A stretch of 64,000 nt of DNA from an uncultured Candidatus Saccharibacteria bacterium (lineage in GTDB: Bacteria; Patescibacteriota; Minisyncoccia; Sungbacterales; JACQCQ01): the NCBI GenBank assembly GCA_964494945.1, contig CAZBTX010000001.1, forward strand, positions 67,088-131,087. Direction: 5' to 3'. The notes beneath the pieces are model-generated. The model did not search any database, was not told the DNA's origin, and was given only the letters and a program-made list of their open reading frames with translations. Shown here one piece after another: positions 1 through 64,000 of this stretch; position 1 is the first letter of the stretch, and each line of letters starts with the position of its first letter. Both the position numbers and the translations under genes were made by a program.

Positions 1-403
1 ACTGGCGTGAGAATCGCCATCGCCCTTTCCCCATTGGCGGCATTACGTTAAGCCCCTGTTTAATACGCTCAAAAATACGTTCTATTTTAATTTCTTTTTC
101 TAATTTTTTCATCGCCACGCGGAATCCCCTGCCATCTCGCTCAAGGTTCTCCTTGATACTTGAGATGGTGGTTTGACTTACTTTCAGCCAACGGCTAATT
201 TCCGCATAGGAATATCCTCTTTGGAGAAAGAACGCTATCAATAAACGTTTACCCAACATGATTTTTTCTGTCCTGGTTAGGAGATCATTAAAGAAAAGTG
301 CAAGTTCTTCTTTACTTCGCATGAGCGTCACCGTATCAATGATTCTCTGGCTTAGCTCCTCAATTTGCCGTGATGTGAGCGGATATCGTGAAATTCTTGT
401 CAT
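1..403 (-). CDS. TrpR-related YerC/YecD-family DNA-binding protein. ATG start at 403; the 3' end runs past the window start (partial).
   Basis: Minus-strand translation from 403 gives MTRISRYPLTSRQIEELSQRIIDTVTLMRSKEELALFFNDLLTRTEKIMLGKRLLIAFFLQRGYSYAEISRWLKVSQTTISS..., a Trp-repressor-like HTH pattern. Not in the ORF track because it is truncated by the window edge. Confidence 0.55.
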   Translation of the reverse strand, partial: MTRISRYPLTSRQIEELSQRIIDTVTLMRSKEELALFFNDLLTRTEKIMLGKRLLIAFFLQRGYSYAEISRWLKVSQTTISSIKENLERDGRGFRVAMKKLEKEIKIERIFERIKQGLNVMPPMGKGRWRFSRQ

Positions 404-414
404 AAAATTATTAT

Positions 415-440
415 ACTCCAATACTCGCTAGTATTGGAGT
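415..440. promoter_or_regulatory. 11-4-11 perfect palindrome actccaatact-cgct-agtattggagt. It lies between the giant-gene stop and the TrpR-like start and is followed by a TATAAT box. Candidate operator and/or terminator.
   Basis: Seen in sequence. Position is immediately upstream of the regulator ATG. Confidence 0.35.
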
Positions 441-453
441 GGGGAGTAAATGG

Positions 454-3400
454 TTAAATGGAGGGAGTGGTGCTGGCGGTCGCTGTAGAAACCGCCGCGG
501 TAACAGTGGTAGTTGTGGCCATAGACGGGGTGGTAGTGGCCGTGTCAGTTCCGACGCTAGCGGTCGGAGCCCCAACCCCTTCGGGCGTCGGGGTTGTTGC
601 CGACGTCGTACTTGCGGTTAGGCCGGTGATATCAATTATGGGCGTGGCGGTTGATGTTATTGGGATTGGAGCGGCAAGAGACATACCGGAGGCGCAATCT
701 CCGGGTTCGGAATGCAGAACATTATTGTCGCTGAAGACGCAGACCGGATGTTGGGTGGCGCGGTCATAAATGGTTATACCGGTTTGGGTTATGTCCGCGG
801 CTTTAACTTGAATATTCTGCACGATTATTTTTTGTGCATTGATTTCCTCCGCTTCTATATACTTCATCGTCATGCGTCCCGTCTCGTCAATTTTCCATAA
901 GCCGTTTTGCGAGACGATTTGTCCGACTCCCAAGAGGGCATTGCCTCCCAAATTCACGTCCCCATAGAAGTTGACGTTGACCTTGCCGGTGGATTGATCA
1001 ACCGACCAGCCGTTGGTGGCAAGCGAACTCGAATTAGCGGCGGCAAGTTGCGGCACGGCATCGTCCAGTTTCGAGTATCCGAGGTTCACGAAAACCAGGA
1101 TTTTTCCGGTTCTGACCGTCCGGCCGTCGGGAAGTCCGACTTCGGCGGCGTTTGAAGTAGGACTTCCTGTTGTTGATTCGTCAAAGCTCTCCAAAGCAAT
1201 CCCCACGGTCATCCCTGAAGTCGTGGCCTTCATGCCCACTCCGGCAAGAGACGAGGAAGTTATCCTGTTGCCGATGGCAATGGGGCCGGATTCGGTGGAG
1301 ACCTTGACCGGGACGCGGCCGACGAGGGCAACGGAAAAATCCGGGCTTTTGCCATAGTCATCGCCAAGCACCATGCCCGGTTGGGTGGAAATCGCGCCAA
1401 GTAAAGTTTCTCCCGCGGCCGCTTTTTTGATAAAAGGCTTAGCGCTTGTGGCAGTGGCGATGGCGCCGGCGTCAAGCGAAATAATGTCGCCGGATTCAAG
1501 CGCTTCCAAAGATGGATACTTTTCCGCGATGTCGGTCCAGTTGGCGTGGGCGGTGCCGTAGTAGATGTCGCCGGCGGTGCCGACGGCGGTACAGTGGGTG
1601 TCCACGGCGGTATCAAAGCACCCGGCGCCCGCAACTTCTAATTTGGGGTCGGGATTCGTCGTCCCGATGCCGACGTTGCCGGTGTAATCAATGACAAACG
1701 CGGTTGTTGTCGCGCCCGTGCTTGTTGCGCCGGCAAATACCGCAAAAAGCGGGTCGGTGCTGAATGCCGCGCCTACCACGGTTAGCCGCGCGGGCACGCT
1801 GACGCTGGAGGTGGCAGATCCAATGCCTATTCCCACGTTGCCTAAAGAATCTATACGCAATCTTTCTCGGCCGCCGGTGGAGATGTTGAGCATGCTAGAC
1901 GTTAGAGACCATATGCCCGTGCTTATGTCGCCAGAGAACGTGAGCGCTGGAGAATCTTCGGCGCCGCTTGAGGAAAGAGTGAGGTGCGGGGTGGTGGTGG
2001 TTGCCGAGAAAAGTTCTTCTGCAAGCGCGCTGATATTGACGCCCTGCTGAAGGTTCATAAACACTAAAATTGTCTCGCCTATGGAAGCGGCGGTATGCGG
2101 CTCAAGCGCGATTCCGACAGAAGCGTCAAAAAGTCCCGCCTTCATACCCACACCAGGAACAGATGAAAGCGCGATGCGGTCGCCAATGGCAATCTCGCCA
2201 CCTTCCAGATTTACCTTCGTCGGCACCCGTCCGGCGAGAGCCACGGGGCGCTGCCCCGTCGCGTCTGTTTTGTCGGTGAGAAGAAGCCCTGGCTGTGTGG
2301 AGATGATGCCCGCAAGAGGACGGTGGTCTCCCCTCACTGCACGTTTCACAAAAAGCGGTTTTTCAAAATCAAAGGAAACAATCTCTCCGGCGGAAACCGA
2401 CGAGTCCGAGACGGAATAATTTTCCGCCAAGTCGGCTCCGGAGGTGACAGTTTTGTATTCGTAGACAATTATGCTGCCAGCGGTGCCAGCACCGCCGGCG
2501 CCGCTGGTGACACCGTCGCCGCCGCGGCCACCGATGTTGTCGCCAGCGGCGATACCGCCGATGTTGCTACTGCCACCGTTACCTTTCAAATTTACATCAC
2601 CACTAGAGCCACTGCCGCCGGCGCCGGGGGTGCCGGTGCCGCCTTCGCCGTTGCCGGCGCTGCCGCCGGCGCCGCCGGTTGCCTGCAGGAGCGGAGTGGT
2701 ACAGGCGGTAGCGTTTGTTCCGAAGCACAATTTCACGCCGTCTGTGCCGTTATTGCCGCCGCTGCCGCCGGCGCCGCCTCCGCCGGAGGTATATTTGTAT
2801 GTAGCGGCCGGAGTCGCAATAGATTTCATCGAGTACCCTCCCCCTCCCCCTCCCCCTCCGGTGCCGAGGCCGGAACCGCCGCCTTGGCCGCCGGCGCCGC
2901 CTCCGTTGCCCCAAAGCTCAACCACTATGTAGGAGGTGTTTGCTGGCGTGGTGTAGGTAGCGTCTGTCCCACTGGTGAATGTTTGAATCGAAGCGAACCG
3001 CACGACGGTATCGGTGTCCGCCGAACAGGTGACTCCACCCGAAGCGGTTATTGCTGAAACATGCTGACCCGCCGAGCAGGTGGTGCCAGTAATTAGGGTG
3101 TAGTCCGTGCCGTTGGCGGCCGCAGTGAATGCCGACGTGCCGTTTCCTTTAAGTACTCCGGTAAGTGTGGTGGCTCCCGTTCCTCCGTTGGCTACCGCGA
3201 TAGTTGCTCCGGTCCAGGTTCCGGAAGTGATGGTGCCGACTGAAGTGAGTGAAGAGCCGGTAACTCCCGAACCCAGAGTTGTGGCATTCAAAACCGAGGT
3301 TCCGTTAATTTGCAAATCTCCTCCGGAGCCGAGATTAAGGGTATTGGTTGTGAGATAACTCGTGCCGGCGCCTACTTGCAAAGTGCCTAATATTCTTAAG

Positions 3401-6400
3401 TTATTTTCTATAGTGGAGGTGCCGGTGCCTCCGACATAGAGCCGGTTAGCAACTGCGAGTTGTTCCGCCGGACTCGTTGTACCTACGCCGATGTTGCCGT
3501 TTTGATTTACGCCGCCAATAAAGAAAGCCGGTGTGGAACTACCTTGGTTTGAGACAACAAAGGAGGGGTTTGTGGTATTCATTTCTACCGAAAGATTGCC
3601 CCACGGACTCGTTGTACCTACGCCGATGTTGCCCGAGGTCGCGAGGAAGATAGATGAGGTGGCGGTGAGCGTGGCGCCGACGTAGGAGAGCATCTGCCCG
3701 TCCGTGCCGGTAGGCAGGCCACCGACACAAGTGCCATTCACCGCCAAGCATCCGGTCAGAACATTTAATCCGCTGCCGAAGGTGCTGGTGGCGGTGGCGC
3801 TGATATTGATGGTGTTGGCCCCAGTGTTACCAAGAGAGAGCAGTGTCCCCGGACTCGTCGTCCCGATGCCGACGTTGCCGCCAGACAAAATTGTCATGGC
3901 TACGGCATTATTAGTAGCGAATTGGAGAGGGAAAGCGCCGGCTCTATGTATAACCCCGGCACTGGCAGAAGTCCCTAAAGCAAGGGTACCTCCGCTGGTT
4001 GAATCAACGCCCACATAAAGAGGAGTAGTAGGAGCATTATTTATAATGTAGCGTGTTGCCGCCGCCTCAGTGCTTGCGTTTTCAATATACTGGTTTGTTC
4101 CACCACTAGAATTATATAAATGCAATTTTGCTCCAGGCGCCGCCGTCCCAATGCCGACGTTATTGCTCGAAAAATCATACACCAACCCGCTGGTTTCAAT
4201 GGCAAGGCCTCCAGTGATAGTCGAGGTAGCAGTAGTCGAGGTCGCGTTAAAGTTTCCGAAGGTCGGAGTACTGGTTCCCGTAAGAACTCCGGAAGCGTTA
4301 GTTGAAAGCAAACTATTGATGGGAAGCCCCGAAAGCGTCAGGGTTGTGCCGGTGGCGGTGATGTTGGCAACCGTGAGGTTGCCGGAGAACAACGCATTCC
4401 CCTGCACCGAGAGTGTTGTAGCCGGACTCGTCGTCCCGATGCCGACGTTGCCGCTCTGTGTGATAAATACGTCGGGAGAGCCGTAGGTTACCTGGGATGC
4501 AGGAGAATTCTCACTAATACCCCAAAGCCCAAGCCCCCTGTTATTAACAACATCGATGCTGGCATAGCCACCAACTGCACCATATGTGAATCCGTCGTCT
4601 GTTCCCGTGTACGCAGTGACCACTCCGCTTCCGTTTACATTCTGATTGAGGCTTCCTCCAGAGATAATTTGATTGGCACCTACAGTACCAGAAGTGATGT
4701 CCTTTTTAACCTGCAAAGCTGTTTCGGGTCCCGCCGTCCCGATGCCGACGTTGCCGGAGTTTGAAATTGTGAGAGCCGCAGGTGTTGAAGTCGCATACGC
4801 ATCCGTCGAAGTCCCCACATACAAGTTCCCGCCCATTGATGAGAAGAGCCAGTGTTTGAGGTTGGCTGATGCAGAAGTATCCGAGAGCGCGAATGAGGGA
4901 CGTGTTCCCGCGACTTGAAGGAGCCAGTTCGGGGTGGTCGTCCCGATGCCGACGTTGCCGCTCATATCCACAACAAACCGACCAGTCGTACCAGACGCGC
5001 CGCTATAGAGCGCGAGAAGATTAGAACCCGCCCCGTGCGCGGTGTCCGTGATCGCGAGCTTGTACACATCCACGACGCCGGTCGTATTGAGCGTTCCGCT
5101 CAAGCTAGCGAGCGATGAGGCATTGGAGCCGGTGAGGGAGTAGTTCTGAACATCAATTAATGTAAGATTGCCGCTGAAACTACTACTCCCAAGAACTAAT
5201 TTCGTCCAACGATGACCAGTGTCACCGATAGATGTGTTAGCTTCAGGATAAAAGCTCCCACCAGCGAACACAGCAGTTACGGCTCCATTGTAGGCAAATT
5301 GCAACGCTCCAGAACCTCCGACGATCATGTAGTCACTCGCCATAGAGAGCGCGGTCAAGTCCTGGGTGTTCGCTGCGTCACGATACATAATAGAGGAGCC
5401 GGCTGGCAATCGGATCGTCCCCGTCGTAGCAGGGGTCGCTCCAAAACTCAAAGCCCCTGACCCGCCAACGTGAAGAGCAGTCCCCGGCCCCGCCGTTCCG
5501 ATCCCCACATTGCCGCTAGATTTATCAACAAAGAGAAGCGGCGAGGAAGTGCCTACAGATAGGAGTGAGTTGGATGCGGGCGTGGTGGAGCCCACCGAGA
5601 ACACTCCGGCCAGAGTGGAGGTGGCTGTGGTGGAGGTTGAGGTGAAGTATGAAGAAATAAAGTTGTTGCCGAGAATATCCCCCGCAACCGAAAGTTTCTG
5701 CCCGGGCGTTGTCGTCCCGATGCCGACGTTGCCGGAACTCAAAACCGCAAGTTTGCTACTTCCGCCCACTTGGGCGTTTATCAAATAATTACTTCCGCTT
5801 CCGACTGATGTTTGTGTTGAATCTATGTTGAGGACTGTGTATCCTGCCGTGCCTGATTGCGCGATAGTCGGTTCAAGCGACATCCAGTTCTGATTTCCGC
5901 TCGCGGCAGTCAACCTCCCATCAGTATCTTTATCATCAAACAAATAAACAGTAGCTCCAGCAGTCGCTAAATCAGTTCCCTGATAAAGTCTAAGTCCTTG
6001 ATTAGTCCCACCACGAAAGAAATCTATATAAGAGTTAGAATTTGCTCCCTGAAAACGGTAGGAACGGAAACCGGTGCCTTCTTCGGTACGGGTATTGCTA
6101 ACTATTCCGTTGTTTGGCTGAAAGGCAATACCTCCAGCTGAAGTTTTTATCACAAAATCATCGTCTGTGTAGTGATATAAATCCGTATATCTTACTCCGT
6201 TTGCGGCATATATTCTTAGGGCGGGCGTTTGCACAGGACTGCCTGTCGGCGTTTTTAAAGTCAAAAGAACATCAGGTGTTGCCGTCCCGATCCCCACATC
6301 CCCGTTAGCATCCACAATAAAGCTGGTGGCGGTGGAGGAGCCAATGGCGAACGCGGTCTGGGTGGTTCCGGCCGGGGACTGAATGGAGAGCGTGGCAAAG

Positions 6401-8436
6401 GGCGAAGAAGTGCCAATACCCACTCTCCCGAAAGGCGAGGATGAAGTGTCCAAAGAAAGCAGAGGATTGGCGGCTGTGGTGCTTGTCGCCAGAGACCAGG
6501 CATTGACCGTCAGGTTGGGAATGGTGCTTGTCGCCCGATTGTTGTAGACAATGTTCCCGGAGTTGATGGAGAAAAGGTCTCCGATGGCATCACCCACATA
6601 TAAAGAACCCTCCACCAGCAAAGAGGAGGCGGAAGTGGAGGCCACGGTGACTGAACCGGCCGAGGTCAGGGAATTGACATACACATCCCCCTCGGCATCC
6701 ACCAGGAACTTGGTAGAGCCATTGACCGCCAGACCCAGGAGATTGGTATCGGAGACGGCTGATGCGGGATTGATATACAGGGAAGAGTTGGACACCGCCG
6801 CATTGGCCACTCCCGTGGCCCAGGCGGGAAAGGTGTGGGGCGTTACGGGGACATAGGTAGCCACCACCTGGCCGGAACTGGTGGTGGTGGCCGAGACGGA
6901 TAGAGTTCCGTTATTAGCCGAGAACACCCCGCCCACCGAGAGCGCCCCGTGGATCTGGGTGTCTCCCGATACTTCAAAGTTGCCGGAGGTGGTGGTGGAG
7001 ACACCCACCCCCAAGCCCCCGGTGAGATATGTATGGCCGGATACGGAAAGAAGCTGGGAGGGTGAAGAAGTGCCGATGCCCACTTTATTCCCCCCAAAAT
7101 CAACCACCAGAGTATCGGTGTCTATGGTCAGTCCTCCCGCCATGGTGGAAGTGGAGGTGGTATCGGTCAGGGTCAATTTAGAGGCGGTAACTCCTGCTGT
7201 TACCGTGAGCGACCCCGTGCTCACCATAAGATCACCGGTTCTCACGGTGGCGCCGTTATAAATGTCCAGGGAGTCCAGCTTGTCTATTCTCTGCGAGACG
7301 GTCACCATCTGGAGGGAAGAGCCGGCCACGCGGGAAGTATTATTCAAGTCCCCCCGCACGGTGAAGAGGTCATGGGAGAGGGAGGCCAGTTCCACTCTGA
7401 TTTTGTTGTTTTCCTGCTGAAAGAGTTGAGAGAGCTCTTGCTTAAGACCGGCGGTGTCCGTTATGACCAGTTGTCTTTCTATGATGGTGGAGGGTTGCTC
7501 TTGCTTTTCGGCAGATGCGGCTGGTTTCTCCGGCTCTTGGCCGTTTAGCGTAAATTCAACTGTTCCCGATGGCAGGGTCAAGGATTCACGGAATTTTGAA
7601 CCCAAAAGCAAATTGGAAAAGAAGGGCCGGATGTTCTTAAAAAGTCCCGCGATATTGCCTTCGCTTTGAATGATTTTCGCGACATTCCGACCGGTGTCTT
7701 GGGTGGCGGTGAGGCCGGATTGATAGAAATTTACGGACGCACCTAAAGCCGCATTTTTTAAAGCTACAAATGTTTTGCTGAAATCATTAGGATTTGAAAT
7801 GCCACGACTAAGCGCTCCGGCCAATTTTTCTAAAGTCAGGGGAATATTTTTTGTCTTTTCATAAACTTCAGATAACCCGATATCTTTATCAGGAATAATC
7901 TGCTTATGGGACGCCGAGACAAGAATGGGATTGAGGGTTCGACTGCCGTCTTTAACCAATGCCGCCAGATCAGCACGCGCGCTTATTGCCAATATTAGAG
8001 ACAACACAGCTAAGGTGCTTATTCCTAGAGGTTTAAATTTAAAAAAGAAATTTGGAAATTCAGATACTTTCGTTCTTTGATATCCTTTTTCTTTATAAAC
8101 ATTTAGCGTATAGAAAATATTTTCTCTCGGTATGGATGAAGAAACATGGTCGGGCTCCCGCAATTTCACCGTACTTTGTATCGGTTTTATAGGTACGCTC
8201 CGGGAATCGGAACGCGGAATTTTTACGCTTCTTTTCCATGAGCGGTTGTTTAGGTATCTCGTCAATTCCTCGGCGTCAATGAACCATCCATGCCCAATTT
8301 TTTCTCCGGCTATTACCCTCCGATTAATAAGAACTCTCAAAGAGTCCGGTTTGATGCCGGATAGATCCGAGGCCTGTATTAAATTCAAGAGTTTTTGCTC
8401 CATCCCGTTAGAGACAGGAAATGCGGCGCTCCGCAT
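454..8436 (-). CDS. Giant (2660 aa) surface/secreted repeat protein. It contains about 12 copies of an SGNVGIGT(T/A)xP beta-repeat motif (tail-fibre-like), a long Gly-rich tract, and two tandem C-terminal ~150-aa domains carrying a D(L/I)AE(N/K)Y motif. A hydrophobic segment (LGISTLAVLSLILAISARA) at about residue 130 is a signal peptide or TM anchor. The true start may be the second Met at 8403.
   Basis: Uninterrupted 7983-nt ORF. Repeated motifs were read directly. Composition is Thr/Ser/Gly/Asn-rich, typical of beta-helical fibre or adhesin proteins. Confidence 0.8.
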   Translation of the reverse strand: MRSAAFPVSNGMEQKLLNLIQASDLSGIKPDSLRVLINRRVIAGEKIGHGWFIDAEELTRYLNNRSWKRSVKIPRSDSRSVPIKPIQSTVKLREPDHVSSSIPRENIFYTLNVYKEKGYQRTKVSEFPNFFFKFKPLGISTLAVLSLILAISARADLAALVKDGSRTLNPILVSASHKQIIPDKDIGLSEVYEKTKNIPLTLEKLAGALSRGISNPNDFSKTFVALKNAALGASVNFYQSGLTATQDTGRNVAKIIQSEGNIAGLFKNIRPFFSNLLLGSKFRESLTLPSGTVEFTLNGQEPEKPAASAEKQEQPSTIIERQLVITDTAGLKQELSQLFQQENNKIRVELASLSHDLFTVRGDLNNTSRVAGSSLQMVTVSQRIDKLDSLDIYNGATVRTGDLMVSTGSLTVTAGVTASKLTLTDTTSTSTMAGGLTIDTDTLVVDFGGNKVGIGTSSPSQLLSVSGHTYLTGGLGVGVSTTTSGNFEVSGDTQIHGALSVGGVFSANNGTLSVSATTTSSGQVVATYVPVTPHTFPAWATGVANAAVSNSSLYINPASAVSDTNLLGLAVNGSTKFLVDAEGDVYVNSLTSAGSVTVASTSASSLLVEGSLYVGDAIGDLFSINSGNIVYNNRATSTIPNLTVNAWSLATSTTAANPLLSLDTSSSPFGRVGIGTSSPFATLSIQSPAGTTQTAFAIGSSTATSFIVDANGDVGIGTATPDVLLTLKTPTGSPVQTPALRIYAANGVRYTDLYHYTDDDFVIKTSAGGIAFQPNNGIVSNTRTEEGTGFRSYRFQGANSNSYIDFFRGGTNQGLRLYQGTDLATAGATVYLFDDKDTDGRLTAASGNQNWMSLEPTIAQSGTAGYTVLNIDSTQTSVGSGSNYLINAQVGGSSKLAVLSSGNVGIGTTTPGQKLSVAGDILGNNFISSYFTSTSTTATSTLAGVFSVGSTTPASNSLLSVGTSSPLLFVDKSSGNVGIGTAGPGTALHVGGSGALSFGATPATTGTIRLPAGSSIMYRDAANTQDLTALSMASDYMIVGGSGALQFAYNGAVTAVFAGGSFYPEANTSIGDTGHRWTKLVLGSSSFSGNLTLIDVQNYSLTGSNASSLASLSGTLNTTGVVDVYKLAITDTAHGAGSNLLALYSGASGTTGRFVVDMSGNVGIGTTTPNWLLQVAGTRPSFALSDTSASANLKHWLFSSMGGNLYVGTSTDAYATSTPAALTISNSGNVGIGTAGPETALQVKKDITSGTVGANQIISGGSLNQNVNGSGVVTAYTGTDDGFTYGAVGGYASIDVVNNRGLGLWGISENSPASQVTYGSPDVFITQSGNVGIGTTSPATTLSVQGNALFSGNLTVANITATGTTLTLSGLPINSLLSTNASGVLTGTSTPTFGNFNATSTTATSTITGGLAIETSGLVYDFSSNNVGIGTAAPGAKLHLYNSSGGTNQYIENASTEAAATRYIINNAPTTPLYVGVDSTSGGTLALGTSASAGVIHRAGAFPLQFATNNAVAMTILSGGNVGIGTTSPGTLLSLGNTGANTINISATATSTFGSGLNVLTGCLAVNGTCVGGLPTGTDGQMLSYVGATLTATSSIFLATSGNIGVGTTSPWGNLSVEMNTTNPSFVVSNQGSSTPAFFIGGVNQNGNIGVGTTSPAEQLAVANRLYVGGTGTSTIENNLRILGTLQVGAGTSYLTTNTLNLGSGGDLQINGTSVLNATTLGSGVTGSSLTSVGTITSGTWTGATIAVANGGTGATTLTGVLKGNGTSAFTAAANGTDYTLITGTTCSAGQHVSAITASGGVTCSADTDTVVRFASIQTFTSGTDATYTTPANTSYIVVELWGNGGGAGGQGGGSGLGTGGGGGGGGYSMKSIATPAATYKYTSGGGGAGGSGGNNGTDGVKLCFGTNATACTTPLLQATGGAGGSAGNGEGGTGTPGAGGSGSSGDVNLKGNGGSSNIGGIAAGDNIGGRGGDGVTSGAGGAGTAGSIIVYEYKTVTSGADLAENYSVSDSSVSAGEIVSFDFEKPLFVKRAVRGDHRPLAGIISTQPGLLLTDKTDATGQRPVALAGRVPTKVNLEGGEIAIGDRIALSSVPGVGMKAGLFDASVGIALEPHTAASIGETILVFMNLQQGVNISALAEELFSATTTTPHLTLSSSGAEDSPALTFSGDISTGIWSLTSSMLNISTGGRERLRIDSLGNVGIGIGSATSSVSVPARLTVVGAAFSTDPLFAVFAGATSTGATTTAFVIDYTGNVGIGTTNPDPKLEVAGAGCFDTAVDTHCTAVGTAGDIYYGTAHANWTDIAEKYPSLEALESGDIISLDAGAIATATSAKPFIKKAAAGETLLGAISTQPGMVLGDDYGKSPDFSVALVGRVPVKVSTESGPIAIGNRITSSSLAGVGMKATTSGMTVGIALESFDESTTGSPTSNAAEVGLPDGRTVRTGKILVFVNLGYSKLDDAVPQLAAANSSSLATNGWSVDQSTGKVNVNFYGDVNLGGNALLGVGQIVSQNGLWKIDETGRMTMKYIEAEEINAQKIIVQNIQVKAADITQTGITIYDRATQHPVCVFSDNNVLHSEPGDCASGMSLAAPIPITSTATPIIDITGLTASTTSATTPTPEGVGAPTASVGTDTATTTPSMATTTTVTAAVSTATASTTPSI
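1657..5733. repeat. Intragenic near-identical DNA repeats of 20-29 bp with core gtcgtcccgatgccgacgttgcc. Copies lie at about 1657, 3856, 4424, 4746, 4937 and 5711. Diverged copies lie at about 3470, 3606, 4145, 5491, 6283 and 7070.
   Basis: Exact nucleotide matches read in sequence. They encode the GNVGIGT motif on the minus strand and VVPMPTLP in a plus-strand frame. Confidence 0.85.
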
Positions 8437-8527
8437 TTCCGGAAGTTAACTAGTAATCTTGTATAGAGATTTTTATCGTTTCGGTTTCATAAATCATAGA
8501 TAAAGTAAGGGGTGGGTCTCTAACGGG
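8404..8527. repeat. Element bracketed by a 10-bp inverted repeat cccgttagag ... ctctaacggg. It contains a perfect hairpin ggaaatgcggcgctccgcatttcc (8417-8440). It overlaps the first annotated ATG of the giant gene and abuts the second Met (8403).
   Basis: The same two 10-mers flank tRNA-Thr (50566/50645). 9/10 variants sit at 46179/46308. Confidence 0.6.
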
Positions 8528-8963
8528 ATCCATCAGTGTAAGTTACGAATTCGTAACTTGTTCCCGTAACTAAATTATAGAGCCGATCATCAGAATAAAC
8601 CGTGTGGATAAAGTATTTATTCCACAACTTTTTAAAAACTATTCCTTATGTTTTAACGATGTGTTTTAGTGATGAATGAGTTGAGCGGCCAAATAAATAT
8701 CCGGTATTTGATAATTTAAACGGGGATGCCCCATGGTTTTTGATGGAGCGAACTTTTTACTTAAATTTAATCGGATTAGTAGATTATTAAATATAGATTT
8801 CATTTTTCAGCTATAGCGTGGTACTGAAAAAGACCTTTATTTTGTGATCTACACGAATAAATTAGCTTAGCCGATAAGATAGCGGCTTAGAGAAATTGCT
8901 CTGGTTGCGGAAATAGGGTCAATCTGTTAACCTATATTAGCTAATAATTAAGCTGCTGACGGC

Positions 8964-9434
8964 ATGGATTTAGATGTTAGGAAATACGAAATCGCCTACT
9001 TAGTGTCTCCCCGGGTCGCGGAAGACGATGTGGTTAGAATAGCCGGAATCGTTACCGGAGCCATTGAGGAGCAAAAGGGCGTGGTTCGCCACGTTGAAGA
9101 GCCGAAAAAGAGGAAACTGGCTTACCCTGTGGAAAATGACCGCATGGGTTATTTGGGCTATACTAGATTTTCGGCAGATCCTAACGCGGCATCGGGAATA
9201 TCCAAGAAGCTTAAATTCCAGAAAGAGATAATGCGTTTTCTTGTAGTGGAAGAAGAAATTGAGCCGGAAAAGCGCCAGATCACGAGGCGCGCGTGGCGTT
9301 CAACCGAAGGCCTGCCATCCACGGTAACAGTGGGGGCCCCCAAACGTGAGACAGAAATTGTTGCTTCACCGGAAGAACGCGAGGCCAATATAGAGAAGAT
9401 AGATAAGCGGTTAGAGGAAATACTGGGGCAATGA
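8964..9434 (+). CDS. rpsF: 30S ribosomal protein S6
   Basis: N-terminal YEIAYLVSP motif. Sits in the rpsF-ssb-rpsR arrangement. Confidence 0.85.
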   Translation: MDLDVRKYEIAYLVSPRVAEDDVVRIAGIVTGAIEEQKGVVRHVEEPKKRKLAYPVENDRMGYLGYTRFSADPNAASGISKKLKFQKEIMRFLVVEEEIEPEKRQITRRAWRSTEGLPSTVTVGAPKRETEIVASPEEREANIEKIDKRLEEILGQ

Positions 9435-9435
9435 A

Positions 9436-9532
9436 ATGCAAAATGCAAAAATCAAACATCAAAATGAATGTAGCGCTGAAAGCGCCTCCTAAATTTTAAT
9501 TTTTAAATTTTAATTTTTGATTTATCTAGTTT
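9436..9532. repeat. AT-rich imperfect palindromic spacer (aaatcaaacatcaaaat / attttaatttttgattt)
   Basis: Inverted word repeats seen in sequence. Confidence 0.5.
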
Positions 9533-9533
9533 T

Positions 9534-9977
9534 ATGAATCTCAATAAGGCCATGATCATAGGCAATCTGGTGCGCGATCCGGAATTGCGCCAAACACCGA
9601 CGGGGCAGACGGTGTGTTCATTTGATATCGCGACCAATAGGGTGTGGCTTACCCCAAGCGGAGAGAAAAACCAAAAAGTTGAATACCACCGCATTGTGGC
9701 CTGGGGTAAACTTGCGGATATCTGCGGCCAATATCTTTCAAGAGGGCGCCTAGTATTTGTGGAAGGCAGGATTGAGACAAGGTCCTGGCAAGATAAAGAA
9801 AGCGGCACTAAAAGATACCGCACCGAGATCGTGGCCGAATCCATGCAAATGGGGCCGCGTCCCGGAGAGCGCGAGGAACGTCCTAAAGCCGAAACCGCAC
9901 CAGCCGTTGAAGAAGAACCGGCATCCATTCAATACCCCGGCGGCGAAGATATTGAAGTAAAAGATATACCCTTCTGA
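9534..9977 (+). CDS. ssb: Single-stranded DNA-binding protein
   Basis: MIIGNLVRDPELRQTPTGQTVCSFDIA...YHRIVAWGKLADIC is an OB-fold SSB pattern. Acidic C-terminal tail DIPF. Confidence 0.9.
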   Translation: MNLNKAMIIGNLVRDPELRQTPTGQTVCSFDIATNRVWLTPSGEKNQKVEYHRIVAWGKLADICGQYLSRGRLVFVEGRIETRSWQDKESGTKRYRTEIVAESMQMGPRPGEREERPKAETAPAVEEEPASIQYPGGEDIEVKDIPF

Positions 9978-9984
9978 CTAATAC

Positions 9985-10100
9985 TCAATTTCCAATTACT
10001 AATTTCTAATCAATGACTAATGCCCAAATTTTTAAATTGATCAATTAATCATTGGACATTGGGATTTGATTAGAAATTAGGCATTAGGGATTAGACATTT
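9985..10100. repeat. AT-rich palindromic spacer element built from the words aatttctaat / caatgactaat. It shares an exact 21-bp segment (aatttctaatcaatgactaat, 10001-10021) with the reverse complement at 23963-23983.
   Basis: Seen in sequence. Confidence 0.7.
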
Positions 10101-10140
10101 TATAAACTCTACCAAATTAAATGAGAAGAAACAGAAAATT

Positions 10141-10380
10141 ATGATGAATACTGCAAAATTTATCAAAGCTCCACTGAGGCCCACACAGTGTGCTTTTTGC
10201 GCCACCGGTACGGAAGTCATAAACTACAAAGACAGCGAAATGCTTAGGAAATATTTAAATCCCCAAGGCAAAATTCAACCACGACGCCGAACGGGCACTT
10301 GCGCCCTGCACCAACGATTACTCGCACGCGCCATCAAACGTGCCAGATTTTTAGCCATACTCCCCTATACTATTCGCTGA
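10141..10380 (+). CDS. rpsR: 30S ribosomal protein S18
   Basis: CAFC...[26 protein letters not shown] consensus. Confidence 0.9.
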
Positions 10381-10421
10381 TAAGAAACAAGAAGTAAGAA
10401 ACGAGAACCAAGGACTAACGA

Positions 10422-11456
10422 TTACTCGTCCGGTATACTCGCGGCCTCGCCACTGGCGAGTTTTTCTTTTATTATTTTAGTCAGCTCCGATCTTACTTTA
10501 GGGTTTTCTTTCAGGAATAATCTCGCGGCATCAAATCCTTGTCCCAATTTAACGGCACCGTACGATAAAGACGCGCCGGATTTTTTAACTACTCCGTACT
10601 TAATGCCAAGATTTAAAATTTCGCTTTCGGGCGCGATGCCTTGATTGTAGAATATATCAAATTCAGCAGTGCGGAAGGGAGGGGCCACCTTATTTTTTAC
10701 GATCTTGGCTTTCACGCGATTTCCAATGACCTCATCCCCTTTTTTGATCTGGGCTGCCCTACGCACCTCTATTCTCACGGAGGCGTAAAACTTAAGCGCT
10801 TTGCCGCCGGGCGTCGTTTCGGGATTGCCGAAGAAGACGCCGATTTGCATCCTAATTTGATTTATGAAAATTATCGTGGTCTTGCCCTTAGCCACAATGG
10901 CAGTCAATTTTCTTAGTGCGTGCGACATGAGGCGCGCCTGCAGGCCCATGTGCTGCTGGCCCATCTCGCCCTCAATTTCGGCTCTCGGCGTTAAAGCCGC
11001 CACCGAGTCCACCACTATCAGGTCCACCGCGCCGGATTTAACCAAGGATTCAACTATTTCCAACGCTTGCTCGCCGGTGTCCGGCTGTGAAATGAAAAGG
11101 TCGTTAATTTTCACACCTATTTTCTTAGCGTATTCCGGGTCCAGAGCGTGCTCCGCGTCCACGAAAGCCGCGATACCCCCGCGCTTTTGGATTTCAGCGA
11201 CGATATGCAGAGCCAAGGTCGTTTTTCCGGATGATTCCGGACCGTAAAGCTCCACAATCCTGCCCACGGGAACTCCTCCCACGCCGAGGGCCGCGTCAAG
11301 CGCAATGGAGCCGGTGGGGATGGCGTCAACGTCCACCTTGCGGGCCTCACCCAGTTTCATGATGGAACCCTCGCCGTATTTTCCTTGAATCTCCCTTACG
11401 GTGTATTCCAGGGCCTTAGTTTTTGCCGATTTGTTATCTGCCGATGCTTTAGTCAT
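10422..11456 (-). CDS. recA: Recombinase RecA
   Basis: [33 protein letters not shown] Walker A plus canonical RecA core. Confidence 0.95.
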
Positions 11457-11460
11457 AAAA

Positions 11461-12105
11461 TTAATTTATCAAAAGAATATAGCGCGTTTCCTTAGTTATT
11501 TTGCCGCTGACATTGACCGCCTCAAGGTCTATTCTATTGAGTCCCCCGACAAGATACAACCGTTCTTCAAATCCGCCGTCTTCCGCCAGAGTCACGGGTC
11601 TTTGATTAACGCTTAATCGGGCCTCTTCCTTTAATTGGCCTAGTATCATAATTGACGGCTCCCAGGTCGCGAACAATTTGTCTCTTGGTGCTGTAATTAT
11701 CAATTTCGGGGAGGAAATTAAGAACGAAAGCTGATAACCAAAATAAGAAAGTATTCCGAGCCCTATCAGCGCACTAAGTACAAAGACATTATGTCTGGGT
11801 CGGAGATTCGGCGCCATGCGGCGCCACCAAGCCGGTTTTTGGAAGCGAAGGGCGTCTCGAAAAGCGTAGGTCTCCCATTCGCGTATCATGTCATCGCGGA
11901 AATTCTCATCATAAATCCCCAAAAATTCCGCATAAGCCCTGCCATATTTTTCCCAATAAAGCCGTCCGCCGAATTCTCTGAAATTAGTTTTTTCGGCCGC
12001 TAAAATAAAACGTGCCGCCAAGCCGGTCTTAGCGGATACGGTTTCAACGGTATGCCCCAAGGTTTCCCGCGCCTCGCGTAATCTTTGTCCGATTGACGAC
12101 TCCAT
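11461..12105 (-). CDS. RodZ-like membrane protein: N-terminal XRE-type HTH, one TM helix, C-terminal DUF4115-like region
   Basis: HTH ([24 protein letters not shown]), TM ([18 protein letters not shown]), and position between ftsK and recA. Confidence 0.5.
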
Positions 12106-12107
12106 GA

Positions 12108-14270
12108 TCAGATAATTTCGTCCTCATCGATTTCGGCGTCATTTGGACCAGTCGTTCTTTCATGCGGCACTAGAATATCGCGCGGCTTGGCGCCGGAGCC
12201 GGGGCCGATAATTCCATTTTCCTCTAAAATATCCAGGAGCCGCGCGGCTCGGGCGTATCCCACCCTAAGCCGCCGCTGCAGTAAAGAAGCCGAGGCCTTA
12301 CCCGATTCAATAACCGTGCGCTTGGCTTCTTCGTATAGCTCATCCCCGGAATCATCATCGGTTTCCCAGGAACTGCTTTCTTTATCCGGCTTGGGCTCGG
12401 TAATGCCGGTTTCGTATACCGGCGCTTCTTCCTCTTTTTTCAAAAATTCCACGACTTTGCGGACTTCCTGCTCCGTTACAAAAGCGCCCTGGATGCGTCT
12501 GGGTTTGGCCGTATCGCCCGCGAGAAACAGCATATCTCCGTTACCCAGGAGTTTTTCAGCACCCGCCATATCCAGAATGGTGCGGGAATCAACCTGGGAA
12601 CCGGTCTGAAACGCGACACGCGAAGTAATATTGGCCTTTATGAGACCCGTGATTATCTCAACTGACGGGCGCTGGGTGGTCAAGATCAAGTGTATTCCGA
12701 CGGCTCTCGCCATCTGGGCCAATCTCACAACAGAACCCTCAACTTCCCGAGGGAAGGCCATCATGAGGTCCGCTAACTCATCAATGATGACCACAAGATA
12801 AGGCAATGGCTCCTCATCGCCATCTTTTTTAGAAGCCAGGTTCACATTGAAACCTACAAGATCTCTGGCTCCATGCGAGGCCAGCAGTTCGTATCTGCGT
12901 TCCATTTCGCGCACCGCCCATCTAAGGGCGTGAATGGTCTTTTTGGGGTCGGTGATAACGGGCGTTAAAAGATGCGGTATGCCGTTATAAATGGAGAGTT
13001 CAACACGTTTGGGGTCTATCATGACAAAACGCACCACTTCCGGCGGATTGCGGTAAAGATAGGAAGTTATTATGGAATGCATGCAAACCGATTTGCCGGC
13101 GCCCGTAGCGCCCGCGATCAAGACATGCGGCATTCTAGCCAGGTCGGCAAATACGGCCGAACCGGAAACGTCTCTGCCTAAAGTAAACAAAAGGGGGGAG
13201 GCGGACTCTTGATACTGTTTTTCCTGCAATAAACTCCTAAGACCGACAAGCGCTATGGACCGATTTGGCACCTCAATGCCGACAAGCGATTTGCCCGGGA
13301 TAGGGGCTTCCATACGGATAGGATGGGCCGCCAAGGCCAGCGCCAGATCATTTTGCAAAGCTGCGATCCTTGAAAGCTTAACGCCCTCGGCGGGCTTTAG
13401 GGTGTACTGGGTAATGGTTGGGCCTACAGAGACCGTAGACATTTCAACCGGTATGCCGAAATTTTGCAAAGTTCTCTGGATGATATTGGCATTGGCTTTG
13501 ATGTCTCCGGAAGATGGTGTGCCGCGGTCGTCATTCAAGAGATCCAGCGGCGGCCTACGGTAAGCGAATTTATGCGTACGCTTTGGAATAACAAATTCAT
13601 CGGTGTTGGGCATCGCTCGCGGCCGTTCTATGTTTTGCGGCGCGGGGACCAATATCGGTTGAAGTTTTGCTCCCACGGCTTCTTTGGCTTGGCGCAGGGT
13701 ATCGGCTATACCGACCATCACTTCTCCTTCTTCATCAACTTCATCTTCGTCATCTCCATTATCACTTCCGAAATGAAGCAACGGAATATTAAATATGATA
13801 AGGAGTGCCGCGATGTCCAGAGCGCCCAAAATTACCATACTCGCCCAGAAATCAAACACCTTCAGAACGGGATAACTCACAAAGAATCCGATATAACCTC
13901 CGGTTTTATTACCCCAAATAAGTTCCACTATGCCGAGTGATACAGCTAAAGCCAAAAGGAGGCCCACTATGGTTGAAACGTAAAATCGCTCGCGAAGCGA
14001 CATCAAAAATGAAAGCCCGCCTAACACCAATACGGCCGGCGCCAAAAAATACCCCCTGCCCAGAAGAGAGTCCAGAATAAGAAAAAAATATTGTCCGAGA
14101 ACCCCGGCCTTAGCGGTATAGGCCAGGATCGTAAGAATAGCCGCCGTGAAAAATATGACAGCGAGCACGCTCTTTTTGGTCTCTGGCGATAAATCGTCGT
14201 GCCAGGCACGGCCTTTTGCCTTATCTCTGGGTTTTTCAAGAGGTGGTCTTCCTCGTTTTCGTTTGGGCAT
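12108..14270 (-). CDS. ftsK: DNA translocase FtsK/SpoIIIE
   Basis: N-terminal TM helices, Walker A GATGAGKSV, and a C-terminal gamma winged-helix domain (LLQRRLRVGYARAARLLDILEENGIIGP). Confidence 0.9.
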   Translation of the reverse strand: MPKRKRGRPPLEKPRDKAKGRAWHDDLSPETKKSVLAVIFFTAAILTILAYTAKAGVLGQYFFLILDSLLGRGYFLAPAVLVLGGLSFLMSLRERFYVSTIVGLLLALAVSLGIVELIWGNKTGGYIGFFVSYPVLKVFDFWASMVILGALDIAALLIIFNIPLLHFGSDNGDDEDEVDEEGEVMVGIADTLRQAKEAVGAKLQPILVPAPQNIERPRAMPNTDEFVIPKRTHKFAYRRPPLDLLNDDRGTPSSGDIKANANIIQRTLQNFGIPVEMSTVSVGPTITQYTLKPAEGVKLSRIAALQNDLALALAAHPIRMEAPIPGKSLVGIEVPNRSIALVGLRSLLQEKQYQESASPLLFTLGRDVSGSAVFADLARMPHVLIAGATGAGKSVCMHSIITSYLYRNPPEVVRFVMIDPKRVELSIYNGIPHLLTPVITDPKKTIHALRWAVREMERRYELLASHGARDLVGFNVNLASKKDGDEEPLPYLVVIIDELADLMMAFPREVEGSVVRLAQMARAVGIHLILTTQRPSVEIITGLIKANITSRVAFQTGSQVDSRTILDMAGAEKLLGNGDMLFLAGDTAKPRRIQGAFVTEQEVRKVVEFLKKEEEAPVYETGITEPKPDKESSSWETDDDSGDELYEEAKRTVIESGKASASLLQRRLRVGYARAARLLDILEENGIIGPGSGAKPRDILVPHERTTGPNDAEIDEDEII

Positions 14271-14431
14271 ATCCGATAATACTTGCCTATTGTATCATTT
14301 TACCCCCATACCCAAGAAGCTACACCCGGGAGAAGGCGCAAACTTAGTAGGGCGTGAGGGTTTACTCCGCGCCCAGAAAGCCGCGTTTTTTAAAGCGGGG
14401 ACGAGAATAGATACAAATCTACTTGCGGCAA

Positions 14432-14473
14432 AATCATACGTTCAATTTGCGGTCGCAAATTGAACGTATGATT
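14432..14473. repeat. 42-bp perfect palindrome (20-bp arms, aatcatacgttcaatttgcg-gt-cgcaaattgaacgtatgatt) downstream of rpoC
   Basis: Seen in sequence. Confidence 0.8.
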
Positions 14474-14476
14474 TTT

Positions 14477-14506
14477 AAAAGCCCCCGACGTACGTCGGGG
14501 GCTTTT
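14477..14506. terminator. Bidirectional intrinsic terminator aaaagcccccgacgtacgtcgggggctttt after rpoC
   Basis: Perfect GC-rich hairpin flanked by A and T runs. Confidence 0.8.
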
Positions 14507-14518
14507 AAATCAGCAAGA

Positions 14519-17500
14519 TTATTCGATCTTGGGGGCCGCAAGCTCGGTGTTACGTATCTCTTTTCGTTTATACCCGGCGATTGGACGTTTCTTATAACCC
14601 GTACCGGCCGGTATCAGGCGCCCGATGATGACATTTTCTTTGAGACCCCTTAGCCAATCTTTTTTTCCTTCAATGGCCGCACCAATCAGCACACGCGCCG
14701 TTTCCTGAAATGAAGCCGAGGAAAGGAAGCTGTCGGTCGTAAGCGCGACCTTAGTTATTCCCAGGAGTATCTGGACGGCTTTGGGCGGCGTTTTTTTGGC
14801 ATGCTCCATCGTTCTTTTCTCTTCACGGAACCTGGTTTTCTCCGCGATCTCGCCAACCGTGAAAGAGGTATTGCCGGGATCTTTGATGCGAACCCTGGAG
14901 AACATTTGGCGCACAATAACCTCAATGTGCTTGTCGTGAATAGGTGCGCCTTGCAGAGAATATATTTTTTGTATCTCTTTGATGATGTAATTTTGCGTAA
15001 CGCTCGAGCCGGCGTATTTGAAAAGTTCTTTTAGATCGGCATGCCCTTCACTGATAATATCGCCGCGCTTGATGCTATCCCCCTTCTTGACATAGACGCC
15101 GATGTGAGTAGGTAAACGGTATTCTTTTCTGTCTTCAAGCGTCGTAGTTTTAGATTTAGCGGACTTTCTTTTGGCCTTAGGGAATTCTTCGTCTGGCACA
15201 ATGCCCACGCTAATAATACGCTCTCTGCCAATCTCCGTTATTTCCTCGACTATGCCGGAAACGTCCGCTACCAAGGCCTTACCTCTCGGCGGCCGCACCT
15301 CAAATACCTCATCAACGCGCGGCAAACCCAGAGTGATATCGGAAGCCCCGGCCACCCCGCCTACATGGAAGGTGCGCATGGTCAGTTGTGTACCCGGCTC
15401 TCCGATGGCTTGCGCCGCTACAATACCTACCGCCTCGCCTATGCCGATCAAAGCGTTTTTGCCCAAATCGTATCCGTAACATTTTTGACAAATGCCGCGG
15501 AAACCCCGGCAAGTAATGGGAGAACGGACTTCCACATTTTCAACTCCCGCGTCCTCTATCAATTTGCTTAGATCCCTATTGATAAAAGTCCCGGCTTTAG
15601 CAATTACTTTGCCTTTGGCGTCCTTAACGTCTTTTAGAAGAGCCCGGGAAAAAATCCTTAAGGACAGGACTCGCCCGATCTCCGCGGAATCAGACCTTAA
15701 TATCGTAATACCTTTTTCCGTTTTGCAATCCTCTTCCGCCACTACCACATCCTGAGATACGTCAACCAATCGGCGCGTTAAGTAACCGGCCTTGGCGGTG
15801 CGAAGCGCCGTATCGGCCGTGCCTTTTCTGGCGCCATGCGTGGAAATGAAATACTCCAGCACGTTCAGCCCCTCTTTATAGGAAGAGATAACCGGCAACT
15901 CCATAATGCGGCCGGCGGGATTTTTAACCAATCCCTTCATACCCGACATTTGCATGGTTTGGTCAATGGAACCGCGGGCCTTGGATACCATCATTAAGGC
16001 GGGAGGACTTTTGGGGTTAAGCGCCAAAGGAACCGCTGCTTTAACTTTATCCATGGTATCGCGCCAGACCTCTATGACCCGTTCGTATCTCTCGCGTTCC
16101 GTAAGAAGCCCGGTTTGATATTGCGCGGAAATGGTAGCAACTTCTTTTTCTGCCGCAGCTATCAATACTTCCTTCTCCGGCGGCACCCTCAAGTCGTCCA
16201 TACCCCAAGAAATGCCGGACTTAGTCGCAAATTCAAACCCAAAACGTTTTATGCGGTCCAGAATTTCCGGACTTCCCGCCGTTCCGTAGGACTTTATGAT
16301 ATTGGATACCACGGCTTCCAAACTCCTGGAGGTCATCTCGATATTTATATATTCGTGTTCCGGGGGCAACACGCGATTAAAGAGCAAACGTCCAGGGGTT
16401 GTTTCTATAATCTCATCACCCCTATGTGTACGCTTGACGCCATTAGCTCCATAGATCTTTTCTTTAGGCAAACAAATTTTTACCTTGGCTCCTAGGGCTA
16501 CCTGATCAAAATCATACGCTAAAATGACCTCTTCTTCCGAACTAAATATCTTGCCTTCGCCTAAGGCCCCGGTCTCGATGGCTGTCGCCCAATAGCATCC
16601 CAAAACCATATCCTGGCTATGCAGCACTACGGGCGAGCCGGTGGCTGGTTTTAGGAGATTGACGGATGAAAGCATTATCTCGCGAGCTTCTCTTTGGGCC
16701 TCATCGGTCAAAGGCACATGCACCGCCATTTGGTCGCCGTCAAAATCCGCGTTGAAAGCGCTACAAACCAACGGATGAATTTGGATGGCGTCCCCCTCTA
16801 TCAAGATCGGCTGGAAGGCCTGGATACCCAAGCGGTGCAGGGTCGGAGCGCGATTCAGGAGCACATATTTCCCCTGAATGACCTCTTCTAATATTGCCCA
16901 AACCTCCGGCGGCCGCTCTTCTATCAATTTACCAGCGCCACGGATGTTGTGGGCAATTTCCAGTTCCAAAAGACGGCGGATCACAAAGGGTTTGAAAAGC
17001 TCCAAAGCCATTTTTTTGGGCAAGCCGCACTGATGAAGCTTAAGATCGGGGCCTACGACTATAACCGAGCGGCCGGAGTAGTCCACGCGCTTACCCAGTA
17101 AATTCTGCCTGAATCTACCCTGTTTGCCTTTCAGCATATCGGAAAGCGACCTTAAGGGGCGTCGCTGGACTTGAGAAGCCACGGGGTTCTGGCCGCGGCG
17201 GATACTGTTATCAATCAACGCATCCACCGCTTCTTGCAGCATGCGCTTCTCGTTTCTAGTGATGACTTCGGGCGCTTTCAGTTCGTGTAGCCGCTTCAGT
17301 CGATTGTTGCGATTGATGACTCTACGATACAGGTCGTTCAAGTCGGAAGTCGCGAACCTGCCGCCGTCTAACTGCACCATGGGCCGCAAATCAGGGGGTA
17401 TTACCGGAATGACAGTCAAAAACATCCACTCGGGGCGAAGGCCAGCCGCAATCATGCCCCTCGCCACCTTCAAACGTTTGATAAGTTTCTTTTTAGCCAA

Positions 17501-18223
17501 TGGCGTTGCGGTTTCCATTTCGGCGCCGAGCTGATGCTCCAATTTATGAAGGTCGACTCTTTCCGTGATCCTTCTTAGAGCCTCCGATCCTATTTCAGCA
17601 CTGAATACATTGCCGTATTTGAGGGACAAGCGATGATATTCAACTTCGGAGATAACACGGTTCAATTCCAGCGAACGCAATTCGTCTTTAGCCCTGTCCT
17701 TGGCCTCTTTTAGGCGCGCTAATTCTGGCTTGTCGGCTTTTTTGATCTTTACTTTATATTCCCGTTCCACGTTTTCCAGCGCTTCTGCTTTAGCTTTCTC
17801 GTCAATGTAAGTAATGATGTAACCCGCGAAATAAATGACTTTTTCCAGATCCGAAACCGACATGTCTAAAATAAGTCCGATCTTGGAAGGCACGCCCCTT
17901 AAGAACCAAATGTGCGAAACGGGAGATGCCAGTTTAATATGCCCCATGCGTTCCCGGCGCACGATAGAGCGCGTAACTTCCACTCCGCATTTTTCGCAAA
18001 CGATGCCCTTGTAGCGAATGCGGCGGTACTTGCCGCAATAGCATTCCCAGTCCTTGGCGGGTCCGAAAATGCGCTCGTCAAAAAGCCCGTCGCGCTCGGC
18101 CCGATTTGTTCGGTAGTTCACCGTTTCGGGTTTGGTAACTTCTCCGTGCGACCAGCCCAAAATCACGTCGGGAGACGCTAGACGCAGGGTGATGGCTTCA
18201 AAATCGCGTAGTCGTGTTTCCAT
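14519..18223 (-). CDS. rpoC: DNA-directed RNA polymerase subunit beta-prime
   Basis: N-terminal zinc-finger region [35 protein letters not shown] catalytic motif, overall length. Confidence 0.95.
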
Positions 18224-18283
18224 GCCAGTGATGTCTAAATTTGCGAGGCCAAGGCTGAAGCAAATTTAGCTACAGCATTGAGT

Positions 18284-18399
18284 ACCCCCCACCACTCCTG
18301 ACATAAGACCAGTGTATATGGGAGGATGTAAGGCGAAGCCGCCTGGCGGCTCTGTCTTTTGAATAAGTGTGAGTGTGACATAAGGAGTGGCGGGGGGTA
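18284..18399. ncRNA. Structured rpoB-rpoC intercistronic element. A 17-bp inverted repeat (taccccccaccactcct / aggagtggcggggggta, one mismatch) encloses about 85 nt that include the hairpin gccgcctggcggc.
   Basis: Seen in sequence. Lies in a 231-bp non-coding gap inside the rpoBC operon. Confidence 0.4.
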
Positions 18400-18454
18400 A
18401 AGGTTTTGTGGCATAATTTTATTCGCTGATGCTCTAAAATTCTGACAAAATCCT

Positions 18455-21400
18455 TTACTTACTCACCATTCTTTCTTTAACACTTGCGTCTTTGGACCGG
18501 ACACTTTCAATATCCGGAATAATTTCTTCTTTTTTCTCTATCAGATCAACGTCCAGCGCCAAGCCCTTGAGCTCGTTCACTAAAACATTAAATGAAGCCG
18601 GGAGGTTGGGTGCTTGTATCTTCTCTCCGTTGATGATGGCTTCGTAGGTGGCAGACCGGCCTTGTACGTCGTCGGACTTAATGGTCAACATTTCCTGCAG
18701 GGTATAGGCAGCTCCGTATCCTTCCAACGCCCATACTTCCATTTCCCCGAATCTCTGTCCGCCGAATTGCGCCTTGCCGCCCAAGGGCTGCTGGGTAATA
18801 AGCGAATAAGGCCCGATGGAACGCATGTGAATTTTATCCTCAACCAAATGATTGAGTTTCAACATATAAATACAGCCGACAGTAACTTTCTGGCTGAAGG
18901 ATTCACCTGTGCGCCCATCAAAGAGCTTGACCTTGCCGTCTTCCGAAAGTCCGGCCTTTTTTAGTTCTTCTTTGATCTCTAATTCAGCGGCGCCCGCCAA
19001 GGCCGGTGTAATGGCTTGATATCCCAAATGCTTGGCCGCCCACCCCAAATGCGTCTCCAAAATTTGGCCAATATTCATGCGAGAGGCCACCCCCAGGGGG
19101 TTTAAAATAATATCAACGGGCGTGCCATCGGCTAAATGCGGCATATCTTCCTCCGGCAAAATGCGCGAAATCACGCCTTTATTGCCGTGGCGGCCCGCAA
19201 GCTTGTCTCCAACGGCGATTTTGCGAAGTTGCGCCACCTCCACCTGTACTTGCTTGATCACGCCGGATTCCAGCTTGTCACCAAGTTCTCTGGAGAACTC
19301 CTGAATGCCGACTACCCTGCCGCGCTTGCCGTGGGGCAAGCGCAAAGACGTGTCTTTAACATCCTTGGCTTTTTCGCCGAAGATCGCTCGGAGCAATCTT
19401 TCTTCGGGCGTTAGATCCGCTTCGCCCTTGGGCGTAATTTTGCCGACTAGAATATCCTGCGAGCGCACCTCCGAGCCAATTCTCACAACCCCCGATTCAT
19501 CCAAATTACGCAGAGCCGTTTCTCCCACATTGGGGATATCGGCGGATGTCACCTCCGGTCCCAACTTGGTGTCGCGAACCGCAATGGAGTAATCTTCAAT
19601 GTGCACGGAGGTAAAAGTATCCTCGTGAACCAATCTCTCATTGATGATTATGGCGTCTTCGTAATTGAACCCGCCCCAAGAAAGAAATGCTACCACTAAA
19701 TTCTTGCCGAGTGCTAATTCCCCATGGTCGGTTGAAGAGCTATCAGCCAGAACCTCCCCCCCGAAAACCTTATCGCCCCTTTTTACGCGTACTTTCTGGC
19801 GGACCGTAGTACCCTGATTAGAACGCAGGAAAGAATTCAACTGGTGTTTAACTGGTTTTGTGGTTTTGTGGTTTTTTACGACTATATGACTGGCATCCGC
19901 TTCCGTGACCTCTCCTTCTTCTTCTGCTAAAAGCACTCTTCCGGAGTCCTTAGCGGAGCGGGCCTCAACGCCGGTTGAAACGAAGGGTAATTCAGGAACT
20001 ACCAGGGGAACGGCCTGCTTTTGCATGTTAGAGCCCATCATGGCTCGATTGGCGTCGTCATGTTCCAGGAATGGAATTAAGCTGGTTGCGATACTGATGG
20101 ATTGCTGACTGGAAACGTCCATCCACTCAACTTTCTCTTTATCCACAGTCGTGGGTTGCCCGGCAATACGTACCTCCACTCTTGGCTCAACTATCAGCCC
20201 ATCCCTAACTTCGGTGGAAGCATGCGCGATAACATACTGCGCTTCCTGCGAAGCGTTCATGTAAACAATCTTGTCGGTTAGACGCGCGTTCTCAACTTTA
20301 ACGTAAGGCGTTTCAATTAATCCTAGTTCGTTAATGCGAGCATACCCCGCCAAACGCACCACAAGCCCGATATTCGGCCCTTCGGGGGTATGAATGGGGC
20401 AAATACGGCCGTAGTGGGTCGGATGCACATCGCGGACTTCAAAGCCGGCGCGTTCTCTGGCAAGGCCGCCGGGACCTAGGGCCGACAGCAATCTTTCGTG
20501 CTCTAGTTCCGAAAGAGGATTGGTCTGGTCCATGAATTGGGAAAGTTGCGAGGAGGTAAAAAATTCTTTAAGCGAAGCAATGAAGGGTCTTGCGTTTATC
20601 AGTTGCGCCGGAGTCAATGTATAAATATCCAGTGTGGACATGCGATCCCGGATGATGCGGGACATTCTGGCAATACCGATGCGAAGCTTTTGCTGCATAA
20701 GCTCGCCGACGCCTCTCACCCTGCGATTGCCCAGCGCGTCTATGTCGTCCGCCGCCGCTTCTTGTTTGTTGTTCAAATTAATTATCTCGCGGATAACCGC
20801 TATTAGATCTTCCAGCGTTAGAACTCTATACTCTTCCTTGGTGTAATCTTTTTTAGAGAGCCCCAACCGCTGATTGAATTTATATCTTCCGACTTCAGCC
20901 AGGTCATAACGCTCAAAGGAAAACATAGAATCAATAAGTGCGCGGGCGTTGTCCACCGTTGCCAGGTCCCCCGGGCGAATGCGTTTATAAACCTCAATAT
21001 AGGCCTCATCGCGGTTCTTGGTCTGGTCTTTTTCCAACGTCTTTTTTATATGGTTGATCTCTCCGGTGTCTATATCTTTAAAGCTATCTTCAATGAACAC
21101 CGTGTCAGCAGCGCCAAAAACGCGCAAAAGCGAAGTAATGGGTATTTTGCGCCGGCGGTCAATTTTGGCGATGATGGTGCCGTCCGTTTCCGTTTCAAAT
21201 TCAAGCCAAGCGCCGCGATTGGGAATGATTTTGGCGCCGTAAAGCTTTCGCCCTCTTGTTTGATTCATGGTGAAATAAACCCCGGAAGAACGGATGAGCT
21301 GGGATACCACCACCCTTTCAACTCCATTCACGACAAATGTGCCTCTTGGCGTCATAATGGGAAAATCCCCGAGATATATTTCCTGCTCTTTGACTTCGCC

Positions 21401-21691
21401 GGTGCGTTTGTTGGTCAATTTTGCCGTAACGCGCAACGCCGCTTCAAACGAAAGGTTGCGGCTTTTGGCTTCGGCTTCCGCGTATTTCGGCTCGTCCAGA
21501 TAATAGTCCAGAAATTCCAGAGAAAGCTCTTTGGCGGTATAGTCGTGGATCGGCGAGATCTCGTTAAAAAGCTCCCTTAAGCCCTTCTTGAAGAACCAAT
21601 TATACGAATTTAATTGAACTTCCGAGAGTAGCGGAAGCTCTATCAATGGTTTTCTATAACGGGAGAAGTATTTCTTGGGTAATTTTTCCAT
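18455..21691 (-). CDS. rpoB: DNA-directed RNA polymerase subunit beta (compact, 1078 aa)
   Basis: Conserved beta-subunit blocks, e.g. GRHGNKGV and NFPIMTPRGTFVVNGVERVVVSQL-like segments. Confidence 0.95.
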   Translation of the reverse strand: MEKLPKKYFSRYRKPLIELPLLSEVQLNSYNWFFKKGLRELFNEISPIHDYTAKELSLEFLDYYLDEPKYAEAEAKSRNLSFEAALRVTAKLTNKRTGEVKEQEIYLGDFPIMTPRGTFVVNGVERVVVSQLIRSSGVYFTMNQTRGRKLYGAKIIPNRGAWLEFETETDGTIIAKIDRRRKIPITSLLRVFGAADTVFIEDSFKDIDTGEINHIKKTLEKDQTKNRDEAYIEVYKRIRPGDLATVDNARALIDSMFSFERYDLAEVGRYKFNQRLGLSKKDYTKEEYRVLTLEDLIAVIREIINLNNKQEAAADDIDALGNRRVRGVGELMQQKLRIGIARMSRIIRDRMSTLDIYTLTPAQLINARPFIASLKEFFTSSQLSQFMDQTNPLSELEHERLLSALGPGGLARERAGFEVRDVHPTHYGRICPIHTPEGPNIGLVVRLAGYARINELGLIETPYVKVENARLTDKIVYMNASQEAQYVIAHASTEVRDGLIVEPRVEVRIAGQPTTVDKEKVEWMDVSSQQSISIATSLIPFLEHDDANRAMMGSNMQKQAVPLVVPELPFVSTGVEARSAKDSGRVLLAEEEGEVTEADASHIVVKNHKTTKPVKHQLNSFLRSNQGTTVRQKVRVKRGDKVFGGEVLADSSSTDHGELALGKNLVVAFLSWGGFNYEDAIIINERLVHEDTFTSVHIEDYSIAVRDTKLGPEVTSADIPNVGETALRNLDESGVVRIGSEVRSQDILVGKITPKGEADLTPEERLLRAIFGEKAKDVKDTSLRLPHGKRGRVVGIQEFSRELGDKLESGVIKQVQVEVAQLRKIAVGDKLAGRHGNKGVISRILPEEDMPHLADGTPVDIILNPLGVASRMNIGQILETHLGWAAKHLGYQAITPALAGAAELEIKEELKKAGLSEDGKVKLFDGRTGESFSQKVTVGCIYMLKLNHLVEDKIHMRSIGPYSLITQQPLGGKAQFGGQRFGEMEVWALEGYGAAYTLQEMLTIKSDDVQGRSATYEAIINGEKIQAPNLPASFNVLVNELKGLALDVDLIEKKEEIIPDIESVRSKDASVKERMVSK

Positions 21692-22021
21692 CCTTCGCTA
21701 CCTCGCTTCGCTCGGAGCTACGGATGGCACAGCCATTTGGGGACATGATTCGCGGGTATAAACCCTGCGGATGATGTCATCCGAAGCTTTAGCGAAGGAG
21801 GACTATTTACTAATACTTAGTTAAAGCCGCAACTTGAAACACACGCGCAAATAAAACACAAACGAAAAGTCCCTCCGTTAGATTAGGGATTCCGCTAATT
21901 TTTGCGATTGCCTAGTAAGTTCGCAAAATAATTATCTTATAATACTTGTCTACCCCCTCCCTCGCCCTCAACGGGTGAGAAAATTGATATTGGGTTTAGT
22001 ATACTCGTCCTAAAGAGTATG

Positions 22022-23116
22022 TCAAGAGCTACCCTTCTTGGGTAAATTAGAATAGCCCAGTGCGATATCTTGTTCTACTATCTCTCCGGGATGGAAAATG
22101 TATTCTCCTTTTTCTCCGATATCTGTTCTGGTACCAATCGCATGTGCGACATCAGGTGTTGCTGGAGAAAAAAGTACACTGGTTTCGTCTAGGGGGAGTT
22201 CTGTAATCCGAACATTCGGTATACCAACATCAAGAACCCCTTTCTGAATCTTCCCCCACGCTTTAGTCAGACGCGGTCTTCCATAAGTGTCATTTGCTTG
22301 TTCATTGGGAGCGTTCACGATTAAAGTCGCGGAAATTTGTTCTTTTGGGATATTGGGCGGCAGTTGCTCGAGAATTCTCGCCACATTCCCTTTTATCATC
22401 TCGTCGGCATTTCCATAACGGTGGTAATAATAACCAAGAGCGCCGGAAGAAGTCATATGAACTACATATCTAAAACCTGGGCCTTCCAGAAATAGGCATA
22501 CGCACCCGGATAGTCGTTCTGTAACAACTTCTCTATTTTCAGGTACAATCGCTCCCGTACCGGTACGGACAATCATTATTCTTTTGTTCTCAATATCCAT
22601 AAGGGCATTTTTGATGTCACCGCGTTGGCCAGAGGTTTCGTAGTCGCCAACGGCAAGATGCAATTCAATGTTCCCATAACCCTCGCGCATTAGCTCTCTC
22701 GCGGATTTAATTGGCGAATGTTCAATTTCTTCAAACATTACGTAGATGCCGAGCGTGATGCATGCAGTTACGGCAAGCAACACGCCGATCGCGATCGCAA
22801 ATGCCGGCTTCTTGCTGTGAAGCCAGCCAAGAAATGCGACCACTCCGACCACCGCCGCGATCGCAGTGATCCAGCTGACGGCTAGCCAGAAGTTCGGCGA
22901 GTACCAGAGGTAGGTTCCCTGGTATGCCAGCCAGACGAGGCCTGCGGCTGGGATGATCAGTAGGATCGCACCCTTGGTCTCGATGATTCCGATTACCAGG
23001 AACACAATCAACCCGATCGCTAACAGCCCGAGACCGACGACCGGAAACTCCCAAGCTAGTACGAGAAGGAGTAACAGGAAGAAAAGGGTCATCTTGCCCT
23101 CCTGGGCTTTCTGCAC
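22022..23116 (-). CDS. Membrane protein of unknown function: four predicted N-terminal TM helices plus a ~230-aa soluble C-terminal domain. Co-directional and downstream of lemA.
   Basis: Hydrophobic helices in the first ~130 aa. No recognisable catalytic motif. Confidence 0.4.
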   Translation of the reverse strand: MQKAQEGKMTLFFLLLLLVLAWEFPVVGLGLLAIGLIVFLVIGIIETKGAILLIIPAAGLVWLAYQGTYLWYSPNFWLAVSWITAIAAVVGVVAFLGWLHSKKPAFAIAIGVLLAVTACITLGIYVMFEEIEHSPIKSARELMREGYGNIELHLAVGDYETSGQRGDIKNALMDIENKRIMIVRTGTGAIVPENREVVTERLSGCVCLFLEGPGFRYVVHMTSSGALGYYYHRYGNADEMIKGNVARILEQLPPNIPKEQISATLIVNAPNEQANDTYGRPRLTKAWGKIQKGVLDVGIPNVRITELPLDETSVLFSPATPDVAHAIGTRTDIGEKGEYIFHPGEIVEQDIALGYSNLPKKGSS

Positions 23117-23308
23117 CGACTTTGTTCATCAGGCGCGGTGCCGCCTTGTATCGCCAGCGAACTCCGTCATGGAATTCGTCTCGCGACAACAGAAAAAGAG
23201 TCAATTTTCAGTTCCTTTTCTATTGCCGCGAGTATATAAAGGTACAAAAATAAGATAGCACATCAAGTGTTATCTGTCAAGCGCGCCCGGGTGTGAAGTC
23301 CTAGGTCC

Positions 23309-23860
23309 CTAGAATTTTACCTGTGGCAAGGCCTTATCGCCCTCATCCGCGTCAAAGAAGGTTTTCTTTTGAAAACCAAAAGTGCCTGCCATTAAATTCG
23401 TGGGGAATGAGTCAATTTTAGTGTTCAGAACCAGAACGTTGGAATTATAGAACCTGCGAGCGGCTTGGATCTTATTTTCGGCGTCTGCCAGTTCACGCTG
23501 GAGGTCTAAAAAATTGGCATTGGCCTTCAGGTCAGGGTAATTTTCGGCCACGGCAAAAAGTGTCTTTAATGTATTGGAAAGAACGCTCTCTGCCTGCCCT
23601 AGAGATTTTGGGTCTTTCGCCCCCATGGCGCGGGTTCTCGCTTCAGTCACTTTTTGAAAAACACCGGATTCGTGCGCGGCGTATCCTTTGACCGTTTCCA
23701 CCACGTTCGGTATCAGGTCATGCCGACGTTTTAATTGCACCTCAATATCCGACCATGCTTCATCGGCACGATTCCGCGCCAACACTAAACTGTTATAGGC
23801 CCAGATGAGCCATAAAATAATAAAAGCCGCAATCCCGAGAATAATATAGATAATGTTCAT
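23309..23860 (-). CDS. lemA: LemA family protein
   Basis: N-terminal TM plus the LemA core AWSDIEVQLKRRHDLIPNVVETVKGYAAHE...LFAVAENYPDLKANANFLDLQRELADAENKIQAARRFYN. Confidence 0.85.
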   Translation of the reverse strand: MNIIYIILGIAAFIILWLIWAYNSLVLARNRADEAWSDIEVQLKRRHDLIPNVVETVKGYAAHESGVFQKVTEARTRAMGAKDPKSLGQAESVLSNTLKTLFAVAENYPDLKANANFLDLQRELADAENKIQAARRFYNSNVLVLNTKIDSFPTNLMAGTFGFQKKTFFDADEGDKALPQVKF

Positions 23861-23874
23861 ACCAATTCCAGTAT

Positions 23875-24006
23875 ATCAAACCGGCATTAAAATTCCTAAT
23901 TTCTAATGCTCAATTCCTAATCAAATCCAAATACCCAATGACCAATTTAAGAATTTGGACATTAGTCATTGATTAGAAATTATGAATTAGACATTAGAAA
24001 TTCCGC
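23875..24006. repeat. AT-rich palindromic spacer element, same family as 9985-10100
   Basis: attagtcattgattagaaatt (23963-23983) is the exact reverse complement of 10001-10021. Arms aatttctaatg / cattagaaatt. Confidence 0.7.
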
Positions 24007-25761
<1,755 letters not shown>

Positions 25762-25771
25762 TTACTTGTCG

Positions 25772-26080
25772 CTACTCCACTATCGCGACTATGTCGTCTT
25801 CTTTGGCAATTAAGTATTCTTTGCCGTCAATTTTCACTTCTTGCGGGCCATACTTGGTAAAAAGCACGATATCGCCCTTTTTAACGCCGACAGGAATGTG
25901 TTTTCCGCTCTCGTCAATCTTGCCTGAGCCAACGGCAATAACTTTGCCTTTTTCCGGTCGTTCTTTAGAGGCGGTTTCGGGCAGATAAAGTCCGGATTGG
26001 GTCTTGCCGCCCTTATGTTCGCCGAGGGGCTCAATTAATACTCTGTCTCCTAGTGGTCTCACGTTCATAAAAGCTAACAT
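25772..26080 (-). CDS. groS: Co-chaperonin GroES
   Basis: MNVRPLGDRVLIEP...GKIDESGKHIPVGVKKGDIVLF pattern. Confidence 0.95.
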   Translation of the reverse strand: MLAFMNVRPLGDRVLIEPLGEHKGGKTQSGLYLPETASKERPEKGKVIAVGSGKIDESGKHIPVGVKKGDIVLFTKYGPQEVKIDGKEYLIAKEDDIVAIVE

Positions 26081-26152
26081 TTAGCAATTAAATATTCCGA
26101 GTGCTAATTTTAATCAATCTTTATTTCTTAGTCAAGATGGCAAAATAATTGT

Positions 26153-26182
26153 GGACACGGCCCCGCTCTCGGGGCCGTGTCC
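26153..26182. terminator. Perfect 12-bp-stem hairpin ggacacggcccc-gctctc-ggggccgtgtcc downstream of the 26196-26513 ORF (minus strand)
   Basis: Seen in sequence. A T-rich tract follows on the minus strand. Confidence 0.7.
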
Positions 26183-26195
26183 AGTCCAGCTCGCG

Positions 26196-26513
26196 TTAGA
26201 CGCCGACTTCGGCGCGTTTTCTCCGACCCTGGGCGCATATTCCGCAAACTCCAGCCGCGAGTCCGCTACGGAAATCCCGCGTGAACCTCTTAAGACGCTC
26301 CACGACTTTAGGATCCGCTGCCCCCTTCATTCGCGAGTTGTAGCTGTCGCGAAACCAGAAGTTCATGGCGATGACCGCATCGCCGCAACAGAGCACACTG
26401 TTTTCGTCCAGTCCCCGCTGGCGCAGAAAGACGCGGAACTCATCTTCCAGGATCTGCCACAGTTCCGGGAATTCCTTCAGCATTTTTTCCCGAACGTCGC
26501 CGAAAGTCGGCAC
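26196..26513 (-). CDS. Hypothetical 105-aa protein. High-GC (~58%) insert between uvrA and groES.
   Basis: ORF fits exactly between the uvrA stop and the terminator. Composition is atypical for the window. No motif recognised. Confidence 0.45.
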   Translation of the reverse strand: MPTFGDVREKMLKEFPELWQILEDEFRVFLRQRGLDENSVLCCGDAVIAMNFWFRDSYNSRMKGAADPKVVERLKRFTRDFRSGLAAGVCGICAQGRRKRAEVGV

Positions 26514-26524
26514 GCCGCACCCCC

Positions 26525-29416
26525 TTATGAAGCGGTCTTTTTAAGCCACTGGCCGGTGTATGATTTTGTGGAAAGTACTATATCACGAACCGTACCTTCC
26601 GCAACTATCTTGCCGCCACCCGCTCCTCCTTCCGGCCCCAGATCAATTATCCAATCGCTATTTTTTATCACGTCCAAGTTATGCTCTATCACAAGCACCG
26701 TATTGCCTTTTTCTACCAAGGCATGGAGAACCGAAAGCAATTTGCGGATGTCTTCAAAATGAAGGCCCGTTGTCGGCTCATCTAAAATGTAAAATGTTTT
26801 GCCCGTGTCGCGGCGCGATAGTTCGGCGGCTAATTTTATGCGTTGGGCCTCGCCGCCGGAAAGTGTGGTGGCCGCTTGCCCCAGCTTTACGTATGAAAGG
26901 CCGACGTCGGAAAGTGTTCTTAATTTTTGTTTAATGCCGGGAATGGCTTCAAAGAATTTGAAGGCCTCCTCTACCGTTAAATCTAAAACATCCGCGATGG
27001 TCTTATTGTTGTAATGGATCTCCAGCGCTTCGCGGGAATATCGCCTGCCGCGGCATTCTTCGCACTCCACGTAAACATCCGGCAGAAAATACATTTCTAT
27101 TTTTTTAACGCCCTGCCCTTCGCACATCTCGCACCGGCCGCCCTTGACGTTGAATGAGAACCGGCCCGAGGCATACCCCCTGGCTCTGGCCTCCGGGGTT
27201 TTGGCAAATATATCGCGTATCAATCCAAACATGCCCGTATAAGTGGCCGGATTTGACCTCGGAGTTCTGCCTATGGGCGACTGGTCCACCACCACGACCT
27301 TATCCAAGTGTTCCAGGCCGGCAACTATGTCATGCGCTCCGGGAATCACGTGTGTTTTGTAAAGCTTGGCTAAAAGAGCCTTGGCTAAAATGTCGTTGAT
27401 AAGAGTGGACTTACCGGAACCGGATACTCCCGAGACCGCGACGAATTTGCCGAGCGGGATCTTGACATCAATATTTTTTAAGTTGTGCTCGCGAGCGCCC
27501 ACGATTTCCAGGTATTGGCCGCTCCCTTTTCGTTCCGGGTGTTTGATGTGAACTTCTTTACGCCCCGCCAGATAATCGGCCGTCAATGTTTTGGATTTTG
27601 TCAGTGATTTAAAATTCCCGGTGAAAATCACCTCACCCCCATGTTTGCCCGCCCCCGGCCCCATATCAATAATACAGTCGGCCTCACGCATGGTTTCCGC
27701 GTCGTGCTCCACCACGATGACGGTATTCCCCAAGTCGCGAAGTTCTTTTAGGGTTTGGATAAGCATGTGATGGTCTCTCGCGTGAAGTCCTATGGATGGC
27801 TCATCCAGAACATAAATAACCCCCGTGAGACGCGAGCCTATTTGTGTTGCCAAGCGTATGCGCTGGGCCTCGCCGCCGGCCAAAGTCGTGGATTCGCGGC
27901 TGATGGTCAAATAATGCAGTCCCACGTTCATTAAAAATTGGAGTCGCTTGGTTATTTCTCGCGTCAATGGAACGGCAATCTTGTTATCGTTCACGGTCAA
28001 ACTTCCGGCCAAATCGCTAAAAAATTCCAGCGCTTCTTCCACCGTAAACTCCGAGATCTCTGCGATATTCCGCTCGGCTACCGTGATTCCTAGGGCTTCC
28101 GGTTTTAAACGGCGCCCATCGCAGGCCGGGCATCTGGCGATAAGCATGTACTTTTCAATTTCGGCCCGCGTCCATTCCGAATCAGTTTCTTTCCAGCGGC
28201 GTTTTAAGTTCGGCGCCACGCCTTCAAATCTTGATTTGTCGTCATCCGCGTATTTCCTTTCGCCGTTTAATATCAATTCAACTATATTCTTGGATAAATC
28301 TTTTACGGGCGTGTTAAGTGAAAATTTATGCCGAGACGCCAGATCCTCCAGCATCCACCAATACCATGACTGCCTTCCTACGCGGTGCGAAGCGTGCGAC
28401 CAGGGCGCTATAGCGCCTTCGGCAAGCGTCAGGCGCGGATTGGGGAATACCAACTTGGGGTCAACTTCTAAAGTTGAACCAAGCCCCGTACATGACGCGC
28501 AAGCGCCGTAAGGACTGTTAAACGAAAAAGTACGCGGCTCTATTTCCGGCAAGTTGATGCCGCAATCGGGACAAGCGAAGTACTCGCTGAAAAATTTATC
28601 TTCGTGTTCGCCTTTTTTGGGCGCGTTTTTAGACATAACAAGCAGACCCTTCCCAATTTTCAAAGCCGTTTCCACGGAATCCACAATCCTGGAGCGTTCC
28701 AGCCCGCGGCCGATCTCTATGCGATCCACCACGGCTTCAATGGAATGCTTTTTTTGCTTATCAATGGGAAGCTCCATAGCTTCTTCTAGACGATGCACCA
28801 CGCCGTCAATACGCGCTCTTACAAATCCAGCGCGCGTTATTTCTTCCAATATTCCTTTGTGCTCGCCTTTTTTGCCGCGAATTACGGGAGCCAGTATCTG
28901 AATTTCCGTGCCGCGTTTTTCTTTTAAAATATGGTCAACTATTTGCGAGACGGTTTGCTTGCCTATCGGCTTTCCGCAATTAGGGCAATGGGCTTTGCCG
29001 ATGCGCGCGAATATTATTCTTAGATGATCATAAATCTCGGTGATGGTGCCGACCGTGGAGCGCGGATTTCGCGGCACGCTTTTTTGGTCAATGGCGATGG
29101 AGGGCGAAAGCCCTTCCATGGACTCCACGTCGGGTTTGTCGGATACGCCGAGGAACTGGCGCGCGTAAGCCGATAACGACTCCACATATCTTCTTTCGGC
29201 CTCGGCGTAAATAGTATCAAAGGCCAGCGAGGACTTCCCCGAGCCGGAAAGTCCAGTGATGACTACTAATTTATTTTTAGGAATGTCAACGTCAATATTC
29301 TTTAAATTATGAACTCTAGCCCCGCGAATACGAATAAAATCGTGCGAATCTTTTTTATTTAGTTTGTAGCGGAGGCGCGCGGACATACGAGTTTTAAATT
29401 GTACCCCCAGTGTCAA
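26525..29416 (-). CDS. uvrA: Excinuclease ABC subunit A
   Basis: Two ABC ATPase modules ([20 protein letters not shown]), LSGGEAQR signatures, zinc-finger cysteines. Confidence 0.95.
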
Positions 29417-29485
29417 TAAAAATCAAGGTATTGGGGGTCTTTTGTCTGGCGTGTTTAAGACCATATACTAGGCACATATCAAAGT

Positions 29486-30847
29486 ATGCTGAAAAAGCCA
29501 AAAAATACCCCCACTTATCCCGGCGTTTATATTTTCTGGAAAGGACATGCGCCGCTTTACGTCGGCAAAGCCACTAATCTAAAAAAGCGGGTTTCTTCGT
29601 ATTTCAAAAAAAATGCCGGTTGGAAGGTAGCCCAACTTATAGAAGAAGCTACGCAACTTGAATTCATTAAAGCCGAATCAGAAATTGAAGCGCTGGTGAA
29701 AGAAGCCGAACTCATAAAAAAATATTATCCCAAGTTCAACATTTTAATGCGGGATGATAAAAATTATCTTTACGTTTCGCTCACAAGCCCCCAGAACAAA
29801 CGTTCTAATGTTCTTAAGAACCTAAGAACGTTTGTGACGAGCGGAGAAGCGGGATTCCCCAGGTTTTATTTCACTCATCAGCCGGAGCGCGACATTATAA
29901 GCGTGGGGCCGTTCGTGGAGTCGGGAAGCGTCTATCAGGCCATGAGATTGCTCCGGTCCATATTCCCTTATTGCACTTGCAAGTCTCCGCATAATGGGCG
30001 ATGCGTCAACGCTCAAATTGGTAGGTGCCCCGGTTACTGCTGTATCAAAGGAGAAACGCCGACATCGGAACAAAAAGCTGAATATCTGCATAATGTCCGT
30101 TCAATTCTTTCCATTTTTTCCGGCAAACGAAATTCTTTGTTGAAAGAATTCAAACGCGAGATGAAACGCGCCTCCCAAAATCAAGAATATGAGAAGGCCG
30201 CGAAACTCCGTGACCGTATCTACGGCCTGGAATTAATTTGGAAACACCGCGGGGTGGCTTTGCAAAAACGAGCGGAAGTGCCTTACCGAAAAATAGAACG
30301 CGTATTGCAAACGATTTTAAAGACCAGAGAACCCATCCGCCGCATTGAGGGCTATGATATCTCAAATATTTCCGGCACGGATGCTACGGGTTCCATGGTC
30401 GTATTTTACGAGGGACGTCCGGATAAATCCCAATACCGCAAATTCAAAATAAAGACGATCGCAGGCGCCAACGACGTCGGCTCGCATCGTGAAATACTCT
30501 CGCGCCGCCTTGCGCACGAAGAATGGGAATATCCAGACCTAATACTAATTGACGGCGGCAAGCCACAATTAAATGCTGTTCTCCCGATTTTAAATAGAAG
30601 GTCGTTCCAAAAAATAAAAGTAGCGGCGCTTGCCAAACCGCCGCGCCGCTATTTCTCCCGCGCTCCATCCGGTCTAGGATATAATGAAGATATTCTTTGG
30701 GTTGCCGGCCGCGAGAACCCAATTAAATTAAAGTCGCTGCCTTCCGAAGTCATGTATCTCTTACAAAGAATACGGGATGAATCCCACCGATTTGCCAAAT
30801 CGTATCACGGGGTTTTGCGTAAAAAAACATTTTCAAGATCGCGTTAA
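29486..30847 (+). CDS. uvrC: Excinuclease ABC subunit C-like protein. Short form (453 aa): GIY-YIG N-terminus, no C-terminal helix-hairpin-helix region.
   Basis: GVYIFWKGHAPLYVGKATNLKKRVSSYF is a GIY-YIG motif. Placement is divergent from uvrA. Confidence 0.75.
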   Translation: MLKKPKNTPTYPGVYIFWKGHAPLYVGKATNLKKRVSSYFKKNAGWKVAQLIEEATQLEFIKAESEIEALVKEAELIKKYYPKFNILMRDDKNYLYVSLTSPQNKRSNVLKNLRTFVTSGEAGFPRFYFTHQPERDIISVGPFVESGSVYQAMRLLRSIFPYCTCKSPHNGRCVNAQIGRCPGYCCIKGETPTSEQKAEYLHNVRSILSIFSGKRNSLLKEFKREMKRASQNQEYEKAAKLRDRIYGLELIWKHRGVALQKRAEVPYRKIERVLQTILKTREPIRRIEGYDISNISGTDATGSMVVFYEGRPDKSQYRKFKIKTIAGANDVGSHREILSRRLAHEEWEYPDLILIDGGKPQLNAVLPILNRRSFQKIKVAALAKPPRRYFSRAPSGLGYNEDILWVAGRENPIKLKSLPSEVMYLLQRIRDESHRFAKSYHGVLRKKTFSRSR

Positions 30848-31116
30848 CGCCAAATTATATCATACCGTAAAGTATGATATAATTGGGTATAAAGTTTGAG
30901 CTATGAAACGCACCGTAAAATCCGAACGGCGGGAAAAGAAGAAAAAACGTCATTTAAAACGTCAATCCGGCAGGGGCGTTTTCTTGCTGGCTAAAATTAT
31001 ACGCGCTAAGAAATAATTGATCTCGTTAGAGATAGGAAATGACAGTCATTTCCGTCCGGCACTTCTTTAGTTTGAGGATATAACTTTGATTAAGGATGGT
31101 ATGATACAGTTTCAGC

Positions 31117-31527
31117 ATGGCGCCAGCATCTCTAACGGGGTTGACTGGTACCCATCTTTCGGTTATTCTTATAGAGCCAGAACCTACCCCCATGGGGCTA
31201 ATCTCTAAATTGATAGCAAGGGTTGCGCTGAATGCCGCCGTCATATACGGTATTGCGTATTACTTGCCCGGATTCCAAATTTCAGGCGGCACTAAAGGGC
31301 TGATACTCGCCGCTTTAGTGGTGGCACTGGCGCATTTTATCTTGCGCCCCATTTTAAAACTCATTTCCTTCCCGCTTCTAATCTTCACTTTCGGGTTTTT
31401 CAACATAGTCATTAATTTTTTCCTGTTATGGGCGGCCGATGCTTACTCAACCGCGCTAACCATTGCCGACTTGAAAACTCTATTTATTTCATCTATCATC
31501 ATTGGGTTCATAAACTCAATTTTCTAA
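31117..31527 (+). CDS. Small multi-TM membrane protein, DUF360 / phage-holin-4-like. Likely true start about 31192 (MGLISKL).
   Basis: Three or four hydrophobic helices. Resembles the YvlD/DUF360 family. Confidence 0.4.
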   Translation: MAPASLTGLTGTHLSVILIEPEPTPMGLISKLIARVALNAAVIYGIAYYLPGFQISGGTKGLILAALVVALAHFILRPILKLISFPLLIFTFGFFNIVINFFLLWAADAYSTALTIADLKTLFISSIIIGFINSIF

Positions 31528-31533
31528 GTATCC

Positions 31534-31761
31534 ATGCAATTGATAAGATCATTTTTGCCCATATTTCAGATTGTTGTGTCAATCCTTCTTACGGTTTTTA
31601 TTCTTCTGCAGCAGCGCGGCACGGGTCTTTCCGCCACCTTCGGCGGCGACGGAAACGTTTATCGCACCAAGCGCGGTTTGGAAAAGATCATCTTTTACGT
31701 AACCATGGTTTTGGTAGTACTTCTTTTAGCTTCAGCCATGGCCACTACTATTCTTCAATAA
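31534..31761 (+). CDS. secG: Preprotein translocase subunit SecG
   Basis: Two TM helices with the LLQQRGTGLSATFGG loop motif. Confidence 0.8.
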   Translation: MQLIRSFLPIFQIVVSILLTVFILLQQRGTGLSATFGGDGNVYRTKRGLEKIIFYVTMVLVVLLLASAMATTILQ

Positions 31762-31774
31762 ATCTAAAAATATA

Positions 31775-33538
31775 ATGGCGATAGAAGATACAAAACCGAC
31801 ACCCACGCCATCTGCCGAAACCCTGAAAAATCCATTTAAGACGCTCTCACTCCACGATTGGGTCTACATCCCCCATATCCTTTCACGCAAAGAAAGAGCG
31901 ATGTTGGTGTTTTTTACCGCGTTAGCGCTAATTACGGGTGTTGGTGGAGTTACGGTCGGGTTTTACCGAATCACGCACGACTCTCCCAAACTCGGCGGCA
32001 CCTATCGCGAAGGCGTCATCAAAGCGCCAGAACGCGTGAATCCTCTATTCCTTTCTAATAATGATACTGACCGTGATGTCGTATCATTAGTTTTTTCTAA
32101 TCTTCTTTATTACGACTCCGAGGGGAATCTAAAACCAGATCTTGCCGAGAATTATTCAATTTCTCCAGACGGTAAGTCCTATACCGTTAACATAAAAAAT
32201 AACGCCATCTGGCACGATGGGGTTCCCTTAACCGCAGATGACGTGATATTTACCGTAAAAGCCATACAGGACCCGAGTTATAAAAGTTCACTCCGCCCCA
32301 ACTGGCAGGGTGTGACCATTGAGCGGCTAGGCGACTACGAGGTGCGTTTTGTTTTAAAGCAGCCCTATTCTCCGTTTCTGCAAAACCTGGTTCTCCCTAT
32401 AATCCCGCGACATATTTGGGAAAGGGTCCCGCCTGAAGGAGCGTCTTTATCAGAAATAAATTTAAAACCCATTGGTACCGGGCCTTACCGTTTTAAGGAA
32501 CTGGAGCGAAATTCAAAAGAAGAAATGACCAAATATATTTTGGAGGCTAACACAAATTACTATCGCGAAGGCCCTTATCTTGAGAATATTGAATTTACTT
32601 TCTATGAATCTGAAGAAGAGTTACTGCAGGCCTTCCGAGGCGGGTTGATTGATGGGATTTCTATCGTCTCACCCAAAAATGTTGAGGTCTTAAAGGGCTT
32701 GGGGGCTTCCGTTTCCACCATAAGGATGCCCAGGGTATTCGCTATTTTTATAAATGAGGCCAATCCTATATTAAAAGACAAACAGATAAGAACGGCTTTG
32801 GCTCTCGCCATACCCAAGGAAGAACTGATAACTAAGGTTTTAGGCGGTGGTGCCATACCCGTTGATTCACCCATTCCTCCGGGAACTTTTGGGCATGACC
32901 CTGAAATACCTAGAACCGGCTTTGAACCGGAAAGGGCTAAATCCATTTTGGACAAGGCCGGTTGGAAAGAAATTGGCGCTAACGGCATCCGCCAGAAAAA
33001 AGCAGCCAAAAAAGGTGCTTCGCCCGTGCCTCTAAAGATAATTCTAACTACTTCCGATTGGAAAGATCTTTCAAAATCGGCTGAAGTTATAAGGGATTAC
33101 TGGAAAGCCGTGGGTATTGATACCGAAATTAAAATTATGCCTATTTCGGAACTGGAGACAGACGTTATCCGCCCGCGCAAATACGATGCCTTGCTTTTTG
33201 GTGAAATTTTGGGCAGAGACCCGGATCCTTTCGCCTTCTGGCATTCTTCACAATTAAAAGACCCAGGTCTTAATATAGCTCTCTACCATTCGCCTAAAGT
33301 TGACGCGCTTCTGGAGCAAGCTCGCAAGTCAACTGATCGCAATGACATAGAGGCCAAATATCGCGAATTCCAGCGTATTGTGGTCGCCGATTCCCCCACC
33401 ATATTCTTATACTCACCGACTTACTTTTACGCCCACAGGTCCAATGTGAAGAATGTTGAAGTGAAAGCAGTGGTTCTGCCGTCGGAACGGTTCAGCGCGG
33501 CTAATACTTGGTACATTAAAACCAAACGTTCTTTCTAA
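31775..33538 (+). CDS. ABC transporter substrate-binding protein, family 5 (peptide/nickel type), membrane-anchored
   Basis: Length 587 aa, N-terminal TM, family-5 SBP-like sequence blocks. Confidence 0.7.
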   Translation: MAIEDTKPTPTPSAETLKNPFKTLSLHDWVYIPHILSRKERAMLVFFTALALITGVGGVTVGFYRITHDSPKLGGTYREGVIKAPERVNPLFLSNNDTDRDVVSLVFSNLLYYDSEGNLKPDLAENYSISPDGKSYTVNIKNNAIWHDGVPLTADDVIFTVKAIQDPSYKSSLRPNWQGVTIERLGDYEVRFVLKQPYSPFLQNLVLPIIPRHIWERVPPEGASLSEINLKPIGTGPYRFKELERNSKEEMTKYILEANTNYYREGPYLENIEFTFYESEEELLQAFRGGLIDGISIVSPKNVEVLKGLGASVSTIRMPRVFAIFINEANPILKDKQIRTALALAIPKEELITKVLGGGAIPVDSPIPPGTFGHDPEIPRTGFEPERAKSILDKAGWKEIGANGIRQKKAAKKGASPVPLKIILTTSDWKDLSKSAEVIRDYWKAVGIDTEIKIMPISELETDVIRPRKYDALLFGEILGRDPDPFAFWHSSQLKDPGLNIALYHSPKVDALLEQARKSTDRNDIEAKYREFQRIVVADSPTIFLYSPTYFYAHRSNVKNVEVKAVVLPSERFSAANTWYIKTKRSF

Positions 33539-33539
33539 C

Positions 33540-34364
33540 ATGCCAACGGACCTTTCTAAGGTAAGCGGCCTTGCGATATCTTTGGATGACGACCTGATGC
33601 TCAAGTTTCCGCACGACTTGATGGTAAAAAGCGTTTCGGAAAGAACGTTGGACGGCATACGACCGTACCTTATTTTCAAAGATGCCGAAGCTGACATACC
33701 TGTCATTTACCGCGTCTGGCGCAACCTGATGCCGATGCAAGATGAGGCCGAGCTCTCTGGCGTTGGCATCAGATATGACATCACTATTATCCCTCCCGGT
33801 ACTTTTAAATTCAGGAACGGCCAGCGTGAGTTCTTCCATACCGCCGGCCATTACCATGACACGGCAGAAAATGCCCTGGGCTATCCGGAAATTTATGAGG
33901 TGCTGTCGGGTCGTGTTCGCTCACTGATCCAAAAACCATTGGAAACACCCGACCGCATTTCCGAGACCTATTTGATAGAGGCCGGCCCCGGAGAAAAAAT
34001 ACTTATCCCTCCCGGGTTCGGTCATGTCTCCATTAACGCTGAAGATAAAGCGCTGGTACTGGCCAACGTGATTGCTACTAATCCCAAGTACATTTACGGC
34101 GCCTTTGAAGAACTTGGCGGCGGATGCTATCGTTTACTTGCCTCCGATGACAAGAGTATGATAGAAATTGAGCCGAACTCTAAATACCGCGATATTCCCG
34201 AATTGAAGAAACTGACACCTAAAAAAGATTGGTTCAAGGGATACTTCGAACCCCTTTGGAACGCTTATATAAACCATAGAGACCAAATCGCATTCATAAT
34301 AAAACCGGAGTCCTATCGCAAAGAATTCTTCGCAATCGGCAATCTCTACAAAGAAATAAAGTAA
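33540..34364 (+). CDS. Cupin-domain protein, possibly archaeal-type (cupin) glucose-6-phosphate isomerase
   Basis: Cupin metal motifs GHYHDTAENALGYPE and PPGFGHVSIN. Sits next to other sugar-phosphate genes. Confidence 0.4.
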   Translation: MPTDLSKVSGLAISLDDDLMLKFPHDLMVKSVSERTLDGIRPYLIFKDAEADIPVIYRVWRNLMPMQDEAELSGVGIRYDITIIPPGTFKFRNGQREFFHTAGHYHDTAENALGYPEIYEVLSGRVRSLIQKPLETPDRISETYLIEAGPGEKILIPPGFGHVSINAEDKALVLANVIATNPKYIYGAFEELGGGCYRLLASDDKSMIEIEPNSKYRDIPELKKLTPKKDWFKGYFEPLWNAYINHRDQIAFIIKPESYRKEFFAIGNLYKEIK

Positions 34365-34383
34365 ACAATAATCTACTTAACCA

Positions 34384-34467
34384 GGGCGAGTGGTGAAACT
34401 GGTATACACGCTAGCTTCAGGAGCTAGTGGGGGCAACCCCGTGGAGGTTCGAGTCCTCTCTCGCCCA
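34384..34467 (+). tRNA. tRNA-Leu (anticodon CAG), type II with long variable arm
   Basis: Acceptor GGGCGAG/CTCGCCC, anticodon stem CTAGC/GCTAG with loop TTCAGGA, variable stem GGGG/CCCC, T-arm GGAGG-TTCGAGT-CCTCT. Confidence 0.85.
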
Positions 34468-34633
34468 CTGTAGTAAACCCCCCACACCAAATCTAGACGA
34501 CACCAAATGGTGAAATAAACAACTTAAGATTATGGTGTGGTGGTAAACTCACAAATCATTATTCATTAATTATTTACAGAATAGTGCAAAGCTCATCTGG
34601 CTATGTGCATCTGTCTAAAAAGAAAAAGTAAAA

Positions 34634-36427
34634 ATGCAAAGAAAAACATTAGAAAGGCCGAGACGAGATTTTAGGCGTCAGCGCTCTCCTCGCACGGGAG
34701 GGTCTGGGCGCCCGTTTCCGTCAGCCGCGAGATCACCCATACAAACCTTCCACGGCAAAGCAGGAACATTGAGGGTCGTACCTTTGGGGGGATTGGAAGA
34801 GGTCGGCAGGAATTGCATGTTCCTGGAATATAACGACGACATTATCGTGATTGACCTGGGTCTTCAATTCCCAGAAGAAAACATGCCGGGGGTTGATTTC
34901 ATTATTCCCGATTGCACCTATCTAAAGCAAAATAAGCATAAAATTCGGGGCGTAATTATCACCCACGCCCATTACGACCACATCGGCGCTATTCCTTACA
35001 TCGTGCCGCAAATCGGGAATCCAACGGTCTACGCCATGCCTCTAACGCGCGCCATCATCATGAAGCGCCAGGACGACTTCAAGCACATGGGCAACATCAA
35101 GGTGGAGCAGATCAATAAAGAAACGATTCTGGAACTTGGTGTCTTTAAAATTGAATTCTTCCACGTAAACCACAACATTCCCGATACGGTCGGGGTAGCC
35201 ATTCGTACGCCTGTCGGCATAGTGGCTCACACGGCTGACTTCAAGTTTGACAATAACCCGCATGGCGATATGCCGGCTGACTACGCCAAAATCGCCCAGC
35301 TTTCACAGGAAGGTGTCCTTCTCTTAATGTCCGATTCCACGGGAGCGGAAAAGCCCGGCCACTCCATTTCCGAGAGCACCATCTACGAAAACCTGGAAGA
35401 AATTTTCCAGCACGCCAAGGGCCGCATCATTACGGCGACTTTTGCTTCGCTGATATCCAGGATCCAGCAACTGATAACACTAGCCGAGAAATTCGACCGC
35501 AAAGTTGTTATCCAGGGTTACTCCATGAAATCCAACGTCCTGCTCTCGCAAGAACTCGGCTATATCAAGGTGAGAAAAGGCACGCTTGTGGACATCCGCG
35601 ACATTGAGAGTTACCCACCCAATCGCATTCTTGTCATCGGCACGGGTGCCCAGGGAGAATCGGAGGCCATGCTTATGCGTATCGCTCAAAGGGAGCATAA
35701 GTTCATTCGATTCGGCGAGGGAGATATCGTTATCTTCTCTTCTTCGCTCATCGTCGGCAATGAGCGCACCGTCCAATCCCTTAAAGACATCATTTACCGC
35801 CAGGGCGCTCGAGTGTTCCACTACGGCATGATGGATATTCACGCCGGCGGGCATGCCCAGCAGGAGGACCTAAAACTGATGATTAATCTCATGCGGCCGA
35901 AATATTTTATGCCGATTCACGGCAATTATTTCATGCTGCGCCTGCACGCCGATCTGGCCGAATCCGTTGGCATTCCCAAAGAAAACGTGATTATCGGCGG
36001 CAACGGCAAAGTGGTTGAATTAACGCCCCACTCCGTAAAGCTGACGAAAGACGAAGTGCCATCTTCCTATGTTTTCGTGGACGGCCTTGGCGTGGGAGAT
36101 GTGGGCGAGGTGGTATTAAGAGACCGCCAGATGCTGGCCGAAGACGGCATCTTCGTAATTATCACCATCGTGGATTCAAAAACCGGCAAGGTTTATACCT
36201 CGCCCGACATCATCTCGCGCGGGTTCATTTATCTCCGTGAAAATCAGGAATTATTAAAAGAAGTAAGGCATAAGGTAAAAGAGATCGTAGAGCACTCTAC
36301 CACCGCCGGCCAGCATCCGATAAACTACGAATATATCCGAAACCAAGTGCGAGACGAGGTCGGCCAGTTCTTGTACCAAAAAACCCACCGCCGCCCCATG
36401 GTGCTTCCGGTAGTCACAGAGATATAA
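34634..36427 (+). CDS. rnj: Ribonuclease J (metallo-beta-lactamase/beta-CASP). The Arg-rich N-terminal ~50 aa may lie upstream of the true start.
   Basis: VITHAHYDHIGAIPYIV is an HxHxDH motif. Beta-CASP blocks. Confidence 0.85.
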   Translation: MQRKTLERPRRDFRRQRSPRTGGSGRPFPSAARSPIQTFHGKAGTLRVVPLGGLEEVGRNCMFLEYNDDIIVIDLGLQFPEENMPGVDFIIPDCTYLKQNKHKIRGVIITHAHYDHIGAIPYIVPQIGNPTVYAMPLTRAIIMKRQDDFKHMGNIKVEQINKETILELGVFKIEFFHVNHNIPDTVGVAIRTPVGIVAHTADFKFDNNPHGDMPADYAKIAQLSQEGVLLLMSDSTGAEKPGHSISESTIYENLEEIFQHAKGRIITATFASLISRIQQLITLAEKFDRKVVIQGYSMKSNVLLSQELGYIKVRKGTLVDIRDIESYPPNRILVIGTGAQGESEAMLMRIAQREHKFIRFGEGDIVIFSSSLIVGNERTVQSLKDIIYRQGARVFHYGMMDIHAGGHAQQEDLKLMINLMRPKYFMPIHGNYFMLRLHADLAESVGIPKENVIIGGNGKVVELTPHSVKLTKDEVPSSYVFVDGLGVGDVGEVVLRDRQMLAEDGIFVIITIVDSKTGKVYTSPDIISRGFIYLRENQELLKEVRHKVKEIVEHSTTAGQHPINYEYIRNQVRDEVGQFLYQKTHRRPMVLPVVTEI

Positions 36428-36631
36428 AAAGAAGAGGGCCAGGGGCGCGTTAAGCTTCGCGCTCCCTGGCCAATGGGGCCGCATTACCGGCGATGTACAA
36501 GAGGAGGACTTCTCCCCGTGCCGGTTTTAGCGACAGCCAAGCCCTTACCTTTTCGGCGACACGGCGGATGGCCAATCCAATGCACGTGGGGCTACCTAGA
36601 ATATAATACTCTTTCAAGTTAAAGTAAATTA

Positions 36632-37759
36632 ATGAGAATTTTCTCTGGCATCCAGCCCACAGGCAACCTGCACATCGGGAATTACCTCGGGGCAGTTAAG
36701 CAATGGGTGGAATTGCAAAACGAAAATGATGCGATCTACTGTATTGTAGACGAGCACGCCATCACTGTCCCGCAGGAGCCGGAGAAACTCCGCCAAGCCA
36801 CATTGGACGCCGCCATCACCATACTCGCCGCCGGCATTGACCCAGATAAATCCTTAGTATTCATTCAATCACACGTCCCGGCCCACGCCGAGCTTGGGTG
36901 GATATTGAACACACTCGCCCCGCTTGGCGAACTCATGCGAATGACACAATTCAAAGGAAAAGCGCCGATTAAGTTTGAATTTGAAGATATTAAAACCCTT
37001 AAAATAGGTTTGGAGCGAATAAATAAAGATATTCAGGCGATATCGGTTTCAGGAATTCAAGATGCGCTCAAAGCAGTTTCGGGCGATATTGAACCAATTG
37101 TAGACCTTTCTGAAAAACGCAGGGCGACACTTGCCGGTCTTTTCAACTATCCAACCCTTATGGCCGCCGATATCCTTCTCTATCAAACCGAGGGCATCCC
37201 CGTCGGCGAGGACCAGGTACAACATATTGAACTCGCACGCTCGCTGGCCGAAAGATTTAATAATAGATTTGGCGAAACATTCGTTATACCTAAACCGCTT
37301 CTTAAAAAAGAAGTTGCGCGCATCATGTCACTAACCGACCCCGCCGTAAAAATGTCCAAATCGGACGAATCCGACAAATCGCGTGTCAATCTTTTGGACG
37401 CGCCCGATGCCATCAGGCAAAAGATCAAATCGGCCGTCACCGACTCCGGCGCAGAAGTTAAATACGACGAAAAAGAAAAACCGGCCATTTCCAATCTCTT
37501 GAATATTTACTCGGGTTTCTCCGGCAAATCCATCGCCGAAATTGAAAAAGAATTCAATGGCAAATCATACGCGGAATTCAAAGACGCGCTCGCGGAAGTT
37601 ATTGTAGAGGCCTTAACCCCATTCCAACAGCGCTACCAAGAACTCCAAAAAGAAAAAACTCGGGTGATTGACCTCCTAAAACGCGGCAGCCAAAAAGCCG
37701 CATCTCTTGCCGCTCCGATGCTTCAAAAAGTCAAAGAAAAAATTGGGTTTTTGGTGTAA
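36632..37759 (+). CDS. trpS: Tryptophan--tRNA ligase
   Basis: QPTGNLHIGNYLGA (HIGH) and KMSKSD motifs. Confidence 0.9.
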   Translation: MRIFSGIQPTGNLHIGNYLGAVKQWVELQNENDAIYCIVDEHAITVPQEPEKLRQATLDAAITILAAGIDPDKSLVFIQSHVPAHAELGWILNTLAPLGELMRMTQFKGKAPIKFEFEDIKTLKIGLERINKDIQAISVSGIQDALKAVSGDIEPIVDLSEKRRATLAGLFNYPTLMAADILLYQTEGIPVGEDQVQHIELARSLAERFNNRFGETFVIPKPLLKKEVARIMSLTDPAVKMSKSDESDKSRVNLLDAPDAIRQKIKSAVTDSGAEVKYDEKEKPAISNLLNIYSGFSGKSIAEIEKEFNGKSYAEFKDALAEVIVEALTPFQQRYQELQKEKTRVIDLLKRGSQKAASLAAPMLQKVKEKIGFLV

Positions 37760-37820
37760 TTATGAAAATCTGCTAAATTTTTATAATTGACGCAAATTCT
37801 TTAAAAAGTAAAAAGGAAAC

Positions 37821-37840
37821 GGAGCACCTTGGGGTGCTCC
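37821..37840. terminator. Hairpin ggagcacc-ttgg-ggtgctcc followed by a T-tract on the minus strand. Terminator of the high-GC membrane gene.
   Basis: Seen in sequence. Confidence 0.6.
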
Positions 37841-37871
37841 GTCAGAACTGCTGATGTTGCGGCGCGTCGCT

Positions 37872-38462
37872 CTAGGCCTCGACGGCTTTGAGCATCGCCT
37901 GGGGGTCGCGTCTCAGCAACCTCCGGACGATGGCCAGCGCATGGGTCGCGATCACTCCCAGAGTGCTCGGTCTGGCTGGCGTGTCCATGGTCAGGTGCTG
38001 ACCGAATGCGATGCCGAGCATCGCGGCGATGACAGCCGTGATGACATGCGCGACCATCGCCCGCTGGGTCATGAGAATCCTGCTGGTCATGAACGAGAAG
38101 GCCTCCGCGTAGGTCTTGGTGTACTCGTAGCTCTCGAACGCGCCGACGTGAACTGCGCTGAGGAAGAGCGGGATGACCACAGCCCCGGCCGCGCCAGCCA
38201 CGATGAACGAGACGAATGTGCTGAAGCCCCAGCGGTGCCGTAGCGTGACGGCGAAGGCCACCACGAACGCGATGGCGATCGCGTGGGTCACCCAGTCCAC
38301 AGCCGCGATGGGGACCATCGGGTTGTAGAGCTCGAGCAGCCAGTTGCTTCCCGCCGACGTGTTCGGCAGGTGCGAACCGAAGGACTGCCACAGGGTCAGA
38401 CCGACCTGCGCGAGAGCGAGACACACGGAGATGGTGATGACGTACGCAAACTTCTTCCGCAT
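37872..38462 (-). CDS. Hypothetical multi-TM (~5 helices) membrane protein in a ~63% GC segment. Start at ATG 38462 (MRKKFAYV) preceded by AAGGAGG.
   Basis: Strong GC3 codon bias unlike neighbours. Track ORF 37872-38513 trimmed to the SD-supported ATG. Confidence 0.55.
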   Translation of the reverse strand: MRKKFAYVITISVCLALAQVGLTLWQSFGSHLPNTSAGSNWLLELYNPMVPIAAVDWVTHAIAIAFVVAFAVTLRHRWGFSTFVSFIVAGAAGAVVIPLFLSAVHVGAFESYEYTKTYAEAFSFMTSRILMTQRAMVAHVITAVIAAMLGIAFGQHLTMDTPARPSTLGVIATHALAIVRRLLRRDPQAMLKAVEA

Positions 38463-38668
38463 ACGATCCTCCTTATCGTTCCTGCCTGCCTTTCGGTCAG
38501 GCCTCTGGAACATATTGCCGCAACAGAATCTACGGCAACAAAGAAGAAACTAACCCCTTAACTCCCTCTTTGTTACCGTAGAATAGAGCTTATTCTAAGG
38601 TGCTAAGTTTCTAGCTGAATGATAGCATATCCATATAAAAAAGTCAAATTTAAGTTTTTAGCTTAATA

Positions 38669-39196
38669 TTAAGCTAAAACAAATCTCCAAAGTCGCTTTT
38701 GGGCCTTACCATGCCCGCCGACATTAATCCGCCTTGTCTTTTTTATTTTTGTTTCTTGCTTTTTGTTTTTATCTCCTCCTCTATCCTCGATCCAAAGCCC
38801 GCTTCGCTTATTCGCTGGCTTCCCGTAAAGCCGCCTATCAATCTTTAAGTCGCGGCAAATCTTGCCGGGCCCGGAAATGCCATCCACGCCGCGAATAAGC
38901 ACAGCCCCCGCTTGGCCGTCACGCTCCGTCACGATATTCAAACAGTGATACATCCCATAAATGAAATAGACATACCAACGCCCGGGCGGGCCGAACATGA
39001 CTTTGTTGCGGGGCGTCATCCCATTAGCCGCGTGCGACGACATATCGTCTTTCCCCGTATATGCCTCAACCTCTGTTATCATCAACGCCCGTTCTTTATT
39101 CCCAATTTTCCGCACCAAAAACTTACCCAGCATCTCCTTCGCCACCATCGGCGCCTTCCGCTCAAAAAATTTATACCCTAATATTTTTCCAGACAT
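38669..39196 (-). CDS. DNA-3-methyladenine glycosylase (Mpg/AAG family)
   Basis: EVEAYTGKDDMSSHAANGMTPRNKVMFGPPGRWYVYFIYGMYHCLN matches the AAG-family core. Confidence 0.85.
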   Translation of the reverse strand: MSGKILGYKFFERKAPMVAKEMLGKFLVRKIGNKERALMITEVEAYTGKDDMSSHAANGMTPRNKVMFGPPGRWYVYFIYGMYHCLNIVTERDGQAGAVLIRGVDGISGPGKICRDLKIDRRLYGKPANKRSGLWIEDRGGDKNKKQETKIKKTRRINVGGHGKAQKRLWRFVLA

Positions 39197-39497
39197 ACGA
39201 TCAAAACCTCAATTGAGAAAGTAACGAAGAAAATGAGCGTTTAGAAAAGCGGTATTTATTATCTAAACCGAGTAACGCTCTCCAAATGCGCGCTTCAGGA
39301 TATTTGGCCGGAAAAAATGTATCAAGCGCACCTTCGCCAATTTCACCTAATTTCTCCAAGATAAGGGCCTTTAAAGTCATATAGTAATGTTAACAAATAA
39401 CAAGCGACCGCAACAGGGTTGTTAACATAAATTCATTCTAATGTTCTGTAAAACAAAATATATGGGAAATGTATGGAATTGGATAAAATCTAATTGA

Positions 39498-40139
39498 CTA
39501 ATTGTAGTTTTTGAAACCAAATGTGTGTTTAATACCACGGATGATGTGGTGGCGGTGCTCGCGGTCACGGGTGAAGTGGATGATGGCGGGCAAGATGGAA
39601 AGAAAAACTATCAAAGCCACAATGGGAACAATATAGCGGTCAACGCCGGGGATGAGGGTGCCTAAATAATACCCGGTAAGCGGGAGGCCTATGGCCCAAA
39701 GCACGGCGCCAAAGACATTATAGAAAAGAAAAGTTCGGTATTTCATAGTGCCCACACCGGCCAAAATGGGCGCGAAAGTGCGAATGACTGGCATAAAACG
39801 CGCCAGCACCACGGCCTTGCCACCGTGTTTTTCATAGAATCTTTGAGCCCGCAAAAGATTATCCTTATGAAAAAAAAGTGAATCGTCGCGCCTGAATATC
39901 ATAGGCCCTACCCGTCTGCCGAAGGCGTACCCAACAGAGTCCCCCAACACCGCCCCAACAAATGAGAGCAGAATTAAGATACCTATATTAAAAAACCCTT
40001 GTGAAGCCAGAAACCCAGCCGTAAATAAGAGCGAATCGCCCGGCAGAAAAAAACCGATAAAAAGCCCGGATTCGGCAAAAACAATAAAAAAAACCCCAAG
40101 ATACCCAACGGTTTTTAGTAACGAGACAATGTCAAACAT
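39498..40139 (-). CDS. DedA/SNARE-associated family membrane protein
   Basis: Typical DedA N-terminus (YLGVFFIVFAESGLFIGFFLPGDSLLF). Confidence 0.75.
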   Translation of the reverse strand: MFDIVSLLKTVGYLGVFFIVFAESGLFIGFFLPGDSLLFTAGFLASQGFFNIGILILLSFVGAVLGDSVGYAFGRRVGPMIFRRDDSLFFHKDNLLRAQRFYEKHGGKAVVLARFMPVIRTFAPILAGVGTMKYRTFLFYNVFGAVLWAIGLPLTGYYLGTLIPGVDRYIVPIVALIVFLSILPAIIHFTRDREHRHHIIRGIKHTFGFKNYN

Positions 40140-40446
40140 TGGGGTTCACGAACCTATTTCTATCTCGCTTCATTACTTTATCAAAACTTCGGCGGATGGC
40201 TTCGTCCAAATTAATGTTATGCGAATTAGCAAAGCAAATCAGCGTGTAAATAATATCGCCGATCTCTTCTTCCAGTTCCTGCGTCGCTTCATCCTTCTTT
40301 TTCTTTTTATCGCCATATAAGTGATTGACAAGCCGCGCAAACTCACCACACTCCTCAAAAAGCCGCGCCAAAATGGATAAGGGCGACCAATAATCCCACT
40401 TATTTTCTTTAAACCATTTATCTAGATCTTTTTGGTGTTGTTGCAT
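40132..40446 (-). CDS. MazG-like nucleotide pyrophosphohydrolase (small all-alpha NTP-PPase)
   Basis: EECGEFARLV ... EEIGDIIYTLICFAN dual EExxE-type motifs. Confidence 0.65.
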   Translation of the reverse strand: MQQHQKDLDKWFKENKWDYWSPLSILARLFEECGEFARLVNHLYGDKKKKKDEATQELEEEIGDIIYTLICFANSHNINLDEAIRRSFDKVMKRDRNRFVNPNV

Positions 40447-40450
40447 AAAG

Positions 40451-40524
40451 CGGTCCCAGAGGGATTCGAACCCTCGATCTCTTGGATGAGAACCAAGTAT
40501 CCTAGGCCTCTAGACGATGGGACC
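40451..40524 (-). tRNA. tRNA-Glu (anticodon CTC)
   Basis: Minus-strand GGTCCCATCGTCTAGAGGCCTAGGATACTTGGTTCTCATCCAAGAGATCGAGGGTTCGAATCCCTCTGGGACCG. Acceptor, D, anticodon (CTTGG/CCAAG, loop TTCTCAT) and T arms all pair. Confidence 0.85.
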
Positions 40525-40570
40525 GAGATGGAAAGAATATAACAGAAAAATAGACGTCTGAAAATAGCTT

Positions 40571-40596
40571 GCCCCGTCCCGAGCTCGGGACGGGGC
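40571..40596. terminator. Perfect palindromic hairpin gccccgtcccgag-ctcgggacggggc
   Basis: Seen in sequence. Immediately after the stop of the 40597-40884 ORF. Confidence 0.7.
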
Positions 40597-40884
40597 TTAA
40601 CCGCCGTAGCGGTCGTAGTGAGGCGTGGCGGACCCTGCCAGTACGGGGCTTGGACGCTGAAGTTCGGCTATCACCTTCTCGCGCTTATACTCTTCCCCAG
40701 GACTGAAAGCGCGAACGGGAGGAATGACCAGTGTTCCGCACCCGCCTTTCTTGTCATTACAATAGTACCCGCAAAAGAGCTGACCATAACGCTTGCACTT
40801 GGGACATCTGGCGAATACTTGGAGTTTGAACCCGGAACAAATGATGACCGGATGGACCTCCAGGAATCCGTCAGCGTTAACCAT
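40597..40884 (-). CDS. Hypothetical zinc-ribbon protein (CPKC ... CGYYC)
   Basis: ORF with paired Cys motifs. No further similarity recognised. Confidence 0.4.
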   Translation of the reverse strand: MVNADGFLEVHPVIICSGFKLQVFARCPKCKRYGQLFCGYYCNDKKGGCGTLVIPPVRAFSPGEEYKREKVIAELQRPSPVLAGSATPHYDRYGG

Positions 40885-41060
40885 GCCCTATCACCTCCTT
40901 TCTTATTCTTAATTCTACGCCACATACAAGATCAACTTATCAACATCGTAAACTGTCTGGAATTAGTAAAGTTTTACTAACCGGCTTCATCAAAATATAT
41001 CATACTTCAGAGTATGATGTATTTTGATGATTGACGGATAACGGGTACTTGCGGTGATCG

Positions 41061-42389
41061 CTAGTCCATCTGTTTCCAATCCATAGATTGGCGTACAAGT
41101 AAATCCTTGGCTTTTTGCGGTTCGGCCATCAGGTCTTCCACCACGCGCTCCATCCGCATAGATTGCGCGCCTTTTACCAAAATAACATCGCCTTCGCGGA
41201 TAATCGGCAAGATCAATGCCGCTACTTCCCGCGACATTTCCACCCAATGGATATCTAACCCCTCCAAACTTGCTTCGTCACGAATAAGAGCCGCTTTATC
41301 CCCAACCGCGATAAGAATATCAGCTACTTCGGCTACTAATTTGCCGATATCCCTGTGAGCTTCTGCTGTATACTCGCCCAATTCCGCCATATTGCCGAGT
41401 ATGGCGATACGCCGACGCGCGGGAATAATTTTTAATGTAGCGAGAGCCGCTTCTACGGCCGCGGGAGCGGCGTTATAAGTGTCATCTAAGATAATACTGC
41501 CGTTAATACCTTTGATTATTTTGGTACGTCCCGCCGGAGGCCTGTAAGCGTTAAGGGCTGATGAAATTTCAACTGAATTCATTCCCAGTGCTTTTCCCAC
41601 GGCGTATGCCGCGGCGGCCGCCATAGATTGGACTGGATTAATAGCGTCATTTAAATGAATCGGAACTACCGCGCCTTTATCAGAAATTTTAAACGTAAGC
41701 CAGCCGAGGATGGCATTTTCCGGTTCTAAATTAATCCCCACACCTTCCAGAATACCCCGCGGGAAGGTGTGGGGATTAAGATGCGCTTCTATATTTTCTA
41801 CGCGAATATCGGCATTCTGCGACGTTCCGTAAAGCAGGACGCGCGCCCGAGCCATACTCCGCATGGCGAGCACTTGCCTATCATCCGCGTTTAATATCAC
41901 AAAGCCCTTAGGATTCGTGTGTTCCACTAAAACGGCTTTTTCGGCCGCCAGCGCTTCGGGTGAATCAAAAAATTCAACATGCACCGGGATTTTCCCAACA
42001 GCCGTTACCACTCCGATGTTGGGCCTGGCCAGTTTCGTTAAATAATCAATGTCGCCGGGCCTGTCCGCGCCCATTTCCAGTATCAATATCCTTGGGTATC
42101 CCCAAAAACCCATTAAAAGAAAGGGATAGGTAAGAGAAGTCCAGAGCCAGCCAAAAATATTCTTGCGATAGTTGGACCACCCCAAGATCGTTAAGGGCAC
42201 GCCAAATTCATTGTTAAAATTCTTTTCCGGTCCCCTGACCTTGAATTTGGCGGATAGAACTGCCAGAATCGCTTCTTTGGCCGAGGTCTTGCCCACATTA
42301 CCAGTAATGGCGATAATTTTGGGACGGAAACGCCAAAGCGCCAGCTTAGCCAGAATGTATAAATAGCGCTTTAATAATTTTGTCAACAT
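41061..42389 (-). CDS. murF: UDP-N-acetylmuramoyl-tripeptide--D-alanyl-D-alanine ligase
   Basis: Mur ligase P-loop IAITGNVGKTS. Position in the dcw cluster downstream of ftsI. Confidence 0.8.
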   Translation of the reverse strand: MLTKLLKRYLYILAKLALWRFRPKIIAITGNVGKTSAKEAILAVLSAKFKVRGPEKNFNNEFGVPLTILGWSNYRKNIFGWLWTSLTYPFLLMGFWGYPRILILEMGADRPGDIDYLTKLARPNIGVVTAVGKIPVHVEFFDSPEALAAEKAVLVEHTNPKGFVILNADDRQVLAMRSMARARVLLYGTSQNADIRVENIEAHLNPHTFPRGILEGVGINLEPENAILGWLTFKISDKGAVVPIHLNDAINPVQSMAAAAAYAVGKALGMNSVEISSALNAYRPPAGRTKIIKGINGSIILDDTYNAAPAAVEAALATLKIIPARRRIAILGNMAELGEYTAEAHRDIGKLVAEVADILIAVGDKAALIRDEASLEGLDIHWVEMSREVAALILPIIREGDVILVKGAQSMRMERVVEDLMAEPQKAKDLLVRQSMDWKQMD

Positions 42390-42399
42390 TGTTTCTGGA

Positions 42400-42480
42400 A
42401 TCGTGAATTATGAACTAAGAACTATGAATTACGGGATATCACTTGCCATTATTCTTAATTCATTATTAGTAATTCTTATT
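42400..42480. repeat. AT-rich imperfect palindromic spacer (gaattatgaactaagaa ... ttcttaattcattattagtaattc)
   Basis: Seen in sequence. Confidence 0.5.
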
Positions 42481-44203
42481 TTTCGTCTGGGGGAACCTCA
42501 TAATAATTCAAAATATACTCCGCCAGGTCATGAAATGTCGGAGATAAACTGGTGGAAGCAAAATTAACGCCCTTGGGCCGATTCATCTGTATGAATATCA
42601 AAAATTTGGGGCCGAAAGCCGGCGCGTATCCCATAAATGAATGGATCACATCCGCGGAATAGCCGCGGCCGTTAGTATTAGGGACTTGAGCGGTGCCGGT
42701 CTTGCTTGCCACAAAAAATCCCTTGACTCCCGCCCGATTTTCAAACCCCTGCCGCGTTACGGAAACCAGCATCTTAGAAACGGTTTCAGATGTTTCTTTG
42801 GAAATAACTTGGCGCCTGACTTCCGGACCGAAAATTTGTTCAGCGCCGGAATCGTCAACTATCTTTTCAACAATATACGGCTTCATCAAGTTTCCGCCGT
42901 TAGCCACGGCGGATTCGGCCATTATCATCTGTAGGGGCGAGACCGCGATTCCCTGCCCGAAAGAGGCCGTGGCAAACTCAATATCGCGCCCCGTTTTTAA
43001 ATTGGAGATATTACCCATAACTTCGCCCGGCAGTTCAATCCCGGTTTTCTCGCCAAAACCGAAATTCTTTATATAATCCAAGAATTTATCATTGCCCAAT
43101 TTTTGTTCGGCAAATACCGCCCCCGTGTTCAATGACTTTTCCAAAACGCCTGTCATAGTTTGTTTGCCGTGCGCTTTCAAATCATAGTTTTTGATAGTAT
43201 ATCCCTTGATCCTAACCTCGCCGCTGTCTACATACGTTGTGTCTGGTTTTATGGCATTTTCATTGATGGCCGAGGCCATGGTAATCGGCTTCATGACGGA
43301 GCCCAGTTCATAAGTTGATTCAACGACGTGGTTAAGAAAAACGCCGACATCGGCAATTTTCCCGTAGTTATTGGGATCAAACGCGGGGCTCGCGGCCAAA
43401 GCCAAAATCTTTCCTGTCATGGGGTCCACGATCGTAATGCTCCCGTTTTCCGGCTTCCACTTTTCCATCAGAAACTTCAGTTTTTCTTCAGCTTTCCGCT
43501 GGATATTGTAATCAATGGTGAGTACAACACTTTTGCCGTCTTTGGGAGGATTTAGTATGCGCTTACTAACCATCCAGATAGAGCTCAAAGAATTATCAAT
43601 CCCTTCCCAAAGTCCGTCCTCTCCGGCCAGCTCCCGCTGGAAAAACCGCTCAATGCCGTACTGCCCGCTCTCTTTGTCGTTATCAAATTTAACGAACCCC
43701 AAAATGTGTGAAGCCAAATCACCGCCGGGATAAATACGGCGCGACTCTATTTCCAAGTAAATTCCCCTAAGACCCAGAAGACGTATTTTTAACGCCGTCT
43801 CGTCATCAACTTTCCGCGCGATAATTTCATAAGTGTCATTCAAACGCGAGAGTTTTTCTCTTATTATCTTTTCATCTAAAACCATCAGGGGCGCCAACTC
43901 TTGAGCGGCTATGGCGGGATCCTGAATATCCTTAGGAACTGCCGAAAGTGTATAAAGATTTTTATTCAAGGCTGCCGCCTGAAGATTTCCATTTTTATCT
44001 TGGAAATAAATGGCGCCGCGGCGCGGAGTCGCCAGCTCGCCATTTTGGGCTTGGCGCGCGGCGATACCTGAAAATTCGCGGTATTGCATTATCTGCAAAT
44101 AAAAAAGGCGTAAAATAACGCCGAAGCCTAAGAGCGCGAAAAACGCGAACACGAAAAAAAGCCGCCCACTAAGCATCTTGGATGTTCTAGCGCTGGCTAC
44201 CAC
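42476..44203 (-). CDS. ftsI: Penicillin-binding protein 2/3 family transpeptidase (FtsI-like)
   Basis: N-terminal TM, dimerisation and transpeptidase blocks (SxxK, SxN, KTG-like: ASKTGTAQV). Confidence 0.85.
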   Translation of the reverse strand: MVASARTSKMLSGRLFFVFAFFALLGFGVILRLFYLQIMQYREFSGIAARQAQNGELATPRRGAIYFQDKNGNLQAAALNKNLYTLSAVPKDIQDPAIAAQELAPLMVLDEKIIREKLSRLNDTYEIIARKVDDETALKIRLLGLRGIYLEIESRRIYPGGDLASHILGFVKFDNDKESGQYGIERFFQRELAGEDGLWEGIDNSLSSIWMVSKRILNPPKDGKSVVLTIDYNIQRKAEEKLKFLMEKWKPENGSITIVDPMTGKILALAASPAFDPNNYGKIADVGVFLNHVVESTYELGSVMKPITMASAINENAIKPDTTYVDSGEVRIKGYTIKNYDLKAHGKQTMTGVLEKSLNTGAVFAEQKLGNDKFLDYIKNFGFGEKTGIELPGEVMGNISNLKTGRDIEFATASFGQGIAVSPLQMIMAESAVANGGNLMKPYIVEKIVDDSGAEQIFGPEVRRQVISKETSETVSKMLVSVTRQGFENRAGVKGFFVASKTGTAQVPNTNGRGYSADVIHSFMGYAPAFGPKFLIFIQMNRPKGVNFASTSLSPTFHDLAEYILNYYEVPPDEK

Positions 44204-44239
44204 AGCTAAATTCTAATATCTAAATCCTCGGACTCAAAA

Positions 44240-44596
44240 TTAGGGGAGGGGGCGAGAAGCATCGGCAAATACAGAATCCGAGTGAATGTACGAGAGATCG
44301 GAATTTATATTCTGCATAGCTATATTCTCTGCTTTTGCCGTGATACCCGCTTCATTGCTTGGCTGATTGACACCGTTTAAAAGTAGGGCCTGATTACGGG
44401 CGAGTTCTGCTGCCTGGCTTACCACTTCTTTATTTAAACTGCTTATCCTGTATTGAGCGCCGGCTATGGCGTTGATCAGCACGGCGTATATCGCGGAAAG
44501 CACTATAAAAACCGCCAGAATAGTTAAAATAAGGCGACGAGTGTGTTTGGGATTTGCTATTGCCGTATAAGGCAGTAAAAGTGCTTTAGATGACAT
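44240..44596 (-). CDS. Cell-division protein FtsL-like (single TM plus coiled coil)
   Basis: Size, topology and position between rsmH and ftsI. Confidence 0.5.
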   Translation of the reverse strand: MSSKALLLPYTAIANPKHTRRLILTILAVFIVLSAIYAVLINAIAGAQYRISSLNKEVVSQAAELARNQALLLNGVNQPSNEAGITAKAENIAMQNINSDLSYIHSDSVFADASRPLP

Positions 44597-44601
44597 TTTA
44601 T

Positions 44602-45471
44602 TTAATTCTTTTTAAATGCTCTTAATTTAGCTGACCGGGAACGCGGATTCTCCGTTATTTCGCTGCGTGTGGCTGTTATTGGTTTAGGAGTAAGTATCTC
44701 ACCTTCTGATTTTTTCTGACTCTCTTTAAATATTTGCTTGACTACTCTGTCCTCCCCGGAATGGAAGCTGATGACCGCCAACTTGCCTCCGGGTTTCAAA
44801 GTTTTTATGGCCTCTAAGATACCTTTCTCCGCGTTACCCAGTTCGTCATTCACCGCGATACGCAGGGCCTGGAATATCCTCGTTGCCGGATGAATGCGCC
44901 CTCGCGGTAATATTTTTTCTATCAACGCCGCCAGTTCTTTTGTGGTTTTGATAGCACGATGTCTGCGCTCTTTAACAACTGCTTCGGCAACTCTTCTAGC
45001 TTTCCGTTCTTCGCCGTATGTTTTGAAGATTCGTTCAAGCTCACTTAGCGGCGCGTGATTTATGATGGCTTCGGCTGTTAGTTCTTCATCCTCGGGGTTA
45101 TACCGCATATCCAGCGGCTCATCTCTTTGAAATGAAAATCCTCTGTCGGAAGCCAGATGATAGGAGCTCGTGCCGAGGTCGAAAAGGATTGATGAGGGAT
45201 GGAGCACCCCATTCTCCTTTGCAAGAATCGCTATGTTCGCAAAATTGCCACGAGCCACCATCATCCGGTCTCCGAATTTTTTTAAACGTTCTTTGGTGCC
45301 AGCTAAAATTGATGGGTCTCTATCAATGCCGAGAAGTCGTCCCTTGGGAGCAATACGCTCCAGTAGGACTTCGGCGTGCCCACCGCCGTTGACTGTCGCG
45401 TCAATTACGTCCTCATTTGCTTCTGGGTTCAGATAATGCAGTACTTCTTGTAAAAGAACGGGAGTGTGCAC
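44602..45471 (-). CDS. rsmH: 16S rRNA (cytosine1402-N4)-methyltransferase RsmH (MraW)
   Basis: MHTPVLLQEVLHYLNP ... DATVNGGGHA SAM-methyltransferase N-terminus typical of MraW. Confidence 0.9.
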   Translation of the reverse strand: MHTPVLLQEVLHYLNPEANEDVIDATVNGGGHAEVLLERIAPKGRLLGIDRDPSILAGTKERLKKFGDRMMVARGNFANIAILAKENGVLHPSSILFDLGTSSYHLASDRGFSFQRDEPLDMRYNPEDEELTAEAIINHAPLSELERIFKTYGEERKARRVAEAVVKERRHRAIKTTKELAALIEKILPRGRIHPATRIFQALRIAVNDELGNAEKGILEAIKTLKPGGKLAVISFHSGEDRVVKQIFKESQKKSEGEILTPKPITATRSEITENPRSRSAKLRAFKKN

Positions 45472-45474
45472 AGT

Positions 45475-45558
45475 TTAATCAGTTACGCTTCGCTACAGTT
45501 TAATCAGTTAATCAGTTTCTAATCTAACTCGTTAAACTCATTAAACTGATTAAACTCA
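45475..45558. repeat. AT-rich palindromic spacer (tttaatcagtt ... aactgattaaa words)
   Basis: Seen in sequence. Confidence 0.5.
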
Positions 45559-45993
45559 TTAACTACTCCCCAGCTCGCCTAATCGCTCCGCGATTTCTTG
45601 TGTGTTCTCACCTATTTTGGCTTTGTGCTCCTGCCATCTCTGGTCACTCCATATCTCAACCCGGTCATAGAGCCCCACGACGACCGCCTGATTTTTAATA
45701 TCCGCGTGACCCCTAAGGTATTCGGGAATTAAGATACGGCCCTGCGAATCAATCTCGGCATCCGAGGCCCCGCCCAGCATATGCCGTGAGAAAGCCCGTG
45801 AATCGGCTTGGGTGATCGGCAGCTTTGCGATTTTTTCCGCGAGTTTCGCCCACTCTTCGGCCGGGAAAAGATAGAGGTGCGGGTCAATACCACGCGTTAC
45901 CACCACCCCTTCTTGAAGCAATTTGCGAAATTTGGCCGGGATTGCCATTCGCCCTTTGTTATCTACCGAATGTGCGTATTCGCCAATAAACAT
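45559..45993 (-). CDS. mraZ: Transcriptional regulator MraZ
   Basis: Duplicated DxxxR-type halves (HSVDNKGRMAIPAKFR ... DSQGRILIPEYLR). Confidence 0.9.
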   Translation of the reverse strand: MFIGEYAHSVDNKGRMAIPAKFRKLLQEGVVVTRGIDPHLYLFPAEEWAKLAEKIAKLPITQADSRAFSRHMLGGASDAEIDSQGRILIPEYLRGHADIKNQAVVVGLYDRVEIWSDQRWQEHKAKIGENTQEIAERLGELGSS

Positions 45994-45999
45994 AAGGGC

Positions 46000-46058
46000 T
46001 TATCCACAGATTTACTTATTTATCCCCACCTTTATCCACAATTCACCACTTATTCCCA
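46000..46058 (+). promoter_or_regulatory. Cluster of DnaA-box-like 9-mers. Two are perfect (TTATCCACA at 46000 and 46032). The others are TTATCCCCA at 46020 and TTATTCCCA at 46050. All are direct, in the mraZ upstream region.
   Basis: Seen in sequence. Consensus DnaA box TTATNCACA is established knowledge. Confidence 0.5.
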
Positions 46059-46177
46059 GTATTATGTTTCACTCCCCCATTGTCAAACATTTCACGCTGA
46101 ATTCTGATAAAAACAAAAAATGGCTTAATTGAGCCAATTTTTATAAAAACTCTATTGACTAATTCACAGGTTTTCCA

Positions 46178-46317
46178 CCCCGTTAGAAGTCCGCTTTCAC
46201 TATAGGAATAACTTTCTAGTGATGAAGCCAATATTGTGCTAGGACATCTTTTTTGATTTTAAGACGCAAAAGAAAGCGGCAGCCCCGACGTGACGTGGGG
46301 GCTTACTTCTAACGGGG
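46178..46317. repeat. Element bracketed by a 13-bp inverted repeat ccccgttagaagt / acttctaacgggg. It contains the hairpin agccccgacgtgacgtgggggct (46281-46303). It is a 9/10 variant of the cccgttagag / ctctaacggg elements at 8404-8527 and around tRNA-Thr.
   Basis: Seen in sequence. Sits at the left edge of the compositional island. Confidence 0.6.
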
Positions 46318-46364
46318 TCCACTCTACTAAAACTAGCTAAGTTCAATTGACAATCTTTTATCCT

Positions 46365-46451
46365 ATGCTTAGCTATAGCCAGTTCATTTCACAACCCTCC
46401 TTCTTAGCTGGAAGTGCCGTTAGAACAACGACCTTTCCACCCTGAGGAGGA
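46365..46451 (+). promoter_or_regulatory. Leader/promoter repeat A, copy 1 (~87 bp). Contains a TTCACA/TTGACA-like hexamer, the anti-SD-like stretch ccctcct, and the SD gaggagg.
   Basis: About 85% identical to 47322-47410. Its RBS portion is also repeated at 46912-46934. Confidence 0.6.
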
Positions 46452-46459
46452 ACTCAATA

Positions 46460-46645
46460 ATGCCAATCAGTAAGAACCGTCAACAGATGATCGGCCTCCG
46501 CCGGCTGAACGCACTGCTGAGAGTTCTCAGCTCGGCTCGCAAGGCAATTCGCCACTTCCAGCAGGGCCGTGAGGCGTGGGGGCGAGCCGCTCTCGCAGAG
46601 CTGGAACGGAATCTCCAGAGCCCGAACCTACCGAAACAGAAGTGA
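46460..46645 (+). CDS. Hypothetical 61-aa basic helical protein (island ORF1, high GC)
   Basis: ORF with strong SD, preceded by repeat A. Confidence 0.4.
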   Translation: MPISKNRQQMIGLRRLNALLRVLSSARKAIRHFQQGREAWGRAALAELERNLQSPNLPKQK

Positions 46646-46658
46646 GAGGAAACCTCTA

Positions 46659-46904
46659 ATGCCCAACTTCAATGCCGGATACCGGAGAATTGCCGAGTGC
46701 ATCTTTTTCTCGGGCATCGACGAACGCCGTTTGCTTACCCTCGCGACTTATCGCAAGAGCAAGACCTTCGCTGACGTTCGAATCGCAGTCGAAAAAGCAA
46801 AAGCAAGCTGGCACCGGAGACCGTTCAGAGATGTAGAGACACGCATCAGCGATGCGATTCGCGAAGTGGTGATCCCGAACGCCGCCGCATGCAAGGAAGA
46901 TTAG
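46659..46904 (+). CDS. Hypothetical 81-aa protein (island ORF2). Start at ATG 46659 with SD gagagg; the track ORF 46569-46904 overlaps ORF1.
   Basis: Frame-consistent ATG 13 nt after the ORF1 stop. Confidence 0.4.
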   Translation: MPNFNAGYRRIAECIFFSGIDERRLLTLATYRKSKTFADVRIAVEKAKASWHRRPFRDVETRISDAIREVVIPNAAACKED

Positions 46905-46939
46905 CAACCGCACGACCTTTCCACCCTGAGGAGGATTAA

Positions 46940-47257
46940 ATGAGATTGAGAATTGAAACCGGAGGTATACCCGTCACCGGATACGAAGTTCACGCACGGC
47001 TTCGGGGAGGACGCATTGTCTTCCGTATCTGGGATGGACAGAGGAACTCCTACGCGACAGATGAGATCACGGGGGCCGACGCGTGTGGCCGCTTGATCCG
47101 GTTTGAAGGCCGGCGAAATAAGCGGCTAACTCCCGCCGAAGCATCGCGGCGCGTGCAGAATGCAAAGGAGGACGGCTTCGAGTCGCCCTTCGTGACGTCT
47201 GGTGAGCTTCGTGATCCTTGGAAACAAGAAGGTCGACAAATAAGGCGCGGCATCTAG
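46940..47257 (+). CDS. Hypothetical 105-aa protein (island ORF3)
   Basis: Preceded by the repeated RBS module gacctttccaccctgaggagga. Confidence 0.4.
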   Translation: MRLRIETGGIPVTGYEVHARLRGGRIVFRIWDGQRNSYATDEITGADACGRLIRFEGRRNKRLTPAEASRRVQNAKEDGFESPFVTSGELRDPWKQEGRQIRRGI

Positions 47258-47276
47258 AGCCGCCCACTGCAAACGG

Positions 47277-47315
47277 GAAGCCGCCCATGCAGTACGGGCG
47301 GCTTCTTCTTTTTTC
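47277..47315 (+). terminator. Intrinsic terminator, repeat B copy 1: gaagccgccc-atgcagtac-gggcggcttc plus T-tract
   Basis: 10-bp perfect stem followed by ttcttctttttt. Confidence 0.8.
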
Positions 47316-47321
47316 TAAAAT

Positions 47322-47410
47322 ATGCTTAGCTATAGCCAGTTCGTTTGACAAACCCTCCTTCTTAGTTGGAAGCGCCTCTAACCAAGAGACCTTTCCACCC
47401 TGAGAAGGAG
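47322..47410 (+). promoter_or_regulatory. Leader/promoter repeat A, copy 2 (tttgacaaaccctccttcttagttggaag ... cctgagaaggag)
   Basis: Near-identical to 46365-46451. Confidence 0.6.
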
Positions 47411-47420
47411 AAGCTGGCAG

Positions 47421-47735
47421 ATGTCATTCAATGCCCTCCAGGAGATCCGCAAGCGGCGAGCAAGACATTCATTTTTCAGGGCATCCAGAGAAGCAAGAAA
47501 GGACAGAGCGAAGGGTTATAGGGTCATCTCAATTAGTCTCTATAACCAGCAAGCCGAAGCCGTTGACTGGGCAATGAACGTCCTACGCCGCGCCGGATAC
47601 CTCAACGCGAGCCGTTCGTTCGTCATACAGACCCTCATTGAACAGTGTCTTGAGGGTAAGAGCCCGAGAGAAATAGAGCGGTTCTTCGAGGGGCGCAGGA
47701 TGAATTTGCTAAAGCCGCGCTCACGCAAGAAATAA
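47421..47735 (+). CDS. Ribbon-helix-helix (CopG/Arc-like) DNA-binding protein, 104 aa (island ORF4)
   Basis: Beta-strand YRVISISL followed by two helices (YNQQAEAVDWAMNVLRRAGY; SRSFVIQTLIEQCL). Basic flanks. Confidence 0.45.
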   Translation: MSFNALQEIRKRRARHSFFRASREARKDRAKGYRVISISLYNQQAEAVDWAMNVLRRAGYLNASRSFVIQTLIEQCLEGKSPREIERFFEGRRMNLLKPRSRKK

Positions 47736-47746
47736 AGGAGGTAGCC

Positions 47747-48055
47747 GTGAGTGAGATTGTATCGCCGTGTAACGGTCTAGCGCGATGCTTCCGCCACCAA
47801 ACTAGATGCTCACGAATCGTGCTGACATCGCGGGAAGAGTATGCCGCACGCCAGCGCCGCAAAACGAGGCGCCGTCGTCTCTGGCGCATAATCCGTGAGC
47901 ATTATCGGGTCGGCGTAAAGTGGGGGCTAGACCCCATCCCGCACCGATACCACCTACAGGCGGTTCTCCTGATGGAGCGGGTGCGTGGTGAAGAGGAGCT
48001 ACGACAGCGTTTAGTAGCCAGCGGGCACATGGCACCCGAAAAAGAAGTAAGCTAA
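47747..48055 (+). CDS. Hypothetical 102-aa Arg-rich protein (island ORF5), GTG start after AGGAGG
   Basis: ORF plus SD spacing. Confidence 0.35.
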   Translation: MSEIVSPCNGLARCFRHQTRCSRIVLTSREEYAARQRRKTRRRRLWRIIREHYRVGVKWGLDPIPHRYHLQAVLLMERVRGEEELRQRLVASGHMAPEKEVS

Positions 48056-48109
48056 TAAGACCAATCCCGCAACGAGGAGAAGTTCTTCCGCCATGAGGAG
48101 GACAAGACA

Positions 48110-48499
48110 ATGAAGGCCACGTTGATAGAGTTCCCGTACAGCGTTGATACCGGTGATGAGTGCAAGGGGCCCCGGCGCCATACAGTGAAGTGCGGTGCCA
48201 TTCTCTTCGAGGATGGCGAACATAAGGTGCTCTTCCTCCAAGGCACTTACGACAGGCAGGGTGCGTTCTTCCATGTCACTGAGATGGAAGATGGCCGCCC
48301 CAAACTTGAGGGACACCTCTGGGATTATCGTGCGCCAGACGGTCCGGTGACCTCAATCAGGGAGCTCCCCTTCACTGAGGACCAGATACGTGCAGCGCTC
48401 GCGATGCCCGAGAAGCAGGAGTTGCTCCAGAACATTGCTCGGTCAATCAAGGAGATTGCCAAGCTCTGTGGCGAAACGGTACCAAGAATGAGTTACTAG
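48110..48499 (+). CDS. Hypothetical 129-aa protein (island ORF6)
   Basis: ORF preceded by gaggagga. Confidence 0.4.
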   Translation: MKATLIEFPYSVDTGDECKGPRRHTVKCGAILFEDGEHKVLFLQGTYDRQGAFFHVTEMEDGRPKLEGHLWDYRAPDGPVTSIRELPFTEDQIRAALAMPEKQELLQNIARSIKEIAKLCGETVPRMSY

Positions 48500-48584
48500 A
48501 CCTCGGCATCTCCGAGCTCCGAATGGTCACACACGAGAACTTTCGGCGCAAGAATGCGTTAACAAGCCGCCACACTGCAAACGG

Positions 48585-48623
48585 AAGACCGCCCAGCAGT
48601 ACGGGCGGCTTCTTCATTCTCAA
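48585..48623 (+). terminator. Intrinsic terminator, repeat B copy 2: gaagaccgccc-agcagtac-gggcggcttc
   Basis: About 50 bp near-identical to 47264-47315, including the upstream cactgcaaacgg segment. Confidence 0.65.
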
Positions 48624-48666
48624 CACGTTTTCTAAAGAAATTGTTTAAGTTATTCTGGGGTTATAT

Positions 48667-49131
48667 CTATAACAAAAGATTATCAATAGTATTTATTACA
48701 TACATAGCGTCAGAATGATACTTATATACTTCCGCCAAGGTAACCGTGATTGGTTGTCCATGAGCTAAAGCATTTTTATTTTCTACGATACTATTTAATG
48801 CATCTCGATTTTGTCTTGGAATACTGCGGACAGCGGCTTTCCAGGTCGGATTAAATCTACCCAAGAGTTCCCCAATCTTTTCCGTATCTGGATTACGGAA
48901 ATTATTCCCTAAGGAACTTTTGACAAAATTACTGATTCCATTGTTTCTAATCATGGAAACCATCTCATTTACAATTGTTTCAACAACCTCTTCATAAATT
49001 CCACAAATATAAACCACTAAAAATTTAGCTAAATATGCTTGCTCTAAATGAGAGGCTGAGGTAAAACTTTTAATATCCTTAATAGCATCATCGATCTGGA
49101 GAAGAAGATTACTAGCATTAAGACTTTTCAT
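48667..49131 (-). CDS. Hypothetical 154-aa alpha-helical partner protein, overlapping the DUF262 gene by 14 nt. The C-terminal segment ENKNALAHG weakly resembles a HEPN R/KNxxxH motif.
   Basis: Translational coupling with the upstream gene. Low GC (~33%). Confidence 0.5.
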   Translation of the reverse strand: MKSLNASNLLLQIDDAIKDIKSFTSASHLEQAYLAKFLVVYICGIYEEVVETIVNEMVSMIRNNGISNFVKSSLGNNFRNPDTEKIGELLGRFNPTWKAAVRSIPRQNRDALNSIVENKNALAHGQPITVTLAEVYKYHSDAMYVINTIDNLLL

Positions 49132-50236
49132 AGCCTAGATATTTGATAGCCATCCTAATTCTCCCCTGAACCTTATCTATATCCGTTGTTCCAGTAGAAA
49201 TATAGGATTTAAAACTCTCATTAGTCTTTAGTTTATTGTATTTCTTCTTGAGATCCTGGTCATTTTTATTAAGTAATATAGATGCAACTCCTACAGAAAC
49301 TGCGTCAAAAAGAGCTACATTAATTCCGGCTTTTATTCGGAAAGCATCTTTACCAATTTTCTTATACACAGTATTCATCACTTTAATGAAAATATTTTTA
49401 TATTTTTCTTGATCACCCTCAGATATATTACTTTTACTTTTCATGAAATCGGTTATAAAATCCTTCATAGGTTTTTTATAAGTCCTCCAACCATAATAGA
49501 GTGCAAAAAAACGAAGGATCATCTCTATGTCCTTCATACGTGTGTCTGATGTTGGCCTCTTGAGCAATTTCCTCCAGCTATCACATTGATTTAATGTGTG
49601 AAGAAATGAATTTATTTCTCCCTGAATAACTGCATTCCTTATTTCCTGTTGATTCAAAGGCATACCTCCCGTATTAAGGCGATAAAAAATTTCATAAATA
49701 CTTCTCTTATCTTGTGGATCAATCTGCTCAAAGACTGTGGCACGCAAAACTGTATTATTTAATTTACGTTTATCGGCGTCTGAAAGTTCTGCAAATAGCT
49801 TATTATTCCAAGGAGAATGCACTTCTTTTAGACGAAATGGGGCTCCATTTTCAAATGAACCCCTCAAATAGTACAGAATTGTCTTTAATCTCTGCTGTCC
49901 GTCAACTACAATTAGCTTTTCATCACCTTCTTTATACAGAAATACTTGAGGAACTGGGAGCCCAAGAAGAAATGATTCAATTAATTTACTAGCTTTTCGT
50001 TCGGGCCAAACATATTTTCTCTGAATAGTAGGCACATAGATATCCCCGTTAGAAAGCTGTTTAACCAAAACTTCAAGAGTATAGTCGGCCCCATAGGTCC
50101 TAATCTTATAAGAAGCTACATCTTCTTCTGAATCACGTTCTTCCGATTGGAGTTTCTCCAATACTAAATCCGATGCGGTTTGTTCATCCTCTATAGTATG
50201 CTCTGTTACAATAATTTTAACTCTTTTCTTCTTCAT
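49118..50236 (-). CDS. DUF262 (ParB-like, DGQQR-motif) domain protein, 372 aa, with no fused DUF1524/HNH nuclease
   Basis: Motifs LIVVDGQQRLKT and FYRLNTGGMPLNQQEIRNA are characteristic of the DUF262 N-domain of GmrSD-type enzymes. Confidence 0.7.
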   Translation of the reverse strand: MKKKRVKIIVTEHTIEDEQTASDLVLEKLQSEERDSEEDVASYKIRTYGADYTLEVLVKQLSNGDIYVPTIQRKYVWPERKASKLIESFLLGLPVPQVFLYKEGDEKLIVVDGQQRLKTILYYLRGSFENGAPFRLKEVHSPWNNKLFAELSDADKRKLNNTVLRATVFEQIDPQDKRSIYEIFYRLNTGGMPLNQQEIRNAVIQGEINSFLHTLNQCDSWRKLLKRPTSDTRMKDIEMILRFFALYYGWRTYKKPMKDFITDFMKSKSNISEGDQEKYKNIFIKVMNTVYKKIGKDAFRIKAGINVALFDAVSVGVASILLNKNDQDLKKKYNKLKTNESFKSYISTGTTDIDKVQGRIRMAIKYLGYEKS

Positions 50237-50276
50237 ACTTGTGGGCAGTGCAGGATTCTCACGATGACTATCGGGA

Positions 50277-50314
50277 TCCCGACTTCTTTATTTTATATCT
50301 GAATGTGCGTCGGG
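50277..50314. promoter_or_regulatory. Promoter-like element tcccgacttc-(AT-rich with TATAAAA on minus)-gtgcgtcggg upstream of the DUF262 operon. Direct repeat of 50720-50760.
   Basis: Shared 10-bp ends that are inverted repeats of each other (cccgac/gtcggg) flank an AT-rich -10-like box. Confidence 0.45.
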
Positions 50315-50348
50315 AGAACTTTTACGTAGGCACAGGGCCGCCTGATTT

Positions 50349-50433
50349 TAATTCTGATGGGCAGGGTGAGAGTCGAACTCACAGGGCCATTTAAGACAGC
50401 GGATTTACAGTCCGCCCCCGCCCCCTACGGGTC
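50349..50433 (-). tRNA. tRNA-Tyr (anticodon GTA), long variable arm
   Basis: Minus strand: acceptor GGGCAGG/CCTGCCC, anticodon stem GCGGA/TCCGC with loop containing GTA, T-arm GTGAG-TTCGACT-CTCAC. The D-arm assignment is less clean. Confidence 0.75.
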
Positions 50434-50573
50434 TACCTGCCCATATATTATCTAGATTTTTAAGAGCTTCCATAGCCCATACCTTTTGCCAAGAGCCGAG
50501 GGCGAGATTCACCTAGACCGCTGACTGCGTCAGCAGTCGGCCAAGGGAACTCGCGACCTGTTTATCCCGTTAG

Positions 50574-50645
50574 AGCCGACCCCGAGATTCGAACTCGGAA
50601 CCTACGGTTTACAAAACCGTTGCTCTACCATTGAGCTAGGTCGGC
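50574..50645 (-). tRNA. tRNA-Thr (anticodon TGT)
   Basis: Minus strand GCCGACCTAGCTCAATGGTAGAGCAACGGTTTTGTAAACCGTAGGTTCCGAGTTCGAATCTCGGGGTCGGCT. All four stems pair. Flanked by the 10-bp inverted repeat cccgttagag / ctctaacggg. Confidence 0.9.
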
Positions 50646-50719
50646 TCTAACGGGACTGGCGCAAAACAGTTGCACTGCCTACCGGCGGGCAGGTCTACCG
50701 CTCCGACGTTTAGTCAGAG

Positions 50720-50760
50720 TCCCGACTTCACTTCTTAAAATTATACAATAGTGCGTCGGG
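50720..50760. promoter_or_regulatory. Promoter-like element upstream of the tRNA-Thr/Tyr operon (minus strand, extended -10 TTGTATAAT). Direct repeat of 50277-50314.
   Basis: Minus-strand reading is cccgacgcactattgtataattttaagaagtgaagtcggg. Confidence 0.5.
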
Positions 50761-50777
50761 GCTGAGCTAAGGTGGCG

Positions 50778-51188
50778 CTAATTTTTATGAGGAGCTTCGT
50801 CTTTGGCTTTTAATTCATCCCAGTATTCTGGACCGGGAGTTTGTTCGGCAACGGCTTCGTGCTCATGTGTAACGCCATTTTTGTGCGCTTCGTACCTAAT
50901 GTTCAGAAACTGTATCAGATTGAACAAAACTCTTTCAAGCCGCAAGAGACCAATACGTACCCACCGAAGCGCCCGAAGCGAAACGCAAAATATTGGGTCC
51001 CAATATTCCCCTTCTTTTATCCAGGCCTTAATGCGAAGTACTCTGATATGCAACCTGGCCGACCCCTGGTCAAAGTAATCGTCTATCACTTGCCGGGGTG
51101 TCGCCAACACCATCGGAATTTTCCGCGTAATTACCAACGACGCCCCAACCACTCCAATGATAAATAGTATAAGTAAGAACCAGAGCAT
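50778..51188 (-). CDS. Hypothetical membrane-anchored protein (136 aa)
   Basis: N-terminal TM helix. No motif recognised. Confidence 0.35.
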   Translation of the reverse strand: MLWFLLILFIIGVVGASLVITRKIPMVLATPRQVIDDYFDQGSARLHIRVLRIKAWIKEGEYWDPIFCVSLRALRWVRIGLLRLERVLFNLIQFLNIRYEAHKNGVTHEHEAVAEQTPGPEYWDELKAKDEAPHKN

Positions 51189-51192
51189 CCCG

Positions 51193-51690
51193 TTAAATAG
51201 AATAGCGAATAAATTTGCCTACTTTGATATTTTCTCCGAATTTTCCGATAGCCCCCTCGATTAGGTCCGCGATTTTTTTACTGGGGTCTTTAACGAAGGG
51301 CTGGGACAAAAGCGAAACTTCGTCTTTTTCTGAAGCCGGCATGTCGGCAGGCGCTTCTTCCGGTAAGCGATACAAAGGATTCATAGCCGCGATATGCAAG
51401 GCAATGTCGTGAGCTAGCGCTTTGAACTCAGGATTCCTGGCGACAAAATCCGTCTCGCAATTCAATTCCAGCATTACGCCGACTTTGGCGTTCGGGTGGA
51501 GATAAACGTCTATCAAACCGGCTTTGGTGTCACGGCCAGCTTTTTTCTCCGCCATACTGCCAAAGCGCTTCAATAAAACCTTCTCGGCTTTGGCCATATC
51601 ACCTTCGGCTTCTTCCAGGGCCTTTTTGCACTCCATCACCGAAACGCCCGTGCGTTCGCGGAGTTCTTTTATGACGTCGCTTGATGCCAT
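51193..51690 (-). CDS. tsf: Elongation factor Ts (short form). Start placed at MASSDVIKELRE (51690); the track ORF extends to 51768 and overlaps rpsB.
   Basis: IKELRERTGVSVMECKKALEEAEGDMAKA is the EF-Ts N-terminal UBA-like signature. Confidence 0.85.
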   Translation of the reverse strand: MASSDVIKELRERTGVSVMECKKALEEAEGDMAKAEKVLLKRFGSMAEKKAGRDTKAGLIDVYLHPNAKVGVMLELNCETDFVARNPEFKALAHDIALHIAAMNPLYRLPEEAPADMPASEKDEVSLLSQPFVKDPSKKIADLIEGAIGKFGENIKVGKFIRYSI

Positions 51691-51700
51691 TGTATTCAGC

Positions 51701-52537
51701 TTATTTGGCTTCTTCTTTGAGTGCCTCCTTGGCGGCGGCCGCGACTTCTGCTTCTCTTTCTTTAGCAATTACTTCGGCTCGCTTATATTCAGCTTGCCCG
51801 TTTATTGCGGCCTCGGCAAATCTTTCTGCCATATATTGAACCGCTAAACGTGCGTCGTCATTAGACGGAACGGGATACTGAATTGAATTCGGGTCGCAGT
51901 TGGTATCGCAAAGCGCCACTATGGGAATTCGCATGCGCCTGGCTTCTGATACGGCCAGTTTGTCTTGGGTTGTATCAATCACAATCACGGCATCCGGCAT
52001 TTTCTTTAATAGCCGAAGGCCGTTATATGTTTTCAAGAGCGATTGGTATTCGTCGTTGATGCGGGCGCGTTCTTGCTTGGTGTATTTTTCCAGGTCGCCG
52101 GAAGCAGTGCGTTTTTCAATATCTTCCATATCGGCTATGCGTTTGGCGATTACCTTGAAATTGGTAAGCAATCCGCCAACCCAGCGTGAAGATATCCAGG
52201 GCATATTTGTCTTACCGGCTGCCTCGTCAACGGCGGCGCGAGCCGAAGCCCGAGTACCAACCCAAAGTATGAGTCCGCCGCGGGCGGTAATACTTTGGAG
52301 AAATGCTTCGGCTTTGGCCAGATATTCGCGCGTTTTTACCACATCAATTATCTGGACATTGCTTCTGGTGGTAAAGATAAAAGGCCTCATGGCGGGATGG
52401 GTCTTGGATTTGACGTGGCCTACGTGAACCCCCGCCTTCATCAAGGTCTGGAGCTCGTCGTCCGCCAGTAGGTCGTGCTTAAATTCTTGGCCCAAAATGC
52501 TATCCATATGAATTATGCCGCCTTTCGGCGCACCCAA
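51701..52537 (-). CDS. rpsB: 30S ribosomal protein S2 (start possibly at internal Met 52507)
   Basis: LMKAGVHVGH ... IFTTRSNVQIIDVVKT consensus. Confidence 0.9.
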   Translation of the reverse strand: MGAPKGGIIHMDSILGQEFKHDLLADDELQTLMKAGVHVGHVKSKTHPAMRPFIFTTRSNVQIIDVVKTREYLAKAEAFLQSITARGGLILWVGTRASARAAVDEAAGKTNMPWISSRWVGGLLTNFKVIAKRIADMEDIEKRTASGDLEKYTKQERARINDEYQSLLKTYNGLRLLKKMPDAVIVIDTTQDKLAVSEARRMRIPIVALCDTNCDPNSIQYPVPSNDDARLAVQYMAERFAEAAINGQAEYKRAEVIAKEREAEVAAAAKEALKEEAK

Positions 52538-52676
52538 GTATGGTAGCCGAAAATGGGTTTTAAGGCAAGATAGAGCCAGATAATGGCGGGAGCGGCTTTA
52601 CCCCTACACCGTGCGGGCTTAGACCCACGGTGTGGGGATTTACAGATACGTTAATTTTGGGTAGAATATCCGAGTT

Positions 52677-52883
52677 ATGAAAAGGGGAATCCATCCGACA
52701 TATTCAAATAAGGCCGTAATTCAGTGCGCCTGCGGGAATGTCATAAAGACCGGCTCCACTAAAGAAAAACAGGAAATTGAGATCTGCTGGCATTGCCATC
52801 CATTTTACACCGGTAAATCAAAATTGATTGACGCCGCCGGCCGCGTGGAGCGCTTCAGGGAACGCCTCAAGAAGCGTAAATAA
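52677..52883 (+). CDS. rpmE: 50S ribosomal protein L31
   Basis: MKRGIHPTY ... CACGN ... CWHCHPFYTGK zinc-ribbon form. Confidence 0.9.
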   Translation: MKRGIHPTYSNKAVIQCACGNVIKTGSTKEKQEIEICWHCHPFYTGKSKLIDAAGRVERFRERLKKRK

Positions 52884-52884
52884 C

Positions 52885-52990
52885 AAAATTTCTAATCCAT
52901 AATTTCTAGTCAAATCCTAATGACTAATTTTTATGTGTTGGGTTTTCCGGCATTCATTAGAAATTAGTGATTAGATATTAGATATTGAAG
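52885..52990. repeat. AT-rich palindromic spacer element of the aatttctaat / aatgactaat family
   Basis: aatttctaat (52888) pairs with attagaaatt (52956). tcctaatgactaat is shared with the 10003 copy. Confidence 0.65.
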
Positions 52991-53013
52991 GATCTATTCC
53001 GAATATAACAGAG

Positions 53014-54039
53014 ATGAATCTCTCCGAAATCTCGCAGGAAATTGAGGAACTCACCAAAAGGCTCTCTGACCCTGGGTTTCTTTCAAATTCGGCGGATGCC
53101 AAAGCTGCCGGGCAGAAACTCCAGAAGCTTCAGAAAAAGCTGGAACTTTTAGAGTTACTGGAGAAAACCAGAAAAAATCTGGCGGAAACCAGGGCCATGC
53201 TAAAAGAGAAGCTTGACCCATCTTTATTGGATGTAGCCAAACAAGATGAAGCCGATCTGATATACGAAGAAAATAAGCTAAGACAAGAGTTGGAAGGCCT
53301 GGAGAAAGAACCGGAAAAAGAACTGCCGTCTGACGTTATCATGGAAATCCGCGCGGGAGCCGGTGGAGAAGAAGCGTCGCTATTCGCTATGGAACTTTTT
53401 AATATGTACTCCAAGTTTGCCGAGTCAAAAAAATGGGATACTAATCTTATTTCCAGCTCCGCCTCAGAAATTGGTGGATACAAAGAAGTTATTTTCGAAA
53501 TAAACGGGCCGGATGCCTATAAAATGTTGCGCCAGGAATCAGGCGTGCATAGGGTTCAGCGCATTCCGGCAACGGAAAAACAAGGCAGAATCCATACTTC
53601 CACCGCATCCATAGCGGTATTGCCCAAGGTCAAAGATATTGACGTGGAAATCAGGCCAGCCGACATTAAGGTTGAGTTTTATCGCTCTTCCGGCCCCGGC
53701 GGACAAAATGTAAATAAGGTGGAAACGGCGGTGCGCATCACGCACTTGCCAACGGGATTTGTCATCACTTCTCAAGAAGGCCGTTCGCAATTAAAGAACC
53801 GCGAACGCGCCATGTCGTTGTTGCGTGCCCGCATTTACGACATACAGCGCGAAGCCGAAGAAAAGAAATTATCCGCCGAGCGGAGATCTCAAATTGGCAC
53901 AGCCGATAGGTCAGAAAAAATCCGCACTTATAATTTCCCACAAGACCGCGTCACCGACCACCGCGTTAACCAAAGTTGGCATAATATTGAGTCCATTATG
54001 CAAGGTAAACTGGACGACATCATCTCGGCTTTCCAATAA
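53014..54039 (+). CDS. prfA: Peptide chain release factor 1
   Basis: RVQRIPATEKQGRIHTS (PxT motif) and GGQNVNKVETAVRITHLPTG (GGQ motif). Confidence 0.95.
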   Translation: MNLSEISQEIEELTKRLSDPGFLSNSADAKAAGQKLQKLQKKLELLELLEKTRKNLAETRAMLKEKLDPSLLDVAKQDEADLIYEENKLRQELEGLEKEPEKELPSDVIMEIRAGAGGEEASLFAMELFNMYSKFAESKKWDTNLISSSASEIGGYKEVIFEINGPDAYKMLRQESGVHRVQRIPATEKQGRIHTSTASIAVLPKVKDIDVEIRPADIKVEFYRSSGPGGQNVNKVETAVRITHLPTGFVITSQEGRSQLKNRERAMSLLRARIYDIQREAEEKKLSAERRSQIGTADRSEKIRTYNFPQDRVTDHRVNQSWHNIESIMQGKLDDIISAFQ

Positions 54040-54137
54040 CAACTTACCGATACTATATTTCCCCCATACCATATATGTTTCCCATAGGAAACATATATGG
54101 TATGGGGGTTCGGTAATTCAGAGGTTTGAAGCTCGTC

Positions 54138-55490
54138 TTAGAGGGCGCGTTCAATCTCTTGTGATAAGGAATAAACGCGATTAGCGTATGAGATACACGC
54201 GTATCTGGCACTGCCCGCCGCCGGACAGTTGGGCCTGCCGCTGATATAGGTGCGGGCGGCGGCTATTTCACCGGATTTTGTTTGCGATTTAGCGCCGGCA
54301 TCCGCCAGAAAAAGTGCCGAAGCCGTAAATGAGTCCTCCACGTTCCAGGGATTAGCGATGCTTTTCCCCAGTATTGAAGCTACGCGATTAGAAAACAAAA
54401 GCCAGGTGGTGGGTATGAATTGCGCGGGTCCCATGGCTCCGCCACAGCCATAATTAGGACGCCTGGATACCGGCATTTTATCGGGGTCCAAACCGAGAGC
54501 CGTCGTTATCTTAAAAAATGCCGCCTTTTGATTTTCTGCCGTAGAGCGCTTTCCCAAATTGATGTAGCACTGATACATGTCAGTGGACCAATTCCCCTTA
54601 CCAACATTATGCCCCACCGTGATTTGACCGTTCTCAAATTGCTTGCCTGTTTCAACCTCTAATAATCCCAAAAGAAACGCTTGTCTTATGCCGGTACGGT
54701 CCGCAGCCAGTTTTGAGTATTTCAGTGCGTCTTCGGCGGAAATACCCGTGCTTTCAAGATAAAAAAGTTTGCCGCGGATGGTGGCGATGTCCGTTTTTTT
54801 CTTTTTCAGCAATTCTTGAAAAAGCGACTCTTTACCCTGGGTCAGTTTTAACAGCTGGTCGCGCTCTAAACGCTTTTGTGAAAGCGAGCGCTTGTCCACT
54901 TCCTGGATGGCCTTAGCCGCTTCCTGCCCTTCGCGGAAATCCTCAAGTTCGATTTTCTCCTGCTCCAATGACTTTTTGTAGTCGCGCAATTCCGCTATCT
55001 TATTCTGTATCGTCTCCTGCAGTTTTTCGTTATTGTTCAGAACTAAAAAGAATTCTGATAAGCTTTGATTTTTAAGCATTAATTCCAAAAGGTTTTCACC
55101 TCCTCTTTGCGCCAATTCCTTAACGGCAGCACCTAGTTCTCTTTGCGTGACACCAATTTTTAGTGTTGTCTGTTTTATATTTGATATTTTACGTGCGATA
55201 TCGGTTTCGGTTTGTTTAATAACCAGCGTTAAGCGGCGGATCTCCAATTCCCGGCGCTTTATCTCGTTATCTAAAAGCGCGATCTCGTTTTTTAGGGTGC
55301 GGGCCTGTCCTTGGATCTCCTGAATGTTCTGGTCCAAACCCGCGGCTTCTTTTTCCAGCTGATCCAGTTGTTTGGTAAGAGAGCTGCGCTCTTCCGGCGA
55401 AAGATTATCTTGGGCGCGTATAAAAACTGGCACTGAAAGCACCAGCGTTATAAAGAGATATGGAGTAATCTTTTTAAATAATGCCCACAT
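54138..55490 (-). CDS. Secreted coiled-coil protein with a C-terminal lytic transglycosylase (MltB/SLT_2-like) domain
   Basis: Signal/TM N-terminus, long heptad-like coiled coil, C-terminal GGAMGPAQFIPTTW motif. Confidence 0.65.
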   Translation of the reverse strand: MWALFKKITPYLFITLVLSVPVFIRAQDNLSPEERSSLTKQLDQLEKEAAGLDQNIQEIQGQARTLKNEIALLDNEIKRRELEIRRLTLVIKQTETDIARKISNIKQTTLKIGVTQRELGAAVKELAQRGGENLLELMLKNQSLSEFFLVLNNNEKLQETIQNKIAELRDYKKSLEQEKIELEDFREGQEAAKAIQEVDKRSLSQKRLERDQLLKLTQGKESLFQELLKKKKTDIATIRGKLFYLESTGISAEDALKYSKLAADRTGIRQAFLLGLLEVETGKQFENGQITVGHNVGKGNWSTDMYQCYINLGKRSTAENQKAAFFKITTALGLDPDKMPVSRRPNYGCGGAMGPAQFIPTTWLLFSNRVASILGKSIANPWNVEDSFTASALFLADAGAKSQTKSGEIAAARTYISGRPNCPAAGSARYACISYANRVYSLSQEIERAL

Positions 55491-55574
55491 AAAAAACAGC
55501 TTGCTACCAGCGGCTGCTTTAGATTATATCACAGAAAAACCCCCGACCTAGGTCGGGGGTTTTTCTGATTCAAA

Positions 55575-56270
55575 TCATTTTTTCTTTTCTTCTTCTACAA
55601 CTTCACCAGCCGCAGCTTTGGTCTCTTCATCGGCCTTTTTCTTGGCTTCCTGCTCGGTCATAACTTCAACAATCGCGGCTGGCTCGGCGGTTTCCAGCGC
55701 TTTTAATTCTTCTTCGGTCCTCGGCGGCTCCACAAGCACTATTACCTCTTCCGGATCAACAAGAAATTTAACACCGGGCGGGGCTTCTATGTCACGTAAA
55801 GTCAAACGGTCGTTAAGTTTTTCCAATCTGGAAAGGTCTACGTTAATTTGATGCGGCAGGTCTTTAGGAAGTGCTGCGATCTCAACTTCATGCATAACTT
55901 TTACCAGAACACCTGCCTCATTTTTGACTGCCGGCGACTCGCCTATAAATTCAAGTAGCACTTTGGTACGAAGCTCTTTGTCCATTTGCACGGCCAAAAA
56001 GTCGGCATGCAAGGGAGCTTCAGTAAGCGGGTCTATTGATACGTCATGTATTAAAACATTCAAAGATTTACCGTTTACCACTAAAGATACTAGCGTAGAT
56101 TCACCCGCTTCCTTAAAAACTTTTTTGAATGATTTGGTGGGTACCGCGATGGACTCGGTTTTTACCTTCCCGCCATAAACTACCGCGGGTAAAAGGCCGC
56201 GGCGGCGAAGCGCTTTAACGGATTTGCCCAATAGGGTTCTTTTTTCGGCTTCTAATGTGATCATGCCCAC
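55575..56270 (-). CDS. rplY: 50S ribosomal protein L25 / general stress protein Ctc
   Basis: MITLEAEKRTLLGKSVKALRRRGLLPAVVYGG consensus. Confidence 0.85.
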   Translation of the reverse strand: MGMITLEAEKRTLLGKSVKALRRRGLLPAVVYGGKVKTESIAVPTKSFKKVFKEAGESTLVSLVVNGKSLNVLIHDVSIDPLTEAPLHADFLAVQMDKELRTKVLLEFIGESPAVKNEAGVLVKVMHEVEIAALPKDLPHQINVDLSRLEKLNDRLTLRDIEAPPGVKFLVDPEEVIVLVEPPRTEEELKALETAEPAAIVEVMTEQEAKKKADEETKAAAGEVVEEEKKK

Positions 56271-56367
56271 TTAAGTTCTTGCCATTCAGTTTTATGGGCC
56301 CGCCCCGGCAAAAACTTAGGCGGGCATAGGCGCGAGAATTATGTTATCACATAAAATTAAAAAAGAG

Positions 56368-56396
56368 AAGGTCAGGGCGCGAAGCGCCCTGACCTT
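56368..56396. terminator. Perfect hairpin aaggtcagggcgc-gaa-gcgccctgacctt with a T-tract on the minus strand. Terminator of the 56425-56805 gene.
   Basis: Seen in sequence. Confidence 0.75.
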
Positions 56397-56424
56397 GGAC
56401 AGAAGTCGGCGACTTAATGTCGCT

Positions 56425-56805
56425 CTATGGCACCATCGGAAATAGGAGCGAACGCGCACTTAGCTGTTTAGGCGCGAGGCCCTCAATGATGGCGGCTAGG
56501 ACCCGCGGGGTGATATGCAGGGTGTGTAGAACTTGCACTTGGCTATAGATAGCACTGGGAGCGCAGCCGACGTGGCAGTCCGTGTAGACGATAACGCGAT
56601 CGCGAGGTAATGCGTTGAGAACCTCAATGATGGCCGCTACGTCCGTCTGGTCGGTAATGACGATATCAGGTTTCTCCTTCGCGATTACCTCACGAACGCG
56701 CCCGGCGGCACCTGGCGGCGCCATAACTTCAACACCGTCGAGACCGCTAAGGGCTTCCACCACTGGTCTGACCTCACCCGGCGAAAAGATCACAAGTACC
56801 TTCAA
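56425..56805 (-). CDS. Hypothetical 126-aa protein with an alternating beta-alpha (receiver/flavodoxin-like) pattern. High GC (~58%).
   Basis: ORF plus dedicated terminator. Composition is atypical. Confidence 0.45.
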   Translation of the reverse strand: MKVLVIFSPGEVRPVVEALSGLDGVEVMAPPGAAGRVREVIAKEKPDIVITDQTDVAAIIEVLNALPRDRVIVYTDCHVGCAPSAIYSQVQVLHTLHITPRVLAAIIEGLAPKQLSARSLLFPMVP

Positions 56806-56869
56806 GGGTCACCTCCCCACTGAATCTTTTACGGCTTGTAAGGTTTATATCAATAATTATCAAGGCCTG

Positions 56870-57868
56870 TCAAATATGAATGGCGTTGGGCGCGGGATTT
56901 CCTGCCAAAACTTCTAAAATATTCTTTGCCGCGACCTCACCCATTTTTTGCCGAGTTTCTTCCGTGGCCGAGGCAATATGCGGAGTAACGATAATGTTAT
57001 CTAAATCTTTCAACATCGGCTCCATGGCGGGCTCGTTCTCAAAAACATCAATGGCCGCACCCCTAATTATTTTGTCGCGCAGAGCTTCGGCCAGCGCTTT
57101 CTCGTCTACGATCGGCCCACGGGAAGTGTTCACTAAATAAGCCGTGGGTTTCATCAAGCGAAGCCGCTCGGCATTTACCAGATGATGCGTTGTCGGCAAA
57201 AGCGGCACGTGAATGGAAACAAAATCAGCTTCCTTAAAAATATCTTCAGGCGCGGCTCTAAACTCCGCCCCAACTTCTTTCTCAAAATCCCCGTTCCTTT
57301 TTACGTCGTAATACAAAACACGCATATCAAAGCCCTTAGCGCCGTGGTGTGCCACGCGGGAGCCAATCCTGCCGAGACCCACAATGCCCAGCGTTTTATG
57401 CGATAAATCAGTACCTAAAAGCAATTCCGGCTCCCAGCCGATATATTTCCCCGCGCGCATGAATTTGTCAGCTTCAGCCACCCTGTGCGCTATAGCAAGC
57501 ATTAGCGCGAAAGTATGTTCCGCTACAGTTTCTGTTAGAACATCCGGCGTATTTGATATGGTAATCCCTAATTCTTTAGCGGCTGCGACGTCAACGTTGT
57601 CATAACCCACAGCGTAATTGGCAACGATCTTGACGCTTCCCTTCCACGCCTCAAGCACTTCGAGGGTAACTTTATCCGTTAATTGCGTCAAAACCGCGTC
57701 CTGGTCTTTTCCGCCGTCAATTAATTCTGGCGGCGTTAACACGCGGTCATGCGGGCTAATTGTTATCTCATGCCCCGCTGACGTCAACATGTCTATGCCA
57801 TGATTTAGAATTTTTCTGGTGATGAAGATTCTCATGTTTGAACTCAAAACCCAAAGGGCAAAAATCAA
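56870..57868 (-). CDS. D-isomer-specific 2-hydroxyacid dehydrogenase (glyoxylate/hydroxypyruvate reductase-like)
   Basis: NAD-binding GLGRIGSRVA, catalytic-domain blocks. Confidence 0.8.
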   Translation of the reverse strand: MIFALWVLSSNMRIFITRKILNHGIDMLTSAGHEITISPHDRVLTPPELIDGGKDQDAVLTQLTDKVTLEVLEAWKGSVKIVANYAVGYDNVDVAAAKELGITISNTPDVLTETVAEHTFALMLAIAHRVAEADKFMRAGKYIGWEPELLLGTDLSHKTLGIVGLGRIGSRVAHHGAKGFDMRVLYYDVKRNGDFEKEVGAEFRAAPEDIFKEADFVSIHVPLLPTTHHLVNAERLRLMKPTAYLVNTSRGPIVDEKALAEALRDKIIRGAAIDVFENEPAMEPMLKDLDNIIVTPHIASATEETRQKMGEVAAKNILEVLAGNPAPNAIHI

Positions 57869-57950
57869 AAATTCAAGTTAGAAGTCAAAACTGAACGGGA
57901 ACTTTTGGATTTTGACTTGCACTTTTGTATTTTGATTTTTGACTTTTGAT
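57855..57950. repeat. AT-rich palindromic spacer (aaaatcaaaaattcaagttagaagtcaaaa ... ttttgacttttgatt)
   Basis: Seen in sequence. Confidence 0.5.
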
Positions 57951-58832
57951 TTATAATTTATCAACTGCTCCAAATAATCTTAGTTTTTCTTCAACGACTT
58001 GCTTCAGTATATCACGTGCGGCGGTATCGTATTTATACGGCGTCGTTTCGTCGGGTTTCTTCGCTAATTCCTCTCTTAGCGCCTTAGAATAAGCTACGCG
58101 GATGTCGGTATTTATGTGAATATTGGCGATACCGGCGGCGATTGCGGCTTTGATTTGTTCATCGGGGATGCCGGAACCGGCATGCAATACCAGCGCTACT
58201 GATTCGGGAACAGACCCACGTATTTTTCGTATCAATTCAATATCCAACGCCGGCTCATCCAGCGAAATGCCATGAATATTGCCTACGGCAATAGCCAGAC
58301 GATCCACTCCGGTTTTAGCGACAAACTCGGCGGCTTCTTCCGGTTTCGTATAACTTTCGGGGCTAATCTCAATTTTCTCTTTATGAATTTTTGACTCCCC
58401 CGCCAAGTAACCCAATTCCCCTTCCACATTAATGCTTGTCCCTTGTCCCTTGTCGCTTGTTACTCTGCTTGCGTATTCCACAATTTCTTTTGTCCCCGCA
58501 ACGTTGTTTTCATACGTTTCCGCGGAGAGATCAATATGGATTGAATCATATCCCGCATCAACTGCGGTTTTGGCTGCTTCAACGCTCTTATGATGATCAG
58601 CATTAAGAAAAACGGGTATGCCGAATTCTTTTCTGAAAGCGTCCCGGAGAGCTGCGGCCTCAAGATAACCTAGGTGTTTGGCTTCACTCTCCGAAGTACC
58701 GATAATGGCAACCGTATTAAGTTCTTTAGCCGCTTCAACTACAGCGCGCATTTGGTCGGACTCGGACGCGTTAAAATGGCCGGTTGCCCAACTCCCCCTT
58801 GTTGCCTTCATTAAAATTTCTTTCAGCGTCAT
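57951..58832 (-). CDS. fba: Fructose-bisphosphate aldolase class II. ATG at 58832 (MTLKEILMK) preferred over the track's TTG at 58850.
   Basis: HFNASESDQM ... LNADHHKS ... IHIDLS class II FBA blocks. Confidence 0.85.
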   Translation of the reverse strand: MTLKEILMKATRGSWATGHFNASESDQMRAVVEAAKELNTVAIIGTSESEAKHLGYLEAAALRDAFRKEFGIPVFLNADHHKSVEAAKTAVDAGYDSIHIDLSAETYENNVAGTKEIVEYASRVTSDKGQGTSINVEGELGYLAGESKIHKEKIEISPESYTKPEEAAEFVAKTGVDRLAIAVGNIHGISLDEPALDIELIRKIRGSVPESVALVLHAGSGIPDEQIKAAIAAGIANIHINTDIRVAYSKALREELAKKPDETTPYKYDTAARDILKQVVEEKLRLFGAVDKL

Positions 58833-58834
58833 GT

Positions 58835-58948
58835 AATTTCTAATTTCCAATTTTCAATTTCTAATTTTCAATCAAATCCCAATGTTTCAATGCTCTAAAC
58901 GTTTGAAAATTAAATCATTGAAAATTCATTGAAAATTGAAAATTGAGA
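58835..58948. repeat. AT-rich palindromic spacer element (aatttctaat / ttttcaatt / caatcaaatcccaatg words)
   Basis: Arms pair. Shares caaatcccaatg with the 10050 region (reverse-complement orientation). Confidence 0.6.
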
Positions 58949-58950
58949 AT

Positions 58951-59943
58951 TTACAGAAGCTTCGGCTCATAATCCGCCGGGGCTTCGGCCAAATATTTTT
59001 CCAATTGAGAACGCGACAAAAGTCCCGCCCGAGCGCCAATTTGCTGTACCACCGACATGGAATTCACCGGACCCCAAGTAAGGGCAGTTTTTAGATCGTT
59101 CCCCAGCGCTAAAGCCGCGGTAATGGTTGACGAAAAAGCATCTCCCGCACCGGTGCGCGATAGCGGCGGCTTAGGGTCGGGATAGATCGGCATCTGCCAT
59201 ATTGTACTGCCATCCGAAGCGTAGGCCCCAGCCGGGCCATCGGTGATGCAGACCATTTTGGGTCCCAAAGCGTGAATACTGAAAATAAGTTTTTTTATGT
59301 CGTCTTCTTTGGTATTTAGAATTCTTTGGGCCTCATCGCGATTACAGAAGAATATTTCAGTATGTTTGTATATTCTAGATAATGCTTCGGCACCGAACTT
59401 AATTTGATAGGTACCGGGCTGAAACGCCAGTTTTATATTCTTATGGGACTCCAAATAATCGGCGATGGTATTATGCATGGGCAGTGAATTTTCTCCGGCC
59501 GAAGAAAGGTATAACCACTTGGGCGAGCCCACATCCGGCATTTCGTAATCAAATTTTTCGTGTTTTATTAATATGGTCCTGTCGTCATGGAACCAAAGCA
59601 CGTAATGGTAATTGGTTTTCTTGCCGGGATTTACTTTAATGAAGCGCGTGTCCATGCCTTCGGCTGAAAGCGCCCCAATTATCTCCTTCCCATCATCATC
59701 ATCTCCAACGTTGGAAACAAACGCTGTTTTTAAGCCAAGACGCGCCGCGGCCGAGGCGGCATTAGCGCTATTTCCCACCCCCGGGACGACGGTAACGCTC
59801 TCGTACGGCACCTTGTCGCCGAAGTGGAAACAAATCTCTTTGGCCCCGTGGTCAATATCCACATGAGCCGTAACGTCCGATAAGCGAATAAACGCGTCCG
59901 TCACCGTGTCACCAATAGCTATAAAATCATATCGTGCTGACAT
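58951..59943 (-). CDS. PfkB-family carbohydrate kinase
   Basis: C-terminal GAGDAF motif. N-terminal GG-type sugar-binding pattern. Confidence 0.8.
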   Translation of the reverse strand: MSARYDFIAIGDTVTDAFIRLSDVTAHVDIDHGAKEICFHFGDKVPYESVTVVPGVGNSANAASAAARLGLKTAFVSNVGDDDDGKEIIGALSAEGMDTRFIKVNPGKKTNYHYVLWFHDDRTILIKHEKFDYEMPDVGSPKWLYLSSAGENSLPMHNTIADYLESHKNIKLAFQPGTYQIKFGAEALSRIYKHTEIFFCNRDEAQRILNTKEDDIKKLIFSIHALGPKMVCITDGPAGAYASDGSTIWQMPIYPDPKPPLSRTGAGDAFSSTITAALALGNDLKTALTWGPVNSMSVVQQIGARAGLLSRSQLEKYLAEAPADYEPKLL

Positions 59944-59945
59944 AA

Positions 59946-60953
59946 TTATTTCTTCCTTGATTTTACCCTATTGACCGCTTCAATAATATGCGAAACTCCC
60001 ATTCCGAATGCCTCCAAAAGTTGAGCTGGTTCTCCGGATTCACCAAATCTATTTTGTACTCCTATGAATTCAATCGGCACTGGGAAATTTTTTGCAAGAA
60101 ATTCGGCCACAGCTGACCCCATACCGCCGGCGACTTGGTGTTCTTCCACCGTAACTACCGCACCCGCGGCATTGGCGGCATCAAGAATGATCGCTTCATC
60201 AAGGGGTTTAACACTGGGGTTATTAATTACGCGAACTCCTATACCTTCTTTTTCAAGCTCCGCGGCCGCTAGAATGGCGTTATGCGTTAAGGGACCGCAA
60301 GCGATAATCGCGACATCCGGCTTGCCGGTCTTCAACTCGTTCCAAAAAATCTGTGCTTTGTTTATCTCAAACGGAGTTTCGTTGGTGGTAAATACCGGCG
60401 TCTTTTCTCTAGCGAAACGCATATAAACGGGACCAACATATCGCGCCGCGGAAATTGTGACCTTGCGCGCCTCTTCCACATCACAGGGCGAGAGCACTAC
60501 CATATTCGCGATTGGCCGCATCACCGCCATATCTTCAATGGCTTGGTGCGTAGCGCCATCCGGGCCGACCGAGACCCCGGCGTGGGCTCCCGCAATTTTT
60601 ACGTTCCGCTCGTTATAACATATAGTCGTACGAATTTGCTCCCAGTTCCTGCCGGGAGAGAACATGGCGTAAGAAGATATAAATGGGATTTTCCCAACAG
60701 CCGCAAGTCCTGATGCCACGGATGCTAAATTTTGCTCGGCCACGCCAATCTCGATGAATCGTTTGGGAAATTTTTCCTTAAATAGAATTGTCCGTGTGGA
60801 CTCGGTAAGGTCCGCGCAAAGCGCCACTACGTTCTGATTTTCCTCTCCGGCTTTAGCAAGCCCCTCGCCGTAACCGTTTCTGGTCGGCTTTTGCTCAATT
60901 GATTTCAAATCAAGCAAATTGGGAACTAATTTCATTTGCGGATTAACCGGCAT
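59946..60953 (-). CDS. Transketolase, C-terminal (pyrimidine-binding) subunit
   Basis: Pyr-binding and C-terminal domain blocks. Paired with an N-terminal subunit gene 400 bp upstream. Confidence 0.85.
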   Translation of the reverse strand: MPVNPQMKLVPNLLDLKSIEQKPTRNGYGEGLAKAGEENQNVVALCADLTESTRTILFKEKFPKRFIEIGVAEQNLASVASGLAAVGKIPFISSYAMFSPGRNWEQIRTTICYNERNVKIAGAHAGVSVGPDGATHQAIEDMAVMRPIANMVVLSPCDVEEARKVTISAARYVGPVYMRFAREKTPVFTTNETPFEINKAQIFWNELKTGKPDVAIIACGPLTHNAILAAAELEKEGIGVRVINNPSVKPLDEAIILDAANAAGAVVTVEEHQVAGGMGSAVAEFLAKNFPVPIEFIGVQNRFGESGEPAQLLEAFGMGVSHIIEAVNRVKSRKK

Positions 60954-60977
60954 ATTATATATATTCGCGATTATTTA

Positions 60978-61205
60978 TCACTCCCCTAACGAATCTGAAG
61001 GCAACTGCTCCGGCCCAGCGCTATCTTGATTGTGCGGTTTAAAAATACCAGCGTTTTTGGAACTCTGTACGCTGTCAGCATTGGTTGTAGCGTTGGTATC
61101 CAAAAACGAGCGATAGATCATCAATGTTATTAACGCCGCAAACAACAAAAAAACTACGAAATACAACTTGGTCTCTATGGACTGGGTGTAGGGATTGGAG
61201 GTCAT
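60978..61205 (-). CDS. Hypothetical small single-TM protein (75 aa) between the two transketolase subunit genes
   Basis: ORF with a hydrophobic helix. Weak support. Confidence 0.3.
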   Translation of the reverse strand: MTSNPYTQSIETKLYFVVFLLFAALITLMIYRSFLDTNATTNADSVQSSKNAGIFKPHNQDSAGPEQLPSDSLGE

Positions 61206-61315
61206 AATTAGTTCTTGGTTTTCAGTTCTTGTTTTGATTTTTAGTTAATAGTTTGAATTAACCAGAACTGACAACCAGTAACTGTAACTAAGAACTAATA
61301 ATTAAGAACTTTATA
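61205..61315. repeat. AT-rich imperfect palindromic spacer (agttcttggttttcagttcttg ... ccagaactgacaaccagtaactg)
   Basis: Seen in sequence. Confidence 0.5.
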
Positions 61316-61325
61316 TTAATTGATG

Positions 61326-62186
61326 TCACTGGTGCTCGCTTACTATTTTACCACCAAGCGTGCGCAATTCTTCCAGCGCCAAACGGGCTTCTTCTTTATT
61401 GGGCGGGATGCCATGCCATTTGTAATCGCGCTCCATAAAATCTACGCCCTTGCCGGGAATGGTATGGGCGATTATCATTTTAGGCTTTTCATAGATGGCC
61501 TTGGCCTCGTCAATAGCCGCTGTAATTTCTTCAAAATTATGTCCGTCAATTTCTAAAACATGCCAATTGAATGCTTCATATTTTGCGCGCAGGGGTTCTA
61601 ACGGCATAATATCTTCAGTATTACCGTCAATCTGTATGTTATTTCTGTCCATAATAGCGACGAGATTCCAGAGTTTTTCTTTGCCAGCCAGCATGGCCGC
61701 TTCCCAGGTCTGCCCGCAATCCTCTTCTCCATCCGACATCATACAAAACACCCAGTTCTTTTTTGCATCCATGCGAAAGCCCAGAGCCATACCCACGGCT
61801 TGAGAAAGGCCAGAACCCAAGGGACCAGAAGTTATCTCAAGACCGGGGAGTGAGGTACGATGTGGATGTCCCTGGAGCCGAGTGCCGAATTTGCGCAATG
61901 TCTTTAATTCTTCAATCGGGAAATACCCCACATGAGCCATGGTCGCATATTGCACCGGGCAAATGTGGCCGTTAGATAGAACCAACCGGTCTCTGCCTTC
62001 CCAGCCGGGGTTTTTAGGATCATGCGCCAAAATATGAAAATACATGGCGGTAAAAATATCTGCCATGTCCAACGGTCCCGCCGAGTGCCCGCTTCCCGCC
62101 TCCACCAGCATCTCAATGACTGATTGGCGGATTTGGTTGGCTTTTTCTTCCAGGAACTTCAGTTTTTCTTCGTGTAAATGATTCAT
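61326..62186 (-). CDS. Transketolase, N-terminal (thiamine-diphosphate-binding) subunit
   Basis: GHSAGPLDMADIF, GPLGSGLSQAVGMALG ThDP motifs. Confidence 0.85.
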   Translation of the reverse strand: MNHLHEEKLKFLEEKANQIRQSVIEMLVEAGSGHSAGPLDMADIFTAMYFHILAHDPKNPGWEGRDRLVLSNGHICPVQYATMAHVGYFPIEELKTLRKFGTRLQGHPHRTSLPGLEITSGPLGSGLSQAVGMALGFRMDAKKNWVFCMMSDGEEDCGQTWEAAMLAGKEKLWNLVAIMDRNNIQIDGNTEDIMPLEPLRAKYEAFNWHVLEIDGHNFEEITAAIDEAKAIYEKPKMIIAHTIPGKGVDFMERDYKWHGIPPNKEEARLALEELRTLGGKIVSEHQ

Positions 62187-62289
62187 AGAATTTATTTTTC
62201 CTGCCCGCCTAAGTTTTTCATTAGAAAAATTTTAGCGTGTCTTCGTGTAAATGTGGCATGAAATCTCATTCCAAAAATTTAAATGGCTA

Positions 62290-62964
62290 TCAAGCAATGT
62301 CGTCTTTTAGGGCTTTAATAGCAGCCTCCGTATCGGGCGCAGAAAATATGGCCCAGCCGACAGCGAAAAGATTAGCCCCGGCTTCGCGGCATTTTTTGGC
62401 GATCCCAACCTTAATGCCACCGTCAACTTCAATATCACAAGTCGGGCAATGGTCTCTTAAATGACGAATTTTTTCATAACTAGATTCCACGTATTCTCCG
62501 CCAGCGGGGTTACCTTCAATAAATTGCTGGCCCGTGGCGCCCGGATGCACGGAGAGAACCTGGAATGATCTGTGGCCGTTTTCAATATAGGGAAGGAGCC
62601 ACTTCCATGAAACTTCGGGAGTGATGGCAAGCATGAGATCTACGCCCGCCTTATCGCACTTTTCTTTGATCAGCTTGTAATTCTCCATGGCTTCCACATG
62701 CACGATGATACGCTTGACTCCGGCCTCAATCCAAGCGTCAATCGCCGCCTCGGGGTTTTTAATCATCAAATGCACCTCTATCGCAGATTTTACTTTTAAG
62801 CCTTTCAGATCCGCGGGATTGTGCCACAGGATGTTGGGGGTAAATGTGCCGTCGGCAATATCTAATTTGATTCTGCGAGTGTATGGCTCAACTTTTTTTA
62901 TTCGCTCCCGGGCTTCACTCCAGTCCGTAACATTAACTACGGGAATAACTTCCATTTTCCGCAT
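62290..62964 (-). CDS. rpe: Ribulose-phosphate 3-epimerase
   Basis: LDIADGTFTPN ... HLMI ... VHPGATGQQF blocks. Confidence 0.8.
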   Translation of the reverse strand: MRKMEVIPVVNVTDWSEARERIKKVEPYTRRIKLDIADGTFTPNILWHNPADLKGLKVKSAIEVHLMIKNPEAAIDAWIEAGVKRIIVHVEAMENYKLIKEKCDKAGVDLMLAITPEVSWKWLLPYIENGHRSFQVLSVHPGATGQQFIEGNPAGGEYVESSYEKIRHLRDHCPTCDIEVDGGIKVGIAKKCREAGANLFAVGWAIFSAPDTEAAIKALKDDIA

Positions 62965-62972
62965 AAAATAAG

Positions 62973-63428
62973 TTATTTAAAATTTCTATCCTCTTGTTGC
63001 TTTATTTTCGCAAGGCGCCTTATGTTCCTGTCGGCACCATCAAACTCGGTCTCCAGCCAAATTTTTGCGATCTCAAAGGCCTCGCTCTCTTTAACCCAAT
63101 CCGAGGCCAGCACAAGCACATTGGCATCCTCGTGTTCGCGTGACTGCTTGGCTACGCTGGTGTTAAAACAAAGAGCCGCGCGGAGGCCCTTATATTTATT
63201 AGCCGCCATATCCATGCCATGCCCCGAGCCGCAAACTAGGATAACCTTGCTGTGCGCCGGGTCATGCAACGCCGCTTCGCACGCCGCCTCAACAAAATCC
63301 GGATAGTCGTCGGCAATGTCCAAATTTAGAGCGCCCATATCCTTGACTTCATAGCCAACTTCCAAAAGCGCCGTTTTTAACGCTTCTTTAAGCGAATATC
63401 CACGATGGTCAGCGGCGATATAAATCAT
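62973..63428 (-). CDS. rpiB: Ribose-5-phosphate isomerase B
   Basis: IAADHRGYSLKE ... VCGSGHGMDMAANKYKGLRAALC RpiB/LacAB pattern. Confidence 0.85.
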   Translation of the reverse strand: MIYIAADHRGYSLKEALKTALLEVGYEVKDMGALNLDIADDYPDFVEAACEAALHDPAHSKVILVCGSGHGMDMAANKYKGLRAALCFNTSVAKQSREHEDANVLVLASDWVKESEAFEIAKIWLETEFDGADRNIRRLAKIKQQEDRNFK

Positions 63429-63478
63429 TGAGCTAATTATAAACTAGTGCCTAGCCACTAGCCACTAGCCGCTAGTTG

Positions 63479-64000
63479 CTATTCGCTTATCTGTCCGCCG
63501 CTTTTTAGCGAGCGGATGGAAATGCTTTCCGCAAGCCCCGCCAATATCATAACCGTCAGAATGCTAGAGCCGCCGTAAGACACAAACGGCAAAGTAACGC
63601 CGGTAATCGGCAAAATGCCTATATTCATGCCGACATGAATGACCAAGTGAGTAAAAATAACCGTGCTTATTCCAAGCAGTGTCAATCGGGCAAAATTATC
63701 GCTCGCTCGCATACCGATACGAAACAGACGCCAAAATAGAACACCGTAAACGCCTAAAATAAAAACAACCCCCAGAAACCCCCATTCTTCGGCAAAAGCC
63801 GCAAAAATAAAATCGGTTGACGGCTCCGGCAGAAAATTAAGATGGGTTTGCGAACCGTAACTTAGCCCCTTACCCCAAAGCTCTCCCGAGCCAACTGCGA
63901 TCATAGATTGTATGGCGTTATAGCCCGAGCCCAAGGGATCGTTCCAGGGATTTAAAAAAGAGAAAATCCTGTCTTTTTGATAAGGCGCCAAGATCAAGAA
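63479..64000 (-). CDS. FtsW/RodA/SpoVE-family cell-cycle membrane protein, C-terminal part (N-terminus beyond the window end)
   Basis: Conserved C-terminal segment ... GVTLPFVSYGGSSIL. Confidence 0.8.
   Translation of the reverse strand, partial: FLILAPYQKDRIFSFLNPWNDPLGSGYNAIQSMIAVGSGELWGKGLSYGSQTHLNFLPEPSTDFIFAAFAEEWGFLGVVFILGVYGVLFWRLFRIGMRASDNFARLTLLGISTVIFTHLVIHVGMNIGILPITGVTLPFVSYGGSSILTVMILAGLAESISIRSLKSGGQISE

Follow-up and report, generated by a model that had tools for sequence, protein, structure and literature searches.

A DUF262-HEPN gene pair in a Candidatus Sungbacteria genome: a distant copy of the PD-T4-2 architecture

The window (the whole 64-kb stretch of DNA that was analysed) contains a pair of minus-strand genes flanked on one side by the mraZ cell-division cluster and on the other side by genes for tRNA-Tyr and tRNA-Thr. 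The first gene (gene A) encodes a DUF262 protein and the second (gene B) encodes a HEPN protein. The features of the locus are as follows.

48588..48609, no strand assigned: GC-rich hairpin, 58 nt past the gene B stop codon, terminator-like on both strands
48667..49131, minus strand: gene B, HEPN protein of the RiboL-PSP-HEPN family, PD-T4-2B-like, 154 aa, ATG start, intact ORF
48760..48777, minus strand: HEPN catalytic motif K119-N-A-L-A-H124 (within ENKNALAHG), with Lys in place of the canonical Arg
49118..49131, minus strand: overlap of the gene A stop and the gene B start, 14 nt
49118..50236, minus strand: gene A, DUF262 (GmrSD_N) protein, PD-T4-2A/NsnA-like, 372 aa, ATG start, intact ORF
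49889..49903, minus strand: DGQQR, motif II of DUF262, predicted NTP-binding centre (from reading the sequence)
50277..50314, minus strand: upstream repeat element, CCCGACGCAC-(AT-rich, TATAAA)-GAAGTCGGGA, which stops 40 nt short of the gene A ATG
50356-50443, minus strand: tRNA-Tyr, directly upstream of the pair and on the same strand
50573-50645, minus strand: tRNA-Thr, upstream of the pair and on the same strand
50720-50760: second copy of the upstream repeat element, upstream of tRNA-Thr

Direct reading of the junction places the stop codon of gene A (TAA) at 49118-49120 and the start codon of gene B (ATG) at 49129-49131; gene A ends with GGC TAT GAA AAG TCT TAA and gene B begins with ATG AAA AGT CTT AAT. 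The 154-aa ORF overlapping the DUF262 stop by 14 nt, as described in the initial annotation, is thus present in the letters, and this arrangement suggests that the translation of the two genes is coupled. The GC content of the pair is 0.344, as compared with a mean of 0.488 +/- 0.035 for other segments of equal length (z = -4.2), which is the lowest value anywhere in the 64 kb (49% GC as a whole) and argues for horizontal acquisition of the pair. Both the AT-richness and the adjoining tRNA genes had been pointed out from the outset. An Rfam scan of the island detected the two tRNAs and nothing else, the GC-rich ORFs adjoining the pair gave zero Pfam or PHROG matches, and neither an integrase nor any other mobility gene was recognisable in the island.

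Each copy of the upstream repeat is comprised of the exact 10-mers CCCGACGCAC and GAAGTCGGGA placed around an AT-rich TATAA box, and exact CCCGACGCAC occurs in only two copies in the window, one upstream of tRNA-Thr and one upstream of the DUF262 gene. The promoter-like element that was initially proposed to be shared with the tRNAs is therefore a real repeat with two copies, but a sigma-70 consensus scan called neither of them; the element is a candidate promoter or operator. On the other side of the pair, the GC-rich hairpin, of which a copy with 83% identity is located at 47276-47311, is a candidate bidirectional terminator that would be shared with a convergent plus-strand cassette.

The gene A product has a 100% identical counterpart among the NCBI proteins, encoded in a Candidatus Sungbacteria MAG. 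It matches the Pfam family GmrSD_N/DUF262 (PF03235) at residues 57-203 (E 3.6e-30, which exceeds the gathering cutoff), and PF03235 was its only match in a Pfam search, with no match to DUF1524 or HNH. This result agrees with the initial description of the large protein as a standalone DUF262 protein that lacks DUF1524/HNH, and the DGQQR and LNTGG motifs mentioned there are both read in the translation. Following the published definitions of DUF262 motifs I-III (PMC12065111), motif I is QRKYVW (QRxxxW), motif II is DGQQR, and motif III is FYRLNTGG, in which FYRLN represents FxxxN. Residues Q72, R73, W77, D112, G113, Q115, R116, F184, and N188 are invariant across 30 gene A homologues. In the layout of the protein, residues 1-19 are of low confidence, an acidic N-terminal stretch reaches to approximately residue 45, and the DUF262 domain is followed by a helical C-terminus (approximately residues 204-372) that, from its position and the all-helical model, may correspond to the ParBDB domain (Li et al., 2025). 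The AlphaFold model has a pLDDT of 86.7, and its best PDB folds are BrxU/GmrSD, ParB-CDP, and SspE (BrxU 7p9k, SspE 6jiv). An enzyme of the GmrSD/BrxU/SspE type was ruled out, because the 372-aa protein contains only PF03235 and its C-terminal half is helical. Among PHROG families, gene A matches phrog_2598 (3.8e-81), and NCBIfam provided nothing useful for either protein.

In PADLOC, gene A is matched over its full length by NsnA (2.1e-78) and by PD-T4-2_A (2e-53), the latter aligning residues 30-366 with profile positions 16-360 of 363. The higher score of NsnA would be expected if the locus were a remnant of a Menshen system (NsnABC) in which only NsnA has been kept; this explanation is effectively refuted already. 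The NsnA model also picks up the authentic PD-T4-2A of Escherichia coli (197 bits), and the tested E. coli copies of DUF262+HEPN are all matched as well, so that the model is simply a broad one. Moreover, no ATPase or NsnC-like gene is found near the pair, the flanks of which consist of tRNAs, orphan small ORFs, and housekeeping genes, and none of the homologous loci described below has an NsnB-type ATPase gene directly downstream, where most of them have a HEPN gene. Dazbog (DzbA/DzbB) was also considered and ruled out, with zero Dzb models among the PADLOC matches of either protein at E <= 1.

The gene B product is a member of Pfam PF18735 (RiboL-PSP-HEPN), with 59.2 bits and E 6.5e-16 at a cutoff of 28.4, and the guess of a HEPN protein that had been made from ENKNALAHG proved to be correct. 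Its AlphaFold model (pLDDT 95.6) comprises seven helices, and the top four matches in a Foldseek search of the PDB are HEPN toxins of HEPN-MNT systems, but these matches are non-significant (E 0.4-1, TM 0.44-0.54). The canonical HEPN motif Rx4-6H is not found in gene B, which carries KNxxxH instead of RNxxxH; the His is kept, the spacing and the flanking residues are otherwise canonical, and E47 represents the third conserved polar residue. K119, N120, and H124 show no variation among 27 close homologues of gene B. Among 69 partner proteins from diverse phyla, the His is present in all 69, with Arg in 65 and Lys in four, while among the best 150 cluster representatives of the gene B family Lys is found in 87 and Arg in 60 (His in 148 of 148). 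Within the Lys clade, there is little or no variation at His124, Asn120, and Glu47, and purifying selection on these residues fits an active-site role of KNxxxH. Lys119 may be a functional stand-in for the canonical Arg; no HEPN site with such a Lys is known to us to have been tested biochemically.

It is tempting to go further and to regard the KNxxxH clade, in which Glu47 and His124 are strictly conserved, as a mechanistically distinct DUF262+HEPN branch that has passed between CPR bacteria and DPANN archaea, which are otherwise poor in known defences; we regard this as doubtful. Such a branch could differ in its RNA target or in its chemistry; alternatively, its HEPN protein could be a regulated non-nucleolytic partner of a ParB-like protein that does the damage. 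The atypical Lys, together with the lack of an integrase or other mobility gene in the island, could also be taken as the mark of an old insertion that survives only as a decaying relic without function. This is very improbable, given that both ORFs are intact, that every family-invariant residue is present, that the coupling overlap and the downstream hairpin are preserved, and that 87 of the 150 closest cluster representatives share the Lys variant.

DUF262 homologues were collected from 80 loci in many bacterial and archaeal phyla, and 77 of these loci were evaluable. In 68 of the 77, a gene of 150-238 aa is located directly downstream in the same A-then-B order, and at the junction the two genes usually either overlap by 4 nt (ATGA) or lie 0-13 nt apart. 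PF18735 matched all of the partners (69/69, the window's gene B counted), and an iterative HMM seeded with the subfamily of the window's gene B recruited 68 of 68. Thus the homologues of the two genes do co-occur, a check that the initial annotation had suggested, and they form a conserved, often overlapping pair. The other nine DUF262 homologues have no HEPN partner, and a six-frame search revealed no hidden HEPN; their neighbours are unrelated (thiC, Uma2, a MalK-type ABC ATPase, and a zeta toxin). On the basis of these nine loci, DUF262 proteins of this kind may still have some function without a partner.

The partner family comprises at least 1,787 clusters at 50% identity, distributed among many bacterial and archaeal phyla. 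One homologous pair, in a Magasanikbacteria genome, adjoins an HpaII R-M system and Vsr, another adjoins a DNA methylase, and others are found on IncX1 and IncF plasmids, inside a prophage, and in temperate phages. The closest relatives of the window system (50-59% identity) belong to other CPR bacteria and DPANN archaea. The system is thereby documented in a CPR bacterium, and the affiliation of these relatives hints that ultra-small episymbionts exchange defence genes with one another.

The named system that matches the pair, which the initial annotation had been unable to find, is PD-T4-2 ("DUF262, HEPN") of E. coli ECOR65, validated against T4 in 2022 (Vassallo et al., PMC9519451, Tables S1-S3, S6). 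Its protection was seen in native and heterologous hosts, deletion of PD-T4-2 from ECOR65 resulted in more T4 plaquing, and a PD-T4-2B H127A strain was constructed, such mutants being reported to be without protection (PMC9519451). The mechanism is still called largely uncharacterised (PMC12065111). The authentic PD-T4-2 locus was recovered from 17 E. coli chromosomes by means of the primer sequences in Table S8 of Vassallo et al.; the primer-bounded locus is 1,603 bp in strain 2009C-3133, and the figure for ECOR65 in Table S2 is 1,540 bp. The plasmid copies of E. coli and Salmonella and the prophage copy, which were first reached by homology, are further variants and not PD-T4-2 itself.

Gene A is homologous to authentic PD-T4-2A over its full length (27.5% identity, 363 aa, BLASTP E 2e-38). 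Between gene B and authentic PD-T4-2B, BLASTP gave an E value of 0.016 and hhalign an E value of 9e-5 at a probability of only 59.5%, in an alignment that keeps E47 and the [K/R]NAxAH motif in register; the authentic B protein, too, belongs to PF18735 (31.4 bits). As controls, authentic PD-T4-2A scored 538 bits on PADLOC PD-T4-2_A and authentic PD-T4-2B scored 213 bits on PD-T4-2_B. Gene B fails the PD-T4-2_B models, the best of which (PDLC04029, E 9e-4, 17 bits) covers the N-terminal half only. However, these models match only approximately 14 of the 69 partners from homologous loci, and it is therefore the models that are narrow, rather than the locus that is different in kind. Since PD-T4-2_B barely sees gene B, automated defence finders would probably miss the locus, and it is understandable that it was left without a name.

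The architecture of the pair is therefore already known. An entry in Table 1 of the 2013 catalogue of Anantharaman, Makarova, Burroughs, Koonin and Aravind (PMC3710099) reads "Ribo L-PSP-HEPN ... operon with ParB," validation as PD-T4-2 followed in 2022, and the Candidatus Sungbacteria genome carries a distant copy, the window pair. The initial proposal of a novel defence module is superseded by these two precedents, and RefSeq already labels the E. coli copies "DUF262 domain-containing protein" and "HEPN domain-containing protein"; the discovery value of the locus is accordingly small. On the other hand, the PD-T4-2-type family extends far beyond what the PADLOC B models capture, such loci are probably under-called, and tests of the large conserved sub-clade with Lys in place of Arg could help to define more precisely what an active HEPN site is.

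From its domains and its homology to PD-T4-2, the pair is best read, as had been suggested initially, as a defence or nuclease system with two components, and we consider that it is probably an anti-phage system of the PD-T4-2 type whose two genes were gained horizontally. There is precedent for DUF262 as a sensor (PMC12065111; PMC10952713). The DUF262 domains of GmrSD, BrxU, and SspE suggest by analogy that gene A would most likely be the sensor; equipped with a DGQQR centre for NTP binding and a helical C-terminus that is presumed to contact DNA, it may bind the DNA of an invading phage, possibly in modified form, and NTP binding or hydrolysis would then bring about a conformational switch. 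Gene B would most likely be the effector, a dimeric, metal-independent RNase with a composite site of E47, K119, N120, and H124, which would be released or activated by A to cut host and/or phage RNA, such that phage propagation stops. We infer this order of action from A to B along with the trigger, the RNA target, and the outcome, be it abortive infection or direct immunity.

HEPN proteins are also frequent toxins of toxin-antitoxin (TA) systems, and the best PDB fold matches of gene B are such toxins. Furthermore, A and B are tightly coupled, the pair begins within the 3' end of the replication-initiator gene on IncX1 plasmids of E. coli and Salmonella, and on an IncF plasmid it lies beside pemIK. 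These features would suit a TA or addiction-like module, in which a HEPN toxin is restrained by DUF262 and the pair stabilises its carrier mobile element or helps it to compete, instead of sensing phage. Such a module is unlikely here, because the E. coli homologue protects against phage in both kinds of host, because the order of a large gene first and HEPN second and the NTPase motifs of DUF262 suit a sensor more than a simple antitoxin, and because the window pair is chromosomal, with no recognisable mobile-element genes around it. TA behaviour and defence by abortive infection can coexist.

The assignment of the effector role to gene B is opposed by a type IV-restriction-like scheme, in which the ParB-like DUF262 protein would itself be a DNA nuclease or nickase and the Lys-variant HEPN would be a non-catalytic adaptor or regulator. 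We find this scheme improbable, because PD-T4-2 defence needs the HEPN His, because the Lys of gene B and the other residues of its putative active site are conserved as described above, and because cleavage by the characterised DUF262 proteins (GmrSD, BrxU, and SspE) is assigned to DUF1524 and not to DUF262 (PMC12065111; PMC10952713). The points in its favour are the absence of the canonical Arg, the DUF262 homologues that have no HEPN partner, and the view of Anantharaman et al. (2013; PMC3710099) that ParB-like domains serve R-M-like systems as DNases.

Compared with known systems, the anti-phage pair proposed here shares with GmrSD, BrxU, and SspE an N-terminal DUF262 NTPase/sensor domain, and these enzymes are its best structural matches; however, they carry a fused DUF1524 HNH DNase domain, whereas the corresponding component here is a separate RNase-type protein. 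Gene A resembles NsnA of Menshen, its best-scoring PADLOC model, in having a ParB-DUF262 domain followed by a C-terminal helical region, but the ABC-ATPase NsnB and the effector NsnC are absent, and the effector would be the HEPN protein encoded directly downstream. The 2013 entry agrees with the window pair in both HEPN family and gene neighbourhood; by contrast, that family was scored as having Rx4-6H conserved, and the Lys clade is not singled out in the relevant portion of the text. PD-T4-2 differs from the window pair in sequence (the A proteins share only 27.5% identity and the B proteins about 15-22%), in the Arg of its RNAAAH127 motif where gene B has Lys, in the junction of A and B (a 4-nt gap in E. 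coli and a 14-nt overlap here), and in host, which is here a CPR bacterium. In addition, E. coli PD-T4-2 is located inside a P4-like satellite next to ssrA, whereas there are no satellite or prophage genes around the window pair. Nevertheless, both comprise a DUF262-only protein of about 365 aa, with the three motifs and an acidic N-terminal stretch, followed within a few nt by a PF18735 HEPN protein of about 160 aa, the catalytic His of which (H124 here and H127 in E. coli) occupies almost the same place in an xNAxAH motif. Both are also AT-rich relative to their hosts (GC 0.336 in E. coli and 0.344 here), and a tRNA-like gene adjoins the insertion in each case, namely ssrA in E. coli and tRNA-Tyr here.

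The DUF262 gene (gene A) and the HEPN gene (gene B) are two intact minus-strand ORFs that overlap by 14 nt, as the initial annotation described; read from the sequence, the shared segment runs from the gene B ATG to the last base of the gene A stop codon. The pair is located within a 4.4-kb non-core stretch that separates two housekeeping blocks:

49118-50236, minus strand: gene A, intact ORF, 372 aa
48667-49131, minus strand: gene B, intact ORF, 154 aa
Flanking block 1: PBP/ftsL/rsmH/mraZ cluster
Flanking block 2: tRNA-Tyr, tRNA-Thr, tsf, rpsB, rpmE and prfA

The adjacency to tRNAs and the AT-richness that had been ascribed to the pair were also borne out: tRNA-Tyr and tRNA-Thr are on one flank, and the GC content is 0.344 versus 0.488 +/- 0.035 in equal-length windows (z = -4.2), the lowest value across the 64 kb. 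The next-lowest patch in a 1-kb profile (0.375) is at 8001-9000.

Pfam assigns the gene A product to GmrSD_N/DUF262 (PF03235, E 3.6e-30, residues 57-203) and finds no DUF1524 or HNH domain in it, in agreement with its description as a standalone DUF262 protein without a fused nuclease. The three motifs by which DUF262 is defined, QRxxxW, DGxQR, and FxxxN (PMC12065111), are all present (QRKYVW, DGQQR, and FYRLN) and are invariant across 30 homologues. The AlphaFold model (pLDDT 86.7) combines alpha and beta structure in its N-terminal domain and is helical in its C-terminal half, and its top Foldseek folds in the PDB are BrxU (GmrSD family), ParB-CDP, and SspE. Residues 1-45 (50102-50236) include an N-terminal acidic stretch typical of this DUF262 family, with near-invariant positions E27, S31, E32, D35, D39, A41, and Y43; authentic PD-T4-2A of E. 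coli likewise opens with an acidic stretch (its locus L087, 4001-4110). The model has pLDDT <50 at residues 1-19 and moderate confidence to about residue 40. Because the N-terminus is about 15-20 residues longer than in the homologues, the true start of gene A may be further downstream.

The suggestion that the partner is a HEPN protein was confirmed by a Pfam match to HEPN_RiboL-PSP (PF18735, 59.2 bits; cutoff 28.4). Its AlphaFold model (pLDDT 95.6) comprises seven helices, and four HEPN toxins lead the Foldseek matches in the PDB at non-significant E values of 0.4-1. The motif reads K119-N-A-L-A-H124, with Lys instead of the Arg of R-N-x-x-x-H, and none of its Lys, Asn, and His residues varies among 27 close homologues. 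Among partners from diverse genomes, this position is Arg in 65/69, and Lys recurs in three planctomycete loci. An exhaustive profile search (E <= 1e-3) yielded 1,787 partner clusters; in the best 150 of these, the position is Lys in 87, Arg in 60, and His in one, the catalytic His is retained in 148/148, and Glu47 in 142/147. Lys is therefore a common, conserved alternative within the RiboL-PSP HEPN family, which argues for a working HEPN active site rather than decay. No biochemical study of HEPN sites with Lys is known to us. The intact ORFs and conserved residues also argue against the locus being a decayed relic, and conservation of the HEPN site argues against a system in which the ParB-like protein targets DNA and the HEPN protein is non-catalytic.

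Close homologues of the two genes lie side by side in their genomes, adjoining an HpaII R-M system with Vsr in a Magasanikbacteria genome and a DNA methylase on another metagenomic contig. With each species represented by a single genome, a scan identified 80 loci (28-47% identity) in Spirochaetota, Actinobacteria, Acidobacteria, Chloroflexi, Cyanobacteria, Planctomycetes, Proteobacteria, Bacteroidota, Firmicutes, Thaumarchaeota, and methanogens. These contain 81 DUF262 genes, of which four are cut by contig ends. The proposed check for co-occurrence gave a positive answer: an ORF of 150-238 aa lies directly downstream in 68 of the 77 evaluable genes, most commonly with a 4-nt overlap. PF18735 matches all 69 downstream partners, the window's included, and an HMM built from the window's partner subfamily recruited 68/68 in two iterations. 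The nine partner-less loci have unrelated neighbours and no hidden HEPN in any frame. Cyanobacterial homologues (Microcoleus, Lyngbya, and Hormoscilla; L038, L042, L045, L047, L057, and L027) are such DUF262 solos, in which HEPN was not found in any frame; in L038 the gene is flanked by thiC and a Uma2-family gene, and the ORFs of the other Microcoleus/Lyngbya loci match it in size and orientation, the only features compared. A Dehalococcoidia chromosome carries two tandem DUF262-HEPN pairs (L037, 1366-3586 and 3953-5561), the first DUF262 ORF being 581 aa by an ORF call that takes the longest start.

The nearest relatives of both genes (P0006, P0081, P0119, and P0138; 50-59% identity) are divided between CPR bacteria (Parcubacteria and Magasanikbacteria) and archaea (Pacearchaeota, Diapherotrites, and Methanosarcinales), suggesting that the pair was recently transferred between domains. 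Homologous pairs also occur on IncX1 and IncF plasmids of E. coli and Salmonella and in one prophage, and temperate phages carry gene A homologues. A toxin-antitoxin or addiction role is plausible in plasmid contexts and is compatible with defence. On the IncX1 plasmids (L085, 2130-4644; p573-5), the start of the DUF262 gene falls within the replication-initiation gene, 8 nt from its 3′ end; therefore, the pair appears to be co-transcribed with the initiator.

The promoter-like element said to be shared with the tRNA operon is a true repeat, with exact 10-mers CCCGACGCAC and GAAGTCGGGA on either side of an AT-rich TATAA box at two sites:

50720-50760, minus strand: CCCGACGCAC...TATAA...GAAGTCGGGA copy 1, upstream of tRNA-Thr
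50277-50314, minus strand: CCCGACGCAC...TATAA...GAAGTCGGGA copy 2, upstream of the DUF262 gene

However, a simple sigma-70 scan calls neither copy, and its promoter role is therefore putative. The copies form direct repeats on either side of the tRNA-Thr/tRNA-Tyr pair. Because the 10-mers are partly complementary (CCCGAC/GTCGGG), the element could be a hairpin or operator; it could also be a duplication from insertion of the defence pair. Perfect 17-nt inverted repeats (50565-50581/50639-50655) reach about 8-10 nt past both ends of tRNA-Thr and are possibly a precursor stem. A perfect 14-nt inverted repeat with arms 114 nt apart (46177-46190/46305-46318) lies just past mraZ and has no Rfam match (46177-46318).

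Convergent with the defence pair is a GC-rich plus-strand stretch (46364-48618; 0.55 versus 0.485 for the whole window) built of two repeated cassettes:

46364-46451 and 47321-47409, plus strand: ~88-nt repeat opening each cassette, 81-91% identical
5-12 nt before ORF starts 46460, 46940, 47421 and 48110, plus strand: leader TTCCACCCTGAGGAGGA in each cassette
47276-47311 and 48583-48618: hairpin GGAAGCCGCCC...GGGCGGCTTC closing each cassette

A CCGTTAGA core is common to the 17-nt repeats, the 14-nt repeat, and the cassette leader repeat. The cassette ORFs are small and basic (61-129 aa) and have no match in Pfam or PHROG; that of 129 aa (NCBI HYT39_03205) has only two homologues among 5.8 billion proteins.

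The best-supported reading of the pair is a sensor-effector system. The ParB-like DUF262 NTPase, presumed to bind DNA, would sense invading DNA, by analogy with GmrSD, BrxU, and SspE, in which such sensing by DUF262 has been shown (PMC12065111, PMC10952713), and would then control an RNase effector, the HEPN protein; in the E. coli system, the His of this effector is essential. We infer the order from sensor to effector, as well as the trigger, the RNA target, and an abortive versus direct outcome.

The kind of module that the initial annotation put forward as a candidate novelty had already been listed in 2013, as "Ribo L-PSP-HEPN ... operon with ParB," in a HEPN survey (Anantharaman et al., 2013, PMC3710099), and was validated in 2022 as PD-T4-2 of E. 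coli ECOR65, described as "DUF262, HEPN," with PF03235 and PF18735 as the top HHpred matches of A and B (Vassallo et al., 2022, PMC9519451). PD-T4-2 confers protection against T4, its deletion in ECOR65 increases T4 plaquing, and a PD-T4-2B H127A strain was built, such site-directed mutants being reported to lose protection (PMC9519451). Reviews place PD-T4-2, together with Menshen and Dazbog, among DUF262 systems without DUF1524 and describe their mechanisms as still largely uncharacterised (PMC12065111). In PADLOC, gene A is a full-length match to both NsnA of Menshen (2.1e-78) and PD-T4-2_A (2e-53), and gene B a weak match to PD-T4-2_B (9e-4). Authentic PD-T4-2A itself scores 197 bits on the NsnA model, which is therefore simply broad, and no NsnB-type ATPase gene follows the DUF262 gene in any of the homologous loci; the reading of the pair as a remnant of Menshen is effectively refuted.

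Authentic PD-T4-2 was traced through the authors' lambda-red and mutagenesis primers, which place it in 17 complete E. coli chromosomes. In strain 2009C-3133, onto which all three primers map (His127 within PRNAAAH), it lies inside a P4-like satellite (psu, ogr/delta, integrase) adjoining ssrA, and RefSeq labels its genes as a DUF262 protein and a "HEPN domain-containing protein." This pair is likewise AT-rich (GC 0.336). In a positive control with PADLOC, the authentic proteins reach 538 bits (A) and 213 bits (B), whereas window A and B reach 180 and 17 bits; on PF18735, authentic PD-T4-2B (31 bits) is a weaker member than the window partner. Across 363 aa, the A proteins are 27.5% identical (E 2e-38). 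The B proteins align marginally in pairwise comparison (22% identity, 105 aa, E 0.016), and PD-T4-2B matches the window-subfamily profile with E 9e-5 (probability 59.5%), in an alignment that places Glu47 and the motifs NKNALAHG/PRNAAAHT in register. What remains of interest is a family whose breadth is under-called, a HEPN motif with a Lys variant, and a spread through CPR bacteria and DPANN archaea. The locus is a distant member, in a Candidatus Sungbacteria genome, of the PD-T4-2-type system of ParB-DUF262 and RiboL-PSP-HEPN proteins.
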